Part shown: piece after piece, positions 1-64,000 of the stretch
Position numbering within the stretch: position 1 is the stretch's first letter
Layout of the letters: each line of letters starts with the position of its first letter
NCBI GenBank assembly: GCA_020438105.1
Contig: JAGQVE010000005.1
Location: 3,473 to 67,472 of the forward strand
From: Bacteroidales bacterium
GTDB lineage: Bacteria; Bacteroidota; Bacteroidia; Bacteroidales; JAADJA01
Length of the DNA: 64,000 nucleotides
Direction: 5' to 3'
Position numbers and translations under genes: made by a program
The notes under the pieces: model-generated
What the model saw: only the letters and a program-made list of their open reading frames with translations
What the model was told of the DNA's origin: nothing
Database searches by the model: none

Positions 1-372
1 ATTTCACCCGCACTTGTTCAGGAGATCAGGGTGATCAACCGGATTTATTACCTTGGTGATTTTCTTTTGCAGGGAGTGGTTATGATCCATACAAAAGAGG
101 GCAGATTTGGAGGAATATCAATTCCTGATGATGCAGTGTTTATAAAATATAAAACCCTTAGCTCCCAAACCAGTTTCATTCCGGTTCAAGGTGGTGAAGA
201 TACTTTCCGCAATGTTTTATTCTGGAGCTCGGGTAACATGCCTGCGGACCTGCCAACTACCTTTGCTTTTTACACTTCTCAACATCTTTCGGAATATGAT
301 ATAATTTTTAATGGGATTACCACCGAAGGAATTGAATTTGAATGTAGAAAATCATTCAAAGTAGAGAAATAA
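1..372 (+). CDS. hypothetical protein, C-terminal fragment (gene starts upstream of window)
   Basis: Frame 1 is open from the window edge to TAA at 370-372. The GTG at 31 used by the ORF track is probably internal. No motif recognised. Confidence 0.35.
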   Translation: MSPALVQEIRVINRIYYLGDFLLQGVVMIHTKEGRFGGISIPDDAVFIKYKTLSSQTSFIPVQGGEDTFRNVLFWSSGNMPADLPTTFAFYTSQHLSEYDIIFNGITTEGIEFECRKSFKVEK

Positions 373-375
373 AAA

Positions 376-402
376 ATCCGCCACAGCATAACCGTGACGG
401 AT
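376..402. terminator. imperfect hairpin between convergent genes (possible bidirectional terminator)
   Basis: ATCCGCCAC (376-384) and GTGACGGAT (394-402) form a 9-bp stem with one mismatch. An A-run lies upstream and T-containing sequence downstream. It sits between the stops of two convergent CDSs. Confidence 0.35.
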
Positions 403-425
403 CTTAAATATATTTTACCTTCCAG

Positions 426-1529
426 TTAGTTCAACAATTCAGCCAGCTTATTTTGCAGGTCTTCGCCACGCAGGTTCTTGGCAATGATTTTGCCTTCCGG
501 ATCCAGCAGCACGTTTGCAGGAATGGAGTTGATACCATATAATTTTCCTGCTGCATTGCCCCAATATTGCAAATCGGAAACATGATGCCAGGTAAGGCCG
601 TCATTTTCAACTGCTTCAATCCATTTGTCTTTGGTTTTGTCGAAAGACACACCCAAAACATCAAAACCTTTATCGTGGAATTTGTTATAAGCCTCCACTA
701 CGTTTGGATTTTCCTGCCGGCAGGGACCACACCATGAAGCCCAAAAATCAACCAGTAAATAATTACCAAATAAAGATGAAAGTGCTACAGGTTCTCCGTC
801 CATATCATCCATGGTAAAATCAATGGCCGGTTGACCTACAGCTACCCTTTTTAAGGTTTCAAGACGTTCAACAAGACCTTCCACATAGGTTGAGCCTTTA
901 ATGGATTCGTCAAAATTATTAACCACCGGTTCCAGGTCATTTTCATCAAAATAATAGGCATTACGGTTAACAGCATAAGCAGCAATAATAGATTTGGGAT
1001 TGGATAAAGCATTATCAATTATGAACTGTTTCATTTGCTCATCCACCGACTCGTATTCGATTTCCAGCTGGGCCAGTTTTTCTTCATCATTGTCTTGCTT
1101 TGCTGCCTTATATTGGGTATTCAAATCGCTGTACATGTCGTTAAATAATTGAATTTTATCATTGTAAGCTTCATATTCAGTTTGTGAAGCAGAGCCACTT
1201 ACTTTCAAATTTCTGAAATCGTCCACCGAGGTCTCGATTGTTATATCCGAAGGCTCAGCAAAAAAGCCGGCAAATCTGTTTTGGCCTTCAATACCAAGGT
1301 AATACATTTCAGGATATTCCAGTTGGGCCGATAAAACAAAACTGCCATTATCAACTTTAACAGAATCAAGCTTTACCCAATCTCCGTCAGTTCTTTTGTA
1401 AAGGTCAACCATTCCTGAATAATCTCCGCTAATGGTACCGCTGATTGTCATTTGATTTTTAGATTCCGGTGTAGTGGAGCAAGATGCTAAAATCATCACC
1501 GTCATTATAATTGCAAAAAGTTTTTTCAT
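426..1529 (-). CDS. TlpA/AhpC-TSA family thiol-disulfide oxidoreductase lipoprotein
   Basis: ORF 426..1598 is trimmed to the ATG at 1529, where a lipoprotein-type signal begins (MKKLFAIIMTVMILASC). The C-terminal thioredoxin fold carries LVDFWASWCGPCRQENP (WCGPC redox motif). Confidence 0.85.
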   Translation of the reverse strand: MKKLFAIIMTVMILASCSTTPESKNQMTISGTISGDYSGMVDLYKRTDGDWVKLDSVKVDNGSFVLSAQLEYPEMYYLGIEGQNRFAGFFAEPSDITIETSVDDFRNLKVSGSASQTEYEAYNDKIQLFNDMYSDLNTQYKAAKQDNDEEKLAQLEIEYESVDEQMKQFIIDNALSNPKSIIAAYAVNRNAYYFDENDLEPVVNNFDESIKGSTYVEGLVERLETLKRVAVGQPAIDFTMDDMDGEPVALSSLFGNYLLVDFWASWCGPCRQENPNVVEAYNKFHDKGFDVLGVSFDKTKDKWIEAVENDGLTWHHVSDLQYWGNAAGKLYGINSIPANVLLDPEGKIIAKNLRGEDLQNKLAELLN

Positions 1530-1679
1530 GTGATAATCAATCGTTTGTTTATATGAAATTTTAAATTCGATGCAAATATACGCGTCAACGGTCATCAAAC
1601 GACACTGAATGTTTTTTAATTGTTAAACGATTGTTAATCCGTTTAAAATGATGACTTTTGGAAAATCAATAAGTAAAAA

Positions 1680-2882
1680 ATGAAACAACAGCCAGCTGCA
1701 GGAATACTTAAATTAAAAAAGGGAAGAGACAAATCATTGCGCCGAAAACATCCCTGGATATTTTCCGGTGCTGTTGAAAGCATTCAGGGTATATCAGCAA
1801 ATGGAGAAATAGTTAAAGTTTTTTCTTTTGAAAAGGAATTTCTGGGAATGGCCTCTGTTTCGCTCCAATCGCAGATAAGGGCCCGTATGTGGGCTTTCGA
1901 AGATGTTAATATCGATCGAAGGTTCATTTATCAGGCTATTGAAAATGCATTGCAGTTGAGAAAACAGAAAGGCCTTTTTGAGTGTACCAATGCAATTAGA
2001 ATCGTCAATTCAGAGGCGGATTTTATGCCAGGTTTGATTGCTGATTTGTATGATGATGTTATTGTTTGCCAGCTTTTATCAGCTGGGGTTGAATTCTTTA
2101 AATCCGAGATCATATCATGTCTTGATGAATTGATCAAACCAAAAGCTATTGTTGAAAGAAGCGACACCGATTCCCGTAAAAAAGAAGGGCTGAATAAGTG
2201 TGCAGGTTTGCTGGCAGGTACTTTGCCGGATGATAAAATCAGCATATTTGAAGGAGAAACAAAGTTTTTAGTGGATGTGGTTCAGGGGCATAAAACCGGT
2301 TTTTACCTCGACCAGCGCGACAACCGTAAAATTGTAGCTTCTTTTTGTATGGACAAAGAGGTATTGAATTGTTTCAGCTATACCGGCGGATTTGGAATAA
2401 GTGCCCTTGCTAATGGGGCTAAAACGCTAATTAATATTGATACCTCCGCAGATGCTTTGAAAATTGCCGAAGATAATGCCCGCCTCAACCAGCTTGATCC
2501 CGGTAAAATGGAAAATATAACCGGAGATGTTTTTAAGGTATTGAGAACTTTCCGTGATGCTAACCGCTTATTTGATGTAATAATACTTGATCCGCCTAAA
2601 TTTGCTGAATCCGCCTCACAAATCGAAAAGGCTGCCCGCGGATATAAGGATATCAATTTGCTGGCCATGAAACTTTTGAAACCGGGTGGTTTGTTATTTA
2701 CCTTTTCCTGTTCCGGGCATATGGTGCCGGAGTTGTTTCGCAAAGTAGTTTCGGATGCGGCTATCGATGCTGAACGCAGGGTAGAAATGGTTCGAACCCT
2801 TCAGCAGGCCTCCGACCATCCGGTTTTACTGAACTTTCCTGAAAGTTTTTACCTGAAAGGATTGGTTTGTCGTGTTTGGTAA
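1680..2882 (+). CDS. rlmI: class I SAM-dependent rRNA (m5C) methyltransferase, RlmI/RlmK-like, with PUA-like N-terminus
   Basis: 400 aa. It has KTGFYLDQRDNR, the SAM-binding VLNCFSYTGGFG and the ILDPPKF catalytic motif, in the order and length typical of RlmI-family enzymes. Confidence 0.7.
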   Translation: MKQQPAAGILKLKKGRDKSLRRKHPWIFSGAVESIQGISANGEIVKVFSFEKEFLGMASVSLQSQIRARMWAFEDVNIDRRFIYQAIENALQLRKQKGLFECTNAIRIVNSEADFMPGLIADLYDDVIVCQLLSAGVEFFKSEIISCLDELIKPKAIVERSDTDSRKKEGLNKCAGLLAGTLPDDKISIFEGETKFLVDVVQGHKTGFYLDQRDNRKIVASFCMDKEVLNCFSYTGGFGISALANGAKTLINIDTSADALKIAEDNARLNQLDPGKMENITGDVFKVLRTFRDANRLFDVIILDPPKFAESASQIEKAARGYKDINLLAMKLLKPGGLLFTFSCSGHMVPELFRKVVSDAAIDAERRVEMVRTLQQASDHPVLLNFPESFYLKGLVCRVW

Positions 2883-2883
2883 A

Positions 2884-3822
2884 TTATATACCCGTTGTAT
2901 TCAGGTTTCCTAAACTCACCGTGATCAACCTTGTTTGGCTCGGATCATCATCATTAACCAGCCGTATGGTCACTTGCAGGTGCAGGTTGTAAACGCTTAT
3001 GGAGGTTTCTTTTGATTGAATGTTCCCGATTTTTAAGATATCAGAATTGATGATCCCGTATTTTCTGGAAGGTTCGTCTTCAAACAGTTCATCAGGTTTG
3101 TTCAGGTAACTGCGATCGTAATCTTTATTAAATTCATAGATGTTGGCAATATCATCAATGGTAACAATTTGCAGGTTTTCAACACCATCCAGGTTGGTGG
3201 TAAACCAGGAATGTACATGCTCGTCGATCAAACACCGGTTAAGGTTATCTTTTATCAGTATCCTGGCGCAATTGATAATGCCTCGTCCGTAATAGTTTTT
3301 ATTGAATTTGTAAACCTTATCGTAAGTGATTGCATATCGCATATTGATGCCCCCGATGATCCGACGTAGCCTGGGATAATAATGATATGCGTTAAATGCT
3401 CGCAGCACAACGGCAAAATTGCAGGCAAAAAGCAACGACTGTAAAGGGTTATCGAACAGTAAAAATCCGCCATCACCCGTGCTAATGTAGTTCCTTTCGA
3501 TGCGGGCAGCATCATAACGTTGAAAAATGAAATTGTGATTTTCAATACACAATTTGATAGTTGACTCAAACATTACCTTAAACAAAAAAGGAATCAACGT
3601 TTGCTCAAATTCGCCATAGGAGCTGTATTGAAACATGTCAATCCCCAGTACCGATTTACGGCTGATCTTTTCATAATTGATGTATTCCTTAAGGCGTGAA
3701 TATAATTTCCGGTGATCGGGAATGATATTGGTTTTGTCAAACACCACACGTTTATCCATTTCATTTAAAATTTCGCGGATTTCAGCGTGCTCCAGGTGTT
3801 TCAAAGTGCTTTTTGAGATCAT
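2884..3822 (-). CDS. class III nucleotidyl cyclase-like (cyclase homology / palm domain) protein with unassigned C-terminal domain
   Basis: VLGIDMFQYSS (first metal Asp strand), ISTGDGGFLLF (second Asp) and YGRGIINCARI (Asn/Arg transition-state pair) occur in the canonical order and spacing. About 110 aa at the C-terminus have no recognisable motif. The gene lies 11 nt downstream of the GT2 gene on the same strand. Confidence 0.5.
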   Translation of the reverse strand: MISKSTLKHLEHAEIREILNEMDKRVVFDKTNIIPDHRKLYSRLKEYINYEKISRKSVLGIDMFQYSSYGEFEQTLIPFLFKVMFESTIKLCIENHNFIFQRYDAARIERNYISTGDGGFLLFDNPLQSLLFACNFAVVLRAFNAYHYYPRLRRIIGGINMRYAITYDKVYKFNKNYYGRGIINCARILIKDNLNRCLIDEHVHSWFTTNLDGVENLQIVTIDDIANIYEFNKDYDRSYLNKPDELFEDEPSRKYGIINSDILKIGNIQSKETSISVYNLHLQVTIRLVNDDDPSQTRLITVSLGNLNTTGI

Positions 3823-3833
3823 TTTATTCGTAT

Positions 3834-4988
3834 TTATTTAATTACTTTTCTGCCTTTCCATTGGTATGACCCAACTATTCCCAATGCCCCGATCAACACT
3901 ATATAAAATGGATAGAAAAAAATAAGCGGAATGGCATAAAGCAATATTTTGTTCCTATTTACAAAGTTAGTAATCCCCACTAAAATCGGGATATCAATTA
4001 TTACCTTGATCAAGGTAGCAGTAATTATTGTACCCCAGAATGCAGGATTGAAAAAGCTGTAAAGTAAACCGAATACCATCAGCAGGTTTGTAAAATAAAC
4101 TGAGAATGAAACAAACAAAATCTTCAGATTATAACCTTTATTTTTTGATGCCCAGCGGGTTCTTTGATGGTAAAAACTTTTAATTGATTGCTGCGCTTCA
4201 GTGTAAACAATACTATCAAGGTTTTTCAGAAAACGAATGGAATTATTGCCAAAGCGTTTCATCATTTTTAACAATAAAAAAACATCATCCCCACTGGCAA
4301 AACTGTCCTGATCAAATCCGCCGGCTTCATAAAATGCTTTCTTTTCATAAGTAAGATTAGCGCCGTTGCACATTACCGGCTTTCTTATGCTTATGGCACC
4401 TCCGGTGATAGCAATCAGGCTTAAAAACTCCAGGCTTTGCATTTTTTCGAACACCGAATTTTCATTGTGAAAACTTACCGGGGCAATGATCATTTTGGGT
4501 TTTTCTTGTTCATAGAATTGCAAAATACCGGAAAGCCAGTGAGGGCCAATTCTGCAGTCAGCATCTGTGGTGATGATCAGGTCTCCATTCGATTTATTTA
4601 TTGCCATTGAAATGGCATGCTTTTTATAAGTGGGCCTTTCTGAATCGTTTTGGATTTGTATTAGTTGAATATTAATTTCAGATTGTTCTGCGATAAATTT
4701 TTCCACCAGGTTCACCGTATTATCAGTTGATTGATCATCGGCAACGATTATTTCAAACAAATCACGATCAACATCCTGAAAAGCAAGATCATTTAATAAA
4801 TTTATAATGTTGGCCTCCTCATTCCTGGCGGGTATGATAATGCTTGCCCGGGTGTTCAGCTTTAAATTTCTGTTTGGTTGAAATGATTTTAAACGGTACC
4901 ATCCAATTGTATACAATGCAATCAGAATCATATAGATGATCCCGAAAAGCAACATCAAACCGATGAGTATCATATCGAAAGAAATCAT
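3834..4988 (-). CDS. family 2 glycosyltransferase, membrane-embedded processive synthase type
   Basis: IIIPARNEEANI, ADDQSTDNT, TTDADC and QRTRW (QxxRW) motifs, with TM helices at the N- and C-termini. The start is set at the ATG at 4988, which overlaps the upstream stop as ATGA. The longer ORF-track start at 5069 would overlap the upstream gene by 85 nt. Confidence 0.85.
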   Translation of the reverse strand: MISFDMILIGLMLLFGIIYMILIALYTIGWYRLKSFQPNRNLKLNTRASIIIPARNEEANIINLLNDLAFQDVDRDLFEIIVADDQSTDNTVNLVEKFIAEQSEINIQLIQIQNDSERPTYKKHAISMAINKSNGDLIITTDADCRIGPHWLSGILQFYEQEKPKMIIAPVSFHNENSVFEKMQSLEFLSLIAITGGAISIRKPVMCNGANLTYEKKAFYEAGGFDQDSFASGDDVFLLLKMMKRFGNNSIRFLKNLDSIVYTEAQQSIKSFYHQRTRWASKNKGYNLKILFVSFSVYFTNLLMVFGLLYSFFNPAFWGTIITATLIKVIIDIPILVGITNFVNRNKILLYAIPLIFFYPFYIVLIGALGIVGSYQWKGRKVIK

Positions 4989-6106
4989 GAGGACCGTTTT
5001 CGGAAAAAGTTGAGCCGGTAAACAAAAAAGGTTCCTAAAATGGCAGGAACAGCGAGGTTTATTAACCAAAGGGTTGAGGTTGACGAAACTACACCTATAT
5101 CAATGTTTTCCGTCATCGCACCAAATTTTGCGAAATACAAATCGATAAAATACAACGAAACAGAACCCCGAACACCCAGTTCAGCCATGGTTACGGTTGG
5201 AATAGCCGTCATAATAAAAAATATAAGGCTAATGATCATGAGGCCGTGCAATAACGGGATTTCGATTGAAAACATCATGAGTAAAATATAAAACTGCAAC
5301 GTGAAAACACAATAGCGTAAAAAGCTTAGCAGCAAAACAGTAAGTAGTTCCAATCCGCTGTAATCAGAAATTACTGAAACATAATCATTAAAGTGGACAA
5401 AACGCTTATGAAGTATTCGGGATAAAAACAACGGTAAGGATGTGATATTTAAGAAAACCAGCAGCGATGTACCGATGATAACAATTACCAGGAAAATTAA
5501 ACCATAAAGTAAATAATTGGAATAAATCCCGTGATCTTTGAAATAGATCGGAACATAAAAGGCAAGACTAATACTACCAACGATGAGTGTGATAAGTAAT
5601 TGACTAAAACTACCTATCATAGTTATAAAAACCCCTTTCCATGGATTTGATTTTTTTAAGATAAAAACCCGGCCAAACCATTCTCCAATTCGGTTAGGAG
5701 TAAAAATACTTACCGAAACTCCTGATAATACAGCTTCGAAAGATTTAAAGAAGCTAACATTTTCAATTTTGTTGATCAGAAATTGCCATTTCAATGATTC
5801 AATTCCCCAGTTAACCACCATAAGGATTAACACCCAAATTCCAAATAAATATAAATTGGGATCTTTGAAAACATCTTTGAAAAAAATAATGAAGTCGGTT
5901 TTGGGGGTAAAAAACAGTCCGGTAATTCCATAGATTTTTTCGAAAACAGACAAACCAGAAGTTGAATTCCAGATATTTGAAATTTCAGAAAGTGATGGTG
6001 AATGAAATAATTTTTTATAAACAAAGAAGTAAGTGGCTAAAATTATGACGATTCTAACCAGTAAATTATAGGCTTTGTTTTTATGTATATTTGCGAGAAA
6101 CTTCAT
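4985..6106 (-). CDS. UPF0104 / lysylphosphatidylglycerol-synthase-TM-region-like (flippase-like) integral membrane protein
   Basis: 373 aa and almost entirely hydrophobic segments. The overall pattern and the pairing with a GT2 gene are typical of this family. It ends in TGA and is translationally coupled to the GT2 gene. Confidence 0.65.
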   Translation of the reverse strand: MKFLANIHKNKAYNLLVRIVIILATYFFVYKKLFHSPSLSEISNIWNSTSGLSVFEKIYGITGLFFTPKTDFIIFFKDVFKDPNLYLFGIWVLILMVVNWGIESLKWQFLINKIENVSFFKSFEAVLSGVSVSIFTPNRIGEWFGRVFILKKSNPWKGVFITMIGSFSQLLITLIVGSISLAFYVPIYFKDHGIYSNYLLYGLIFLVIVIIGTSLLVFLNITSLPLFLSRILHKRFVHFNDYVSVISDYSGLELLTVLLLSFLRYCVFTLQFYILLMMFSIEIPLLHGLMIISLIFFIMTAIPTVTMAELGVRGSVSLYFIDLYFAKFGAMTENIDIGVVSSTSTLWLINLAVPAILGTFFVYRLNFFRKRSS

Positions 6107-6134
6107 TTATATCACACAAAAGTAAGTCCTAATT

Positions 6135-6689
6135 TTGAATAAAGAGCGAATAATATTGGGCATCGATCCGGGAACCACCATCATGGGGTACGGCCTTATA
6201 AAGGAAAGGGAGAACAAATTAGCATTGATAAGCATCGGTGTCATTCATCTCAGTAAGTTGGAAAATCAGGCATTAAAACTAAAAAAAATATTTGAACGCA
6301 CCCTTGCGCTCATTGATGAGTATCACCCTGACGAATTGGCCATTGAGGCTCCTTTTTATGGAAAAAATGTTCAGTCGATGCTCAAGCTTGGCCGGGCACA
6401 GGGGGTAGCGATGGCCGCAGCCTTATACCGTTCCGTTCCTATTTTTGAATATTCACCCAAAAAAATTAAACAGGCGATTACCGGAAATGGTAATGCTTCC
6501 AAGGAACAAGTGGCTGCCATGCTAATGTCGATGATGGTAATTGATGACAAGCCACGACATTTGGATGCCACGGATGGATTAGCTGCAGCAGTTTGCCATT
6601 TTTTTCAGAAATCACCCAATGAACATACGCCGTCGTACAGCGGTTGGGGGCAGTTTATCAATAAAAATCCGGGAAGGATTAACCAATAA
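6135..6689 (+). CDS. ruvC: crossover junction endodeoxyribonuclease RuvC
   Basis: [16 protein letters not shown]-terminus, [13 protein letters not shown] and the C-terminal [12 protein letters not shown] acidic motif; 184 aa. It apparently uses a TTG start at 6135, with no in-frame ATG upstream of the conserved N-terminus. Confidence 0.9.
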
Positions 6690-7865
6690 TTACATTAACT
6701 TTTGATAGGCCTGCCACCAGCGGTCGGGGATATCGTCATGGCAGGCAACCTCATAATCAGCATAGGAACAAGGTACCAAATGGTGCCGTTCATACACATC
6801 CTTGAGATTATTTTTCACAGGAACATCCATCCACCAGCGGTCACTCTTTTTGCTTTTGTAAAATACCAGCTGATCTTTGTGATCTTTGATGGAAACAGTG
6901 TATTTGATGTATTCTTTGATATTTTTATAGGGATGGTCATTTTTCCGGTTATAAAAACCCTCGATGAAATACCAGATCATTTGAGCAACCAGCTTTGCTG
7001 TTTGATCATTGATATCGAGTGATGGATTAAGTTCATAAAAACCGATGGAGGACAGCTTATCACTGATGCCCGCATAGCGCATGATTTGACAAACCTCTTC
7101 ACCATAAAAACCGTTGGGAGATGCATTGGGATTGGCCGGTGCATCAGCATGCTTAATGGCGGAAATGTCCACAGTAATCATATCGGCATTCCTGGTCAAA
7201 GGCTCCACATTCTCAAGGTTGGTTCTCACCTTGCCTATCCGGTAAGTGTCGAAATAAAGCCTGTCCATTAATTTGATTGATTCCGGATCAACCAGATAAG
7301 TTTGATAGCCGACATTGGTATAATTAAAAAGAAAATTTGGCTGATGCAGAATAATTTTATTCAAATAACCTTTTGAATGTATTTCCTGGTCTGCATTCCC
7401 CAGGTCAAACATCGAATCAATGGCAAGGATGTTCATCACTTTCCCCAATGATTCGTAAGCCCTGTAATTGGCAAAAGTTAAATCCTGGCTTCCTCCTAAA
7501 ATTATCGGAATCGTATTATTTTTGATCAATTCAGTAACAACGGCGGCAAGCGCAAAATAGGTATCCTCAACAGCATGGCCGTTTCGGATATTTCCCAAAT
7601 CAACAATATTTGGCTTATAGTCGCCCCTGAAAAGTTGGTAAAGTGCTTTCCTGATATGATCCGGACCTTCGCTGCAACCAAGATTGTTTTTTGCGTTTCG
7701 TTCTTCTTTCACACCAACTATAGCTAGGTCAGCAGAAATGAAATCAGGTAATTCATTGTTTGTGGTATAAGCTGTTACATGATCGCCAAGGCGATGCCTG
7801 ATTTCATGGTCGGAGGATTCAAATGGTATAAAATCCAGGGGTTCAAAATAAATGGAAATGTCCAT
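6690..7865 (-). CDS. arginase/formiminoglutamase-family (ureohydrolase fold) protein with C-terminal extension
   Basis: Ureohydrolase-like blocks are present: PIILGGSQDLT, NILAIDSMFDL and ITVDISAIKHADAP. Several canonical Mn-ligand positions are substituted (see findings). Confidence 0.65.
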   Translation of the reverse strand: MDISIYFEPLDFIPFESSDHEIRHRLGDHVTAYTTNNELPDFISADLAIVGVKEERNAKNNLGCSEGPDHIRKALYQLFRGDYKPNIVDLGNIRNGHAVEDTYFALAAVVTELIKNNTIPIILGGSQDLTFANYRAYESLGKVMNILAIDSMFDLGNADQEIHSKGYLNKIILHQPNFLFNYTNVGYQTYLVDPESIKLMDRLYFDTYRIGKVRTNLENVEPLTRNADMITVDISAIKHADAPANPNASPNGFYGEEVCQIMRYAGISDKLSSIGFYELNPSLDINDQTAKLVAQMIWYFIEGFYNRKNDHPYKNIKEYIKYTVSIKDHKDQLVFYKSKKSDRWWMDVPVKNNLKDVYERHHLVPCSYADYEVACHDDIPDRWWQAYQKLM

Positions 7866-7980
7866 AAACCGGAGTATTAATCAATCTGATAATGCAATGG
7901 CTTATACAAGCCTGTCCGAAAAAAGTTGTACGAAATTATTTAAAAAAATTGAACCTCCGCTTTCTGATCAGCTGTTGATT

Positions 7981-10290
7981 TTACTTTTTCCGTCCTTTCG
8001 GTTTTTTGTCAGTTGCTTCAATAATTTCAACACAATCATTATAGGTAAGCGAAGCCGGATCTTTTCCTTTTGGAATGCGGTAATTGTTTTTGCCTTTGGA
8101 GATATAAGCTCCATAACGACCTTTTAATACCTGCACAGATTCGTCTTCATTAAAGATTTTAATTGTTTTTTCCCGGTCTTTTTGTCGTTTTGCTTCAATG
8201 AGTTCAATAGCCCTTTCTTCACTAACTGTTAGCGGATCATCTGTTTTTGTTAATGAATAAAATTTGCCCGCATGCCTCACATATGGCCCGAAGCGGCCTA
8301 TGGCAGCAACGATTTCTTCATTTTCATAAGCGCCAACATTGCGGGGCAACTTAAATAAATCGAGGGCTTCTTCCAGGGTAATGGTTTCGATGCTTTGATC
8401 TTTGATCATTCCTGCAAACCTTGGTTTTTCTTCATCCTGTGAATCACCAATCTGAACGATCGGTCCATAACGCCCGATTTTTGCAAATACGCTTTTGCCC
8501 GATTGGGGATCGGTTCCGAGCAGCCGTTCTCCGCTTTGTTTTTTCGATTTTTCAAGTGTATCTTCAACTCTGTCGTGGAAAGGTCCGTAAAATTCTTTGA
8601 TCATTTCATTCCACACTTTATTGCCATTGGCAATTTCGTCAAACTCCTTTTCAACATTTGCAGTAAAGTTGAAGTCAAGGATATTATCGAAATATTCCAC
8701 CAGGAAGTTATTTACCACGGTTCCAATATCAGTAGGGAAAAGTTTTGACTTTTCAAAACGGGTTTTTTCCATTTTCTTTTGCAAGTCGACAGCGCCATTA
8801 CTGAGCTTCAGGATGGTAATTTCCCGGTCTTCACCTTCCCGGTCTTCTTTAACCACATATTCCCGTTTCTGAATAGTTGAAATGGTAGGTGCATATGTAG
8901 AAGGTCGTCCGATTCCAAGGTCCTCCATTTTTTTAACGAGGCTTGCTTCGGTATAGCGGCTGGGAGGTTGTGAATATTTTTCGGTAGCAGTAATTTCCGA
9001 GCGAGTGAGTTTGTCTCCCTTATGAACCGGGGGAAGCATTCCTTTTTGCGCTTCCTGATCTTCATCATCGGTTGATTCGAGGTAAACCTTTAAAAATCCG
9101 TCAAACTTGATCACTTCACCCCTGGCAACAAATTGTTCTTTTCGATTCGAAATATCAATGTTTACATTTGTTTTTTCAAGCTGAGCATCGGCCATTTGTG
9201 AAGCGATGGTCCTTTTCCAAATTAACTCATACAACCTTTGTTGTGAATTGTCGCCATCAATTTCCGATTCATTGAGATAGGTCGGCCTGATCGCTTCGTG
9301 TGCCTCCTGCGCCGATTTTGATTTGGTAGTGAATTGCCGTGTGTTTACATATTCTTTACCATAGCTTTTTTCAATTTCTGTTTTTGCCATAGAAAGTGCA
9401 AGTTTCGACAGATTCACTGAATCGGTACGCATGTAGGTAATTTTCCCTGATTCGTAAAGTTGCTGTGCCACCAACATGGTTTTAGCAACGGAAAATCCAA
9501 GTTTACGACTTGCTTCCTGTTGCAAGGTTGAAGTAGTGAAAGGAGGCGCCGGTGATTTTTTTGCAGGTTTTTTTTCAACATCTGAAATTATAAACCCGGC
9601 ATCAATACAATCTGTTAAAAAATGTTTAGCCTCGTCAGATGTTTTGAATCGTTTATCCAATTCAGCTTGCAATATGATTTTTTCATTTCCCGGAAGAATA
9701 AAATTGGCAATAACCCGATATGCTGATTCTGCAACAAAATTTTTGATCTCCTCTTCCCTTTCAACAATCAATCGAACGGCAACAGACTGCACACGTCCGG
9801 CTGAAAGGGCCGGTTTTACTTTTTTCCAAAGTACGGGTGAGAGTTCATAACCCACCAGCCTGTCAAGCACCCTGCGCGCCTGTTGTGCATCCACCAAATG
9901 TTTATCCAGTTTCCTGGGATTTTCAATTGCTTCAACAATGGCGTTTTTTGTGATCTCATGGAAAACAATTCTTTTGGTTTTGTTTTCATCGAGTTTTAAC
10001 ACTTCCAGCAGATGCCATGAGATGGCCTCTCCTTCGCGGTCCTCATCAGTTGCCAGCCAAACAACTTCAGCGCCTTTAGCGGCGGATTGAAGTTCTTTGA
10101 TGGTTTTTTTCTTATCAGCCGGAATTTCATAGTTTGGCACAAAGCCTTTATCAATATCAACACTTAGATCTTTCTTTGAGAGGTCCCGTACATGGCCATA
10201 ACTTGAAAGTACTGAATACTCTTTCCCCAGGAAACGTTCAATTGTTTTGGCTTTTGCCGGAGACTCTACAATAACAAGGTTTTTACCCAT
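7981..10290 (-). CDS. topA: DNA topoisomerase I (type IA)
   Basis: TOPRIM N-terminus LVIVESPAKAKTIERFLG, DEDREGE and the active-site Tyr region ITYMRTDS; 769 aa with C-terminal repeats. Confidence 0.95.
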   Translation of the reverse strand: MGKNLVIVESPAKAKTIERFLGKEYSVLSSYGHVRDLSKKDLSVDIDKGFVPNYEIPADKKKTIKELQSAAKGAEVVWLATDEDREGEAISWHLLEVLKLDENKTKRIVFHEITKNAIVEAIENPRKLDKHLVDAQQARRVLDRLVGYELSPVLWKKVKPALSAGRVQSVAVRLIVEREEEIKNFVAESAYRVIANFILPGNEKIILQAELDKRFKTSDEAKHFLTDCIDAGFIISDVEKKPAKKSPAPPFTTSTLQQEASRKLGFSVAKTMLVAQQLYESGKITYMRTDSVNLSKLALSMAKTEIEKSYGKEYVNTRQFTTKSKSAQEAHEAIRPTYLNESEIDGDNSQQRLYELIWKRTIASQMADAQLEKTNVNIDISNRKEQFVARGEVIKFDGFLKVYLESTDDEDQEAQKGMLPPVHKGDKLTRSEITATEKYSQPPSRYTEASLVKKMEDLGIGRPSTYAPTISTIQKREYVVKEDREGEDREITILKLSNGAVDLQKKMEKTRFEKSKLFPTDIGTVVNNFLVEYFDNILDFNFTANVEKEFDEIANGNKVWNEMIKEFYGPFHDRVEDTLEKSKKQSGERLLGTDPQSGKSVFAKIGRYGPIVQIGDSQDEEKPRFAGMIKDQSIETITLEEALDLFKLPRNVGAYENEEIVAAIGRFGPYVRHAGKFYSLTKTDDPLTVSEERAIELIEAKRQKDREKTIKIFNEDESVQVLKGRYGAYISKGKNNYRIPKGKDPASLTYNDCVEIIEATDKKPKGRKK

Positions 10291-10444
10291 TTCTTAGCTT
10301 TTAGAAAATGAAAAATTGAATTCAAAAATTTGCGCAAAGTTAAAAGAATAAACAGCGTAACTTCCAAATAGTTCGGAAGATATTGCCGACTCCTTTAGTT
10401 TAACTGGCAGACATTTAGGTGATTATGGTGCTCAATATTGATTT

Positions 10445-11743
10445 TTATACCACCTTTATAAGATAATAGTGTTTTTTACCTTTCTGAATAATGATAAATT
10501 TTTCATTGATCAGGTCATTGGTGGTAATGGAATAATCATCTTTCACCTTCGATTTGTTAACAGCTACCCCATTGTCTTTTAACATTCGGCGGGCTTCGCC
10601 TTTTGACCCGAAAATATCTGTTGTTTCAGCCAGAAAGTCAATGATGCCAACTCCGGATTCAATAGCCGTTCTGGCAACTTCAGACTGAGGTAAACCCTCA
10701 AAAACCGAACGTATCATTTTTTCAGAAAGTTGTTGAAGTGCCTCTGTAGTTCCTTTGCCAAATAAAATTTCGGAAGCTTCTACAGCAGCATTAAAATCCT
10801 CTTCGGAATGAACCCGTATGGTAATATCTTTTGCAAGTGCCTTTTGTAAAATGCGATTATGAGGCCCTTCGGCATGCTCTTTTTCCAGAATTTCAATTTC
10901 TGCTTGTGAAAAAAGTGTAAAAAACCGGATCAGTTTGCCAGCATCTTCATCCGATACATTTAACCAATATTGATAAAATTTATAAGGTGAGGTTCTCTCA
11001 GGATCAAGCCATACATTGCCGCCTTCACTCTTTCCGAATTTACTGCCATCCGCTTTGGTAATAAGTGGGCAGGTGAGCGCATAAGCTTCGGCTTCACCCA
11101 TGTTGTCGTCAAAATATTTACGTCGGATCAATTCGGTACCGGTAACAATATTGCCCCACTGATCCGAGCCACCCAATTGCAGCCTGCATCCTTTGTTTTT
11201 ATAGAGCCAGTAAAAATCGTACCCCTGAACCAATTGATAGCTAAATTCGGTAAATGACATGCCGCTATCAAGCCGCTTTTTCACCGAATCCTTGGCAAGC
11301 ATATAATTAACAGTAATATGTTTTCCCACATCCCGGATAAAATCAAGGAATGAAAAATCTTTGAACCAATCGTAATTGTTTACAGCTTCAGCTTTGTTTT
11401 CGCCATTTTCAAAATCCAGAAATTTCATTAACTGTTGCTTTTGGCATTCGAGGTTGTGATTGATAGCCTCTACCGGCAACAGTTTTCGTTCTTCAGTTTT
11501 ACCGGAAGGATCACCTACCCTGCCGGTAGCTCCACCAACGAGTATGATCGGTTTATGGCCACTGCGCTGCAAGTGAACCAGCAGCATCACCGGTACCAGG
11601 TTGCCTATGTGCAATGAATCGGCTGTTGGGTCAAAGCCCACGTAGCCTGTTGTCATTTCTTTTGCAAGCTGATCCTGTGTTCCCGGGGTCATATCATGGA
11701 TCATACCCCGCCATGTCAATTCTTCTATAAAATCAATTTTCAT
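10445..11743 (-). CDS. tyrS: tyrosine--tRNA ligase
   Basis: Class I HIGH-type signature (DSLHIGNL), a KMSKS-type loop (KFGKSEG) and a C-terminal S4-like domain; 432 aa. Confidence 0.95.
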
Positions 11744-11822
11744 CAGAAAGTTTGCTAAAAATTTTGTGCAAAGATATAGGTTTATTGAGAAGATTTAAGA
11801 GGTGATCAATAAAGGAGGCGTA

Positions 11823-13601
11823 TCAGAAGGCGTAATGCTGGTCTTCTTCGTTCATCGGTTTGATGTCTTTTATGTTCAATTGAAGATTTACAACACCATT
11901 CCATTCGTTTTCTTCAATGTGATAGCAAATGTTGAAAGGTTTGTTTTGTTTGATCAGGTCGATGTGTTCGCTTTGCTGGAATGCAATGGCAGGAATCGGG
12001 TATCCGCGAATATCCTTATGAACCACCTCAAGCTTTAAGTGGTTTTTGCCAACCACCCGGCCTGATCCGGTATCAATCAAATTTTCACTTTCAAAAACCG
12101 GCGACATATTTCCCGGGCCAAACGGGGCAAATTGCTTCAGGATGCGGAAAAACTTTTTATTGATATCATTGAGGCAGATTCGTTCATCTATCTCTACTTC
12201 CGGTATTGTCATTGTTTGGGTAATATTGGCATCCACAAATTCTTCAAATCTTTTTCTGAAATGATCAAGATTTTCAGGTTTAAGTGAAAGTCCGGCTGCA
12301 TATTTATGTCCGCCAAAGTGTTCCAGTAAATCGCTGCAAGCATCCACGGCATCATAAATATCAAAATCCTTTACCGACCTGGCCGATCCGGTAATCAAGC
12401 CATTGGATTTTGTTAATACTATCGTAGGTTTATAATAGGTTTCAATGAGGCGGCTTGCCACAATTCCGATCACGCCTTTATGCCATGAGGGGTTGTAAAC
12501 AATTGTTGCACGGGCACGCTGAAATTCATTGTTATCACGGATCATCTCCGTTGCTTCCAGGGTGGTTTGAGCATCCAGGTCTTTACGCTCCGTATTGAAA
12601 TTGTTGATCATATCAGCAAATTCGTGAGCCATGGGCAGATTTTCGGCTACAAGCAGACTAACTGAGTTATTTGCACTTTCAATACGCCCTGCAGCATTGA
12701 TCCTGGGGCCCACCTGAAATACAAGATCACTTATTGTTAGATTTTTATTAAAAATATAATCAGAATCATCTACAATAGAGCTTACTTTTCTATTGATTCC
12801 GACAACATTCAGAATTGCTTCTATACCAGGTCGCGGATCTGTATTAATGATCTTAAGGCCATAGTAAGCAAGAATCCGGTTTTCGCCGGTAATTTTTACA
12901 ATATCCGAAGCAATACTTACCACCACGAGATCAAGGTACTGAACCAGGTTTTCGAAGGGCATATTGTGTTTTTGGGTATATGCCTGAATCAATTTAAAGC
13001 CAACGCCGCACCCCGATAATTCATCGTAAGGGTAAGTGCTGTCGGGCCTTTTAGGATCCAAAACAGCAACAGCTTCGGGCAATACATCACCCGGCCTGTG
13101 ATGGTCGGCTATGATATAGTCGATGCCTTTTTCTTTGGCATAGGCAATTTTTTCAACTGCCTTGATACCACAATCCAAAACAATTACAAGGGTAAAACCC
13201 TGTTCCGCAGCAAAGTCGATACTTTTATAAGAAATACCATATCCTTCCTGGTAACGATCGGGTACATAAAAATCGATGTTTGAGTAAATACTTCGTAAAA
13301 AAGTATAAACAAGGGCTACAGCGGTAGTGCCATCTACATCATAATCACCGTAAACCAGTATTTTTTCCCCTTTTTTTATTGCGGCCTCAATCCGATCAAC
13401 GGCATTGTGCATATCATTCATCAAAAAGGGATCATGGAGTTCTTCGAGTGATGGCCTGAAAAACAACCGGGCTTCGTCGAAGGTGGATACACCCCGTTGT
13501 GCCAAAAGGTTGGCAAGATTAAGATCAATGTTCAGCACCTCAGATAGATGCTTAACAATGTTCTCATCGCCCTGCTTTTTTAATACCCACCGCTTGTCCA
13601 T
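11823..13601 (-). CDS. recJ: single-stranded-DNA-specific exonuclease RecJ
   Basis: DHH-family motifs (YGDYDVDG, DCG, ADHHRPG) and DHHA1 (GGHKYAAG). The start is trimmed to MDKRWVLKK at 13601. It ends in TGA. Confidence 0.9.
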   Translation of the reverse strand: MDKRWVLKKQGDENIVKHLSEVLNIDLNLANLLAQRGVSTFDEARLFFRPSLEELHDPFLMNDMHNAVDRIEAAIKKGEKILVYGDYDVDGTTAVALVYTFLRSIYSNIDFYVPDRYQEGYGISYKSIDFAAEQGFTLVIVLDCGIKAVEKIAYAKEKGIDYIIADHHRPGDVLPEAVAVLDPKRPDSTYPYDELSGCGVGFKLIQAYTQKHNMPFENLVQYLDLVVVSIASDIVKITGENRILAYYGLKIINTDPRPGIEAILNVVGINRKVSSIVDDSDYIFNKNLTISDLVFQVGPRINAAGRIESANNSVSLLVAENLPMAHEFADMINNFNTERKDLDAQTTLEATEMIRDNNEFQRARATIVYNPSWHKGVIGIVASRLIETYYKPTIVLTKSNGLITGSARSVKDFDIYDAVDACSDLLEHFGGHKYAAGLSLKPENLDHFRKRFEEFVDANITQTMTIPEVEIDERICLNDINKKFFRILKQFAPFGPGNMSPVFESENLIDTGSGRVVGKNHLKLEVVHKDIRGYPIPAIAFQQSEHIDLIKQNKPFNICYHIEENEWNGVVNLQLNIKDIKPMNEEDQHYAF

Positions 13602-13715
13602 AAAAATGAATTGAACCGGTAAAGATAAAAAATTCCGGGTGGAAATCAGCAACTAAAATTTGAGACTATTCTTTGCTATTTGATTGGCAGGATGTTAACC
13701 CGAAATAAAAAATAA

Positions 13716-14957
13716 TTAGAAATTGGAACGCATAGCCTCAACCGGGTCTAATCGTGAAGCTCCATAAGATGGAACTATGCCTGCTATCAAACCAATTAGG
13801 ATAGAAACCGAGGTTCCGAGCACAATATTACTGAAAGTTAAAACCAATTGAAAAGGAAAGGCCTGAGATAACAAGACTAACAAATAGATAATCAGCAATC
13901 CGATAATTCCGCCAAAAAGTGAAAGGAACACTGCTTCAAATAAAAACTGGAGTAGTATGAAAAATTTCTTGGCTCCCAAACTCATTTGAATACCGATTTG
14001 GTTGGTTCGTTCTTTAACCGAAACAAACATAATATTTGCAATTCCAAATCCACCAACGAGTAATGAAAACCCGCCAACGAACCACCCAATGGCAGCAATG
14101 GCACCAAAAAAAGCATCAAATTCACGGGAAATAATATCTGTTTCGTTTATGGCAAAATCATCTTCTGCTTTTGGTTTAAGTTTTCGCACTGATCGCATAA
14201 TACCAACCATTTCATCCTTCAGCTCCTCATTGCTAACATTGGGTTTGGCTTTAACCAAAACGGTAGTTCCCACACTTTCCAAATCAATGTATCGCCGGGC
14301 AAAATTAACAGGCAATTTTACCTGATAATCCGATGAACTGCCGAACATATCCTCCCCTTCTTTTTTGGTTATGCCGATCACCAATACCTTGTTGCCAAAA
14401 ATTTTAATTTCTCTTCCAAGAGCTGGCAGGCCGCCAAATAAATTCTCAGCGACATTGGCTCCGATAATCGCCACATTTCCTCCGCTTTGTGATTCCTGCA
14501 AAGTAAAATATCGACCCTCAGCAATATCGAATGGCATTACCTGGTCAAAGTCATGCGAAACGCCCAGAATGGAAATATTATCCATACTATTGGATCCATA
14601 TTTTACAGTTCGCCGCACCTCAAACATAAATGCGCTGGCTTCAGAAGCCAGGCTCCGCCGCTGAATTTCACGCAAATCCTGGAGTTTTGGCTCAGGGCGT
14701 TTCATGTATTTCCACCAGGGGTATTCACCGCCGCCGCCACCCCAGGGCCATTTTTGGATAAATAAAACATTACTTCCCAGTTGTTGAATGCTGTTTCGGA
14801 TGGCAATCTCCATCGAATCAAAAATGGTGAGAACAGCTATTACCAGGAATATACCAATGGTAATACCAAGCAATGAAAGAAACGTTCTTACCTTGTTGGC
14901 AACGATCGCCTGCAAAGCGAAAATGAAACTTTCATTGATGAGTTTTAATATTAACAT
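13716..14957 (-). CDS. ABC transporter permease, MacB/FtsX family
   Basis: N-terminal TM helix (ANKVRTFLSLLGITIGI), a large extracytoplasmic domain and a C-terminal FtsX-type three-TM bundle; 413 aa. No adjacent ATPase gene. Confidence 0.85.
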   Translation of the reverse strand: MLILKLINESFIFALQAIVANKVRTFLSLLGITIGIFLVIAVLTIFDSMEIAIRNSIQQLGSNVLFIQKWPWGGGGGEYPWWKYMKRPEPKLQDLREIQRRSLASEASAFMFEVRRTVKYGSNSMDNISILGVSHDFDQVMPFDIAEGRYFTLQESQSGGNVAIIGANVAENLFGGLPALGREIKIFGNKVLVIGITKKEGEDMFGSSSDYQVKLPVNFARRYIDLESVGTTVLVKAKPNVSNEELKDEMVGIMRSVRKLKPKAEDDFAINETDIISREFDAFFGAIAAIGWFVGGFSLLVGGFGIANIMFVSVKERTNQIGIQMSLGAKKFFILLQFLFEAVFLSLFGGIIGLLIIYLLVLLSQAFPFQLVLTFSNIVLGTSVSILIGLIAGIVPSYGASRLDPVEAMRSNF

Positions 14958-15080
14958 TTCAAATTTCTGTTCACAATTAAAGGTGTAAAATTAAATTATT
15001 TAGCTGGCATTCTGATATAAATTTAATTGTTACTTTGCAGGCAGGTGGAAGTTCACACAATAAAACATTGACATCCCGGT

Positions 15081-16598
15081 ATGAAAAAGAAGATCAAAAG
15101 CGCGTTAATTTCGGTTTACCATAAAACCGGCCTCGATGAAATAATCAAAAAACTGGATGAGCTTGGAGTTACCTTATACTCCACAGGCGGAACTTACCAG
15201 TTTATTCAATCCCTGGGCATAAATGCAATTACGGTGGAATCTTTAACTGACTATCCATCCATTCTGGGAGGGCGGGTAAAAACGTTACACCCAAAAGTAT
15301 TCGGTGGTATACTAGGCCGGCGTGATCTGCCAGAGGATATTGAGCAGTTCAAATCCTATAACATTCCTGAAATTGATTTGGTAATCGTTGATTTGTATCC
15401 CTTTGAGGAAACTGTTTCCTCAACAAACAACGAAAAGGAAATTATTGAAAAAATTGACATAGGCGGCATTTCGCTGATCAGGGCTGCTGCTAAAAATTTC
15501 AAGGATGTGGTAATCGTTCCGTCAGTAGCTCAGTATGCTGATTTGCTGTCAGTCCTTAGTAACGGAAATGGTTATACCACGCTGGAAGAACGAAAAATGT
15601 TTGCCACAGCAGCTTTCAATGTGTCTTCACATTATGATGTAGCTATCTATAAATATTTCGTCGCTGGTGAGCCGGGAGCTTTTAAAAGTAGCATTCAACA
15701 ATCCAGCGAACTCCGTTATGGTGAAAACCCGCATCAAAAAGGATATTTTTATGGTGATCTCGAATCGATTTTTAAACAGCTTCACGGAAAAGCAATTTCA
15801 TATAATAACCTGGGAGACCTGGATGCTGCAGTTAACCTTATCAGAGAATTCGATGATCCCACAGTAGCTATTTTGAAACATAATAACGCATGTGGTTTAG
15901 CTACCCGGGATCTGTTGCTTGATGCATGGAAAGATGCCCTGGCAGGTGACCCGGTATCGGCATTTGGAGGTGTAATAGTTACTAACCGCGATGTGGATGC
16001 TGAAACTGCTGAAGAAATCAATAAACTATTTTTCGAAATTATTCTTGCTCCGGGATACGACAAAAAAGCGCTCGAAATACTTGAGTCAAAGAAAAATAGA
16101 ATAATTTTGCAGAAGCAAGCATATGATTTGCCAGGACAGCAATTCAGGTCATTATTGAATGGTGTTGTTGCACAGGATGCCGATCATAAAACCGAAACGG
16201 CTGAAGACTTGAAAGTTGTAACCACAAAGGCACCTAACGAGTATGAAGTAAGCGATTTGTTATTTGCCAATAAAATTGTGAAGCATACCAAATCAAATGC
16301 AATCGTTCTTGTAAAAAATAATCAATTGTGTGGGAGCGGTGTTGGACAAACATCCAGGGTGGATGCTTTAAAGCAGGCAATTGCAAAAGCCGGTGAATTT
16401 GGATTTGATTTGAATGGTGCAGTTATGGCGTCGGATGCATTTTTCCCCTTTGCTGATTCCGTTGAAATAGCATGCAAAGCAGGTGTAGGTGCGGTGATTC
16501 AACCAGGGGGGTCGATCAGGGATCAGGATTCAATCGATTATTGCAACGCCAACAATATGAGCATGGTGTTTACAGGAACCAGGCATTTTAAACATTAA
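15081..16598 (+). CDS. purH: bifunctional AICAR formyltransferase / IMP cyclohydrolase
   Basis: Full-length 505 aa. It has the MGS-like N-terminal domain (ALISVYHKTGL, GGRVKTLHP) and a C-terminal AICARFT domain ending in FTGTRHFKH. Confidence 0.95.
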   Translation: MKKKIKSALISVYHKTGLDEIIKKLDELGVTLYSTGGTYQFIQSLGINAITVESLTDYPSILGGRVKTLHPKVFGGILGRRDLPEDIEQFKSYNIPEIDLVIVDLYPFEETVSSTNNEKEIIEKIDIGGISLIRAAAKNFKDVVIVPSVAQYADLLSVLSNGNGYTTLEERKMFATAAFNVSSHYDVAIYKYFVAGEPGAFKSSIQQSSELRYGENPHQKGYFYGDLESIFKQLHGKAISYNNLGDLDAAVNLIREFDDPTVAILKHNNACGLATRDLLLDAWKDALAGDPVSAFGGVIVTNRDVDAETAEEINKLFFEIILAPGYDKKALEILESKKNRIILQKQAYDLPGQQFRSLLNGVVAQDADHKTETAEDLKVVTTKAPNEYEVSDLLFANKIVKHTKSNAIVLVKNNQLCGSGVGQTSRVDALKQAIAKAGEFGFDLNGAVMASDAFFPFADSVEIACKAGVGAVIQPGGSIRDQDSIDYCNANNMSMVFTGTRHFKH

Positions 16599-16658
16599 AA
16601 AAGAAAATTATTATTTCTCACAATAAATTTAAGTGAGGATACAAATAACGCACACAGT

Positions 16659-17681
16659 ATGGGTCTATTTTCATTTTTAACCAAAGAGGTTGCTATCGAT
16701 CTGGGAACTGCCAATACGATCATTATTTACAATGATAAAGTGGTTGTTGATGAACCTTCGATTGTTGCCATTGAACGAAATACCGGACGAATTATAGCAG
16801 TTGGTAAAGAGGCGATGATGATGCATGGTAAGACTCATGAAAACATAAAAACAATCAGGCCATTACGCGACGGAGTGATAGCTGATTTTCAATCGGCAGA
16901 ATATATGATCAGGGAAATGATCAAAATGATATGGCCTAAAAAACAAATTTTTGCACCATCGCTTAAAATGGTAATTTGTATTCCATCGGGGATCACTGAG
17001 GTAGAAGAGCGGGCTGTGAAAGATTCAGCGGAACAAGCTGGAGCCAAGGATGTAAAACTGATCCATGAGCCTATGGCTGCCGCAATTGGAATCGGAATAG
17101 ATGTAATGGAGCCTACAGGTAATATGATCATCGATATCGGAGGAGGTACCAGTGAAATTGCCGTAATTGCCTTGGGAGGAATTGTAAATAATAAATCAAT
17201 CAGGATTGCCGGCGATGATTTTAACTCGGACATTGAAGAATACATGCGCAAGCAGCACAATATCAATATCGGTGAACGAACTTCGGAAAGGATAAAAATT
17301 GAGGTGGGCGCTGCCATGGTTGAGATTGAAAATCCACCTGATGATTTTGCAGTTCATGGAAGGGATATGTTAACAGGTATTCCAAAGGAGATAAAAGTAA
17401 ACTACGCTGAAATTGCCCACTGCCTTGATAAATCGATTTCAAAAATAGAAGCGGCTGTGCTGAATGCACTTGAAATGACACCGCCTGAGTTATCGGCAGA
17501 TATTTTCAGAACAGGTATTTACCTCGCTGGTGGCGGATCAATGCTTAGAGGTCTTGACAAGCGTTTGCATCTAAAAACAAAACTTCCGGTTCATGTAGCT
17601 GAGGATCCGTTAAGAGCTGTAGCAAGAGGAACAGGCATTGCCCTGAAAAACTTTGATAAATTCACATTCCTGATCAAATAG
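16659..17681 (+). CDS. mreB: rod shape-determining protein MreB
   Basis: Actin-fold ATPase motifs DLGTANT and IDIGGGTSEIAV; 340 aa; followed by mreC and mreD. Confidence 0.95.
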   Translation: MGLFSFLTKEVAIDLGTANTIIIYNDKVVVDEPSIVAIERNTGRIIAVGKEAMMMHGKTHENIKTIRPLRDGVIADFQSAEYMIREMIKMIWPKKQIFAPSLKMVICIPSGITEVEERAVKDSAEQAGAKDVKLIHEPMAAAIGIGIDVMEPTGNMIIDIGGGTSEIAVIALGGIVNNKSIRIAGDDFNSDIEEYMRKQHNINIGERTSERIKIEVGAAMVEIENPPDDFAVHGRDMLTGIPKEIKVNYAEIAHCLDKSISKIEAAVLNALEMTPPELSADIFRTGIYLAGGGSMLRGLDKRLHLKTKLPVHVAEDPLRAVARGTGIALKNFDKFTFLIK

Positions 17682-17722
17682 GGTCAGGCATACTCAAAAA
17701 AAAAACTGATCGAAATTGAATA

Positions 17723-18550
17723 GTGCGGAGGTTGTTTCTATACATATTGAAACATCATTTCTTCTTCCTTTTCATATTACTGGAAGTGGTTTCTTTCGTA
17801 TTGGTTGTTCAAAATAACTACCAGCGGGCAAGCTTCATCAACACGGCAAACCGATTTACCGGATCCCTTTTTACCTCCTATAATGATATTACTTCGTATT
17901 TTCATCTTAAGGTTGAAAATGAACAACTGATGGCTGAAAATGCGCGACTCAGGGGACAGCTTGATGAATCGTTCCGAATGGCCGATACCAATATTTTTTA
18001 TAACAAAGATTCCCTTTATAGATTTATTGAAGCCACGGTTATAAGCAATTCGATCAATAATCAAAAAAACTACATGCTGATAAACAAGGGCCGGCTGGAT
18101 GGAATAGCACCTGATATGGGAGTGATCACTTCAGATGGAATTGCGGGAACCGTTATTGAAGTTTCAGATCATTATTCCAGGATAATGTCGGTTCTCCATA
18201 TTCAGCATAAAATTAATGCAAGGATAAAAAAGAACATGCACCTGGGTAGTGTTGAGTGGAATGGTAAAAATTACAGGTATGGGGTTCTGACTGACGTGCC
18301 GGTTCATGTGAACTTATCTCCCGGTGACAGCATTGTAACCAGCGGGAATTCCCTGATTTTTCCGGAGGGTATATTAATAGGAACAATCAGTTCAGATTCA
18401 GAAAGCAATATTGAGGCGCAGGGAAATTTTCAAAGTGCACCGGTAACGTTCTCCGTTGATTTTAACAAACTGTATCATGTTTATGTGATTGTTAATCTTA
18501 TGAAGGAGGAGTTGGATAGTTTAAATATTGAGGAGGGTGGGGATGAATAA
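17723..18550 (+). CDS. mreC: rod shape-determining protein MreC
   Basis: N-terminal TM helix, a coiled-coil segment (ENEQLMAENARLRGQL) and a beta-rich C-terminal domain. It lies directly after mreB and has a GTG start. Confidence 0.85.
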   Translation: MRRLFLYILKHHFFFLFILLEVVSFVLVVQNNYQRASFINTANRFTGSLFTSYNDITSYFHLKVENEQLMAENARLRGQLDESFRMADTNIFYNKDSLYRFIEATVISNSINNQKNYMLINKGRLDGIAPDMGVITSDGIAGTVIEVSDHYSRIMSVLHIQHKINARIKKNMHLGSVEWNGKNYRYGVLTDVPVHVNLSPGDSIVTSGNSLIFPEGILIGTISSDSESNIEAQGNFQSAPVTFSVDFNKLYHVYVIVNLMKEELDSLNIEEGGDE

Positions 18551-19061
18551 TTTACTCATTATAAACTTACTGCGGTTTATTATTCTTATTCCGGTTCAGG
18601 TGTTGATTCTGAATAATATAAATCTTGGAGGCCATATCAATCCTTATTTATATGTGTATTTCATTTTATTGCTTCCATTCGAAACCGCAGGTTGGTTATC
18701 GTTGATCTCTTCGTTTGGAATCGGCCTTTTGGTAGATATTTTCAGTGGAACACCCGGAATGCATGCAGCTGCCAGTACCTTCATGGCTTTTCTAAGGCCA
18801 ATGGTAATCAGAAATGTGGGATCAAGCAAGGATTACGAATCAGGTATGCGGCCATCAATTAGGGATTTGGGATTCAGGTGGTTTATAACATATTCAGTCA
18901 TTTTGATATTTTTCCACAATCTTTTTCTATTTTTAGTAGAAGTATTTCGTTTTACCAGATTTTTTGACACCCTGCAAAGAGCCTTACTGAGTACGATTTT
19001 TACCGTTATGTTGGTGGTAATTATGCAATTTATCTTTATGAAATCAACAAGCAGACGTTAA
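18543..19061 (+). CDS. mreD: rod shape-determining protein MreD
   Basis: Small polytopic membrane protein directly after mreC. The ATG at 18543 is preferred over the TTG at 18528; it overlaps the mreC stop by 8 nt. Confidence 0.7.
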   Translation: MNNLLIINLLRFIILIPVQVLILNNINLGGHINPYLYVYFILLLPFETAGWLSLISSFGIGLLVDIFSGTPGMHAAASTFMAFLRPMVIRNVGSSKDYESGMRPSIRDLGFRWFITYSVILIFFHNLFLFLVEVFRFTRFFDTLQRALLSTIFTVMLVVIMQFIFMKSTSRR

Positions 19062-19149
19062 TGTTGTTTTTATTATTGTGATTACTTATTAATGCCAAAT
19101 ATTACCACGGTTTGCAGGATATTTATTTTCAGGAATTAGAGGTTAGACT

Positions 19150-22100
19150 ATGGAATTGAACAAGCAAACGAAACAACAACTTGCCGAAGAACTAAAAAAA
19201 ATGGAAGCAGAGCTCAGACACTGGGAAGATAATTTCCGGCTGCTCTACGAAAATGCTCCTGAAATGTTCTTTACCATCTCAGCACAAGGGAATATTATAT
19301 CGGTAAATAAAAACGTCATTGAGCTTTTAGGTTATAAGCTGAAGGAGCTCATCGGAAAGCCTATCTGGAAAATTATTCATCCGGATGATTTAAAGCTTGT
19401 AAAATCGAAAATCAAATACCTAATTGAAAACAAGATAATAAGTGCGGAGTTAAAATTCCGTAAAATCCGCAATGATAAATCAACCATGTTTGTCCATGAG
19501 CGCACGCACCTTTTATTGGATGAAGATGGGGAGGTAAAAGAAGTGCACCTGAGTTGTTCAGATTTAACGCAATCAATTGATCCAGTTGACGAATCACCAC
19601 TATATCAGTCCCGGTTCACAGATTTGACAGATCATTTAAATGTGGGTCTTTACCGAAGCACTGTTGATGCCGACGGGACCTTTATTGAGGTGAATGCTGC
19701 TTTTGTGAGAATGTTGGGTTATGAATCAAAAGATGAGTTGCTCAAATTAAATGTTTCGGAAATTTATAAACATACAACTGATCGTTCCGAACTCCAGAGA
19801 AAGATCCATGCGAAGGGTTTTATTAAAAACCAGGAAGTGATCCTCAGAAAAAAAAATGGGGAAACCATTAATGGTTCTTTATCAGCTATTCTGACCCGCG
19901 ATGAGCATGGCAATCCTGCATTTTACGATGGTATAATTGATGATATTTCAGAAACAAAACTCATTTTAAATACAATCCGAGAGTCGGAATACAAATACCG
20001 CTCACTTGTTGAGTCGTTTTATGATATCATTTTTATTACTGATTATGAAAGTAAAATGCTATTTGCAAATCATGCATTATTTAAACATACCGGTTTTACT
20101 TTGCGTGACTTTCAGATGCCGCAAAATGATAATCAGTTTATCCATCGCGACGACAGGGAGAAAGTGGCAAAGTTTATAACTTCATTTATTAATAATATCC
20201 CGCGAAATTCAGGGGTTATCGAAAACAGGTTTATCGATAAATATGATAATGTACATTGGTTTTCGTCAGTTATTACCAAAATAGACTACGACAATAAACC
20301 TGCCCTGCAATTTATTGTAAGAGACATTACAAAACAGAAGGAAGCAGATGAAGAATTGAAAAAAAGAGAGCGGCAATATGGAACGCTTTTTAACCTTTCG
20401 CCCAATGGGATTATTATTGAGGATAGTGAGGGCTTAATTCTGGACGTAAACCCAGCTTTTTGTGAATTACTGGGATACGATAAAAATGAATTACTGGGTT
20501 TTAATGTCAAGTCACTTGCCCATCCGGATGCACGCTACCAGGTGGAGGACAATATTCGAAAAATTCTGAAAGGAGAACAATTAAGCCATACTGAAAAAAG
20601 CATTAAAAAGGACGGTACCATTGCATATGTTCATTTGAACGAAAGGAAATTTGATCTTCCGGGAGGAAAAACCGGGATAATATGCATTGCCGAGGATATA
20701 ACGGAGCAAATAAAAGCAGAAGAGGCCCTCAAGCAAAGCGAACAGAAATATCGTTTGCTGATCGAAAATCAGAGCGACCTTGTTGTTAAAGTTGACGCTG
20801 ATGGCAGGTTCACATTTATCAGCCCTTCCTACTGCCGGCTGTTTGGTAAATCGGAAGCCGATTTGCTCAATAAAAAATTTATGCCTCTTGTTCATCATGA
20901 TGACAGAGAAAGAACTGCGGAGGAAATGAAAAAACTCTATAAACCTCCTTTTACATGTTATGTGGAGCAAAGGGCAAAAACAATCGAAGGCTGGCGATGG
21001 ATAGCATGGATTGATACTGCAATTTTAGATGAAAACAACCGGGTTAAAGAAATCATTGGAGTTGGTCGTGATATAACCAAAAGAAAAAATGCAGAGGATG
21101 CATTGCTAAAATCCGAGGAAAGTTATAAAGGCCTATTCAACAGTGCTGCCGATGCAATTTACATTGTGGACGAAAAGGGCAGCTTGCTGGATGCCAATGA
21201 GGAAGCTGTCAGAATTTATGGCTTTTCAAGGGATCAACTCATTGGTAAACAAATAAGTCTTTTTGCAGCCTCCGTTAAAAATAATCTGAAAGAGATTAAA
21301 CGTCTGTTAAAAAGTGCGTTTTCCGGAAATCCGCAGAAATTTGAATTCTGGAGCAAAGATAAAAAAGGCAGGGTTTTCCCGCAGGAGGTACGACTTCATA
21401 AAAGTACTTATTTTGGAAAGGATGTATTGGTGGTTTTTGCCGAGGATATAACTGAGCGAAAAGCTTGGCAGCAAAATCTGGAGGAAAAAGAAAAACGATT
21501 CAGAAGAATATTCAATGCATTTCCCGATGTTTACTTTAAATCAAACACGGAGGGTGTTTTAAAAGAAGTTAGTCCATCAATTCTCAAAATTACAGGATAT
21601 ACGCCCACTGAGGTTATTGGTGTAAAATCATCCAATTTTTATTACAGTCAGGACGAGTGGAAGGCTATTGGAAATGAGCTTAACACCAAAGGTGAGGTTA
21701 ACGATTTTAATATTCAGATCGTTATCAAAGATAATAGCCGGATTTATTGCTCCCTCACGGCAAGATTAATTAATGATGATAATAATAAACCCTATGAAAT
21801 AGAGGGGGTATTGAGAGATATTAATGATCGAATTAATGCTGAACTCGAAATAAAAGAAAACCAAAGAAGAATTTCCACCCTCATGGCCAATTTGCCCGGA
21901 ATGGCCTACAGGTGTAAAAACGACCGCGACTGGACCATGCAATTCATTAGCCAGGGTTGCCAGGATTTAACAGGATATAAACCTGAATCATTAATTAATA
22001 ATCGCGACCTCTCTTACAATGATTTAATTTTATCTGAAGATCAGGATATGGTTTGGAAAACAATCCAAACAGCCCTTAAAAAGAAAAATGTATTCCAAAT

Positions 22101-23778
22101 GGCTTACCGAATATCTCATGCATCGGGTGAAATAAGATGGGTATGGGAGCAGGGTATGGGAATATTTGATGACGATAATAATCTGTTAGGCCTCGAAGGA
22201 TTTATTTCAAATATTACAGAGCAAAGGGTAGCCGAAGAAGAAATTCGCAAGCTTTCCAGATCGGTAGAGCAAAGTCCCACGATTATTGTAATTACTGACC
22301 TGGGGGGCCGGGTTGAATATATAAATCCCCGGTTTGTGGAGGTTACGGGCTATTCCAACGAGGAAATAATTGGCAAAAATCTGAGGATACTTAAATCGGG
22401 CAATACGCCCAATGCCGTTTATAAAGATCTATGGAAAACTGTAACGGCGGGTAAAAAGTGGTCAGGTGAATTTCAGAACAGGAAGAAAAACGGAGAATTA
22501 TACTGGGAATCGGCTAACATCTTTCCGCTGAAAGATGAAAATGATAAAATTGCCCATTACATTGGCATGAAGGAAGATATTACAGAGCGCAAAAAGATGG
22601 AACGGGAATTAATTATTGCCAAAGAAAAAGCTGAGGAATCGGATAAGCTCAAGTCGGCTTTCCTCGCCAACATGTCGCACGAAATCCGCACCCCCATGAA
22701 TTCGATCATTGGTTTTTCTCAATTGCTTGATGATCCCGACTTGTCAATCGATGAGCGAAATCACTTCATCAACCTTATTCAAAATAGCGGAAACGATTTG
22801 ATGAGTCTTATTGATGATATTATTGATATCTCAAAAATTGAGGCTGGACAAATGAAGATTTTCAAATCGCAATACATGGTTGATCAGTTAATGAGAGAAC
22901 TCTACCAAGGATTTCATGAACATGTAAAAACCAATCCCAAAACCAACAAGCTAAAAGTTATTTATAAGGCTCCCGATCATGCAGAAAATATTGTAGCCAA
23001 CACCGATATTGACCGCTTTAAGCAAGTGATCAGGAATTTGTTTTATAATTCCATTAAGTTTACTGATAAAGGATACATTGAATTTGGATTTGAATATGAA
23101 AACCCAAAATTTAAAAACGAGCTTTTATTTTATGTAAAAGACACAGGAATAGGAATAGATCCAGAAAAGAAAGAGCTCATTTTTAACAGTTTTACACAGG
23201 CCAATGAAAGTGATACCAGACTTTATGGAGGAACTGGTTTGGGATTGGCGATCTCTAAAAATATTGTGGAGTTATTGGGGGGTAGAATTTGGGTTGAGTC
23301 GAAACCGGGAAAAGGAGCCACCTTTTACTTTACCCTGCCCAGGATAAATGAACATGGAACGGCAATTAATACAAAACCAGCTGGTAAAGAACATCAATTT
23401 CATGAATATAACCTAACCGGTAAAAGCATACTTGTGGTTGAAGATGACGATTCGAGTTACGACTTTTTTGAACGAATTCTCCGGCGTACCGGCGCAAACC
23501 TGATGCGTGCGGAAGACGGGATGCAAGCCGTTAAAAAATTCAGGCAAAATAAATTTGATGTTGTGTTGATGGACATCAGGCTTCCTCGTATGGATGGTTA
23601 TAAAACCATGAAAAAAATTAAATCAATGAATCCGGAGATACCCGTGGTAGCACAAACTGCATATGCCATGCAAGGAGAGAAAGATAAGTGCCTGAAGGCC
23701 GGATTTGACAATTATCTTTCAAAGCCAATTAAAATCAATGAACTTCTGAAAATGGTCAGCCGCTATATTAACAGTTAA
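19150..23778 (+). CDS. multi-PAS hybrid sensor histidine kinase with C-terminal receiver domain
   Basis: It has many tandem PAS/PAC units, about nine by eye, each ending in a DIT(E/K)(R/Q)K-type boundary. These are followed by the HisKA H-box (FLANMSHEIRTPMNSIIGF), HATPase_c (GTGLGLAISKNIVELLGGRIWVES) and a receiver (ILVVEDD...VLMDIRLPRMDGY). No TM segment is obvious. Confidence 0.9.
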   Translation: MELNKQTKQQLAEELKKMEAELRHWEDNFRLLYENAPEMFFTISAQGNIISVNKNVIELLGYKLKELIGKPIWKIIHPDDLKLVKSKIKYLIENKIISAELKFRKIRNDKSTMFVHERTHLLLDEDGEVKEVHLSCSDLTQSIDPVDESPLYQSRFTDLTDHLNVGLYRSTVDADGTFIEVNAAFVRMLGYESKDELLKLNVSEIYKHTTDRSELQRKIHAKGFIKNQEVILRKKNGETINGSLSAILTRDEHGNPAFYDGIIDDISETKLILNTIRESEYKYRSLVESFYDIIFITDYESKMLFANHALFKHTGFTLRDFQMPQNDNQFIHRDDREKVAKFITSFINNIPRNSGVIENRFIDKYDNVHWFSSVITKIDYDNKPALQFIVRDITKQKEADEELKKRERQYGTLFNLSPNGIIIEDSEGLILDVNPAFCELLGYDKNELLGFNVKSLAHPDARYQVEDNIRKILKGEQLSHTEKSIKKDGTIAYVHLNERKFDLPGGKTGIICIAEDITEQIKAEEALKQSEQKYRLLIENQSDLVVKVDADGRFTFISPSYCRLFGKSEADLLNKKFMPLVHHDDRERTAEEMKKLYKPPFTCYVEQRAKTIEGWRWIAWIDTAILDENNRVKEIIGVGRDITKRKNAEDALLKSEESYKGLFNSAADAIYIVDEKGSLLDANEEAVRIYGFSRDQLIGKQISLFAASVKNNLKEIKRLLKSAFSGNPQKFEFWSKDKKGRVFPQEVRLHKSTYFGKDVLVVFAEDITERKAWQQNLEEKEKRFRRIFNAFPDVYFKSNTEGVLKEVSPSILKITGYTPTEVIGVKSSNFYYSQDEWKAIGNELNTKGEVNDFNIQIVIKDNSRIYCSLTARLINDDNNKPYEIEGVLRDINDRINAELEIKENQRRISTLMANLPGMAYRCKNDRDWTMQFISQGCQDLTGYKPESLINNRDLSYNDLILSEDQDMVWKTIQTALKKKNVFQMAYRISHASGEIRWVWEQGMGIFDDDNNLLGLEGFISNITEQRVAEEEIRKLSRSVEQSPTIIVITDLGGRVEYINPRFVEVTGYSNEEIIGKNLRILKSGNTPNAVYKDLWKTVTAGKKWSGEFQNRKKNGELYWESANIFPLKDENDKIAHYIGMKEDITERKKMERELIIAKEKAEESDKLKSAFLANMSHEIRTPMNSIIGFSQLLDDPDLSIDERNHFINLIQNSGNDLMSLIDDIIDISKIEAGQMKIFKSQYMVDQLMRELYQGFHEHVKTNPKTNKLKVIYKAPDHAENIVANTDIDRFKQVIRNLFYNSIKFTDKGYIEFGFEYENPKFKNELLFYVKDTGIGIDPEKKELIFNSFTQANESDTRLYGGTGLGLAISKNIVELLGGRIWVESKPGKGATFYFTLPRINEHGTAINTKPAGKEHQFHEYNLTGKSILVVEDDDSSYDFFERILRRTGANLMRAEDGMQAVKKFRQNKFDVVLMDIRLPRMDGYKTMKKIKSMNPEIPVVAQTAYAMQGEKDKCLKAGFDNYLSKPIKINELLKMVSRYINS

Positions 23779-23900
23779 TTCTTATAATTTTACTTCCTCA
23801 CCCAAGCTCTAAAAATGCAACCATTGATTTGGCTGCTGTGTCTTTTTGCTACTAATCTCAGGGGTTTTGGTTATTATATTTTATTTTTCAGGAAATTTAA

Positions 23901-23908
23901 TACATTTG
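23901..23908 (+). promoter_or_regulatory. Bacteroidota -7 box-like motif (TAnnTTTG)
   Basis: TACATTTG lies 74 nt upstream of the M14 gene ATG. This is a motif match only. Confidence 0.3.
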
Positions 23909-23981
23909 AAACCTCGCAAAGTAGATTAAGTTTACATCTCAATGCATTTAACGAAGTGTTTTTAAAGATTAAAAAGATATC

Positions 23982-26900
23982 ATGAAAAAACTTTTATTCT
24001 CTCTGTTTTTTGTCGGAATATTTGCTTTTTCCTACGCACAGGGTTGGCGGCAGGGTGAAATGCAAGTTGTGGTTAATGTTGCTAATCCACAGCAAGTGCA
24101 GGCGCTTTATCATGCCGGGATCGATTTTGAAGCGATCGATGCCAGCAGTTTGAGAGCTTATGTAGTTCAAAAGGAATTGGATAAAATTTCATCATTGGGT
24201 TTGAATTATTCCATTGAGGTAGAAGATCTGAACAAGCTTTCTGCTGAACTTTTGAGCTTAAAAGATGCATATCATTCCTATGATGAAATTATTGAACTGG
24301 CAGATAGTCTGGCTCAGGAATTCCCTGATATTTGTGAAAGATATGTATTTGGCATGGATCAAACAGGCCAATATGAACTCACTGCCCTTAAAATAAGTGA
24401 CAATGTGGAAACCGATGAACCAGAAGCTGAAGTTATGTTTGACGGCGGAATACATGGTGATGAAATTGGTGGCGCAGAAAATGTGATCCGTTTTGCCCGC
24501 GATCTTTGTGTTGGATACGGATCTGACCCGGATATAACCGATTTGATTGATAACCGTGAAATCTGGCTTTACCTGATGGTAAATCCCTGGGGACGCGAAA
24601 ATATGACACGTTACAATGCCAATGGTGTGGACCTGAACCGCGACTGGTGTTACATGTGGGATCAGTGGGGTGGAAGTCCCGGCCCTTGTTCACAGGACGA
24701 ATCCAAAGCCCTGCGAGAGTGCATGTATAATAATCAGTTTGTGGTTCATACAACCTTTCATAGCGGAACCGAATATATTTCCTACCCCTGGAGCTACCGA
24801 CCCGATTCACCACCGGATTATAACCATATCAATCAACTGGCTGCCCTGTATTCAACTACTTCAGGGTATTCCAACCTTCCTTATGGATCGGGTTACAATG
24901 GCATGTACGCAATCAACGGAAGCACCAAAGATTCTAATTACGGGATCATGGGAAGTATAAGCTGGTCACTTGAAATTTCAAATAGCAAGCAACCACCGGC
25001 CAGTCAAATCATGCTTTACTATAATCGTAACTATTCTCCGATGTTGATGTTAATTGAATACTCAGGATACGGACTCGAAGGAATGGTTACGGATGCAAAC
25101 ACAGGAGAGCCCGTACAAGCTGTTGTGTTTGTTAATGATTATTTGCCAACTTTCAATGATCCTGAAGTAGGTGATTATCATAAATATGTTTTGCCCGGAA
25201 CTTATGATATTACTATAGTTGCCAATGGTTATGAAACAATGACCATTGAAAATGTTAGCGTTAGTGCCAACAATGCAACAGAAACAAACTTTGAATTACA
25301 GCCCGTTGATGGTCATTATGTTTACAGGCTATCATCCTGCCAGATCCCGGATAATAATTATGCTGATGAAGGCTGGACACCGGCAGTGATCGGAGCACCT
25401 GATAACATTAATTATTCAATTGGCAAAGATGGCTGGTGTGTATTGGATATGCAATATGCAATTCCTGATGGCCCCGGCTCCGACTTTATTGTTCATGAAG
25501 GAGATGCTTCAGCTGAGGGATTTACTTGTTATGTTGGGGAAACTTTAGACGGACCCTGGATCAGCCTTGGCACAGGAAGCGGAACCACCGAATTTGACCT
25601 GGCAAGTGGAAATGTTACCGAAGCTCAATTCATCAAAATAGTGGATGATGGTGATGGAGCGGCCACAGCATCTGATGCCGGATTTGATTTGGATGCCATT
25701 GAAGTTCTGGAATCAATATCAGGAGTTTATATTGCCCTTTATGATTATGCGATTGATGATAGCCAGGGGAATAATAATGGCATGATCGATCCGGGAGAAA
25801 CGGTAGATATTATTGTTAATCTTAAAAATAATGGTGACGCAATAGCTGAGAACACCACCGGAATAATATCAACCGGTTCTGCTTTTATAACCATAGATAA
25901 TAACACAGCTAACTTTGGTTCTCTGAATCAGGGGCAATCGGGAGAAGGAACCTTTACAATTACAGCCAGTCCTTCAACACCCATGGGACAACCTGCTGTA
26001 TTAAACCTGGTAGTGGATGCCAATGGAGGTGCTTACAATACCACTTTTGCCCTGGGCATCAGCATCGGGCATATCGTTGAAGATTGGGAATCAGGTACCA
26101 TGACCGAGTTTGACTGGGTAACCGGTGGAAGTGGCAACTGGGCAATTTCAACCGAAAGTCCTTACGAAGGAGCATATTGTATAAAATCAGGTGCTATTGA
26201 TGATGAGCAAAGCACCTATTTGTCGATTACTTTTGATGTATTGGCTGCCGGAGAAGTGGGTTTCTTTAAAAAAGTTTCCTCCGAAGCTACATATGATTTC
26301 CTTCGATTTTACATTGATGATGTAATGATTGATCAATGGTCGGGAACTGTTTCCTGGTCAGAAGTAACCTACAGTGTTAACCCTGGCCCCCATACCTTTA
26401 AATGGGCATATGAAAAAGATCAGTCTGTTTCCAATGGTTCCGATTGTGCATGGGTTGATTATATTACCCTGCCGGCGGGTGCATTAACTGCACTTACTGC
26501 CGGTTTTGTAGCCAATGAAACAGAAATTTGTACAAACACAATATTAAACTTCACCGATATGTCGGTGGGTGATGTGATTTCATGGGAATGGTCTTTTGAG
26601 GGAGGATCGCCGGCAACATCAACAAATCAAAATCCGATGGTTGCATACCTGAATGCAGGAACATTTGATGTTTCTTTAACTGTTTCGGATGGAGATGATA
26701 CCCAAACTTTTACTGCGACAGACTACATCAATGTACTGGTCGAGCCGGAAACACCGGATATGCCTGATGGACCGGATCAAGTTGTGTCAATGCCTGGTGA
26801 TACTGAAGATTATACAACTAATGAGGTAGTTTCAGCAACAGATTATGTTTGGGAAATTACAGAAGGAGCTGGTGAGCTAATTCAGAATGGAACTGAATGC

Positions 26901-27275
26901 ACGGTTGACTGGACTGACTGGTATGTGGGCATGGTGAGCCTTAAGGTAAAAGCAATCAATGATTGTGGAGAGAGTGTTTTTTCTGAAGAGTTGTGGATAG
27001 GTGTGCTGGCAACGGATGTGGCTGAAAATGGTGCATTGGAACTTTCAATCATCCCAAATCCTGCATCTGAAACGATCAGATTGGAATGGCCAAACCTGCA
27101 AAGTGAAAATACACACATCATAATTACAGATAATGTTGGTAAAACGGTTTATGATAATGAATTGAGCGGTGTTGATCAAACCAAAATTAATGTAAGCAAT
27201 TTAAATACAGGACTATATTTTGTTATCATCAAAAATGGTGAAGATTTAATTCGTCAGAAATTGATGATAAAATAA
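23982..27275 (+). CDS. M14-family zinc carboxypeptidase, T9SS cargo (multi-domain)
   Basis: Signal peptide. M14 motifs are GIHGDEIGG (HxxE), NGVDLNRDW and HSGTEYISYPW. A carboxypeptidase-regulatory-like beta-sandwich follows (GMVTDANTGEPV...PGTYDITIVANGYE). After that come a DDxGNxNGxxDPGE Ig-like repeat, a jelly-roll-like module (26073-26472), a PKD-like domain and a type-A T9SS CTD (IIPNPASETIRLEW...LYFVIIKNG...KLMIK). Confidence 0.85.
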   Translation: MKKLLFSLFFVGIFAFSYAQGWRQGEMQVVVNVANPQQVQALYHAGIDFEAIDASSLRAYVVQKELDKISSLGLNYSIEVEDLNKLSAELLSLKDAYHSYDEIIELADSLAQEFPDICERYVFGMDQTGQYELTALKISDNVETDEPEAEVMFDGGIHGDEIGGAENVIRFARDLCVGYGSDPDITDLIDNREIWLYLMVNPWGRENMTRYNANGVDLNRDWCYMWDQWGGSPGPCSQDESKALRECMYNNQFVVHTTFHSGTEYISYPWSYRPDSPPDYNHINQLAALYSTTSGYSNLPYGSGYNGMYAINGSTKDSNYGIMGSISWSLEISNSKQPPASQIMLYYNRNYSPMLMLIEYSGYGLEGMVTDANTGEPVQAVVFVNDYLPTFNDPEVGDYHKYVLPGTYDITIVANGYETMTIENVSVSANNATETNFELQPVDGHYVYRLSSCQIPDNNYADEGWTPAVIGAPDNINYSIGKDGWCVLDMQYAIPDGPGSDFIVHEGDASAEGFTCYVGETLDGPWISLGTGSGTTEFDLASGNVTEAQFIKIVDDGDGAATASDAGFDLDAIEVLESISGVYIALYDYAIDDSQGNNNGMIDPGETVDIIVNLKNNGDAIAENTTGIISTGSAFITIDNNTANFGSLNQGQSGEGTFTITASPSTPMGQPAVLNLVVDANGGAYNTTFALGISIGHIVEDWESGTMTEFDWVTGGSGNWAISTESPYEGAYCIKSGAIDDEQSTYLSITFDVLAAGEVGFFKKVSSEATYDFLRFYIDDVMIDQWSGTVSWSEVTYSVNPGPHTFKWAYEKDQSVSNGSDCAWVDYITLPAGALTALTAGFVANETEICTNTILNFTDMSVGDVISWEWSFEGGSPATSTNQNPMVAYLNAGTFDVSLTVSDGDDTQTFTATDYINVLVEPETPDMPDGPDQVVSMPGDTEDYTTNEVVSATDYVWEITEGAGELIQNGTECTVDWTDWYVGMVSLKVKAINDCGESVFSEELWIGVLATDVAENGALELSIIPNPASETIRLEWPNLQSENTHIIITDNVGKTVYDNELSGVDQTKINVSNLNTGLYFVIIKNGEDLIRQKLMIK

Positions 27276-27320
27276 TGCGATAAGCATTTGTCAGGACAAT
27301 TATTTATTAAAAACAAGATA

Positions 27321-30300
27321 ATGAGGAAAATTTACGGCTTAATTTTATTCGGCCTGTTCATTTCATTTATTGGCAGAGCTGAGGATATTAATTACACAAA
27401 TTCATGGGGAAAAGCCGGATTATCGGTTGTTTCCCAATCCAATCAAAGTGTTGAACTTAACTTTTCAATCCAATCCTTTGGTATTAACACCGTTCGAATC
27501 AATGGGGAAGATATGGTGGAGGTTTCACTTCCGGAGGTATTTTTACCCAATGATGAAGGTGCACCAAACCTTCCGGGACTTAGCAAATTTATTGCTATTC
27601 CCCAGGGAGCTATAGCAACAGTTAAGCTTGTTGAATCGAGGGTTGAAACCATTGAAAATGTAAACATTGCCCCAGCACCTCGTATTCCATGGGATACGGA
27701 GCGAGGCCCGCTTGAATACCATAAGAACGGAACTATTTATTCCAAAGATGCTTTTTATCCTTCCAATACGGTCACTACTTCTGAACAAACTGATATCAGG
27801 GGAATAGATGCCGTTATTGTTGGGGTAACACCGTTTCAATACAATCCGGTTACAAAACAATTATTGGTTTACCGTGATATCAAAATTGAAGTTACTTTCG
27901 AAGGTGGCAATGGTCATTTTGGTGATGATCGCCTCCGCAACCGCTGGTGGGACCCAATCCTGCGCGATGTATTTTTGAATGAAGCCTCGATCCCCGAAGT
28001 GAATTACAATAAATCCTTCCAGGGAACCAAAGATGTGGGTTGTGAATACCTGATCATTTCTCCCAACAATCCCGAATTCCTCAGTTGGGCTGATTCGATT
28101 AAAAAATTCCGCACGGAACAGGGTATTCAAACCGATATTATTACAATGAGCGATATTGGTACCAACTCTGCGATTACCATCGAAAACTTTGTTAACAATG
28201 CCTATAACACCTGGGATATTCCGCCGGCAGCTATTCTTATTCTTGGCGATTATGGAACCAATCCCGATAACAGCATTATGGCGCCTATTTGGGACAACTA
28301 TTGTGTATCCGACAATATTTATGCTGATGTGAACAACAACGATATGCCCGATATCATTTTTGCGCGAATGACTGCTCAGAATGATACACACCTTGAAACG
28401 TATATTACCAAGTTTTTAAATTACGAAAGAACACCACCAACTAGTGAGGATTTTTATAATCATCCTATTACAGCCTTAGGATGGCAAACCGAACGCTGGT
28501 TTCAAATCTGCTCAGAGGTTGTGGGTGGTTTCTGGAAAAACGGACTTGGTAAAGAGCCTGTGAGGGTGAATGAAGTTTATGATGGCAATCCGGATGTTGA
28601 TCCATGGTCGACAGCAACCAATACCAATGTTGTAATGAACTATTTTGGTCCTTACGGATTGGATTATATTCCTTCATCACCTACTGAACTTGGAGACTGG
28701 GAAGGTGGCAATGCCGATGATGTGAATGATGCCATCAATGCAGGATCATTTATGCTTCAGCATCGTGATCATGGTTTTGAACAAGGCTGGGGTGAACCGG
28801 ATTACAGCAGTCCCGACATTGCTGATTTGACCAATACCGATCTTTCTTTTATTCTTTCAGTGAACTGTTTAACCGGAAAATACAATTTAACAAATGAGTG
28901 TTTTGCCGAGGTATTCCACCGTTATAAATACAATGGTGAAAATGCCGGTGCACTTGGCTTGATCGCTGCATCCGAAGTTTCCTACTCCTTTGTGAATGAT
29001 GCATATGTTTGGGGTGTATACGATAATATGTGGCCTGATTTTATGCCGGCTTACGGAACAAGCGTTGATCACCGCGGTATTTTACCCGCCTTCGGTAATG
29101 CAGCCGGCAAATATTTCCTTAAACAATCCAACTGGCCCTACAACACAAGCAACAAAGAAGTTACCTATAATTTATTTCACCATCATGGAGATGCCTTCAT
29201 GACCGTGTATTCAGAAGTTCCACAACCTTTAACTGTGTTACATGCTGATCAATTGCTTGCGGGAGCAACTACTTTTACGGTTCAGGCAGATGAGGATGCA
29301 TTTATTGCATTGACAGTTAATGGTGAAATAATCGGCACTGCTGATTCTGACGGATCCGCTACTGAAATAGTCATTCCTGCACAAACTGTCGGTACGGAAG
29401 TGTTGATTACCGTTACCAAACAAAATTTTTACAGGCATCAATCTACGGTTGAGGTGATTGATAACAGCACTGCTTATATAGTAAATGCGGCCTATCAACT
29501 TAATGATGACGCAGGGAATGCCAATGGTTTGATGGATTATGGTGAAACAATCACCCTGGATCTGGACATGGAAAATATTGGAACTTTGCAAGCGGATAAC
29601 GTAATGGTTACCTTAGGTTCTGAAAGTGAATTTATTACTGTTCAGGGTGGGGCCGTTTCGTTTGGCAATATAGCTGCAGGTAACAGCACCCTGATTGAGG
29701 ATGCGTTTACTTTTGAAGTGAGTGGGCAGGTTCCAGATTTAGAAAATATTGTTTTTGTTTTGGAGGCCAACGATGGAAGCAACACCTGGAACAGTTACAT
29801 TGCCATCGTAGCACATGCACCCGTTCTTGAACTGGTTTCGTTTACCGTGAATGACGCTGCCGGAAATAACAATGGCCGGATCGATCCGGGTGAAACCGCT
29901 GATATTACCATTTTAATGACCAATACGGGAAGCTCTGATGCTTTTGGAATAGTAGGTGACCTCACTTGTGTGGAACCCGATATTACTATCAATACCAGTG
30001 CGCAAACCTATGGCGACCTTGCTTTTGGAGAAACCGCTGAAAATACATTTACAATTGAAGCCGGAGCAGCGATCCCGGAAGGAACGCAGGCAGAATTTGA
30101 ACTGATGCTCAGTGCCGATGGCGGTGTTGAAACCTCAGTTGAATTTATGTCGGTAATTGGAAAATTTACAGCGCTGGTACTTGATCTTGAGCCCATGCAT
30201 TATTCCGGCCCTGAAATTTACAATACTTTCAGCGACATGGATATTTATGCCGAATATTCCACAACCTTCCCCGAAGATCTGGGATTATACAAAAATGTAT

Positions 30301-31067
30301 TTGTATGTCTCGGACTGCATTTTACCAATTATGAATTAACAGAAGAACAGGGACAGGCATTGAAAGACTTCCTGCTTGATGGCGGAAACCTTTATATGGA
30401 AGGTCGTGTTACCTGGGCTGATGATCCGCAAACACCGGTTCACAGTATGTTCAATATTGAAGTAGTGGATTATTCCATGTTCCTGATCCAGGAAGTAAAC
30501 GGAAAGCCTGGTTCATTTGCTTCAAACCTTGCATTTGGATATGACGGTAACAATCCTGTGAATAATTATTCAATCGAACCTGTTTCACCAGCTTTTGGCC
30601 TTTTCACTACTCAAGATGAAGATCATGGTGCGATGGTAGCCTTCAATGAAGGAACTTACAGAACCATCGGATCAACGGTTGAATTTGGAAAACTTGTTGA
30701 TGGAGAAGCCCCTTCAACCAAACAGGAGTTGATGCAATTGTTCCTTACCTGGTTCGACGGAACACTTACCGGAGTTGATGATTTTGGCCAATTTGATAAA
30801 AACAACCTCAATGCTATCCCAAATCCATTTACTCACGAAACTTACCTTGAAGTTTCGTTGAACCAAAATATTCCGGCAGCCCTTGAAATTAGCAATTTGC
30901 AAGGTCAATTGATTAGAACCTTTGTGTTGGAAAATACGAATAAAGGAATCCATCAAATCCACTGGGATGGTAATAATGAAAACGGACAGGCTTGTGAAGC
31001 AGGCGTATACATTGGTACCTTAAAAGTTGGAAATCAAACGCAAACAATCAAACTTATTAAATATTAG
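27321..31067 (+). CDS. C25 (gingipain-like) cysteine peptidase, T9SS cargo
   Basis: The start is trimmed to MRKIYGLILFGLF (signal peptide). It has an N-terminal propeptide-like region, then a catalytic His context QHRDHGFEQGWGEP (about 28761-28800) and a Cys context SVNCLTGKY (Cys codon 28866-28868). DDxGNxNG Ig-like repeats, an alpha/beta-looking module (about 30171-30770) and a type-A CTD follow. It lies 45 nt after the M14 gene. Confidence 0.85.
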   Translation: MRKIYGLILFGLFISFIGRAEDINYTNSWGKAGLSVVSQSNQSVELNFSIQSFGINTVRINGEDMVEVSLPEVFLPNDEGAPNLPGLSKFIAIPQGAIATVKLVESRVETIENVNIAPAPRIPWDTERGPLEYHKNGTIYSKDAFYPSNTVTTSEQTDIRGIDAVIVGVTPFQYNPVTKQLLVYRDIKIEVTFEGGNGHFGDDRLRNRWWDPILRDVFLNEASIPEVNYNKSFQGTKDVGCEYLIISPNNPEFLSWADSIKKFRTEQGIQTDIITMSDIGTNSAITIENFVNNAYNTWDIPPAAILILGDYGTNPDNSIMAPIWDNYCVSDNIYADVNNNDMPDIIFARMTAQNDTHLETYITKFLNYERTPPTSEDFYNHPITALGWQTERWFQICSEVVGGFWKNGLGKEPVRVNEVYDGNPDVDPWSTATNTNVVMNYFGPYGLDYIPSSPTELGDWEGGNADDVNDAINAGSFMLQHRDHGFEQGWGEPDYSSPDIADLTNTDLSFILSVNCLTGKYNLTNECFAEVFHRYKYNGENAGALGLIAASEVSYSFVNDAYVWGVYDNMWPDFMPAYGTSVDHRGILPAFGNAAGKYFLKQSNWPYNTSNKEVTYNLFHHHGDAFMTVYSEVPQPLTVLHADQLLAGATTFTVQADEDAFIALTVNGEIIGTADSDGSATEIVIPAQTVGTEVLITVTKQNFYRHQSTVEVIDNSTAYIVNAAYQLNDDAGNANGLMDYGETITLDLDMENIGTLQADNVMVTLGSESEFITVQGGAVSFGNIAAGNSTLIEDAFTFEVSGQVPDLENIVFVLEANDGSNTWNSYIAIVAHAPVLELVSFTVNDAAGNNNGRIDPGETADITILMTNTGSSDAFGIVGDLTCVEPDITINTSAQTYGDLAFGETAENTFTIEAGAAIPEGTQAEFELMLSADGGVETSVEFMSVIGKFTALVLDLEPMHYSGPEIYNTFSDMDIYAEYSTTFPEDLGLYKNVFVCLGLHFTNYELTEEQGQALKDFLLDGGNLYMEGRVTWADDPQTPVHSMFNIEVVDYSMFLIQEVNGKPGSFASNLAFGYDGNNPVNNYSIEPVSPAFGLFTTQDEDHGAMVAFNEGTYRTIGSTVEFGKLVDGEAPSTKQELMQLFLTWFDGTLTGVDDFGQFDKNNLNAIPNPFTHETYLEVSLNQNIPAALEISNLQGQLIRTFVLENTNKGIHQIHWDGNNENGQACEAGVYIGTLKVGNQTQTIKLIKY

Positions 31068-31092
31068 AGAAAACTTTATTAAAACAAAAATT

Positions 31093-34000
31093 ATGAGATC
31101 AATTAGGACATTCATGAAATCAATGGTTTTTATGCTGTCATTGGTATTTATTTCAGGACAAATTTTTGCCCAGGAATTTACTTATACCGATAGCTGGGGA
31201 ACACAAGGATTTCAGCTTACACAGCAAAAAGCAAACAGCGTGGAGGTTATTTACTCTATCAATTCATTTACGCTGTCGAAAAATCAAATCAACGGTGATA
31301 TGCTCGACGAGATTGAATTGCCGGGCAACTTCTTGTTTAACAACGAAGGAGCACCAAATCTTCCCGGTCAGGGTCGCTTTATAGCAATTCCGCAGGGAGC
31401 TACAGCCACCGTTGAAATTGTATCCTCCCGGATTGAAACATTTCATGGAATTGAAATGGCTCCGGCTCCACGTATTCCTTGGGAAACAGAAGTTGGCCCG
31501 CTGGATTACAATAAAAAAGAAGAAATCTACACAAAGGATGCATTCTATCCAGTACAAAATGTTTTGTTGTCAGAAGTTACGCAAATACGGGGTGTTGATG
31601 CCGTTACGCTTGGAATAACTCCTTTCCAGTATAATCCGGTAACAAAAGACCTGATCGTTTACCGCGATCTTAAAGTAAAAGTAAGTTTTGAAGGTGGCAA
31701 TGGCCATTTTGGAACGGATCGCTTGCGCAGTCGCTGGTGGGATCCGATCATGTCGGACATCTTTTTAAATTATGAATCACTTCCTAAAATGGATTACAGT
31801 AAATCCTATCAAAATACAGATGAAACCGGATGTGATTATCTGATCGTAACACCTACAAATCCTGAATTCCTGCAATGGGCTGATTCAATTAAACAATTCC
31901 GCAGATTACAGGGAATACAGGCTGATATCATGACTGTTGAAGACTGTGGTGGTAATAATGTAAATACCCTTGAATCTTTCTTCAATGATGCATATAATAG
32001 TTGGGATGTAGTTCCTTCCGCAATTTTAATTTTAGGTGATTATGGAACCAACTCGTCTACCAGTATTACCTCCCCAATCTGGAATAACTACTGCGTATCT
32101 GATAATATTTGGTCAGATGTAAGTGGAAACAGCATGCCCGATATCATCTTTGCACGAATGACTGCTCAAAACGCCAGCCAACTGGAAGTAATGGTTACCA
32201 AATTTCTGGATTATGAGCGCACCCCGCCCACTGATCCTGATTTTTATAACCATCCTATCTCGGCTTTAGGCTTCCAAACCGAGCGTTGGTTCCAGATCTG
32301 CTCCGAAACAGTAGCCGGATTCTGGGAAAATTACATGGAAAAAGAACCTGTTAGGGTAAATAAAACATACATTGGTAACCCTACCAGCGATCCCTGGTCG
32401 ACAGCTACCAATACCGCCACCGTTGTGAACTACTTTGGCCCGAATGGATTGGGCTATATTCCAGCAACCCCGGGTCAGGTAAATTGTACCTGGAACGGAT
32501 CAGCACAGGATGTAGTCAATGCGATCAATGCCGGCTCCTTTATGCTTCAGCACCGTGATCATGGATTTGAACAGGGATGGGGCGAGCCCGCCTTCACAAG
32601 TACCAATATCAGCAGTCTGCATAATACCGATTTGATTTTTGTATGGTCCATCAACTGTTTGACCGGAAAATACAATTACAGCTCAGAAGTGTTTGCAGAA
32701 AAATTCCACCGATACACCTACAATGGAGAAAACTCAGGCTGTCTGGCCATCAATGCAGCCTCAGAAGTATCCTACTCTTTTGTAAACGATACCTATGTAT
32801 GGGGTGCTTATGATAACATGTGGCCGGATTTTATGCCTACTTACGGCTCAGCCTTGCCGGAACGAGGACTATTGCCGGCCTTTGCAAGTGCCGCAGGAAA
32901 ATATTTTCTGCAGGCATCAAACTGGCCCTATAATACCAGTAACAAAGAGGTAACCTATAATCTGTTCCATCACCATGGCGATGCTTTTACTGTGGTTTAT
33001 TCTGAAGTACCTCAAAATTTAACGGTCATTCATAATCCAATTTTGTATGCCGGTGTAACAAATTTTGATGTAACTGTTGATGAAGGAGCATTTATTGCCC
33101 TTACTGTAAATGGTGAAATTATTGGAACGGCAGAAGCCACAGGTGGAATGGTATCTATTACTATTCCGGCACAGCAACCCCCTGATAATATGGTTGTAAC
33201 CATTACAAAACAAAACTATTATCGTTACTCTAGTGTGGTAGAAGTTATTCCTCCAGCCGGACCATACGTGGTTTACAATGCTGTTGAGATCAATGATGAT
33301 GCAGGAAACGGAAACGGAATCATGGAAACAGCCGAATCGATCATGGCAACATTGGTTGTTGAAAATGTGGGTGTGGAAGAGGGACAAAATGTATCGGTTT
33401 CCATTGCAACAGCTGACGAATACGTAACTATAACTGATGACAGTGAAAATTATGGTAACATTGCTGCAGGTGCCACTGCTTCAATCGCTGATGGATTTGC
33501 CTGGGATGTTGCTGATAATATTCCGGATATGCACCAGGTATTATTTGAGTTGGAAGCCACCAATGGAACAGATGTTTGGAGCACTTTCTTCAGTGTTCAA
33601 GGGCATGGGCCAAACCTGGAAGTTGGAACTATGACCATTGATGATGCTGCCGGTAACAACAACGGCCGCCTCGATCCGGGTGAAAATGCAACAATTATTG
33701 TTGAAACAAGCAATAGTGGTTCGTATGACGCAATGGAAGCAATCGGAACACTGAGCATTACAAGTTCATATGTGACCGTTATTAATAGTACCTACGACTT
33801 TACTACTTTGGGATCTGATGTTACTGAATATGCTGAGTTCGAGGTATCCGTTGCTGACGAAACACCTACAGGAACCGTAGTAAGCATGACCTATGATATT
33901 TCATCAGGGGGTTACCAGGTACAGGAAACTTTTGCCGCTACTGTTGGATTGATCGTTGAAGACTGGGAAACCGGTGACATGTCGCAGTATGACTGGTCAA

Positions 34001-35160
34001 CCGGTGGAAATGCAAACTGGTCGGTAGTTTCCGGAAATGCATATGAAGGTACATACAGCGCAAAATCAGGAACCATTTCGCACAGTCAAAATAGCTGGCT
34101 GGAGCTTGAATATGATGTTTTTGCCGATGGTGAAATTTCATTCATGTATAAAGTTTCTTCAGAAGGATCTTATGATTACCTGAGGTTCTATATCGATAAC
34201 AATGAACAGGCTGCCTGGTCAGGTGAAGAGGGATGGTCGGAAGCAGTATTCAGTATCACTTCCGGGCTTCATACCTTTAAATGGCAATACGATAAAGACG
34301 GAAGCGTTTCGAGTGGTTCTGACTGTGCATGGATTGATTTTATCATAATGCCACCGCCACCTGTTACTACTGCATATGCAGGTCCGGATGCTGTTTCGTG
34401 CGGAACTGCTCCTTACACCACACAAGGAGGTGCCACACTTTATAATATTGTGAACTGGATGTCATCAGGAAGTGGTTATTTTGATAATCAGCAAAGTCTG
34501 GATGCCATTTATCATCCCAGTGATGCGGACGTTAACAGCGGTTCAGTAATGCTCGGTTTAACAGCTTATTATTCAGGAGGAACACAGGTAACAGATGAAA
34601 TGGAACTTGCTTTAACAGCAGAGCCTGTGGCTTTTGCCGGCAATGATAATGCTGTTGCTACCGGCAGCTCATACACCCTCAGCGATGCAGTTGCAGAAAA
34701 TTATACTGATATCCTTTGGACCTCCAATGGGGATGGTACTTTTGATGATGCCACGATAATGAACCCCACATATACACCAGGTTCGGATGACATCATTAAC
34801 GGAGAAGTAACTTTGAGCATGATGGTTATAGGAGAAGCTCCATGTGGTAATATGACTGATGATATGTTGCTTACTGTTGGTATCAACACCGGAGTAATTG
34901 AACAGGATGGTTACAACCTTGCGCTGTACCCCAATCCAAACAACGGAACTTTTAATATTGAATTAAAAGGGCAAAACATTCAAAATGTTAGTATCACGAT
35001 TTACAATATCCTGGGCGATGTTATCTACCGGGAAGATCAAATTACACTCGAAGGTGCTTACTCAAGTCAACTTTCGATTGAAGCTGATCCGGGATTGTAT
35101 TTCATCAGGGTTGAGGGAGAAAATCTCCTGATCAATCAAAAAATAACAATCAGAAAATAA
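31093..35160 (+). CDS. C25 (gingipain-like) cysteine peptidase paralog, T9SS cargo
   Basis: The start is trimmed to MRSIRTFMKSMVFML (signal peptide). It is collinear with the 27321 gene through the catalytic region (LQHRDHGFEQGWGEP, SINCLTGKY). Ig-like repeats, the jelly-roll-like module (33949-34353), two tandem repeats of about 90 aa and a CTD follow. It lies 25 nt after the previous gene. Confidence 0.85.
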   Translation: MRSIRTFMKSMVFMLSLVFISGQIFAQEFTYTDSWGTQGFQLTQQKANSVEVIYSINSFTLSKNQINGDMLDEIELPGNFLFNNEGAPNLPGQGRFIAIPQGATATVEIVSSRIETFHGIEMAPAPRIPWETEVGPLDYNKKEEIYTKDAFYPVQNVLLSEVTQIRGVDAVTLGITPFQYNPVTKDLIVYRDLKVKVSFEGGNGHFGTDRLRSRWWDPIMSDIFLNYESLPKMDYSKSYQNTDETGCDYLIVTPTNPEFLQWADSIKQFRRLQGIQADIMTVEDCGGNNVNTLESFFNDAYNSWDVVPSAILILGDYGTNSSTSITSPIWNNYCVSDNIWSDVSGNSMPDIIFARMTAQNASQLEVMVTKFLDYERTPPTDPDFYNHPISALGFQTERWFQICSETVAGFWENYMEKEPVRVNKTYIGNPTSDPWSTATNTATVVNYFGPNGLGYIPATPGQVNCTWNGSAQDVVNAINAGSFMLQHRDHGFEQGWGEPAFTSTNISSLHNTDLIFVWSINCLTGKYNYSSEVFAEKFHRYTYNGENSGCLAINAASEVSYSFVNDTYVWGAYDNMWPDFMPTYGSALPERGLLPAFASAAGKYFLQASNWPYNTSNKEVTYNLFHHHGDAFTVVYSEVPQNLTVIHNPILYAGVTNFDVTVDEGAFIALTVNGEIIGTAEATGGMVSITIPAQQPPDNMVVTITKQNYYRYSSVVEVIPPAGPYVVYNAVEINDDAGNGNGIMETAESIMATLVVENVGVEEGQNVSVSIATADEYVTITDDSENYGNIAAGATASIADGFAWDVADNIPDMHQVLFELEATNGTDVWSTFFSVQGHGPNLEVGTMTIDDAAGNNNGRLDPGENATIIVETSNSGSYDAMEAIGTLSITSSYVTVINSTYDFTTLGSDVTEYAEFEVSVADETPTGTVVSMTYDISSGGYQVQETFAATVGLIVEDWETGDMSQYDWSTGGNANWSVVSGNAYEGTYSAKSGTISHSQNSWLELEYDVFADGEISFMYKVSSEGSYDYLRFYIDNNEQAAWSGEEGWSEAVFSITSGLHTFKWQYDKDGSVSSGSDCAWIDFIIMPPPPVTTAYAGPDAVSCGTAPYTTQGGATLYNIVNWMSSGSGYFDNQQSLDAIYHPSDADVNSGSVMLGLTAYYSGGTQVTDEMELALTAEPVAFAGNDNAVATGSSYTLSDAVAENYTDILWTSNGDGTFDDATIMNPTYTPGSDDIINGEVTLSMMVIGEAPCGNMTDDMLLTVGINTGVIEQDGYNLALYPNPNNGTFNIELKGQNIQNVSITIYNILGDVIYREDQITLEGAYSSQLSIEADPGLYFIRVEGENLLINQKITIRK

Positions 35161-35180
35161 ACTGATTAATAATTGAACTG

Positions 35181-35208
35181 AAAACCCCGCAATTATGCGG
35201 GGTTTTTT
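35181..35208. terminator. rho-independent terminator
   Basis: AAAACCCCGC-AATTAT-GCGGGGTTTTTT: a 6-bp GC stem plus a T-run, 21 nt after the stop codon. Confidence 0.8.
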
Positions 35209-35297
35209 GTTAATGTTCTGTTAATTTCGGTATTGCTTTACATGAATAGTATAATTTTATTTGTCTTTAAATGAGGTACTAACAAAAACTACATAAT

Positions 35298-36959
35298 ATG
35301 AAAACACTACTATTTACTATTCTCTCATTTTTTTGTATAGTTGCTGTTCAGGGACAGCAAATTGCCCGTGATAAAGTAATTGTTGAAATTGGTACCGGAA
35401 CATGGTGCTATTACTGTCCGGGGTCAGCTCTTGGAGCTGATGACTTAATTTCTAACGGAAAAGAGGTTGCCGTTATTGAACATCACGGTCCTGCTGGTTC
35501 AGATCCATTCGCCACTACGGGCTCAGTTGCCAGAAATACCTTCTACGGAATTACAGGTTATCCCACGGCCTGGTTTGATGGTGGAAATGCCGTAGTTGGT
35601 GGAAGCCACACCGCCAGTATGTATAGCAATTATCTTTCGAAGTACAACCAACGCATAGCAGTTCCCTGTTCTTTTTCGCTTGAAATGAACGGATTCAACA
35701 GTGGGTTAGATTATACAGTGATTGTTTCTGCCGAACAAGTGGCATCTTATGGTGGTGCCGGGGTTACCTTACACCTTGTGTTGACCGAGTCAGATATTAT
35801 TTATAGCTGGCAGGGACTTAGTGAACTCCATTTTGTAAATCGCTTAATGGTTCCTAATCAAAACGGAACATCCGTTGTTTTTGCCGGAATCAATGATGTT
35901 GTAAGCACCCAACTAACTTTTTCTCTTGATCCATCTTGGGTTCCCGAGCATTGTGAACTGGTTGCTTTTTTGCAGGATAATGCAAATAGGGAGATTCTTC
36001 AGGGAATGAAAGTTTCTTTAACAGATTTATTACCCACAAGTTTTAACAATGCAACATGCCAGGCTGTTTCGATGGTTCCGGTAACCAATTGCGAGGGCCA
36101 GTTGGCACCTGTTGTTTCTATTTCAAATGATGGTGCGGAAACCCTCGAATCGTTGGATATAAATTATCAGGTTAATGAGGAAACCATAAATACATTTAAC
36201 TGGTCAGGTAGTTTAGCTTTTGGCCAATCCACCGATATTGAATTACCAGTCGTATCTTTCGATATATTAAATGAAAACAACCTGGTAGTGTATACTACCA
36301 ATCCAAATGGTAATCCGGATGAAGATCCCATGAATGATACTACAAGCACCTCCTTCATGGCTGCTCAGCAAGTTATTCCAGATATTTACCTGTTCCTCAA
36401 GTTAGATGATAATCCTGAAGAAACCACCTATAAATTAATGAATTCAAATGGTGATGTTATCTATTCCGGTGGGCCTTTTACCACGCCACAAGCTTTTGTA
36501 AAAGATACCTTTGAGCTTTCGATGAATGATTGTTACACTTTTACCATCAATGATGCAGGTGGAAATGGTTTACAAAGCGGATCGTATTATGCATTGCGGG
36601 AAAGCAATTTTAATATGATTTACGAAAATGATGCCTTTTCTGATGCCGATGAAATGGTACAGTTTGATGCGGTAGCTGTAGGCGTAGAAGAGATTACAAA
36701 TGCAAGTGAATTGATGGTATTTCCTAATCCTGCCACCGACGTAATCAATGTAAAATTTGAAGTTTCAAATTCAGAACCTGTTGAAATCACACTCTATAAC
36801 CTTGTTGGAGAGATTGTTTATACCTCGGGAGTGCAATCCTACCCTATGGGCGCAAAAACTAAAAGTATTAATGTTGAAAATAATCCATCAGGGGTTTATT
36901 TCCTAAGGTTGAAAATTGGAGACCAATTGTTTACACAAAAAATCTCTGTTACTAAATAA
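35298..36959 (+). CDS. secreted thioredoxin-fold CxxC protein (Omp28-related-like N-domain), T9SS cargo
   Basis: Signal peptide, then VIVEIGTGTWCYYCPGSA, with Cys codons TGC at 35406-35408 and TGT at 35415-35417. An uncharacterised central or C-terminal region follows (DDNPEETTYKLMNSNGDVIYSGGP), then a type-A CTD (VFPNPATDVINVKF...VYFLRLKIG). Confidence 0.75.
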   Translation: MKTLLFTILSFFCIVAVQGQQIARDKVIVEIGTGTWCYYCPGSALGADDLISNGKEVAVIEHHGPAGSDPFATTGSVARNTFYGITGYPTAWFDGGNAVVGGSHTASMYSNYLSKYNQRIAVPCSFSLEMNGFNSGLDYTVIVSAEQVASYGGAGVTLHLVLTESDIIYSWQGLSELHFVNRLMVPNQNGTSVVFAGINDVVSTQLTFSLDPSWVPEHCELVAFLQDNANREILQGMKVSLTDLLPTSFNNATCQAVSMVPVTNCEGQLAPVVSISNDGAETLESLDINYQVNEETINTFNWSGSLAFGQSTDIELPVVSFDILNENNLVVYTTNPNGNPDEDPMNDTTSTSFMAAQQVIPDIYLFLKLDDNPEETTYKLMNSNGDVIYSGGPFTTPQAFVKDTFELSMNDCYTFTINDAGGNGLQSGSYYALRESNFNMIYENDAFSDADEMVQFDAVAVGVEEITNASELMVFPNPATDVINVKFEVSNSEPVEITLYNLVGEIVYTSGVQSYPMGAKTKSINVENNPSGVYFLRLKIGDQLFTQKISVTK

Positions 36960-36983
36960 GCTTTATTGATAAGCGCAAATTAA

Positions 36984-37010
36984 AGCGGGGTCATAAACCC
37001 CGCTTTTTTT
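36984..37010. terminator. rho-independent terminator
   Basis: AGCGGGG-TCATAAA-CCCCGCT followed by a T-run. Confidence 0.8.
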
Positions 37011-37071
37011 ATTCGTCTTATTTAGAATCGCAATAAATTACATATTTGAATTTATTGCTTATATTTCTTTT

Positions 37072-37079
37072 TATATTTG
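37072..37079 (+). promoter_or_regulatory. Bacteroidota -7 box-like motif (TAnnTTTG)
   Basis: TATATTTG lies 42 nt upstream of the ATG at 37121. This is a motif match only. Confidence 0.3.
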
Positions 37080-37120
37080 CTATTAAATGTAAAAGCATTT
37101 ATTAACAAATACTTAGCAAA

Positions 37121-38764
37121 ATGAAACGAACATTACTTTCTTTTATCGTGCTGCTCACCGCTTCTCTGGCCCTGACTGCACAAACGGTCCAGCGCGACAA
37201 CGTCGTGATTGAGATCGGAACAGCTACCTGGTGAAGTTACTGCCCATATGCAGCAGCTGCAGCTGACAATTTGATCGCAAACGGTTTTGATGTCGCCGTT
37301 ATGGAACATCACGTATCTTCTTCCGCAACAGGTTTTTCCAATACCTATTCACAAGCCCGCGTTTTGTATTACGGAATCAGTGGAATTCCAAATTCATTCT
37401 TCGATGGTATTACTAGTGTGCTGGGCGGATCCACAGGTACTTACAATTCATTTTTATCCAAGTATAATCAACGCATTGCAGTTCCTTCAAACTTTACTGT
37501 CGCGATGAACGGAATGAACGAAGGTTTGGATTACACTGTGTTAATTAATATGGAAATGGTTGAACCATATACTGGCACCAACCTGGTTGCTCACCTGTCA
37601 CTTACCCAATCGGGGGTAATGTATGGAAGCACCCCATTTAATTATGTAACCCGCCGATTATGGCCAAGTGCAAGTGGTACTGCTGTTGATTTCAGTGGAG
37701 ATCCCAATCAAACAGTAATGCTTCAGTTTACTATGGATGCCGGCTGGAATCTGGATAATTGTGAGTTTATTGCATGGATTCAGGATAACTCTACGAAAGA
37801 AATTTTACAAGCAGAAAAAGTTGCTGTTAATGATCTGATGCCTATGTTTTATGACAACGCAACTTGCTTTGACTTGAGCATGGTTCCGGTAACCAACTGT
37901 GCCGGAGAGGTTTCTCCAAGGGTATCAATTACCAACGAAGGAGCATCAAACCTCACAACACTGGAAATCAATTATGTTATAAACGATGAGGGTATAAATA
38001 CTTTCAACTGGTCAGGCGACTTGTCTTATGGAGAGGTTGAGGAGGTTGATCTGCCAGCTGTTCCATTTGAAATAATGGAAGATAATAATCTCATGGTATA
38101 CACCACCAATCCAAATGGTAATCCCGACGAAGATCCGGTGAATGATACAACATATACTTCATTTACATCTGCTATTGAAGTGATTCCTGACATTCACCTG
38201 TATTTGAAGCTCGACGATAACCCGGAAGAAACGACCTGGGAACTGAAAAATTCAGCAGGTGATGTAATGTATTCAGGTGGTCCTTATGCTAATCCCGGAT
38301 TATTTGTTCAGGAAACATTCGCCCTTACCGAAGACGATTGCTACACTTTTTATATTTATGATGAAGGTGGCAACGGAATTGAAAGTCCCGGATTTTTTAA
38401 ATTAATGGATGGAAGTTTCGGAATGATTTACGAAAATAATGCATTCTCAACTGCCAATGAATCAATGCAGTTTGCTATTGATTTGGTTGGTATTGAAAAT
38501 CCAGCCACCAATAAATCCTTTAATGTATATCCGAATCCTTTCAATGATTTTACCAATGTTCAGTTTACACTGAATGAAAAATCAGAAGTAGAGGTAGCTA
38601 TGTACAATGTGATCGGAAAACAAGTATACCATTCAGATTTGCAAACCCTGAATGCCGGACAACAAAATATACTGATTGATGCAAGTAAGCTTGACTCCGG
38701 TATTTACTTTATTACCCTCATAAAGGGTGGAGAAATAAGCTCACAAAAAGTAACATTGTATTAA
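37121..38764 (+). CDS. secreted thioredoxin-fold protein paralog with in-frame TGA at the first redox Cys position (candidate UxxC selenoprotein; alternatively a nonsense-mutated pseudogene), T9SS cargo
   Basis: The ATG at 37121 opens an intact signal peptide (MKRTLLSFIVLLTASLALTAQ), followed by VVIEIGTATW-[TGA 37232-37234]-SYCPY. The TGA is in frame with the 497-codon ORF 37271..38764, which contains no other stop or frameshift. It is collinear with the 35298 paralog through to the type-A CTD. The gene has its own promoter-like box and terminator. Confidence 0.55.
37251..37265 (+). other. GC-rich hairpin downstream of the in-frame TGA (candidate SECIS core)
   Basis: CAGC-A-G [CUG] C-A-GCUG, with the apical loop 23 nt after the TGA. 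A positionally equivalent hairpin, UCAGCUC [UUG] GAGCUGA, lies at 35424-35440 in the Cys paralog. Folded by eye only. Confidence 0.3.
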
Positions 38765-38784
38765 TTTAATTAATGTTTCAAAAT

Positions 38785-38816
38785 AAGCGGTATTGTCTGT
38801 CAGTACCGCTTTTTTT
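38785..38816. terminator. rho-independent terminator
   Basis: AAGCGGTA-(11-nt loop)-TACCGCTT followed by TTTTT. Confidence 0.75.
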
Positions 38817-38855
38817 GTTACTTCATTGCAAATTCAGGCACAACCATTTTAAAGG

Positions 38856-38863
38856 TAACTTTG
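38856..38863 (+). promoter_or_regulatory. Bacteroidota -7 box-like motif (TAnnTTTG)
   Basis: TAACTTTG lies 63 nt upstream of the ATG at 38926. This is a motif match only. Confidence 0.3.
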
Positions 38864-38925
38864 TCTTGATTTTCGGAAACATCTTAACCAAATAAATATA
38901 TAAGGGTATTCAATAAACACAAAAA

Positions 38926-41900
38926 ATGAGAAAATCTTTACTTTTATCAGGGCTGGCATTTTGGATTACACTAATTGCTGCCCATGCAGGCATTGTTGAG
39001 AAAACGTATCAATTTACAGATTTTAAAATTCAGCAGGAACAAGGTTATCAATTGATTCAAATTGACGGATTATTGTTAACCGGGTTAGTTGGCGAACCAG
39101 CCTTACCTTATCAGGATGTGAAATTGGTTTTGCCTCCGGGCGAAAGGGCTGTAAGTATTGAATTTATTGGCAGCGATGAAATGTTGCTTTCGGGTAGCTA
39201 TTCAGTCTATCCGCAGCAACCAAGCCGCCCGCTTTCCGAACCCGGAAATGGTATATTTCAGAAAAACGAAAGTGTTTATCAGGCGAATAGTTTTTATCCG
39301 GCACAATCAACCGGTCAGTTACAAACCGCATATCTTAATGGTTATGCAATTGCAATTTCATCCTTTACTCCGATAAAATATAATCCTTCCACAGGGCAGG
39401 TTTCATTATATCAAAATGTAAAAATCAGGGTAGTTACCGGACCGGCCTCAAAATCTACTTTTGCGCTTCAAAATATTTCTTCTTCTGAAAGGATAAAAAG
39501 TCGTGTTAGCCGTTTTGTGCAAAATGAGGCGATGATGAAAACCTATCCATCCAAAGCCAAAAGTGGAAATGATTATGATATGTTAATCATAACTGCCGCG
39601 CAATTTGAAAACGAATTTCAGGATGTTATTGATCTGTATCTCCAAAGGGGTATCTCCGTTCAAATAACAACCAAAGAAACTATAAACAGTCAGGGAACCG
39701 GACAGGATCTGGCTGAAAAAATCAGAAATTATATCATTGATCAATACCAGGATAACGGCATAGAGTACGTTCTTCTTGGTGGTGATGTGGAGCATGTTCC
39801 ATATCGTGGATTCTATTGTTATGTTCAATCGGGAGGTGGTTATGAAGATAGTGATATTCCTGCCGATCTGTATTATTCAGCACTTGACGGAACCTGGAAT
39901 GATGATAACGACAACCGTTGGGGGGAAATTGGTGAAGATGACCTGCTTCCTGAAATAGCTGTTGCCCGTTTTTCATTCAGTAATTTGACTGAACTTAACA
40001 GCATGATCCATAAAACCACATCCTACCAGGACAATCCTGTTTTGGGTGAATTTAATGAAACAACCTTTGCCGGTGAATGGCTTTATTCCAATCCACTTAC
40101 TTACGGATCGGATTACCTGGAATTACTGATCGGATATCAAAATGAAAACGGTTACGAAACCTGGGGCATCCCTGAGACCTATAACTTTCATAAACTTTAT
40201 GAATCAACCGGATCATGGAGTGCTGCTGATCTTCGGGCGCAAATTAATGCCGGCCGGCAATATGTTCATCATGTAGGGCATGCCAACTCAACATATGTAG
40301 CATACATGAGTAATGGTGATATTACCAATGCCAATTTTTCTGGTGCTAACGGTGTGGATCATAACTATACTTTCTTTCAGTCGCATGGATGTATTTGTGG
40401 TGCTTTTGATGATAGTGACTGCATCATGGAAAAAATGGTAAGTATCGATAATTTTGCAGTTGCGGTAATTGGAAATTCACGATATGGCTGGTTTAACGAA
40501 GGACAAACGGAGGGCCCCGCAGCTCACCTGCACCGCGAGATGGTAGATGCCATGTACCACGAAAAGATCAATCACCTGGGAGCAGCATTTGTTGAATGTA
40601 AAATTCGAACCGCCCCATGGGTAACTGCTCCCGGACAATGGGAAGAAGGTGCATTAAGGTGGAATTTTTATGATATCAACATTTTAGGAGATCCGGCAAT
40701 CAGTATTCTTACCGCTGAACCTATCTCTATTTCCACCAGCTACCAGGCGAGCATTCCAATAGGGGTAAATGCTACTGATGTAAATGTTTCATCAGGCGGT
40801 GCTCCAATGGAAAATTTTATGTGTGTTGTTATAAAAGATGGTGAAATATGCGGCAGAGGAATTACCAACGCCTCCGGAGATGCTACCATCAATTTCGATC
40901 CCGTTTTTGCTGAAGTGGGTGAGGCACAACTAATTGTTTCAGGATACAATTGTTTACCAACTGCATACAATCTCGATATCATTCCCAATGATGGGGCATA
41001 TGTAATTTTTAGTGCCTATGAAATTGATGACAGCCAGGGTAATGCTAACGGAGCTCCCGATTTTGGTGAGACCATCAGCCTTGACATTGAAATGGAAAAT
41101 GTTGGATCTATAAATGCAACAAATGTTCAGGTGGAGCTTACCTCATCTGATTCATACATTACAATTACAGATGCAACTGAAAACTACGGAACGATACTGG
41201 CGAACAGTGTTTTGAATATTTCGGATGCTTTTGAATTTGAAATAGCCAATAATATTCCTGATCAGCATAATGTTGAGTTTGACCTGGAAGCCACAGGAGA
41301 TGATGTTTGGAATTCAAATTTCAGTTTTCTTATTAACGCTCCCGACCTTGTAATAGGGGCACTTACAATTAATGACCTTGAGGATGGAAACGGAAATGGC
41401 CTGCTTGATCCGGGTGAAACGGCTGACATTCAGGTAGAAGTTTTGAATAGCGGTCATAGTGCTTGTGAAAATGCCATTAGTGAATTAACATCAAGCTCTG
41501 CTTATTTTACGATATTGGATGGAGTAGTTAATCACGGAAATATGGCTGCCGGAACTATGGATATGGCCGTTTTTAGTATTGAGGTGGATGCCTCTGCTCC
41601 CATCGGATCAACGATTGATCTTGTTATTGAATTTATATCAGGTAGCTACCAGGCTGTTGAGCTGTTCAATATGCCCGTGGGGCTTGTGGTTGAGGATTTT
41701 GAAACCGGTGATTTTACTGCATATGACTGGGGTTTTGAGGGTGATGCCGATTGGACCATAACCAATGTAAATCCTTATGAAGGAACTTATTCTGCAAAAT
41801 CAGGTGCTATTAGTGACCAGGAAGAGTCAGTATTAATGATAACAATGGACGTAACCGTGGATGACCAAATCTCCTTTTTCTATAAAGTTTCATCAGAGAG

Positions 41901-42840
41901 TAGTTATGATTATCTCCGTTTTTATATCGACAACCAGATGATGGATGAGTGGGCAGGAGAAGCTGGCTGGGCTGAAGCCAGTTTTGCAGTTACCGCTGGT
42001 GAACATATCTTTAAATGGGCTTATGAAAAAGACCAGTCTGTTTCCAATGGTTCCGATTGTGCATGGGTGGATTATATTACCTTTCCGGCTACTTCAGGTA
42101 TGGGTAATTTCCTGAGTGTTTTGGTGCTTGCGAATCCGGATGAAATTTGCGAAGGAGAATCGTCTCAACTTAATGCCTTGGCTAATGGCGGATCCGGGAC
42201 ATACACATACAGTTGGGAACCAACCTCCGGACTTTCCGATCCTACAATTGCAAATCCGGTTGCTTCGCCGCTGGTAACCACTACCTACACCGTAACGGTG
42301 GATGATGGCGATAATTTGGTGGAACAGGAAATTACTCTGCAGGTGAATGAACTTCCCGAAACACCAATTATTACCAACGAGGGCGATCACCTTTTATCCT
42401 CAGCATCGGAAGGAAATCAATGGTATGATTCAAATGGAATGATTGCAGGAGCTACAGCGCAGGCATATTACCCAACAGCGGCAGACGATTATTATGTAAT
42501 TGTAACCAATCAGAATGGTTGTGAAAGTGAATCTTCCAACTCTTTGTTCTTTATATATACTGGTATTCCGGAAAACTACGAGTCATCAGTTGTAGTATAT
42601 CCGAACCCGGCCTCCGATCAATTTAACATTGAGTTTATGGTACCAAAGCATTCAAATGTAAATATCGAACTAATGAATAACCTGGGTGAAGTAAAAGAAG
42701 TATTTTATAATGCCGAAAATATTGAAAATGGTTTTTACAGCCAATCATTCGATTGCACAAACCTTTCACCGGGAATATATTTTGTTAAAATATCGATGAA
42801 TGATTCATCGGCTATCCACAAAATTGTTATCGCCAAATAG
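38926..42840 (+). CDS. divergent C25 (gingipain-like) cysteine peptidase, T9SS cargo
   Basis: Signal peptide and a propeptide-like N-terminus. The catalytic dyad contexts are YVHHVGHANSTY and FFQSHGCICGAFD, a different subfamily from the other three C25 genes. DDxGNxNG Ig-like repeats, the jelly-roll-like module (41680-42089), a CxGESxQLxA..GGSGTYTYSW Ig-like domain and a type-A CTD follow. Confidence 0.8.
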   Translation: MRKSLLLSGLAFWITLIAAHAGIVEKTYQFTDFKIQQEQGYQLIQIDGLLLTGLVGEPALPYQDVKLVLPPGERAVSIEFIGSDEMLLSGSYSVYPQQPSRPLSEPGNGIFQKNESVYQANSFYPAQSTGQLQTAYLNGYAIAISSFTPIKYNPSTGQVSLYQNVKIRVVTGPASKSTFALQNISSSERIKSRVSRFVQNEAMMKTYPSKAKSGNDYDMLIITAAQFENEFQDVIDLYLQRGISVQITTKETINSQGTGQDLAEKIRNYIIDQYQDNGIEYVLLGGDVEHVPYRGFYCYVQSGGGYEDSDIPADLYYSALDGTWNDDNDNRWGEIGEDDLLPEIAVARFSFSNLTELNSMIHKTTSYQDNPVLGEFNETTFAGEWLYSNPLTYGSDYLELLIGYQNENGYETWGIPETYNFHKLYESTGSWSAADLRAQINAGRQYVHHVGHANSTYVAYMSNGDITNANFSGANGVDHNYTFFQSHGCICGAFDDSDCIMEKMVSIDNFAVAVIGNSRYGWFNEGQTEGPAAHLHREMVDAMYHEKINHLGAAFVECKIRTAPWVTAPGQWEEGALRWNFYDINILGDPAISILTAEPISISTSYQASIPIGVNATDVNVSSGGAPMENFMCVVIKDGEICGRGITNASGDATINFDPVFAEVGEAQLIVSGYNCLPTAYNLDIIPNDGAYVIFSAYEIDDSQGNANGAPDFGETISLDIEMENVGSINATNVQVELTSSDSYITITDATENYGTILANSVLNISDAFEFEIANNIPDQHNVEFDLEATGDDVWNSNFSFLINAPDLVIGALTINDLEDGNGNGLLDPGETADIQVEVLNSGHSACENAISELTSSSAYFTILDGVVNHGNMAAGTMDMAVFSIEVDASAPIGSTIDLVIEFISGSYQAVELFNMPVGLVVEDFETGDFTAYDWGFEGDADWTITNVNPYEGTYSAKSGAISDQEESVLMITMDVTVDDQISFFYKVSSESSYDYLRFYIDNQMMDEWAGEAGWAEASFAVTAGEHIFKWAYEKDQSVSNGSDCAWVDYITFPATSGMGNFLSVLVLANPDEICEGESSQLNALANGGSGTYTYSWEPTSGLSDPTIANPVASPLVTTTYTVTVDDGDNLVEQEITLQVNELPETPIITNEGDHLLSSASEGNQWYDSNGMIAGATAQAYYPTAADDYYVIVTNQNGCESESSNSLFFIYTGIPENYESSVVVYPNPASDQFNIEFMVPKHSNVNIELMNNLGEVKEVFYNAENIENGFYSQSFDCTNLSPGIYFVKISMNDSSAIHKIVIAK

Positions 42841-42866
42841 TCCTTTGATTTTTGAAAAAATAAATA

Positions 42867-42897
42867 AAGAAGTAGCTTTGCCGGCTGCTTCTTTTTG
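42867..42897. terminator. rho-independent terminator
   Basis: AAGAAGTAGC-TTTGCCG-GCTGCTTCTT: a 10-bp stem including one G-U pair, followed by TTT. Confidence 0.7.
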
Positions 42898-43027
42898 TTT
42901 ACAGGCAACTAAATTTATTATGTTGTTGTCATTATTTAAACAATTTCAAGGGGTTTACCGTTTAATTACACTTTCTTTACCTAAGATAGCGTAAGCAGCA
43001 ATTAGATTAAATAACAATAAACTGATC

Positions 43028-46000
43028 ATGAAACAAACACAACGCTTCACCGCGACTATATTGATCGTGGTTCTTTTCACTGGTTTTGCTTTTGCACAAA
43101 AGCAAAACTATCCTTCAAAACCCAAAGACGGCCAAACTGAAATGGTCGACACCCGTATCGATAACATGGGATACTGGACTAAAAAGGCTGAACAGGGATT
43201 AATTCCTGTAAATCCGCCCATTCCAATTCCTCCTGCTGAATTCACGGGCAGTGAGATTAATGCCAAAAGTGTAAAAGGCGTAATGGAAGATTCACCCGAT
43301 GTACCACTCACAAGTGCAACCAATGTTTCTGAGTCGGAGAACTCGATATTTGTTGACCCATCCGATAATGAGTTTATCATAAACTCAAATAATTCTACTT
43401 CCTGGAGTGGCGGTTCAGTGGGTACCCTTTACGGAGCCAATTATTTTTACTCTGCTGATGCCGGAATTACCTGGAGTGGAACTCCGCAGGGTGCAGGAGG
43501 TACAAATTCCGGAGACCCGGCAACAGCCATTTCTCTGGATGGTACAAGAATGTATGTCAATTTTATTCACAGTAACGGTGGCCAGGGTGTAGCCCGCTCA
43601 ACCGATGGTGGATCTTCATGGCAAACAGCTGTTTGTGGAACGCCTCCCGGAGGATGGAATATTCTTGATAAAAATCACATGTGGATTGATAATGGACCTG
43701 TAAGTCCAAATGAAGGTAACCTTTATGTAGCCTGGACAGGGTTTGGTAATGCCAACGACAGTGAAATAGAATTTGTTCGCTCTACAGATGGTGGTGTTAC
43801 ATGGTCATCACACATGAACATTAGCTCTGCGGTGAATGCCGGAAGTCATAACCAGGGTGTAAATATTCAAACCGGTCCCAATGGTGAAGTTTATACTGCA
43901 TGGACCATTTATGATTCATGGCCACAGGATGAAAAAGCGATTGGTTTTGCTAAATCAACCAATGGTGGCAGTTCATTTACAACCGCCACAAGGATCATTA
44001 ATAATATTCGTGGAATCAGAAATACGGAGGTCGGTAAAAACCATCGTGTAAACTCATTCCCTGTTATGGCAGTGGATATTAGCGGTGGACCTTATAATGG
44101 AAATATTTACGTCGTTTGGACAAATATTGGTGTTCCGGGTGTTAATTCTGGAACGGATGCTGATGTTTATATGATAAAATCAGCGGATGGTGGCGAAAAC
44201 TGGTCAAGCCCTATGAAACTAAACCAGGATGCTTCCGGGCTGGGTAAAAAACACTATATGCCCTGGATCACCTGTGATCCCGAAACCGGTAATTTAAGTG
44301 CAATCTGGTATGACGACCGCAATGTTGGTACGAGTCAGTGCGAGGTTTATTGTGCCAATTCATTCGATGGAGGCGAAACCTGGGAAGATTTCAAAGTTTC
44401 TGATGTAGCATTTACCCCATCAGCTATTCCTGGCCTGGCCGGCGGATACATGGGCGATTACCTGGGAATTACCGCCAGGGGTGGTTTGGTTTATCCTGTA
44501 TGGACTGATAACCGCAATGGAATTTATATGGCTTATACTTCTCCCTTTGTTACCAACAGCTTACCAAAACCAGAAAACCTTGAGGTTGCTTTGGATGAGG
44601 CTACTGGCGCTACCCAGTTAAGTTGGGAATTTAACGGAGAAGATTTCCTTTATTTTAATGTCTATCGTAATGGAACCCTATTAGGAACAACCAACGATTT
44701 AACTTACAGCGACAACCTTCCTGATTATGGCGTGTTTGCTTATGGCGTAACAGCCATGCACGATGATGGTGAATCAGTTGCTGCTTCGGCAAGCATTCAG
44801 TGGGGAAATCCACACATCGCAGTTGACCCTGTTTCCGTAGGTGCATTTCTTGCTCCGGGCGAATCCACTACCAAGGCTTTCCTGATCGAAAATGTTGGTG
44901 AACTTCCCCTGGAATATTCATTGGCAACTTCAGTTACTTCTGGGAAAGGAACAAATGCTTATTGCGATGCCAGCGGTGGATGTGATGAATATATCAGCCA
45001 GGTAATTTTTGGTGATATTGACAACTCTTCATCCTGCGATGGTTATGCTGACTATTCCAATATGTCAACAACTGTAAATGCCGGCGAATCTTATGATATC
45101 ACCATAGTTAACGGAAACACCTATTCTTCAGATGACCTGGGTATCTGGATCGACTGGAACCAGGATGATGACTTTGAAGATGCCGGTGAAAATGTAGTTT
45201 GTGAAAGTGATAATGGCGGTGAGGGTACTTTTACAATTAATATTCCCGATGATGCACTTGCTGGCGAAACTACCATGCGTATCCGAATTAAATGGTCGGG
45301 TTCAGATTGCGGTAGCCCTTGTGGAGCTACAACTTACGGCGAAGTAGAAGACTATACCATCAGCGTGTTGGGATGGATTCAGGTTGAACCAACCGAAGGA
45401 ACCATTGCACCGGGTGAAAGTGAAAATATTTTTGTACACCTTGACGCTAGTGATTTAGCTGCCGGGGTTTATACAGCTGAAGTAAATATTACCAGCAACG
45501 ATCCTGATCTTAATAATGTGATGGTCCCTGTTTCATTGTTGGTAGGTGATGATGTTCTTCAGGTTACAGCAACCGGTGATCCTTTGAATATATGTGAAGG
45601 AGAATCAACACAACTTGAAGCGGCCGCATCGGGTGGTAGCGGAACATACACATACTCATGGGATCCTGAAGACGGACTAAGTGATCCGAATATTGCAACT
45701 CCTGTGGCAACTCCTGAAACAACAACTACTTACTTGCTATCAGTAAATGATGGTTTTAGTACTGTTACCGATGAAGTTACCATCAATGTTAATCCGCTTC
45801 CGGAAGTAGCCGGTACTCCTTCCGGAGAAACTGATATGTGCATGGATAGCCCGAATTCAACTTACACTACATCAGGATCCGTTGGTGCAAGCTCATACCT
45901 TTGGACGTTGGAACCTGCATCTGCCGGTTCAATCAGCGGAGGTGGCGACGTGGGGATAGTTGATTGGGATCAGTCCTTTGCAGGAACTGCTACAATTACA

Positions 46001-46570
46001 GTTGCCGGAATGAATGATTGTGGTGAGGGCATTGCTTCCGAAGTACTTGAAGTAAATATTCATGAAATTCCGGTAGTTACCCTTGATGCATTTGCTAAAA
46101 CCTATGATAACTTACCTGCCTTTGAATTAACAGGTGGTATGCCAGAAGGCGGTGAATACAGTGGAACAGGCGTATCCAATGGCATGTTCGATCCGGCTGT
46201 TGCTGGTGAAGGTATGCATACAATTACCTATACTTATTCAACTGAGTTTGGCTGCGAAAATTTTGCTGAACAAACCATTGAAGTTGAACATGTAAGTGGC
46301 ATTGCCGATTATGTAAATGGAATTAAACTTGAAATATTCCCGAACCCGAATAGTGGTATATTCACAATCAATTTGGACCTTAAGAATTCTGATAAGGCAA
46401 AATTGACAATATTGAATAACCAGGGCATGGAAATGCTGAATGAAGATATTGCCTTAAATTCAGCGTATTCAAAACAATTTGACCTGAGTCAGTTTGCTGA
46501 AGGATTATATTTCATTTATATCCAAACGGATGAGTCATCACTGTTAAAAAAGATCGTTATTCGTAAATAA
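43028..46570 (+). CDS. BNR/Asp-box repeat beta-propeller protein with GEVED domain, T9SS cargo
   Basis: Signal peptide. Six SxDxGxTW-type Asp-boxes are present: SADAGITWS, STDGGSSWQ, STDGGVTWS, STNGGSSFT, SADGGENWS and SFDGGETWE. The GEVED signature (TTYGEVEDYTISV), Ig-like domains shared with neighbouring genes and a type-A CTD follow. Confidence 0.8.
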   Translation: MKQTQRFTATILIVVLFTGFAFAQKQNYPSKPKDGQTEMVDTRIDNMGYWTKKAEQGLIPVNPPIPIPPAEFTGSEINAKSVKGVMEDSPDVPLTSATNVSESENSIFVDPSDNEFIINSNNSTSWSGGSVGTLYGANYFYSADAGITWSGTPQGAGGTNSGDPATAISLDGTRMYVNFIHSNGGQGVARSTDGGSSWQTAVCGTPPGGWNILDKNHMWIDNGPVSPNEGNLYVAWTGFGNANDSEIEFVRSTDGGVTWSSHMNISSAVNAGSHNQGVNIQTGPNGEVYTAWTIYDSWPQDEKAIGFAKSTNGGSSFTTATRIINNIRGIRNTEVGKNHRVNSFPVMAVDISGGPYNGNIYVVWTNIGVPGVNSGTDADVYMIKSADGGENWSSPMKLNQDASGLGKKHYMPWITCDPETGNLSAIWYDDRNVGTSQCEVYCANSFDGGETWEDFKVSDVAFTPSAIPGLAGGYMGDYLGITARGGLVYPVWTDNRNGIYMAYTSPFVTNSLPKPENLEVALDEATGATQLSWEFNGEDFLYFNVYRNGTLLGTTNDLTYSDNLPDYGVFAYGVTAMHDDGESVAASASIQWGNPHIAVDPVSVGAFLAPGESTTKAFLIENVGELPLEYSLATSVTSGKGTNAYCDASGGCDEYISQVIFGDIDNSSSCDGYADYSNMSTTVNAGESYDITIVNGNTYSSDDLGIWIDWNQDDDFEDAGENVVCESDNGGEGTFTINIPDDALAGETTMRIRIKWSGSDCGSPCGATTYGEVEDYTISVLGWIQVEPTEGTIAPGESENIFVHLDASDLAAGVYTAEVNITSNDPDLNNVMVPVSLLVGDDVLQVTATGDPLNICEGESTQLEAAASGGSGTYTYSWDPEDGLSDPNIATPVATPETTTTYLLSVNDGFSTVTDEVTINVNPLPEVAGTPSGETDMCMDSPNSTYTTSGSVGASSYLWTLEPASAGSISGGGDVGIVDWDQSFAGTATITVAGMNDCGEGIASEVLEVNIHEIPVVTLDAFAKTYDNLPAFELTGGMPEGGEYSGTGVSNGMFDPAVAGEGMHTITYTYSTEFGCENFAEQTIEVEHVSGIADYVNGIKLEIFPNPNSGIFTINLDLKNSDKAKLTILNNQGMEMLNEDIALNSAYSKQFDLSQFAEGLYFIYIQTDESSLLKKIVIRK

Positions 46571-46592
46571 CGTGTACAAAATATGAATTTCG

Positions 46593-46625
46593 AAGCCCCG
46601 GGGATATATTCCCGGGGCTTTTTTG
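46593..46625. terminator. rho-independent terminator
   Basis: AAGCCCCGGG-GATATATT-CCCGGGGCTT: a 10-bp stem followed by TTTTG. Confidence 0.85.
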
Positions 46626-46851
46626 CTTTATGATCCATTGATATTCAAATGCAACTATTTAAATTCACTCATTGTCAATTAGAATACTTTAAAGATTGAA
46701 ATAGGATCTTTAGGGTAATTTACGGGAAAATCATTTTGGTTTTAATCAATTAAATTTGGCTTAATTGCCGGATTTTTTGATATTTGCGCAACGATTTTTT
46801 TTACTCCACACAAAATATCATTCAAAAAATTTTTAACTAATACTATTTTCA

Positions 46852-49800
46852 ATGAAAAAGCTTGTACAATCACTTACCTTTCAACTTAAAACTTCAATAT
46901 TGATACTTGGATTGGCTGTTTTTATTCAGGGCATTTTTGCTGAAGAATATAAATACGAGGATAGCTGGAGTAAAGCCGGTTACACCTTAAACACGCAAAC
47001 AAGATCAAACGTAGTAGTAAACTATTCGATCCAGTCTTTTTCAATAAATGATATGCTGATCAATGGTGAATCTATGGTAGATGTTCAGCTGCCAGGTCAG
47101 CTTCTGTTTAATGATGAGGGTGCTCCTAACCTCCCTGGTTCAGGCCGCTACATTGCTGTTCCGCAAGGGGCTACAGCGTCTGTTAAAATTGTTAATTACA
47201 GAGTGGAATCATTTCAAAATGTAAATGTAATGCCGGCCCCGCGTATTCCATGGGCAAATGAAGACCAGCCTCTTGAATACAATAAAAACCTGTCGATTTA
47301 TACAAAGGATGAATTTTATCCGAACGAACCGGTTAAAATATCTGCTCCTGATCAAATCAGGGGTGTTGATGTTGTTATGCTGGGAATTACCCCTTTCCAG
47401 TATAATCCAGTTACAAAGGAATTATTGGTATACAGGGATATTGAGGTTGAGATAAGTTTTGATGGCGGAAGTGGACAATTTGGTGAAAACAGGCTCCGAA
47501 GCCGCTGGTGGGATCCAATTTTGGCAGATGCTTTGCTAAACTATAACTCACTTCCCAAAATAGATTATAATAAATCCTTTCAGGCTACTGAAGATGCGGG
47601 TTGCGAATACCTGATCATTTCCCCTACAGGACCTGAGTTTTTACAATGGGCCGACTCTATCAGGGAGTTCCGTACAATGCAGGGTATTCAAACCATGGTA
47701 GTTACATTGGATGATATTGGGGGAAACAATGCAGTTACCATTGAAAACTATATCAATGACGCTTATGCAAACTGGGATGTAGTGCCTTCAGCGATTCTTT
47801 TGTTTGGAGATTATGGAACCAATGCTACAAATAGCGTCGTTTCACCGATTTATAACAACTATTGCGTTTCCGACAATATTTATGGAGATATCAATGGTAA
47901 CCAAATGCCCGATATTATTACTGCTCGAATGACTGCAAATAATGCAACTCAGGTTGAGACTATGGTAACCAAGTTCATTCATTATGAACGCACACCCCCA
48001 ACGGACCCTGATTTTTATGATCACCCGATTTCATGCCTGGGTTTCCAAACAGAAAGGTGGTTCCAGATATGTATCGAATCTGTTTCCGGATTCTGGGAAA
48101 ACGTTTTAGGAAAATCACCTCAACGCGAATATGCTATTTATAGTGGTTCACCGGGAAGCTCCTGGTCAAGTGCAACAAACACAGCCACCGTAGTTAATTA
48201 TTTCGGGCCTAACGGGTTGGGATACATCCCTGCAACACCTGGTGCCATTAATGCATCGTGGAATGCCACAGGTAGTTCGGTAGCTTCGGCCATTAATAGT
48301 GGCGGATTTATCTTATTGCATCGCGACCATGGCGCAGAAACTCTTTGGGGTGAGCCGGGTTTCTCAAACAGCAACGTCAATAGCCTTAACAATACTGACC
48401 TTTCATATATCTGGTCGGTAAATTGTTTAACAGGAAAATATAACTATTCAGGTGAATGCCTTGTTGAAAAACTGCACAGACATACTTCAGGTGGAAATAA
48501 TTCAGGTGCTCTTGGAGCCATTGGCGACTCTGAAGTTTCATATTCATTTGTTAATGATACTTATGTATGGGGTGCATTTGATTTTATGTGGCCCGAATTT
48601 ATGCCCGATTATGGTTCAACACCCACCGAAAGAGGATTGATGCCATCGTTTGCTAATGCAGCTGGCAAATATTTTCTTCAGGCTTCCAGCTGGCCTTATA
48701 ATGTCAGCAACAAAGAAGTTACTTATCACCTATTCCATCATCACGGAGATGGTTTTCTTACTTTATATTCAGAGGTACCTCAAAATTTAACAGTTGCTCA
48801 TAATCCTGTTCTTTACGCAGGTGTAACAAGCTTTGATGTAACTGCAAATGAAGGAGCTTTAATAGCTTTAACTGTAAATGGTGAGATCATTGGAACCGCT
48901 TTAGGAACTGGTGCTCCCGTAAGCATTGATATTCCCGGCCAGGTACCACCGGATGAGGTAATTGTAACCATAACCCTGCAAAATTATTACCGATATACAG
49001 GAACCGTTGAGGTTATTCCTCCTACTGGTCCTTATGTAGTACAGCAGGCTTTTACTTTGAACGACAATACAGGTGGAAACGGAAACGGTATGATGGATTA
49101 TGGTGAATCAACCATGCTTTCACTTACTGTTGAAAATGTTGGCGTTGAGCAGGCAGATAATGTAGTAGTTACTTTATCTACTACAGATGAATTTATTACC
49201 ATTACCGACGGTGAAGAAACTTACGGTTCAATCGCTGCAGGTGGAACCTTGTTAATCGACGATGGTTTTGCATTTGACGTAGCCAATGATATACCTGACG
49301 GGCACCTCGTATCATTTGAAGTTACCGCTACCGATGGAACCGATACCTGGGTCAGCTACACCTCAGTACAGGGCCATGCACCGGTTCTGGAGTATGTAGA
49401 TTTTGAAATTGATGATTCCTCCGGAAATAACAATGGTAAAATTGATCCGGGTGAAACCGTTGATATCACTATTGAAATTGAAAATACCGGTACTTCTGAA
49501 GCCTATAATATCATGGGTGAAATTGATGTGGTAGATCCTTATTTATCGGTTGTATCAGCAACCGGTGATTTTGGTGATCTTACTGGCGGTTCCACCAATA
49601 CCGCTACCTTCAGTGTGGCTGCAAACGCATCGACCCCAGCCGGTCATTTGGTGACCATTGATTTTGCCATGGCTGCAGATCTTGATATCACAGGAAGCGG
49701 TGAGTTTGATGTTGTAATTGGTCAAATTCCGGTTATGATTTTGGATCTTGATGCAAACAATAACTCTGCCCCGGGAATGGAAGCAGCTTTAGCAGATATG

Positions 49801-51123
49801 GATGTAGCCTACGAAGTTCTCAATTCATTTCCTGCTGATTTGAATCTCTATTCAACCATTTTCGTTTGTTTGGGTATTTACCAGGACAACCATGTATTAA
49901 CCTCCGTCGAAGGATCAGCACTTGCTGCTTATCTCAATGCTGGTGGTAACCTCTATATGGAAGGTGGTGATACCTGGGCTTATGATAGTCCAACGGCTGT
50001 TCATTCAATGTTTAATATTAATGGTGTTGCCGACGGAAATGCCGATATGGGAACCATCCTTGGTCAGTCAGGTACGTTTACTGAAGACATGACATTTAGT
50101 TATGCTGGTGATAACGCCTGGATGGACCACCTGGCTCCGATTGGTGATGCATTTGAAATCCTTAATAATGAAAGCCCGGCATACTCAACAGGTATTGCTT
50201 ATGCTGAAGGAAATTACAATACCATTGGTACTTCCCATGAATTTGGTGGATTAACGGATGGTGCTTCACCAAGTACAAAAGCTGAATTAATGGCAGCTTA
50301 TCTTGATTTCTTCGGAATGGCCATGTCGATACAAGCAATGTTCAGTTCAGATGTTACTGAAGTTTGTACAGGCGATGTTGTTGAGTTTTATGATCAATCA
50401 TCAGGTGATATCGTAATGTGGAGCTGGACTTTTGAAGGAGCTACGCCAGGTACATCAACAGCTCAAAATCCGGTGGTTTCCTATTCAAATACGGGTACTT
50501 ATGATGTAACATTAGAAGTTTCTGATGGTGATGAAACGGTTTCCATTACTCTTGAAGATTATATTACTGTTATAGATTCACCCGAACAGGCGTCAACTCC
50601 TGAGGGTGAAGCAGAAATTTGTACCAATACAGTATTAACTTCTGAATATACCACTACCGGAGTAGCTGAAGCTGATTATTACATGTGGGAAATTTCACCT
50701 GCTGAGGCAGGAACAATATCAGGAGATGGAATGATAGCAACAGTTGAATGGACTGAGAACTGGGAAGGCGCTGCATTTATTAAAGTTAAAGCTGTTAACG
50801 ATTGTGGTGAAGGAGATTTCTCTGATGAATTTGAGGTTATGTGCTCCATCTGTACAGGAGTTAATGAAATTGCAAACATCGAAGGAGTTAAAATTTATCC
50901 GAATCCATCCAGTGGTCAGTTTACAATTCAGTTCAACAAAAACATTGGAACAACCGATGTTCAAATTGTAAACCTGCTGAGTGATGTTGTGTATTCAGCA
51001 CAAACTGAAACTGCAAGCGGAAACGCTCTTGAAATCGACCTCGGTGAACTTGCGGATGGTATTTATTTTGTTAAATTGAAAAACAACTTTAATGAGCACA
51101 TTCAAAAGATTGTGATCAGATAA
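46852..51123 (+). CDS. C25 (gingipain-like) cysteine peptidase paralog, T9SS cargo
   Basis: Signal peptide. It is collinear with the 27321 and 31093 genes through the catalytic region (LLHRDHGAETLWGEP, SVNCLTGKY). Ig-like repeats, the alpha/beta-looking module (about 49728-50320), a PKD-like domain, an Ig-like CGEG module and a type-A CTD follow. Confidence 0.85.
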   Translation: MKKLVQSLTFQLKTSILILGLAVFIQGIFAEEYKYEDSWSKAGYTLNTQTRSNVVVNYSIQSFSINDMLINGESMVDVQLPGQLLFNDEGAPNLPGSGRYIAVPQGATASVKIVNYRVESFQNVNVMPAPRIPWANEDQPLEYNKNLSIYTKDEFYPNEPVKISAPDQIRGVDVVMLGITPFQYNPVTKELLVYRDIEVEISFDGGSGQFGENRLRSRWWDPILADALLNYNSLPKIDYNKSFQATEDAGCEYLIISPTGPEFLQWADSIREFRTMQGIQTMVVTLDDIGGNNAVTIENYINDAYANWDVVPSAILLFGDYGTNATNSVVSPIYNNYCVSDNIYGDINGNQMPDIITARMTANNATQVETMVTKFIHYERTPPTDPDFYDHPISCLGFQTERWFQICIESVSGFWENVLGKSPQREYAIYSGSPGSSWSSATNTATVVNYFGPNGLGYIPATPGAINASWNATGSSVASAINSGGFILLHRDHGAETLWGEPGFSNSNVNSLNNTDLSYIWSVNCLTGKYNYSGECLVEKLHRHTSGGNNSGALGAIGDSEVSYSFVNDTYVWGAFDFMWPEFMPDYGSTPTERGLMPSFANAAGKYFLQASSWPYNVSNKEVTYHLFHHHGDGFLTLYSEVPQNLTVAHNPVLYAGVTSFDVTANEGALIALTVNGEIIGTALGTGAPVSIDIPGQVPPDEVIVTITLQNYYRYTGTVEVIPPTGPYVVQQAFTLNDNTGGNGNGMMDYGESTMLSLTVENVGVEQADNVVVTLSTTDEFITITDGEETYGSIAAGGTLLIDDGFAFDVANDIPDGHLVSFEVTATDGTDTWVSYTSVQGHAPVLEYVDFEIDDSSGNNNGKIDPGETVDITIEIENTGTSEAYNIMGEIDVVDPYLSVVSATGDFGDLTGGSTNTATFSVAANASTPAGHLVTIDFAMAADLDITGSGEFDVVIGQIPVMILDLDANNNSAPGMEAALADMDVAYEVLNSFPADLNLYSTIFVCLGIYQDNHVLTSVEGSALAAYLNAGGNLYMEGGDTWAYDSPTAVHSMFNINGVADGNADMGTILGQSGTFTEDMTFSYAGDNAWMDHLAPIGDAFEILNNESPAYSTGIAYAEGNYNTIGTSHEFGGLTDGASPSTKAELMAAYLDFFGMAMSIQAMFSSDVTEVCTGDVVEFYDQSSGDIVMWSWTFEGATPGTSTAQNPVVSYSNTGTYDVTLEVSDGDETVSITLEDYITVIDSPEQASTPEGEAEICTNTVLTSEYTTTGVAEADYYMWEISPAEAGTISGDGMIATVEWTENWEGAAFIKVKAVNDCGEGDFSDEFEVMCSICTGVNEIANIEGVKIYPNPSSGQFTIQFNKNIGTTDVQIVNLLSDVVYSAQTETASGNALEIDLGELADGIYFVKLKNNFNEHIQKIVIR

Positions 51124-51151
51124 TGTTTGGTGTTTAAAACCAAACAATTAC

Positions 51152-51197
51152 GAAAATTGCGTAAATTTAGTCAGATGATTAGGATTGCGCAATTTTC
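51152..51197. repeat. 10-bp perfect inverted repeat with 26-nt spacer in the intergenic region
   Basis: GAAAATTGCG (51152-51161) and CGCAATTTTC (51188-51197) lie 37 nt upstream of the ATG at 51234. This could be an operator or an atypical terminator. Confidence 0.3.
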
Positions 51198-51233
51198 ATT
51201 AATTTTACCAACTCAAATTTTATAAATAAAAAC

Positions 51234-52775
51234 ATGAAATTAAATTTACACTTTTCAGCATTGATCTTTGTTTTCGCTGTATTTATTGCAGCTTCATCAA
51301 TGCAAGCCCAATCAACCAAAGGTGGTATCAAAGCCGACATAATCGAAGATTTTGAAACCGGTGATTTTTCCCAATTTGATTGGCAATTATCAGGAAACTC
51401 CAACTGGTCAGTTGTGGATGCAAGTCCATATGAAGGTTTATTTTGTGCAAGATCAGGCATTATAACGCATAGCCAGAGTACAACACTTGAGCTGGAATAT
51501 GAAGTATATGCAGAAGATGTCCTGTCTTTTTGGTATAAAGTTTCAAGTGAAAATAATTACGATTACTTAACTTTTTATATTGACAATGTTGAAATTGACG
51601 CATGGGCCGGCACCGTTCCATGGACATTGTTTGAATATACAGTTCCGGTTGGAACACATACTTTTAAATGGGTTTATGATAAAGATGGAAGTGTTTCATC
51701 AGGCGAGGATGCTTGCTGGATTGATTTCATCACTTTCCCCCCGATGCAAATTGAAGCCTTCTTTACTACAGATACGGTTGCGATTTGTAAAGGTGAACCT
51801 GTTCAATACTTCGATCAATCTATCGGTCCTGTTACTGAATGGAACTGGACATTCGAGGGAGCTACCCCAACAACATCTACTAACCAAAATCCCTGGGTCG
51901 CATATGCTCAAACCGGTTATTTTGATGTCCTGTTAGAGGTGTCTGATGGTATTGAATCATCTTCTTATTATGCTGCAGAATATATGGAGGTACAGGAAGT
52001 ATTGCAAACTGCCAATATGCCTTCAGGCATCAGCCTTTTATGTGCAAGTTGGGGTAATTCAACGTATAATACTGCACCTGTTACCGGGGCAAGTTCATAT
52101 AACTGGACAATTTCACCAGAAGAAGCCGGCACCATTTCAGGTAATGGAGGAACAAATATTACTTTAATGTGGGCACCCGATTTTCTTGGAACGGCTGAAT
52201 TGAGAGTAGCGGGAGTAAACTATTGTGGAACCGGAGTTTATTCAAATCCTTTAAACATTACGCGTTATCTTCCAGATGTAAATTTGATCGTTCCGGCATA
52301 TGTTGCCATTTCTACCCCTGCTTTTGAATTAACTGGTGGCACCCCCGCAGGTGGAACTTATTCCGGACCCGGTGTTTCCAATGGTATGTTTGACCCTTCG
52401 GTTGCTGGATTAGGAGAGCACACGATCACCTACACTTTTACAGATGTAAATTTCTGTACAAACACAGCCACTGATTTGCTTACAGTAACACAATTTACCG
52501 GTTATGAAAATATAGCAGAGAAAAGTGGTGTGCATGTTTATCCAAATCCCAGCGAAGGAATGTTTACACTTCGTTTGAACCAATTGGATGAGCAGGAAGT
52601 AAATCTGGTTGTTTATAACGCATTGAGTGATGTTGTATACATTAAAGAAGGTTTGTTATTGACCGAACAACACAGAAGCGTTATTAACCTCAGCGAACTG
52701 CCAAAAGGAGTTTATTATTTGAAAATTTCCGGTAAAAACCTTGATTCAGTTCAGAAATTAGTAATTCAGAAATAA
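51234..52775 (+). CDS. non-catalytic multi-domain T9SS cargo protein (jelly-roll-like + PKD-like + Ig-like modules)
   Basis: Signal peptide. It has the jelly-roll-like module (51340-51742), a PKD-like domain (WNWTFEGATPTTSTNQNPWVAY), a CGTG Ig-like module, a GGTPAGGTYSGPGVSNGMFDP module shared with the 43028 gene, and a type-A CTD. No protease motif was seen. Confidence 0.75.
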   Translation: MKLNLHFSALIFVFAVFIAASSMQAQSTKGGIKADIIEDFETGDFSQFDWQLSGNSNWSVVDASPYEGLFCARSGIITHSQSTTLELEYEVYAEDVLSFWYKVSSENNYDYLTFYIDNVEIDAWAGTVPWTLFEYTVPVGTHTFKWVYDKDGSVSSGEDACWIDFITFPPMQIEAFFTTDTVAICKGEPVQYFDQSIGPVTEWNWTFEGATPTTSTNQNPWVAYAQTGYFDVLLEVSDGIESSSYYAAEYMEVQEVLQTANMPSGISLLCASWGNSTYNTAPVTGASSYNWTISPEEAGTISGNGGTNITLMWAPDFLGTAELRVAGVNYCGTGVYSNPLNITRYLPDVNLIVPAYVAISTPAFELTGGTPAGGTYSGPGVSNGMFDPSVAGLGEHTITYTFTDVNFCTNTATDLLTVTQFTGYENIAEKSGVHVYPNPSEGMFTLRLNQLDEQEVNLVVYNALSDVVYIKEGLLLTEQHRSVINLSELPKGVYYLKISGKNLDSVQKLVIQK

Positions 52776-52791
52776 AAAATTTAAATCCCAA

Positions 52792-52833
52792 AGAAAACCT
52801 GCAAATTACCACTTTGCAGGTTTTCTGTTTTTT
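52792..52833. terminator. rho-independent terminator
   Basis: AGAAAACCTGCAAA-TTACCAC-TTTGCAGGTTTTCT: a 14-bp perfect stem followed by GTTTTTT. Confidence 0.85.
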
Positions 52834-52892
52834 ATGACTTATCTTATCCTGAAAATATCTTAATTTCACTTGCCAGATTCAACATTACTACA

Positions 52893-55800
52893 ATGAAAAA
52901 ATATACCTCAAAAAGTATTATACTTTTAATAGTTTTAATAAGCTCGCTCATGGCTGTTGCTCAGGAGAAAAAACCTCAAAGTTTTGCCGAGCTGGCTCCC
53001 TTATCGGTTGAAGATTCTATTAATCTGGTTAACCTGCCTGAATTAACTTTACCATCCTGGCTACAGGGACCCGATGCTATCACCCTGCCACCTGTAGTAG
53101 ATAATTCAACAAATATGTACTGGCGGCCGGTTTTTGCACAAGTGGCACTGGAGTGTGGTCAGGCAAGTGGTATTGGTCTTGGATATACTTATGCTGTAAA
53201 CCGCGAAAGAGATCTTGCAAGTAATATAGAGGATAATCAATATGCAACACATTTTACCTGGAATTTTGGGAATGGAGGAGAAGGCTGGTATGGTGTGAGT
53301 TATTTTCACAGTTTCGAGATCGTTAAAACACTGGGAACCCCTGATGTACCTACTTATGGCGGTATGTCTGCTGGAGGGGGTTCGCGATGGATGAGTGGTT
53401 ATGATGCATATTATGCTTCCATGAAAAACCGATTATATGAAGTGTACCAGATTGATGTTTCAACCCCTGAAGGAATTCAAACGGCTAAAAACTGGCTTCA
53501 TAATCACCTTGATGGATCAGAGATTGGAGGTGTAGCCAACTTTTACACCAATGCACCCTGGGGAATGCAAACCCTGCCGACAGGTACACCAGAAGCCGGT
53601 AAATATGTGATGACCAGTTGGGGTTCAGCTAATCATGCCCTTTGTGTTTCAGGGTATCATGATTCCATTTGCTGGGATTACAACAATGATGGGCTGTATA
53701 CCAATAACCTGGATATAAATGGTGACGGATATGTAGATGTAAGGGATTGGGAAATTGGTGGATTCAGATTTGCAAATACTTACAGTGGTGGCCCCTCTTT
53801 TGGCAATGACGGGTTTTGTTATATGACTTATAAATCTTGTGCCGATCCGTATGGATCAGGTGGAATATGGAACAATGCACTTCATGTAATTTATGCCAAG
53901 GAAAATGCATCACCTTTGCTAACAGCCAGGGTTTCAATTAAGGATGTTTGCCGGAATACGTTGCGTGTAAGGGTTGGCGTTTCAACAAATCTTAGTTCAG
54001 AGTCACCGGAATACATAATTGGGTTCCCGGTTTTTAATTTTCAGGGAGCGTGTAAATATATGCAGGGTGGTACATCCGAAGAAGATAAAACCATTGAATT
54101 TGGATTGGATTTAACCCCGTTAATCAATTTTGTTGGCCCCGGAACACCCGCAAGGTACTTCCTTTTGGTGGATGAAGACGATCCTAATGGCTGGGGTTAC
54201 GGTCAGGTTGTACAGTTTTCTGTTATTGATTATACCAATGGCGTGAATGAAATTGATTGTGGTCAAAATAACATTACAATTATTAACAATGGAACCACCA
54301 AACTATGGGTTGATCATACAGTTGACTTCACCAATGTGGAAATTGATATGGATGAACTGCCTGCAGCTACCGTATATGAGCCCTATTCTGCCAATCTAAC
54401 TGCCACAAGTGGTACGGAGCCCTATTATTGGGATTTTGACCAAAACTTCACTGAAACATCAGGAACTACCACCTTTCCCGCAGTTAATGGTGAACTACTT
54501 TCTCCAGGCGGAGGTTTTGTAACTAAAAATCTTGAATTCGACTTTCCTTTTTATGATAATTCTTATTCTTCTGTTCGCTTATATGCCGATGGTTACATCA
54601 TGTTTGAAAATGAATTTACCTGGCCTTACCAGGTTTATGATTTCCTGAAGTTTACCAAAAATAAATTCATTGCTCCCTTTATGGCCGACCTCACGGTTTC
54701 CACTTCATCCGGAGGTGGTATTTGGTACGAGGGCGATCAAAATTCCGCTACATTCAGGTGGAAGGGATATGTAACTGGATATGCATCCGGTTCGGATGTA
54801 AACTTTGCCGTAAAACTTTTTAAAAATGGTGATATCAGGTTTTTTTATGGCTCCAATGAATTTCCTGAAATAGAATGGAAAGCGGGTATTTCTGCCGGAA
54901 ATAATAAATATTACCAGTTTGCTGAGTTGAGTGGTGCATTGTCAATTCCACTCAATACAGTCATTGATTTTGATGCAGTTAAGCCACCCGATGGTTTTTA
55001 TGTGAATAGTGAGGGTACATTGGAGGGATTGCCTGATCAAACTTATGATAACTACCCTGTGAAATTGATGGTACTTGACCAGAACAATCTGAAAGATAGT
55101 AAGATTGTATATCTCTCTACAGATGGCTCTAATTATCTTGTTATAGATGATAATCTGGTTTCGGCTGGTGGAGATGAAATTATTGAAGCTGGTGAAACAG
55201 TGTCGCTTACGGTTTCGGTAAAAAACCTGGGTGAAGAAACAATAACAGGTGTTAATATGAGTATTTCCTGCCCTGATGATCTTGTTGAGTTGAATGACAG
55301 CACAGAATTTTTGGGTGACTTTGAGCCGGGTGAAACCATAACTTTTAACGGGGCATTTTCTTTTGATGTTAGCGACCTTGTGCCCGATCAATATAATATT
55401 GACATCAACACCCTCATCGAAGATGATTCAGGAGATGACTGGAGCAGCCATATCTATCTTACAGCCTATGCACCCGATTTATATGTGGGTACATCCTACA
55501 TTGAGGATGGGGAAAATGGCAGCCTTGATCCGGGAGAAACGGCCAGCCTGATCGTAAAAATTGTAAATGGGGGTGGCGCAACTGCAAACGATGTGGAGGG
55601 TCTGTTATCTACATCCGATCCATTTATAACCATTAACAATGGCACTTCAATTGCCAACCAGATCAACCCCTATTCATTCGGTTCTTTTAGTTTTGAAATT
55701 GCTGCCGATGAATCAGCTCCAATTGGATATATTGCCGAATTTGATTTGGCTTATTCGGCCCCCGGAGGTATTTCGGGATCGGGTGAAGTTTCAGTGATCA

Positions 55801-57212
55801 TTGGTCAAACACCGGTACTCATCCTTGACCTTGACCCGAATCAAAGCTCTTCAGTTGCGATGGTGGATGCATTAAACAACCTGGGGGTTACCCATGAAAT
55901 CATGACCAATTTTCCCCCCGATCTAAATGCTTATTCCTCCATATTTGTTTGTCTTGGGATTTACTCTGATAACCATGTTCTTTCGGCCACAGAGGGCGAT
56001 TTACTTGCCGCTTATCTTAACAATAATGGAAATTTATACATGGAAGGTGGTGATACCTGGGCCTATGATCCACAAACTGCCGTACATGCCATGTTTAATA
56101 TTAATGGTGAACAGGATGGTACTTCCGATCTTGGATCAGTGCTTGGAATTGGTGGAACATTTACTGAACAAATGACTTTTAGCTACGGCGGTGAAAATGC
56201 CTGGATTGACCATATTTCCCCTGTTTCCGCGGCCTATTTGATTTTTGAAAATCAAGATCCTCAATACGGTGTTACTGTGGCGTATGATTCAGACAATTAC
56301 AGGACAATTGGAGCATCCTATGAATTTGGAGGTTTAACAGACGGCACCAGCCCATCCACCAAAGAAGAATTGATGTCGGTATATTTGGAGTTTTTTGGTG
56401 TGATTTCATTTGATATCATTGCTAACTTCATAGCTGATGCTACCCAGGTTTGTGAAGAAAATCCAGTTAATTTTACTGATTATTCTTCAGGAAATATCAA
56501 TAGCTGGAACTGGGAATTTGAAGGTGGTGAGCCGGCTACTTCCAGCCAGCAAAACCCGGAAGTTTATTATAATTCACCCGGGACTTATGATGTAAAACTG
56601 GTTATTTCAAACGGATCAATTTACGATACTATTTTAAAACAAAACTATATTGTGGTCTACCCTAAGCCCGGAATTCCAGCATTGCCTGCCGGTGATGATG
56701 AGGTGTGTACCAATACCACAAACACATCATCTTATGTTACTGCCGGAGGTATAGATTGTGAAACATATCAATGGGAAATACTTCCTCTTGAGGCTGGAAC
56801 TATTTCTGGTTCCGGGGTAAATGCAACAGTAACCTGGACAGATCAGTGGGAAGGAACTGCAAGTATCAGGGTAAAAGGGATGAATGAAAATTGTGGCGAA
56901 GGTGAATTTTCAGATGAGTTGTTTGTTTCGTGTTCCATATGCACTGCTGTTGATGAAATTGCAGGTCAGGAAACATTTCAAATTTATCCCAACCCAACCA
57001 ATGGCATACTATATCTTTACGTTTATGATACTGACCATCAGTACAAATACTCTGTAATGAACATGCTTAATGATGTTATTCTTTCCGGTAGTTTTCATAT
57101 TAAAGAAGGTGAACGATTTGAATTTAATTTATCGGGCTATCCTTCAGGAATATATTTCATCTGTTTAAGTGATGAGGATTCAACCATTATCCGAAAGGTC
57201 GTGCTGGAATAA
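52893..57212 (+). CDS. clan CA (papain/streptopain-like) cysteine peptidase-like T9SS cargo protein
   Basis: Signal peptide. YWRPVFAQVALECGQASGIG has Gln and Cys in papain-like spacing. WGSANHALCVSGYHD has a His context like xxHAxxxxGY, and FANTYSGGPSFGNDGFCYM resembles NSWGxxWGxxGY. The C-terminal portion of about 700 aa is collinear with that of the 46852 C25 gene. The family call is from motifs only. Confidence 0.55.
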   Translation: MKKYTSKSIILLIVLISSLMAVAQEKKPQSFAELAPLSVEDSINLVNLPELTLPSWLQGPDAITLPPVVDNSTNMYWRPVFAQVALECGQASGIGLGYTYAVNRERDLASNIEDNQYATHFTWNFGNGGEGWYGVSYFHSFEIVKTLGTPDVPTYGGMSAGGGSRWMSGYDAYYASMKNRLYEVYQIDVSTPEGIQTAKNWLHNHLDGSEIGGVANFYTNAPWGMQTLPTGTPEAGKYVMTSWGSANHALCVSGYHDSICWDYNNDGLYTNNLDINGDGYVDVRDWEIGGFRFANTYSGGPSFGNDGFCYMTYKSCADPYGSGGIWNNALHVIYAKENASPLLTARVSIKDVCRNTLRVRVGVSTNLSSESPEYIIGFPVFNFQGACKYMQGGTSEEDKTIEFGLDLTPLINFVGPGTPARYFLLVDEDDPNGWGYGQVVQFSVIDYTNGVNEIDCGQNNITIINNGTTKLWVDHTVDFTNVEIDMDELPAATVYEPYSANLTATSGTEPYYWDFDQNFTETSGTTTFPAVNGELLSPGGGFVTKNLEFDFPFYDNSYSSVRLYADGYIMFENEFTWPYQVYDFLKFTKNKFIAPFMADLTVSTSSGGGIWYEGDQNSATFRWKGYVTGYASGSDVNFAVKLFKNGDIRFFYGSNEFPEIEWKAGISAGNNKYYQFAELSGALSIPLNTVIDFDAVKPPDGFYVNSEGTLEGLPDQTYDNYPVKLMVLDQNNLKDSKIVYLSTDGSNYLVIDDNLVSAGGDEIIEAGETVSLTVSVKNLGEETITGVNMSISCPDDLVELNDSTEFLGDFEPGETITFNGAFSFDVSDLVPDQYNIDINTLIEDDSGDDWSSHIYLTAYAPDLYVGTSYIEDGENGSLDPGETASLIVKIVNGGGATANDVEGLLSTSDPFITINNGTSIANQINPYSFGSFSFEIAADESAPIGYIAEFDLAYSAPGGISGSGEVSVIIGQTPVLILDLDPNQSSSVAMVDALNNLGVTHEIMTNFPPDLNAYSSIFVCLGIYSDNHVLSATEGDLLAAYLNNNGNLYMEGGDTWAYDPQTAVHAMFNINGEQDGTSDLGSVLGIGGTFTEQMTFSYGGENAWIDHISPVSAAYLIFENQDPQYGVTVAYDSDNYRTIGASYEFGGLTDGTSPSTKEELMSVYLEFFGVISFDIIANFIADATQVCEENPVNFTDYSSGNINSWNWEFEGGEPATSSQQNPEVYYNSPGTYDVKLVISNGSIYDTILKQNYIVVYPKPGIPALPAGDDEVCTNTTNTSSYVTAGGIDCETYQWEILPLEAGTISGSGVNATVTWTDQWEGTASIRVKGMNENCGEGEFSDELFVSCSICTAVDEIAGQETFQIYPNPTNGILYLYVYDTDHQYKYSVMNMLNDVILSGSFHIKEGERFEFNLSGYPSGIYFICLSDEDSTIIRKVVLE

Positions 57213-58826
57213 TTATTCGTTTTTGTCCAGCATTTTTTCGGCTTCAATTTGCAGCATTTCATCTACTGTGAGAAAATAGTAAGAAGCCTTTATTTGTAGT
57301 TCCTTATACCTGATGGGGTCGTCTTTTATTTCTGCTTTAAATTGACGCAGCTTTTGATGTTTTTCAAATGAATCGGGATGATCTGATTGAAACATATAAT
57401 TTGCTTCCCGCTGAATCATCTCCTTTTCGGATATATTATTTTCAATTGCTTTTTTTCTGACACTTAACATCCAGTTTGAGTCATGTCGTATTTTTTCTTC
57501 AAAGTGTTCCTGCCCTCTCAGGATAAGGTAGTCTTCCAGGTTGTCGGTTTCATAAATATAACGGGCATTCAGAGTTAATACTTCTGATAAAGGAATCGCG
57601 TTGTCTTCAGCTTGGCGGACCATGTTATCAAACCATACACTATAGGCGGTAATACCGTTCATAATATCATACACCTTATCGTATTTTGATTTTATCCCAT
57701 AAATGTCATAAAGCTTACTCACAAAACCCCAATCGAACTTATATAAAAACCTGCCCGTAACCATCAGGAAAATCACATCTTGTTTTTCAATTTCTTCTTT
57801 CAGATTTAAATCATTAACGGTTGTGGTATCCGAGTAAGTATCAGGGTAAACAAGGTTATTAAAATACCAAAATGCCTGGTTCTTAAAAAGTTCCCTGGCA
57901 ATCCCGGTATTAAAAATATTCCAGTAATAACTGTCGCCTGCCACCAGCACCATCGGAAAATCTTTCCCTTCCGTTGGTCCGAATTTATAAGCAGGATATG
58001 CAAACTTTTCATGTTCCGGTAATCTAAACATGAGGTTTAATGCAGCGCCAATGTCATAATCCGGTGTTCGTGAACAGTCTTCAATAGCAAGAGAATCGAT
58101 GATCATTTCCCGCAAATCAATGTGCCTGGTATTTTCAATAAAACTTATCATCGAATCGAGGGCGAAAGTCATTCCGTATTCACTCCAGTGAATGCCATAT
58201 TTGGTATAAACAGGATAGTTGGCCAAAGGTTTTATAGAATTGATATACCAATCGTTCCAGTTTATAAAATTGGTTTTATAATTTTCGGCTGTGTTTTTAT
58301 ACACCTGAAAATTTGTGGGCGATTTTTTATTGATGAGATATTGATCCGGAATAAACTCAGGCAAATAATTGGCTTTCCCAGGCTCGAAAACAAGTACCAG
58401 GTCAATGTCGAAGTTTTCTTTTAAATGTTTTTGCAGAAATGTTAATTGCCGGATACGTTTATCGATCAAATAGTAACCTACAAAATCATTCCCGGTATAT
58501 TCCCTGATGTAGTCAAATTCATACAGAACATTTTCTTTTCCCAGCACCACACCATCAGCATGTACCTCACCAAATAATGAGAAATCAATTTGATTGTTAA
58601 TCCTCACAAAAAAGTTTCTGAAACCAATATGATCTTCAAGCCATTTATCAAAATCAGTCTGAAAAACACCCTCATTCCAGCTTTCCCAGGAAAATACGGG
58701 TTTATCAGCCAGTTTAAAATCTCCCTGGAGTTTTTTATCAGGCATGATTTTGAACTCCTTCTGTATGGCGGGAAGGAGCATCACGATCATGATTATCACA
58801 AATAATATTTTCTCAAGGGCTTTCAT
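57213..58826 (-). CDS. AlgJ/AlgX-like (SGNH-like) O-acyltransferase partner protein with C-terminal extension
   Basis: N-terminal TM anchor. VVLGKENVLYEFDYI, LVFEPGKANYLPEFIP and IHWSEYGMTFA blocks resemble AlgJ/AlgX-family proteins. It has a 1-nt stop/start overlap (TAATG) with the upstream MBOAT gene. Confidence 0.55.
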   Translation of the reverse strand: MKALEKILFVIIMIVMLLPAIQKEFKIMPDKKLQGDFKLADKPVFSWESWNEGVFQTDFDKWLEDHIGFRNFFVRINNQIDFSLFGEVHADGVVLGKENVLYEFDYIREYTGNDFVGYYLIDKRIRQLTFLQKHLKENFDIDLVLVFEPGKANYLPEFIPDQYLINKKSPTNFQVYKNTAENYKTNFINWNDWYINSIKPLANYPVYTKYGIHWSEYGMTFALDSMISFIENTRHIDLREMIIDSLAIEDCSRTPDYDIGAALNLMFRLPEHEKFAYPAYKFGPTEGKDFPMVLVAGDSYYWNIFNTGIARELFKNQAFWYFNNLVYPDTYSDTTTVNDLNLKEEIEKQDVIFLMVTGRFLYKFDWGFVSKLYDIYGIKSKYDKVYDIMNGITAYSVWFDNMVRQAEDNAIPLSEVLTLNARYIYETDNLEDYLILRGQEHFEEKIRHDSNWMLSVRKKAIENNISEKEMIQREANYMFQSDHPDSFEKHQKLRQFKAEIKDDPIRYKELQIKASYYFLTVDEMLQIEAEKMLDKNE

Positions 58827-60247
58827 TAAAATCTAAAATAAATAAATGGATTAAAGCCTGATGAGGTTATGGACCCCAGGCTTACAGTAAATAACAAAAT
58901 TGAAATGACAACCATAGTAATTAGTGCTGATTTTCCTTTATCCTGGGCAAACAAATGATTTTGCCATTTTTCAATCTTAACAAATCCTCCCCAAAACGAA
59001 AACAAAAATCCAACAATCAGGATTATCAGGAATTTTGAATTAAAGCTAAAATCATCATTATTGAAGTCAAAGGCAAACATCCGATCCAGATATTGAAAGG
59101 CCAGGTCCATATTTTCTGCTCTGAAAAACACCCATCCGATCAAGGAAACAATAAACGTGATCAAAATGGCAGGAATTTTTCCTATTGCTTTTAAAACCTT
59201 AAGCAGAAACCACCGGTCGAGTACCAGGAACAAACCATGAAAACCACCCCAAATCACAAAATTCCAGGCGGCACCGTGCCACAACCCCGAAACCAGGAAA
59301 ACTACCCACAGATTAAAATATAACCTGCCCGAACTTACCCGGCTCCCACCCAATGGAATGTAAAGATAATCGCGCATGAACCTTCCGAGGGTAATGTGCC
59401 AGCGACGCCAGAACTCAGAAATGCTTTGGGAAATGTAGGGATTGTTAAAATTCTCGGGAAATCTGAACCCTATCATTCTGCCTATGCCAATTGCCATATC
59501 CGAATACCCGGAAAAATCAAAATAGATTTGAAATGCATAAGCGATGATTCCCAACCAGGCGGTAGTTGTGCTAAAGTTGTAGTGATCAGCTCCAAAAATC
59601 AAATCCACCTGCTCACCCATTACATTGGCGATGAGTACTTTTTTTGCCAAACCGATACAAAATCGGAAGAAACCGGTAATCCGGTTGTTAAAATTTTCAT
59701 TCCGACTGCGATCTTCAATCTGGTCGGCAATTTCGTTGAAACGCACAATAGGCCCGGCAATCAACTGAGGGAACATCAATATATAAAGTGCATAATCGGT
59801 AACCCTTTTCAAGGGACCATGAACACCCCGGTAAACATCCACTGAATAGGTAAGCTTTTGAAATGAAAAAAATGAAATTCCGATGGGAAGAGCTACTTTG
59901 GTCCACGCGAGGTGTTTAACGTTGAACAACCCAAGCATTTCATTTACATTTTCAATAAAAAAATTAGCATATTTGAAATAGGCCAGGAGTCCGATGTTAA
60001 GAATAACCGATGCAGATACCAGATATAATTTTTGCCTGCCTGTCTTTTTATTCATCAGTTGAACCAGGTAAAAATCAGCAAGGATTGACCCTATAACTAC
60101 ATAAATAAAATCAGGTGCACCCCAGGCATAAAAAAACATACTTGCCAGCAGCGCAAATACATTTTTTGCTGATTTTGGCAGCAGGTAATAGATCAGCAGG
60201 AAAGCTGGTAAAAAATAGAGGAGAAATAGGCTGCTGCTAAAGACCAT
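58826..60247 (-). CDS. MBOAT family O-acyltransferase (AlgI/DltB/PatA-like)
   Basis: 473 aa polytopic membrane protein. It has FWRRWHITLGRFMRDYLYIPLGG and the conserved His context GLWHGAAWNFVIWG. Confidence 0.9.
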   Translation of the reverse strand: MVFSSSLFLLYFLPAFLLIYYLLPKSAKNVFALLASMFFYAWGAPDFIYVVIGSILADFYLVQLMNKKTGRQKLYLVSASVILNIGLLAYFKYANFFIENVNEMLGLFNVKHLAWTKVALPIGISFFSFQKLTYSVDVYRGVHGPLKRVTDYALYILMFPQLIAGPIVRFNEIADQIEDRSRNENFNNRITGFFRFCIGLAKKVLIANVMGEQVDLIFGADHYNFSTTTAWLGIIAYAFQIYFDFSGYSDMAIGIGRMIGFRFPENFNNPYISQSISEFWRRWHITLGRFMRDYLYIPLGGSRVSSGRLYFNLWVVFLVSGLWHGAAWNFVIWGGFHGLFLVLDRWFLLKVLKAIGKIPAILITFIVSLIGWVFFRAENMDLAFQYLDRMFAFDFNNDDFSFNSKFLIILIVGFLFSFWGGFVKIEKWQNHLFAQDKGKSALITMVVISILLFTVSLGSITSSGFNPFIYFRF

Positions 60248-60302
60248 TGATTATTACCTCCATATATTGCTTGTAAGTTAAAAAATCAAAGATAATTTTA
60301 TT

Positions 60303-61277
60303 TTAACGTTTAATATATTGCTCATCCCTGCTCTGAAGGTAATAATTCCAATTGTCTTCAATGATATTCAAACTGTATTCAAGGGCTTCAGAAAAAGGTG
60401 TAGGTGTAAAATCAAGATCTATCCGTAGTGCTTCCGTATTCAGATTTGAGTTCTGTAATACCCCTTTTACATGTTCAGCAGTAAACAGTGGCACTTTTTG
60501 AGTTTTCTGAAAAAACCAGCCCAACCAACTGGCAACAAATACCGGTATTGAGACCAATATCTTTTTTCTTTTTTTGATTTTTAGGATCAAGGATACAAAG
60601 TCTCGAAATGAGATCACGCTATCGCCTGCAATTTCATAAACTTTCTGGTAGGTTTGTGGTAATTCAATAGATTTTACAATGTATTTTGCAAAATCCTTGA
60701 CAAAAATCGGATGTTGCGTTTGCTTCCCTGTCCCAATAATTGGTACAAAAAGAGGCAACCTAAAAACATTTTTTAAAACGCGGTTAAGTCCCAGTCCTTC
60801 AGGTCCCAAGATCATAGCAGGAATAAATACGGTGAAATCAAAGTTTGAGGCTGTTAAAAACTCTTGTCCCTCTAATTTAGTAACCCCATAAGGTCCCTTA
60901 ATTTTTTTCAATACAACTACACTACTAATCTGAATAATTCGATGTACACCAATGGATTGGGCTAGGTGCATAATATTATTTACTCCTTCGGCATTAACCT
61001 GGTAATTTTTATCATAATTAGAACTACCTAGAAGCGCAGCAAGGTTAAGAACAGCAATTATGTTTTTTTGTTTTAGATATGTGTTAAGGTTTTGATTTTG
61101 ATCAATCTTCTTGGTGAGGTCGTATTCAAAATAGCTAATTCCGGCATTTTCAATTAGCCGTGATGCAAAGTGAGTATAAGTTAGACCAATAACTAAATAT
61201 CCCTCATCTAATAACCGATTGCATACATAATAACCCAGGTAACCATTCGCACCGGTAACTATAATATATTTATCCAT
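60303..61277 (-). CDS. NAD-dependent epimerase/dehydratase family (extended SDR) protein
   Basis: N-terminal Rossmann motif IIVTGANGYLG and a YGVTK (YxxxK) catalytic motif; 324 aa. Confidence 0.85.
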   Translation of the reverse strand: MDKYIIVTGANGYLGYYVCNRLLDEGYLVIGLTYTHFASRLIENAGISYFEYDLTKKIDQNQNLNTYLKQKNIIAVLNLAALLGSSNYDKNYQVNAEGVNNIMHLAQSIGVHRIIQISSVVVLKKIKGPYGVTKLEGQEFLTASNFDFTVFIPAMILGPEGLGLNRVLKNVFRLPLFVPIIGTGKQTQHPIFVKDFAKYIVKSIELPQTYQKVYEIAGDSVISFRDFVSLILKIKKRKKILVSIPVFVASWLGWFFQKTQKVPLFTAEHVKGVLQNSNLNTEALRIDLDFTPTPFSEALEYSLNIIEDNWNYYLQSRDEQYIKR

Positions 61278-61284
61278 TTTTAAT

Positions 61285-62226
61285 TTAATTCAACGATTTT
61301 TTATTTAAATATAAAAAAAATTGTCCGAGTATCAGTGCAAGTATTCCTCCACCAATTTGAGCAATTGTTAACATTAATGCTGAAAAGGCCAGTACCAGGT
61401 TTTTAGTTAGCGGGCCAAACACATATAAAAAAGTGAGCTCACGGGTACCAAGACCCATAATAGTAATAGGTAGCAGGTTAAATAGTCCTGCAATTGCCAC
61501 ACCACCCGAAACTTCTACCAGTGAAAGTTTCATATTGAGGCTATATACTGCAATGATATAGCAACTTGTAAAATAAAAAAGATTACTAAGAATCGAAAGC
61601 CCAACGATGTTTATAATATTAATAGGTTTACGATGGATAAAAGTAACAGTAAAATTAGGAATGAACAGCCCTGTGAACCTATTGATCCAGGCTGAGCTTA
61701 AAATTAAGATACTGGAAATAACAATTAGAACTCCTACAACTATGATCAACCACGGGATGACTCGTGATAACATTACCATTTTGGTAGTTAATAATGCAAT
61801 ACCGGCAATAAAAATAAACATTCCTACATCCATACCGCGTTCAGCAATCACCCTAATGCCGGATGCAAATATGTTTTCACGATTTTTTTGATGACCTGCT
61901 TTCATCAATTCTCCCAGTCGTCCGGGTGTAATCACTCCAATTGCGTAGCTTTCTAAAAACTCGCCAAGGCTTTGTTTTAGTTTACCAGAATCATTGGCGA
62001 CATTTAGTAAATGCCACCTAAATCCTTTTGTAAAAAGCAGAAAAATCTGGAAAATCAATGCAAGTAATAAAAACCAAATGTTTGCCGATTTTATATCTGT
62101 CCAAATCATGCGAACATCAACATGCGAAATAATAACGATGAAAAGAATGATGCCAGCCAACCTTAAGATATTGAACCAGGATATTTTACGCCGTTTCTTG
62201 CTCAGCCTAACACTTTTATTTTTCAT
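61285..62226 (-). CDS. UPF0104 / lysylphosphatidylglycerol-synthase-TM-region-like integral membrane protein (second copy in window)
   Basis: 313 aa with a basic N-terminus followed by about 8 hydrophobic segments. Its pattern resembles the 4985..6106 gene. The family call is from overall pattern only. Confidence 0.6.
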   Translation of the reverse strand: MKNKSVRLSKKRRKISWFNILRLAGIILFIVIISHVDVRMIWTDIKSANIWFLLLALIFQIFLLFTKGFRWHLLNVANDSGKLKQSLGEFLESYAIGVITPGRLGELMKAGHQKNRENIFASGIRVIAERGMDVGMFIFIAGIALLTTKMVMLSRVIPWLIIVVGVLIVISSILILSSAWINRFTGLFIPNFTVTFIHRKPINIINIVGLSILSNLFYFTSCYIIAVYSLNMKLSLVEVSGGVAIAGLFNLLPITIMGLGTRELTFLYVFGPLTKNLVLAFSALMLTIAQIGGGILALILGQFFLYLNKKSLN

Positions 62227-62229
62227 GCT

Positions 62230-63519
62230 TTAATTGAGTTCTTTTCGTTTGATTTCGTGTGTTGATTTTTTCCAGATGGTTCTTGTTCTTTCGAATATTT
62301 TACCAATAAAACTAGGGGGAAGCTTTTCTATCAGGCTTCGTGCGATGCTTGTTCCCATAATTAAAAACAATCCATTGATCAATAGCTCCATCGCAAACCT
62401 GCTAAATGTAAATCCCTTGATTTCATAACCATAATCTGGATTTGGTTTTCCAAGCCATTTTCTTAATCGCATACGGATGAAAGTACCTCTTTTTTTTAGG
62501 TCGTAACCGTGTGAATGCATTATAATTGCCTCATTTTCACTTATCTCATCCATGGCCAAAGTCCCATCAGCTAGCATTGCATCAACTATTTCCTGTCCTT
62601 TTTGGGAACGTACGATCATCATCGAAAAACCTTTTCCCCGTTCTTCATAAACAGGAGCCCAGGCATCACCACCAGAAATGTCAGTAAATTCATTACTGAG
62701 GTCAGTGCATAGCAGGCTGTTTTTGAGAATGTGGAATGGGATCAGGTAATTAGCATGAAACTTTGGTAATTCTATTACTTTCCCTGATCTGAATTCAACG
62801 CGCATATTTCCCGGCCATTCACCATATCTAAAATATAGTTTTTTGATTTGGGTGTGATCCTTTTCTCCATAGGAACGGATAAAGCTTTTAACCGATGAAA
62901 AATGAAGCGTATTGCCATAAAAGGGTCCCAATATGTAAGCAATTTTTTTTACAATGGGATTGCCTGCCATCTGAAGTTTTCTGATTGATTGTATTTGCCC
63001 AGGTAAACCCACATAAGCCAACCGACCATTGAATGCTTCCATTTCTGGTAAAATTTCATTAACTGAGCTAATAATATATTTGCTTTGTGCCGATTCCAGA
63101 ATCTCATCTTTTGTTTTAGCAATAAATGGCTCTGTTAACCAGGGTTCGGAATGAGACATACGTAACGTAACGACCCCTTCAATTTTCTTTTTTTCGAGTA
63201 ACCAAATCAACACCTGTGTGATGACTCCTCCACTTGCAGCATTTCTTCGAACAATTTCATCCGTGGTATGACCGATATAAATGTGTTTGTAGGTTCCAAT
63301 GAATCGATGAAATGGATGATCTACTCCAAAAACTCTTTCATTATAATACGGAAAATTGAATTCTTTTCCTGAGCAAGCTAACCACATTCTTTCAGCAAGC
63401 TCCTCATCAAGTGTCTCAACTATTTCTGGAATATATTTCCCAGTTTTATCCCTAAACCGAACTTTTCCACCCGATAATCCAACACAGCTACCACACCTGT
63501 TACATAGGTGTGAATGCAT
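62230..63519 (-). CDS. coenzyme F420 hydrogenase/dehydrogenase beta-subunit-like (FrhB family) Fe-S/flavin protein
   Basis: CNRCGSCVGLSGG Cys cluster and the NAASGGVITQVLIWLLEKKKIEGVV block typical of FrhB-family N and C domains. The start is set at the ATG at 63519, 16 nt after the upstream stop. The ORF-track start at 63645 would overlap the methyltransferase gene by 110 nt. Confidence 0.65.
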   Translation of the reverse strand: MHSHLCNRCGSCVGLSGGKVRFRDKTGKYIPEIVETLDEELAERMWLACSGKEFNFPYYNERVFGVDHPFHRFIGTYKHIYIGHTTDEIVRRNAASGGVITQVLIWLLEKKKIEGVVTLRMSHSEPWLTEPFIAKTKDEILESAQSKYIISSVNEILPEMEAFNGRLAYVGLPGQIQSIRKLQMAGNPIVKKIAYILGPFYGNTLHFSSVKSFIRSYGEKDHTQIKKLYFRYGEWPGNMRVEFRSGKVIELPKFHANYLIPFHILKNSLLCTDLSNEFTDISGGDAWAPVYEERGKGFSMMIVRSQKGQEIVDAMLADGTLAMDEISENEAIIMHSHGYDLKKRGTFIRMRLRKWLGKPNPDYGYEIKGFTFSRFAMELLINGLFLIMGTSIARSLIEKLPPSFIGKIFERTRTIWKKSTHEIKRKELN

Positions 63520-63535
63520 CACATCCGAAAGTTTT

Positions 63536-64000
63536 TCAATGCTTTTCACAGATATAAAATTGACGAATTCCCAATTCGGATACAAAAGTATGCTGAAATT
63601 TTTGAATAATCCGCTCACCCCACTTTTGGAGCCACTGAGGACCAACAGGAATTAAAACCGTTCCCTTGTGTTCCAACAATTTCCAACCCGTTTTTTGTAG
63701 CATCGTTTTAACTTCGGATGAGCGTAAAAAACGGTGGGGACCCTCACCGTGTCCCCCCAATAAGAAAGTATAAATCCGATACGGAATTTCACTAGTTAAT
63801 GGTGGGCAACTCAGTACCATACGGGCATTATCAACAGCTACCCGGCTTAACTCGGTGAGAAATGCGATAGGGTCTTCCACATGCTCCAGTGTCTCAAGAG
63901 TTAGTATTTTGTCAAACGTATGGCTTTTGAATGGAAGACTTGAATAAGAGCTGATTTTTTTTTGAATTACATAAGGACGAATATGTTTAGCCACATCCAT
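63536..64000 (-). CDS. class I SAM-dependent methyltransferase, C-terminal part (N-terminus beyond window edge)
   Basis: FDKILTLETLEHVEDP (post-I/II methyltransferase type-11-like block) and ARMVLSCPP. The ORF is open to the window edge and ends in TGA. Confidence 0.7.
   Translation of the reverse strand: MDVAKHIRPYVIQKKISSYSSLPFKSHTFDKILTLETLEHVEDPIAFLTELSRVAVDNARMVLSCPPLTSEIPYRIYTFLLGGHGEGPHRFLRSSEVKTMLQKTGWKLLEHKGTVLIPVGPQWLQKWGERIIQKFQHTFVSELGIRQFYICEKH

Follow-up and report, generated by a model that had tools for sequence, protein, structure and literature searches.

A predicted selenoprotein with a type IX secretion sorting domain in uncultured Bacteroidales, from a divergent branch of the Omp28-related selenoprotein family

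Selenoproteins of the Omp28-related type were first predicted in 2008 by Zhang and Gladyshev as "hypothetical protein GOS_C" (PMC2398784), a family that appears in Table 1 of PMC13188914 and is curated in NCBIfam as NF045500, "Omp28-related selenoprotein". Members were recovered from marine surface water and are comparatively short, with 377 positions in the model and 319-335 aa in the called fragments; some carry TSP_3 repeats, and Por_Secre_tail was found in none of those listed. Other exported UxxC selenoproteins, including the DsbA-like, DsbG-like, thiol:disulfide interchange and TlpA/redoxin proteins (PMC13188914, Table 1), have a thioredoxin fold with selenocysteine (Sec) as the N-terminal residue of UxxC, are exported from the cytoplasm to the periplasm, and have Cys-form paralogs. 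Among Cys-containing proteins, HBP35 of P. gingivalis is a type IX secretion system (T9SS) cargo whose thioredoxin activity needs its two Cys residues (PMC2907840, PMC3120885). A 2006 report did not detect Sec decoding in Bacteroidetes (PMC1794560). Our literature searches for Omp28 together with selenoprotein, and for Bacteroidales together with selB or selD, returned nothing relevant, and the literature searched contained no paper linking type IX secretion with a selenoprotein.

Within the 64-kb stretch of DNA that was analysed (the window), we characterized a candidate selenoprotein gene at 37121-38764 on the forward strand, which starts with ATG and comprises 547 codons, including one Sec codon, before the stop TAA at 38762-38764. 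We estimate a probability of roughly 85% that this gene encodes a 547-residue, T9SS-sorted and surface-exposed selenoprotein, with the UGA at 37232 read as Sec by means of an mRNA hairpin and with a redox role of the HBP35 type. An earlier note on this DNA had placed an in-frame TGA at codon 38 after the ATG at 37121, with no further stop in the remaining codons. Both statements were confirmed: the ORF reading showed a single in-frame TGA (37232-37234, residue 38, forward strand), aligned to the TGT/TGC and TGA homologs, in a frame otherwise open to the TAA ending at 38764. The ORF track for this gene begins at a TTG (37271), 3' of the TGA.

The predicted domains were then located on the forward strand. 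A signal-peptide-like N-terminus, MKRTLLSFIVLLTASLALTAQ, was read from the sequence at 37121-37183, followed by a thioredoxin-like plus Omp28-like beta-sandwich domain at residues 22-240 (37184-37840). The predicted W-U-S-Y-C redox motif (UxxC, 37229-37243) is situated at the N-terminus of helix alpha1 of the thioredoxin fold, and a T9SS type A C-terminal sorting domain covers residues 469-547 (38525-38761). With U replaced by C, the protein scored 38.7 bits against PF11551 (Omp28), above the gathering cutoff of 34.9. The sorting domain was matched by PF18962 (55.4 bits against a cutoff of 27, E=7.4e-15) and by TIGR04183 (44.7 bits against a cutoff of 23), and an intrinsic-terminator-like hairpin followed by a T-run was located 3' of the gene (38785-38811), in agreement with the earlier observation that sorting domain and terminator were both kept. 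It was noted that a candidate -7 promoter box, TATATTTG, likewise read from the sequence (37072-37079, forward strand), is positioned 42 nt 5' of the ATG and fits the Bacteroidetes -7 promoter motif, TAnnTTTG. A sigma-70 promoter scan of the Sec gene region gave only chance-level matches.

We assessed how this protein compares with GOS_C. The two share a homologous N-terminal Trx-like/Omp28-like domain with Sec at the same residue of U-x-Y-C-P, and in BLASTP the U of the GOS_C read JCVI_READ_1092961114687 aligned to window residue 38 (28% identity, E=3e-8). Both also have many Cys homologs, a signal-like N-terminus and gene models truncated at U by the gene callers. Unlike GOS_C, the window family, which is about 550 aa long and mostly derived from uncultured Bacteroidales MAGs, carries two extra beta-sandwich domains and the T9SS sorting domain. 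Against NF045500, the window protein scored 55.6 bits, its Cys paralog 69.1 bits and eight relatives 43-77 bits, all below the curated cutoff of 200; a true GOS_C read scored 336.7 bits. Judged from these alignments, the window family is a divergent, unannotated branch of the selenoprotein family first predicted in 2008. The novelty claimed for the gene at first was overstated, because an Omp28-related UxxC family (GOS_C, NF045500) with Sec at the homologous residue has been known since that year.

The fold was examined on an AF2 model (pLDDT 91.4) built for the Cys paralog, which is 49% identical to the Sec protein. This model has the thioredoxin-type b-a-b-a-b-b-a order, with a strand at 27-33 and the CxxC at 37-40, just ahead of helix 40-52, which places CxxC at the N-terminus of helix 1 as expected of a thioredoxin fold. 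The top PDB match of the model in Foldseek was P. gingivalis HBP35 (5y1a; E=4e-10, TM 0.60 on target). The N-terminal strand and motif of HBP35, VVLEVFTAEWCGYCPGG, resemble VVIEIGTATWUSYCPYA of the window protein, and HBP35 is likewise a T9SS cargo with a C-terminal sorting domain; however, it has Cys in place of Sec, is 344 aa long and shows only marginal sequence similarity (E=0.17), with 16% identity in the structural alignment. HBP35 also has a hemin-binding role. The conserved Pro before strand 3 (P90) was invariant in our alignment. The product is most likely a surface thiol/selenol-disulfide oxidoreductase of the HBP35 type. Its predicted fold, Sec position, export and Cys-form paralog are also those of the exported UxxC selenoproteins listed above, but these are members of other families and reside in the periplasm instead of being sorted to the cell surface by the T9SS.

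The conservation of the TGA was examined across assemblies and homologs. In the principal competing explanation, the TGA is a true stop and the gene is split or decaying. Any product would then come from the TTG at 37271, from a downstream Met or from low-level near-cognate read-through (Trp/Cys), with the hairpin a by-product of A-A-x-G-A-D coding. We consider this explanation unlikely. TGA was found at exactly the Sec column in 32 further homologous genes (29 loci in GTDB species-representative MAGs), the N-terminal 166 residues of which are 30-75% identical to the window protein, and TGT or TGC was present in that column in approximately 60 other homologs. The in-frame TGA opposite a conserved Cys, with TGA homologs in other species, is the Sec/Cys pairing described in PMC13188914. 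The Sec forms fall in at least five clades, interleaved with the Cys (TGT/TGC) forms, and several genomes possess two or three Sec-form paralogs. All 33 Sec-form genes have an ATG and a signal peptide, judged by sequence appearance rather than by a predictor, in frame about 37 codons 5' of the TGA, and 31 of the 33 have 541-557 codons with a single TGA (30 of 32 when the window gene is left out).

Several of these features argue against a true stop. In 33 genes from at least five clades, the protein sequence is preserved in frame over the 37 codons before the TGA and over the 12 that separate it from the TTG. The stop, without exception a TGA rather than TAA or TAG, always falls at the catalytic Cys column. 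An internal start at TTG 37271 would also yield a product that lacks the signal peptide yet retains the T9SS sorting domain, although HBP35 itself offers a precedent in the truncated cytoplasmic forms that it yields from internal starts (PMC2907840). The closest database homologs, approximately 60 in number, measure 487-500 aa, with 89-91% coverage of the query; by this comparison, the gene callers have cut them at the same point as the ORF track.

The RNA downstream of the TGA was analyzed through RNAalifold, pair counts and a Cys-form control, which identified a SECIS-like hairpin at 37245-37273 on the forward strand. It consists of a lower stem (37245-37248 with 37270-37273), the further pairs U37249-A37268 and G37250-C37267, an upper stem (CAGC 37251-37254 with GCUG 37262-37265), the loop AGCUGCA (37255-37261) and bulged A37266 and A37269. 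This hairpin is kept in 28 Sec-form genes, with compensatory changes at synonymous sites, while in a fifth Sec clade (L052, L055, L072, L073) this place is occupied by a different hairpin of 12 bp. Counting the U of UGA as nt 1, the stems 14-17/39-42 and 20-23/31-34 were recovered independently by RNAalifold. Across 10 pairs, 90.7% of cells were paired in the Sec forms compared to 81.4% in shuffles (0/500), and 19-50% were paired when the hairpin partners were slid. Compensatory changes were found in five pairs; counts in the Sec forms were GC 12, AU 6 and UA 5 at pair 16-40, AU 11 and GC 11 at pair 17-39, and AU 22 and UA 6 at pair 21-33.

The Cys forms behaved differently. When the same structure was imposed on 52 equally divergent Cys homologs, 75.4% of cells were paired compared to 73.9% in shuffles, and the consensus-hairpin energy had a median of -4.0 kcal/mol in the Cys forms compared to -6.2 kcal/mol in the Sec forms (Mann-Whitney; p=4e-7). 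Third-codon-position entropy within the hairpin was 0.86 bits in Sec forms and 1.66 bits in Cys forms, with corresponding values of 1.16 and 1.46 bits outside it. Constraint on synonymous sites, together with compensatory change, is confined to the TGA forms, and this counts against a true stop. In favor of a true stop, much of the hairpin pairing is imposed by the protein sequence: the A-A-x-G-A-D peptide fixes three of the four upper-stem pairs, so that approximately 74% pairing is expected even in Cys forms.

It was also noted that the hairpin in the window is itself weak and does not correspond to the minimum-energy fold, which again favors a true stop. The window consensus hairpin has an energy of -5.1 kcal/mol (family median -6.2, range -1.8 to -13.0), short of the -7.5 kcal/mol or lower of the bSECIS energy criterion (PMC13188914), and a competing hairpin, UGCAG-CAG-CUGCA, is slightly more stable. 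Among synonymous recodings, the window hairpin reached only the 6th percentile. The 60- and 86-nt stretches after the UGA folded no better than shuffles (z +0.73 and +0.49), and in the window an MFE comparison restricted to nt 10-46 gave no information. The geometry agrees better with the bSECIS model, which has an apical loop of 3-9 nt and an upper stem of 4-16 bp (PMC13188914, Fig. 2A). Here the loop has 7 nt, the upper stem has 4 bp plus two pairs past a bulged A, and the loop opens at a distance from the UGA that accords with the model (20 nt for genes of the main group, 24 nt for the L052-type clade). The model also asks for a G within the first two loop positions (PMC13188914). In the window loop, AGCUGCA, the second position is a G; in most family members G is absent from the first two positions, and the loops of most relatives (AUUAGGA, ACAAGGA, AAUGGGA) begin with A-N and have a conserved GGA on the 3' side.

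These results revise the structure that the earlier note had proposed for this region. The tract at 37251-37265 does exist, with the conserved stem made up of its outer 4 bp (CAGC/GCUG), while the inner G-C pair with its CUG triloop is not conserved in relatives. The equivalent hairpin of the Cys paralog (35424-35440) exists but is not retained in that paralog's own orthologs, and the base-pair swap described for the two paralogs does not carry the informative covariation. By the comparative evidence, the functional hairpin is CAGC-N7-GCUG with the lower pairs, rather than the CUG-triloop fold. The suggested search of relatives found both the TGA and the downstream hairpin in homologs from other species; folding after the TGA gave a mixed outcome, with a hairpin that is conserved and covarying in the family and weak in the window, where single-sequence folding was no better than shuffles.

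Immediately upstream of the Sec gene is a tandem Cys-form paralog (35298-36959, forward strand, 553 aa) that is 49% identical to the Sec protein over the full length, scores 30.0 bits against PF11551, under the cutoff of 34.9, and is followed by its own intrinsic-terminator-like hairpin (36982-37006). As had been claimed, its TGC at 35406-35408 falls in the same column as the TGA. A TGC/TGT-to-TGA nonsense mutation or a sequencing error had been offered as the simplest alternative, and one base change would suffice with the Cys paralog adjoining. We give practically no credence to a mutation of this kind that is recent and limited to this genome, or to a sequencing or assembly error: both are excluded by the identical TGA in six independent assemblies (the proposed check of sister genomes at 37232-37234), in which the gene departs from the window copy by 0-2 of 1647 nt, together with the 32 TGA homologs, and the Sec gene has diverged from its Cys paralog yet remains fully open.

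We searched for the machinery of Sec decoding and found no tRNA-Sec, selA, selB or selD in the 64-kb window, in approximately 8 kb on either side of it, or in the sequence flanking the 79 loci from the genome collection, which is a further point for a true stop. Neither the window nor any of the 79 loci was matched in tblastn searches with E. coli SelA, SelB and SelD; Rfam and ARAGORN gave no hits in the window, and ARAGORN found no tRNA in 30 Sec-form loci. TGA ends window ORFs at 4985, 11823 and 63536, in line with the earlier statement that it is an ordinary stop elsewhere. A genome-wide sense reading of TGA, of the code 4 or 25 type, is scarcely credible: TGA is indeed seldom used as a stop in the window (it ends 2 of 31 long ORFs in the tally, as well as the one at 63536), but it still terminates these three well-supported ORFs, there is no other credible in-frame TGA among the window's genes, and every gene of the family carries a single TGA, invariably at the Cys column. 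Scanning the window for further TGA read-through candidates gave short spurious ORFs only.

The core of the original proposal, an exported and T9SS-sorted UxxC selenoprotein with a Cys paralog adjoining, is supported at the sequence level by the Sec/Cys pairing, the many TGA homologs, the frame intact on both sides of the TGA, and the covarying hairpin at SECIS distance. For Sec insertion itself, the sel machinery, the surface location and the redox partner, we infer the following scheme. The ribosome would read the UGA at 37232 as selenocysteine under the direction of the hairpin at 37245-37273 inside the coding sequence, which presumably recruits SelB carrying Sec-tRNA(Sec). The predicted product would begin with a signal peptide and a thioredoxin-fold/Omp28-like domain, followed by a pair of beta-sandwich domains and the T9SS type A sorting domain, with Sec as the putative N-terminal, attacking residue of the W-U-x-x-C redox motif. 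Because of its signal peptide and sorting domain, it is expected to reach the cell surface, crossing the inner membrane through the Sec translocon and the outer membrane through the type IX secretion system.

The family is systematically misannotated, as its closest 60 or so database homologs are recorded without signal peptide and active site and the NCBI model NF045500 fails to reach it. Corrected annotation would add a predicted outside-of-cell selenoprotein in a phylum where Sec decoding went undetected in 2006 (PMC1794560). It is possible, if somewhat doubtful, that the family amounts to a large clade, not annotated as selenoproteins in public databases, of cell-surface, T9SS-exported proteins from uncultured anaerobic Bacteroidales. 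If so, this would be the first selenoprotein cargo of the T9SS, Sec decoding would be widespread in Bacteroidales, where it is hardly documented, and at least five Cys/Sec switches would have occurred in the family. A plausible reason for such switching would be that the codons of the conserved A-A-x-G-A-D peptide provide a ready-made proto-SECIS hairpin at a suitable distance. Sec and Cys forms that are interleaved, and often lie in tandem in one genome, offer a natural series in which to ask why Sec takes the place of Cys and to test how a SECIS can arise from coding sequence.

The Sec gene is part of a run of same-strand T9SS-cargo genes (23982-57212, forward strand), and the same sorting domain was found in at least seven neighboring genes. 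The run comprises an M14 carboxypeptidase (23982), C25 gingipain-like peptidases (27288, 31027, 38926 and 46852), a GEVED/BNR protein (43028) and PKD proteins (51234 and 52893). The selenoprotein may serve the flanking gingipain-like cysteine peptidases, either maintaining them in the reduced state or breaking disulfides in substrates, and, if the reading of a large T9SS-exported clade is true, could supply these co-clustered enzymes with a surface selenol reductant. Surface redox support of proteolysis is also suggested by the conservation of the gingipain-like peptidase neighborhood: in the window-clade loci among L001-L016, the Omp28-like genes are bordered by C25, M14 and GEVED genes arranged in the same general order.

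The gene that starts at ATG 37121 (MKRTLLSFIVLLTASLALTAQ...) was found to run on the forward strand to the TAA at 38762-38764 (37121-38764; 547 codons), with an in-frame TGA at codon 38 (37232-37234) and no second stop before the TAA. In the mechanical ORF list, this gene began only at TTG 37271. The adjacent upstream paralog (35298-36959; 553 aa) carried a Cys codon, TGC 35406-35408, at the column of the TGA, and the two products were 49% identical over their full length. Both possessed an Omp28-like region and a T9SS C-terminal sorting domain, and a terminator-like hairpin was located 3' of each gene. TGA served as the terminal stop of three other window ORFs, and a scan of the window found no other credible in-frame TGA. 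The earlier note had described the open frame, the aligned Cys, the retained sorting domain and terminator, and the ordinary use of TGA elsewhere in the same terms, and each description was borne out. Its main reading, that the gene encodes an exported, T9SS-sorted UxxC selenoprotein with a Cys paralog adjacent, appears probable from the sequence (roughly 0.85), and is supported by the TGA column, the intact frames and a covarying hairpin.

A nonsense mutation or sequencing error had been considered the simplest alternative, and this was not borne out. The downstream protein was recorded identically in six assemblies that are independent of one another and come from different runs. The same TGA stood in all six, with 0-2 nucleotide differences from the window gene over 1647 nt. 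These assemblies and 32 further TGA genes ruled out a sequencing error or private mutation. In a protein search, the nearest ~60 homologs (50-72% identity) were called at 487-500 aa and began just past the CxxC position, which is the signature of a stop met by gene callers in many genomes; the full-length 550-aa matches were more distant. We read the codon aligned with window codon 38 in the DNA of 79 loci; their source genomes were species representatives, almost all of them MAGs of uncultured Bacteroidales or Bacteroidota. Further homologs with TGA at this column numbered 32 (29 loci), and about 60 genes carried TGT or TGC. All 33 Sec-form (TGA) genes, the window gene included, had an in-frame ATG and a signal-peptide-like sequence ~37 codons upstream of the TGA, and 31 of the 33 comprised 541-557 codons with exactly one TGA. 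Neighbour joining placed the TGA forms in five or more clades, with Cys forms interspersed between them. Several MAGs had TGA paralogs on separate contigs, two or three per MAG, and Sec/Cys or Sec/Sec tandems recurred among the loci.

Several features of individual loci were also noted. Sec-form paralogs stood side by side in tandem (L045:8145 and L045:10100) and divergently (L073:6974(-) and L073:8230(+)), and MAG CAVPSZ01 contained three TGA genes altogether, including that of L005. One Sec-form sub-group (L002:10115, L013:10112, L037:3638, L043:10115) read ...TDAVG-U-PYCPS, with Gly for the near-invariant Trp before Sec and one extra residue. The Sec-form gene L069:10001-10642 had a second stop after codon 214, from either gene decay or misassembly. 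A further Omp28-like T9SS subfamily, marked by a classical CGPC motif (L036:8345, L042:8419, L048:8225, L049:2056, L064:8384), was located directly upstream of a CxxCP-type gene in several MAGs, and the L036 copy had an early stop.

We assessed the region downstream of the UGA for a SECIS-like hairpin. Folded singly, the sequence after the window gene's UGA was no better than shuffles; the hairpin signal (37245-37273, forward strand) comes from comparison across genes. In a gap-free alignment of 28 main-group Sec genes (U of UGA as nt 1), RNAalifold returned a lower stem (nt 14-17/39-42), an upper stem (nt 20-23/31-34) and a 7-nt loop. With pairs 18-37 and 19-36 added, 90.7% of cells were paired, compared to 81.4% in column shuffles (0 of 500 reached the observed value) and 19-50% with slid partners; these statistics ignore phylogeny, which the five separate Sec clades make less of a concern. 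Downstream covariation in TGA homologs was found, with compensatory changes at five pairs. Pair 21-33, which connects the wobble positions of two Ala codons, was A-U in 22 genes, with U-A in the remaining 6, and pair 16-40 was G-C, A-U or U-A. When 52 equally diverged Cys homologs were fitted to the same structure (mean column identity 77% in both alignments), 75.4% of cells were paired versus 73.9% in shuffles; at 14-42 and 21-33, which are free to vary, only about half were paired. Median consensus-hairpin energy was -6.2 kcal/mol in Sec forms versus -4.0 in Cys forms (p=4e-7). Third-codon-position entropy was 0.86 versus 1.66 bits within the hairpin and 1.16 versus 1.46 bits outside it, and positions 24 (A) and 42 (G) were invariant in Sec forms only. 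In a fifth Sec clade, another and longer hairpin occupied this position.

The window hairpin itself was weak (-5.1 kcal/mol), with a slightly better competing fold and only a 6th-percentile rank among synonymous recodings, and the A-A-x-G-A-D peptide dictates 3 of 4 upper-stem pairs. Its loop size, stem length and spacing agreed with the published bSECIS model, its loop G did so marginally, and its energy lay above the model's limit of -7.5 kcal/mol (PMC13188914). Within the self-complementary tract noted earlier, CAGC/GCUG (37251-54/37262-65) corresponded to the conserved upper stem, and the inner G-C pair with its CUG triloop was not conserved. TTG 37271-37273, the gene callers' start for the truncated ORF, lies within the 3' arm of the lower stem. 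The Cys paralog did contain the reported hairpin at the SECIS-equivalent position, an 8-bp perfect one in coding sequence (35423-35441; GTCAGCTC TTG GAGCTGAT) that a scan flagged as terminator-like. It was not conserved in the orthologs L012 and L013:8292, and appears to stem from the S-A-L-G-A-D codons, by chance or as a proto-SECIS.

No selA, selB, selC or selD was found within the window, ~8 kb past each end, or the flanks of the 79 loci. A 2006 report had not detected Sec decoding in Bacteroidetes (PMC1794560). Among the 119 prokaryotic selenoprotein families inventoried in 2026 is "Hypothetical protein GOS_C" (NF045500, UxxC motif; PMC13188914). NCBIfam titles this model "Omp28-related selenoprotein", and GOS_C was predicted in 2008, from 74 marine reads containing TGA, to be a UxxC protein of Trx-like type (PMC2398784). 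Against NF045500, a GOS_C sequence from the 2008 supplement scored 336.7 bits; in its alignment with the window protein (28% identity, E=3e-8), the U falls at residue 38 of the latter. The homologous Sec-bearing domain and the Sec site were therefore already known, and the novelty suggested earlier does not extend to them; the literature searched contained no paper tying type IX secretion or Omp28 to selenoproteins. What is new is the architecture and the phylogenetic branch, rather than the kind of selenoprotein. GOS_C relatives are shorter and showed no Por_Secre_tail domain, whereas the window protein has a T9SS sorting domain. Against the NF045500 cutoff of 200 bits, scores were far lower, at 55.6 bits for the window protein and 43-77 for eight relatives, and the database names the window protein's relatives only as a truncated "T9SS type A sorting domain-containing protein". 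The corrected reading of this family is of practical use for annotation and, biologically, of moderate interest. The GOS_C/NF045500 records P0121-P0136 were also called N-terminally truncated (73-78% of the query covered), and some contained thrombospondin type 3 repeats (PF02412).

An AlphaFold2 model of the Cys paralog (pLDDT 91.4) began with a signal helix, which led into a thioredoxin-type b-a-b-a-b-b-a unit whose CxxC directly preceded helix 1. After this unit came a beta-sandwich, another two beta domains and the sorting domain. The model's top PDB match, and the only sequence-level PDB match at the motif, was Porphyromonas gingivalis HBP35 (5y1a; E=4e-10, TM 0.60 on target). HBP35 is a T9SS cargo and has been shown to have thioredoxin activity, for which its two Cys residues are needed (PMC2907840, PMC3120885). 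Like HBP35, the Sec gene product bears a T9SS sorting domain. Around the Sec gene, T9SS-cargo genes follow one another on the same strand (23982-57212, forward). They encode four paralogous C25 gingipain-like peptidases, two PKD proteins, an M14 carboxypeptidase and a GEVED/BNR protein. In the window-clade loci among L001-L016, the Omp28-like genes likewise have C25, M14 and GEVED genes at their flanks, and the overall gene order is kept. From the fold, the HBP35 match and these neighbours, we infer that the product would act as a surface thiol/selenol-disulfide oxidoreductase, possibly supporting the neighbouring C25 cysteine peptidases.

Directly upstream of this island, a 1542-aa hybrid sensor kinase (19150-23778, forward; seven PAS domains, HisKA/HATPase, receiver domain) is a possible regulator of it. 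A DUF4369 and AhpC/TSA/thioredoxin-like (TlpA-type) thiol-disulfide oxidoreductase gene was located at 426-1598 (reverse). An FrhB/FdhB-like (F420 hydrogenase beta-type) gene at 62230-63645 (reverse), among glycosyltransferase, epimerase, MBOAT and LPG-synthase-like genes, is an unusual companion in a surface-polysaccharide locus.
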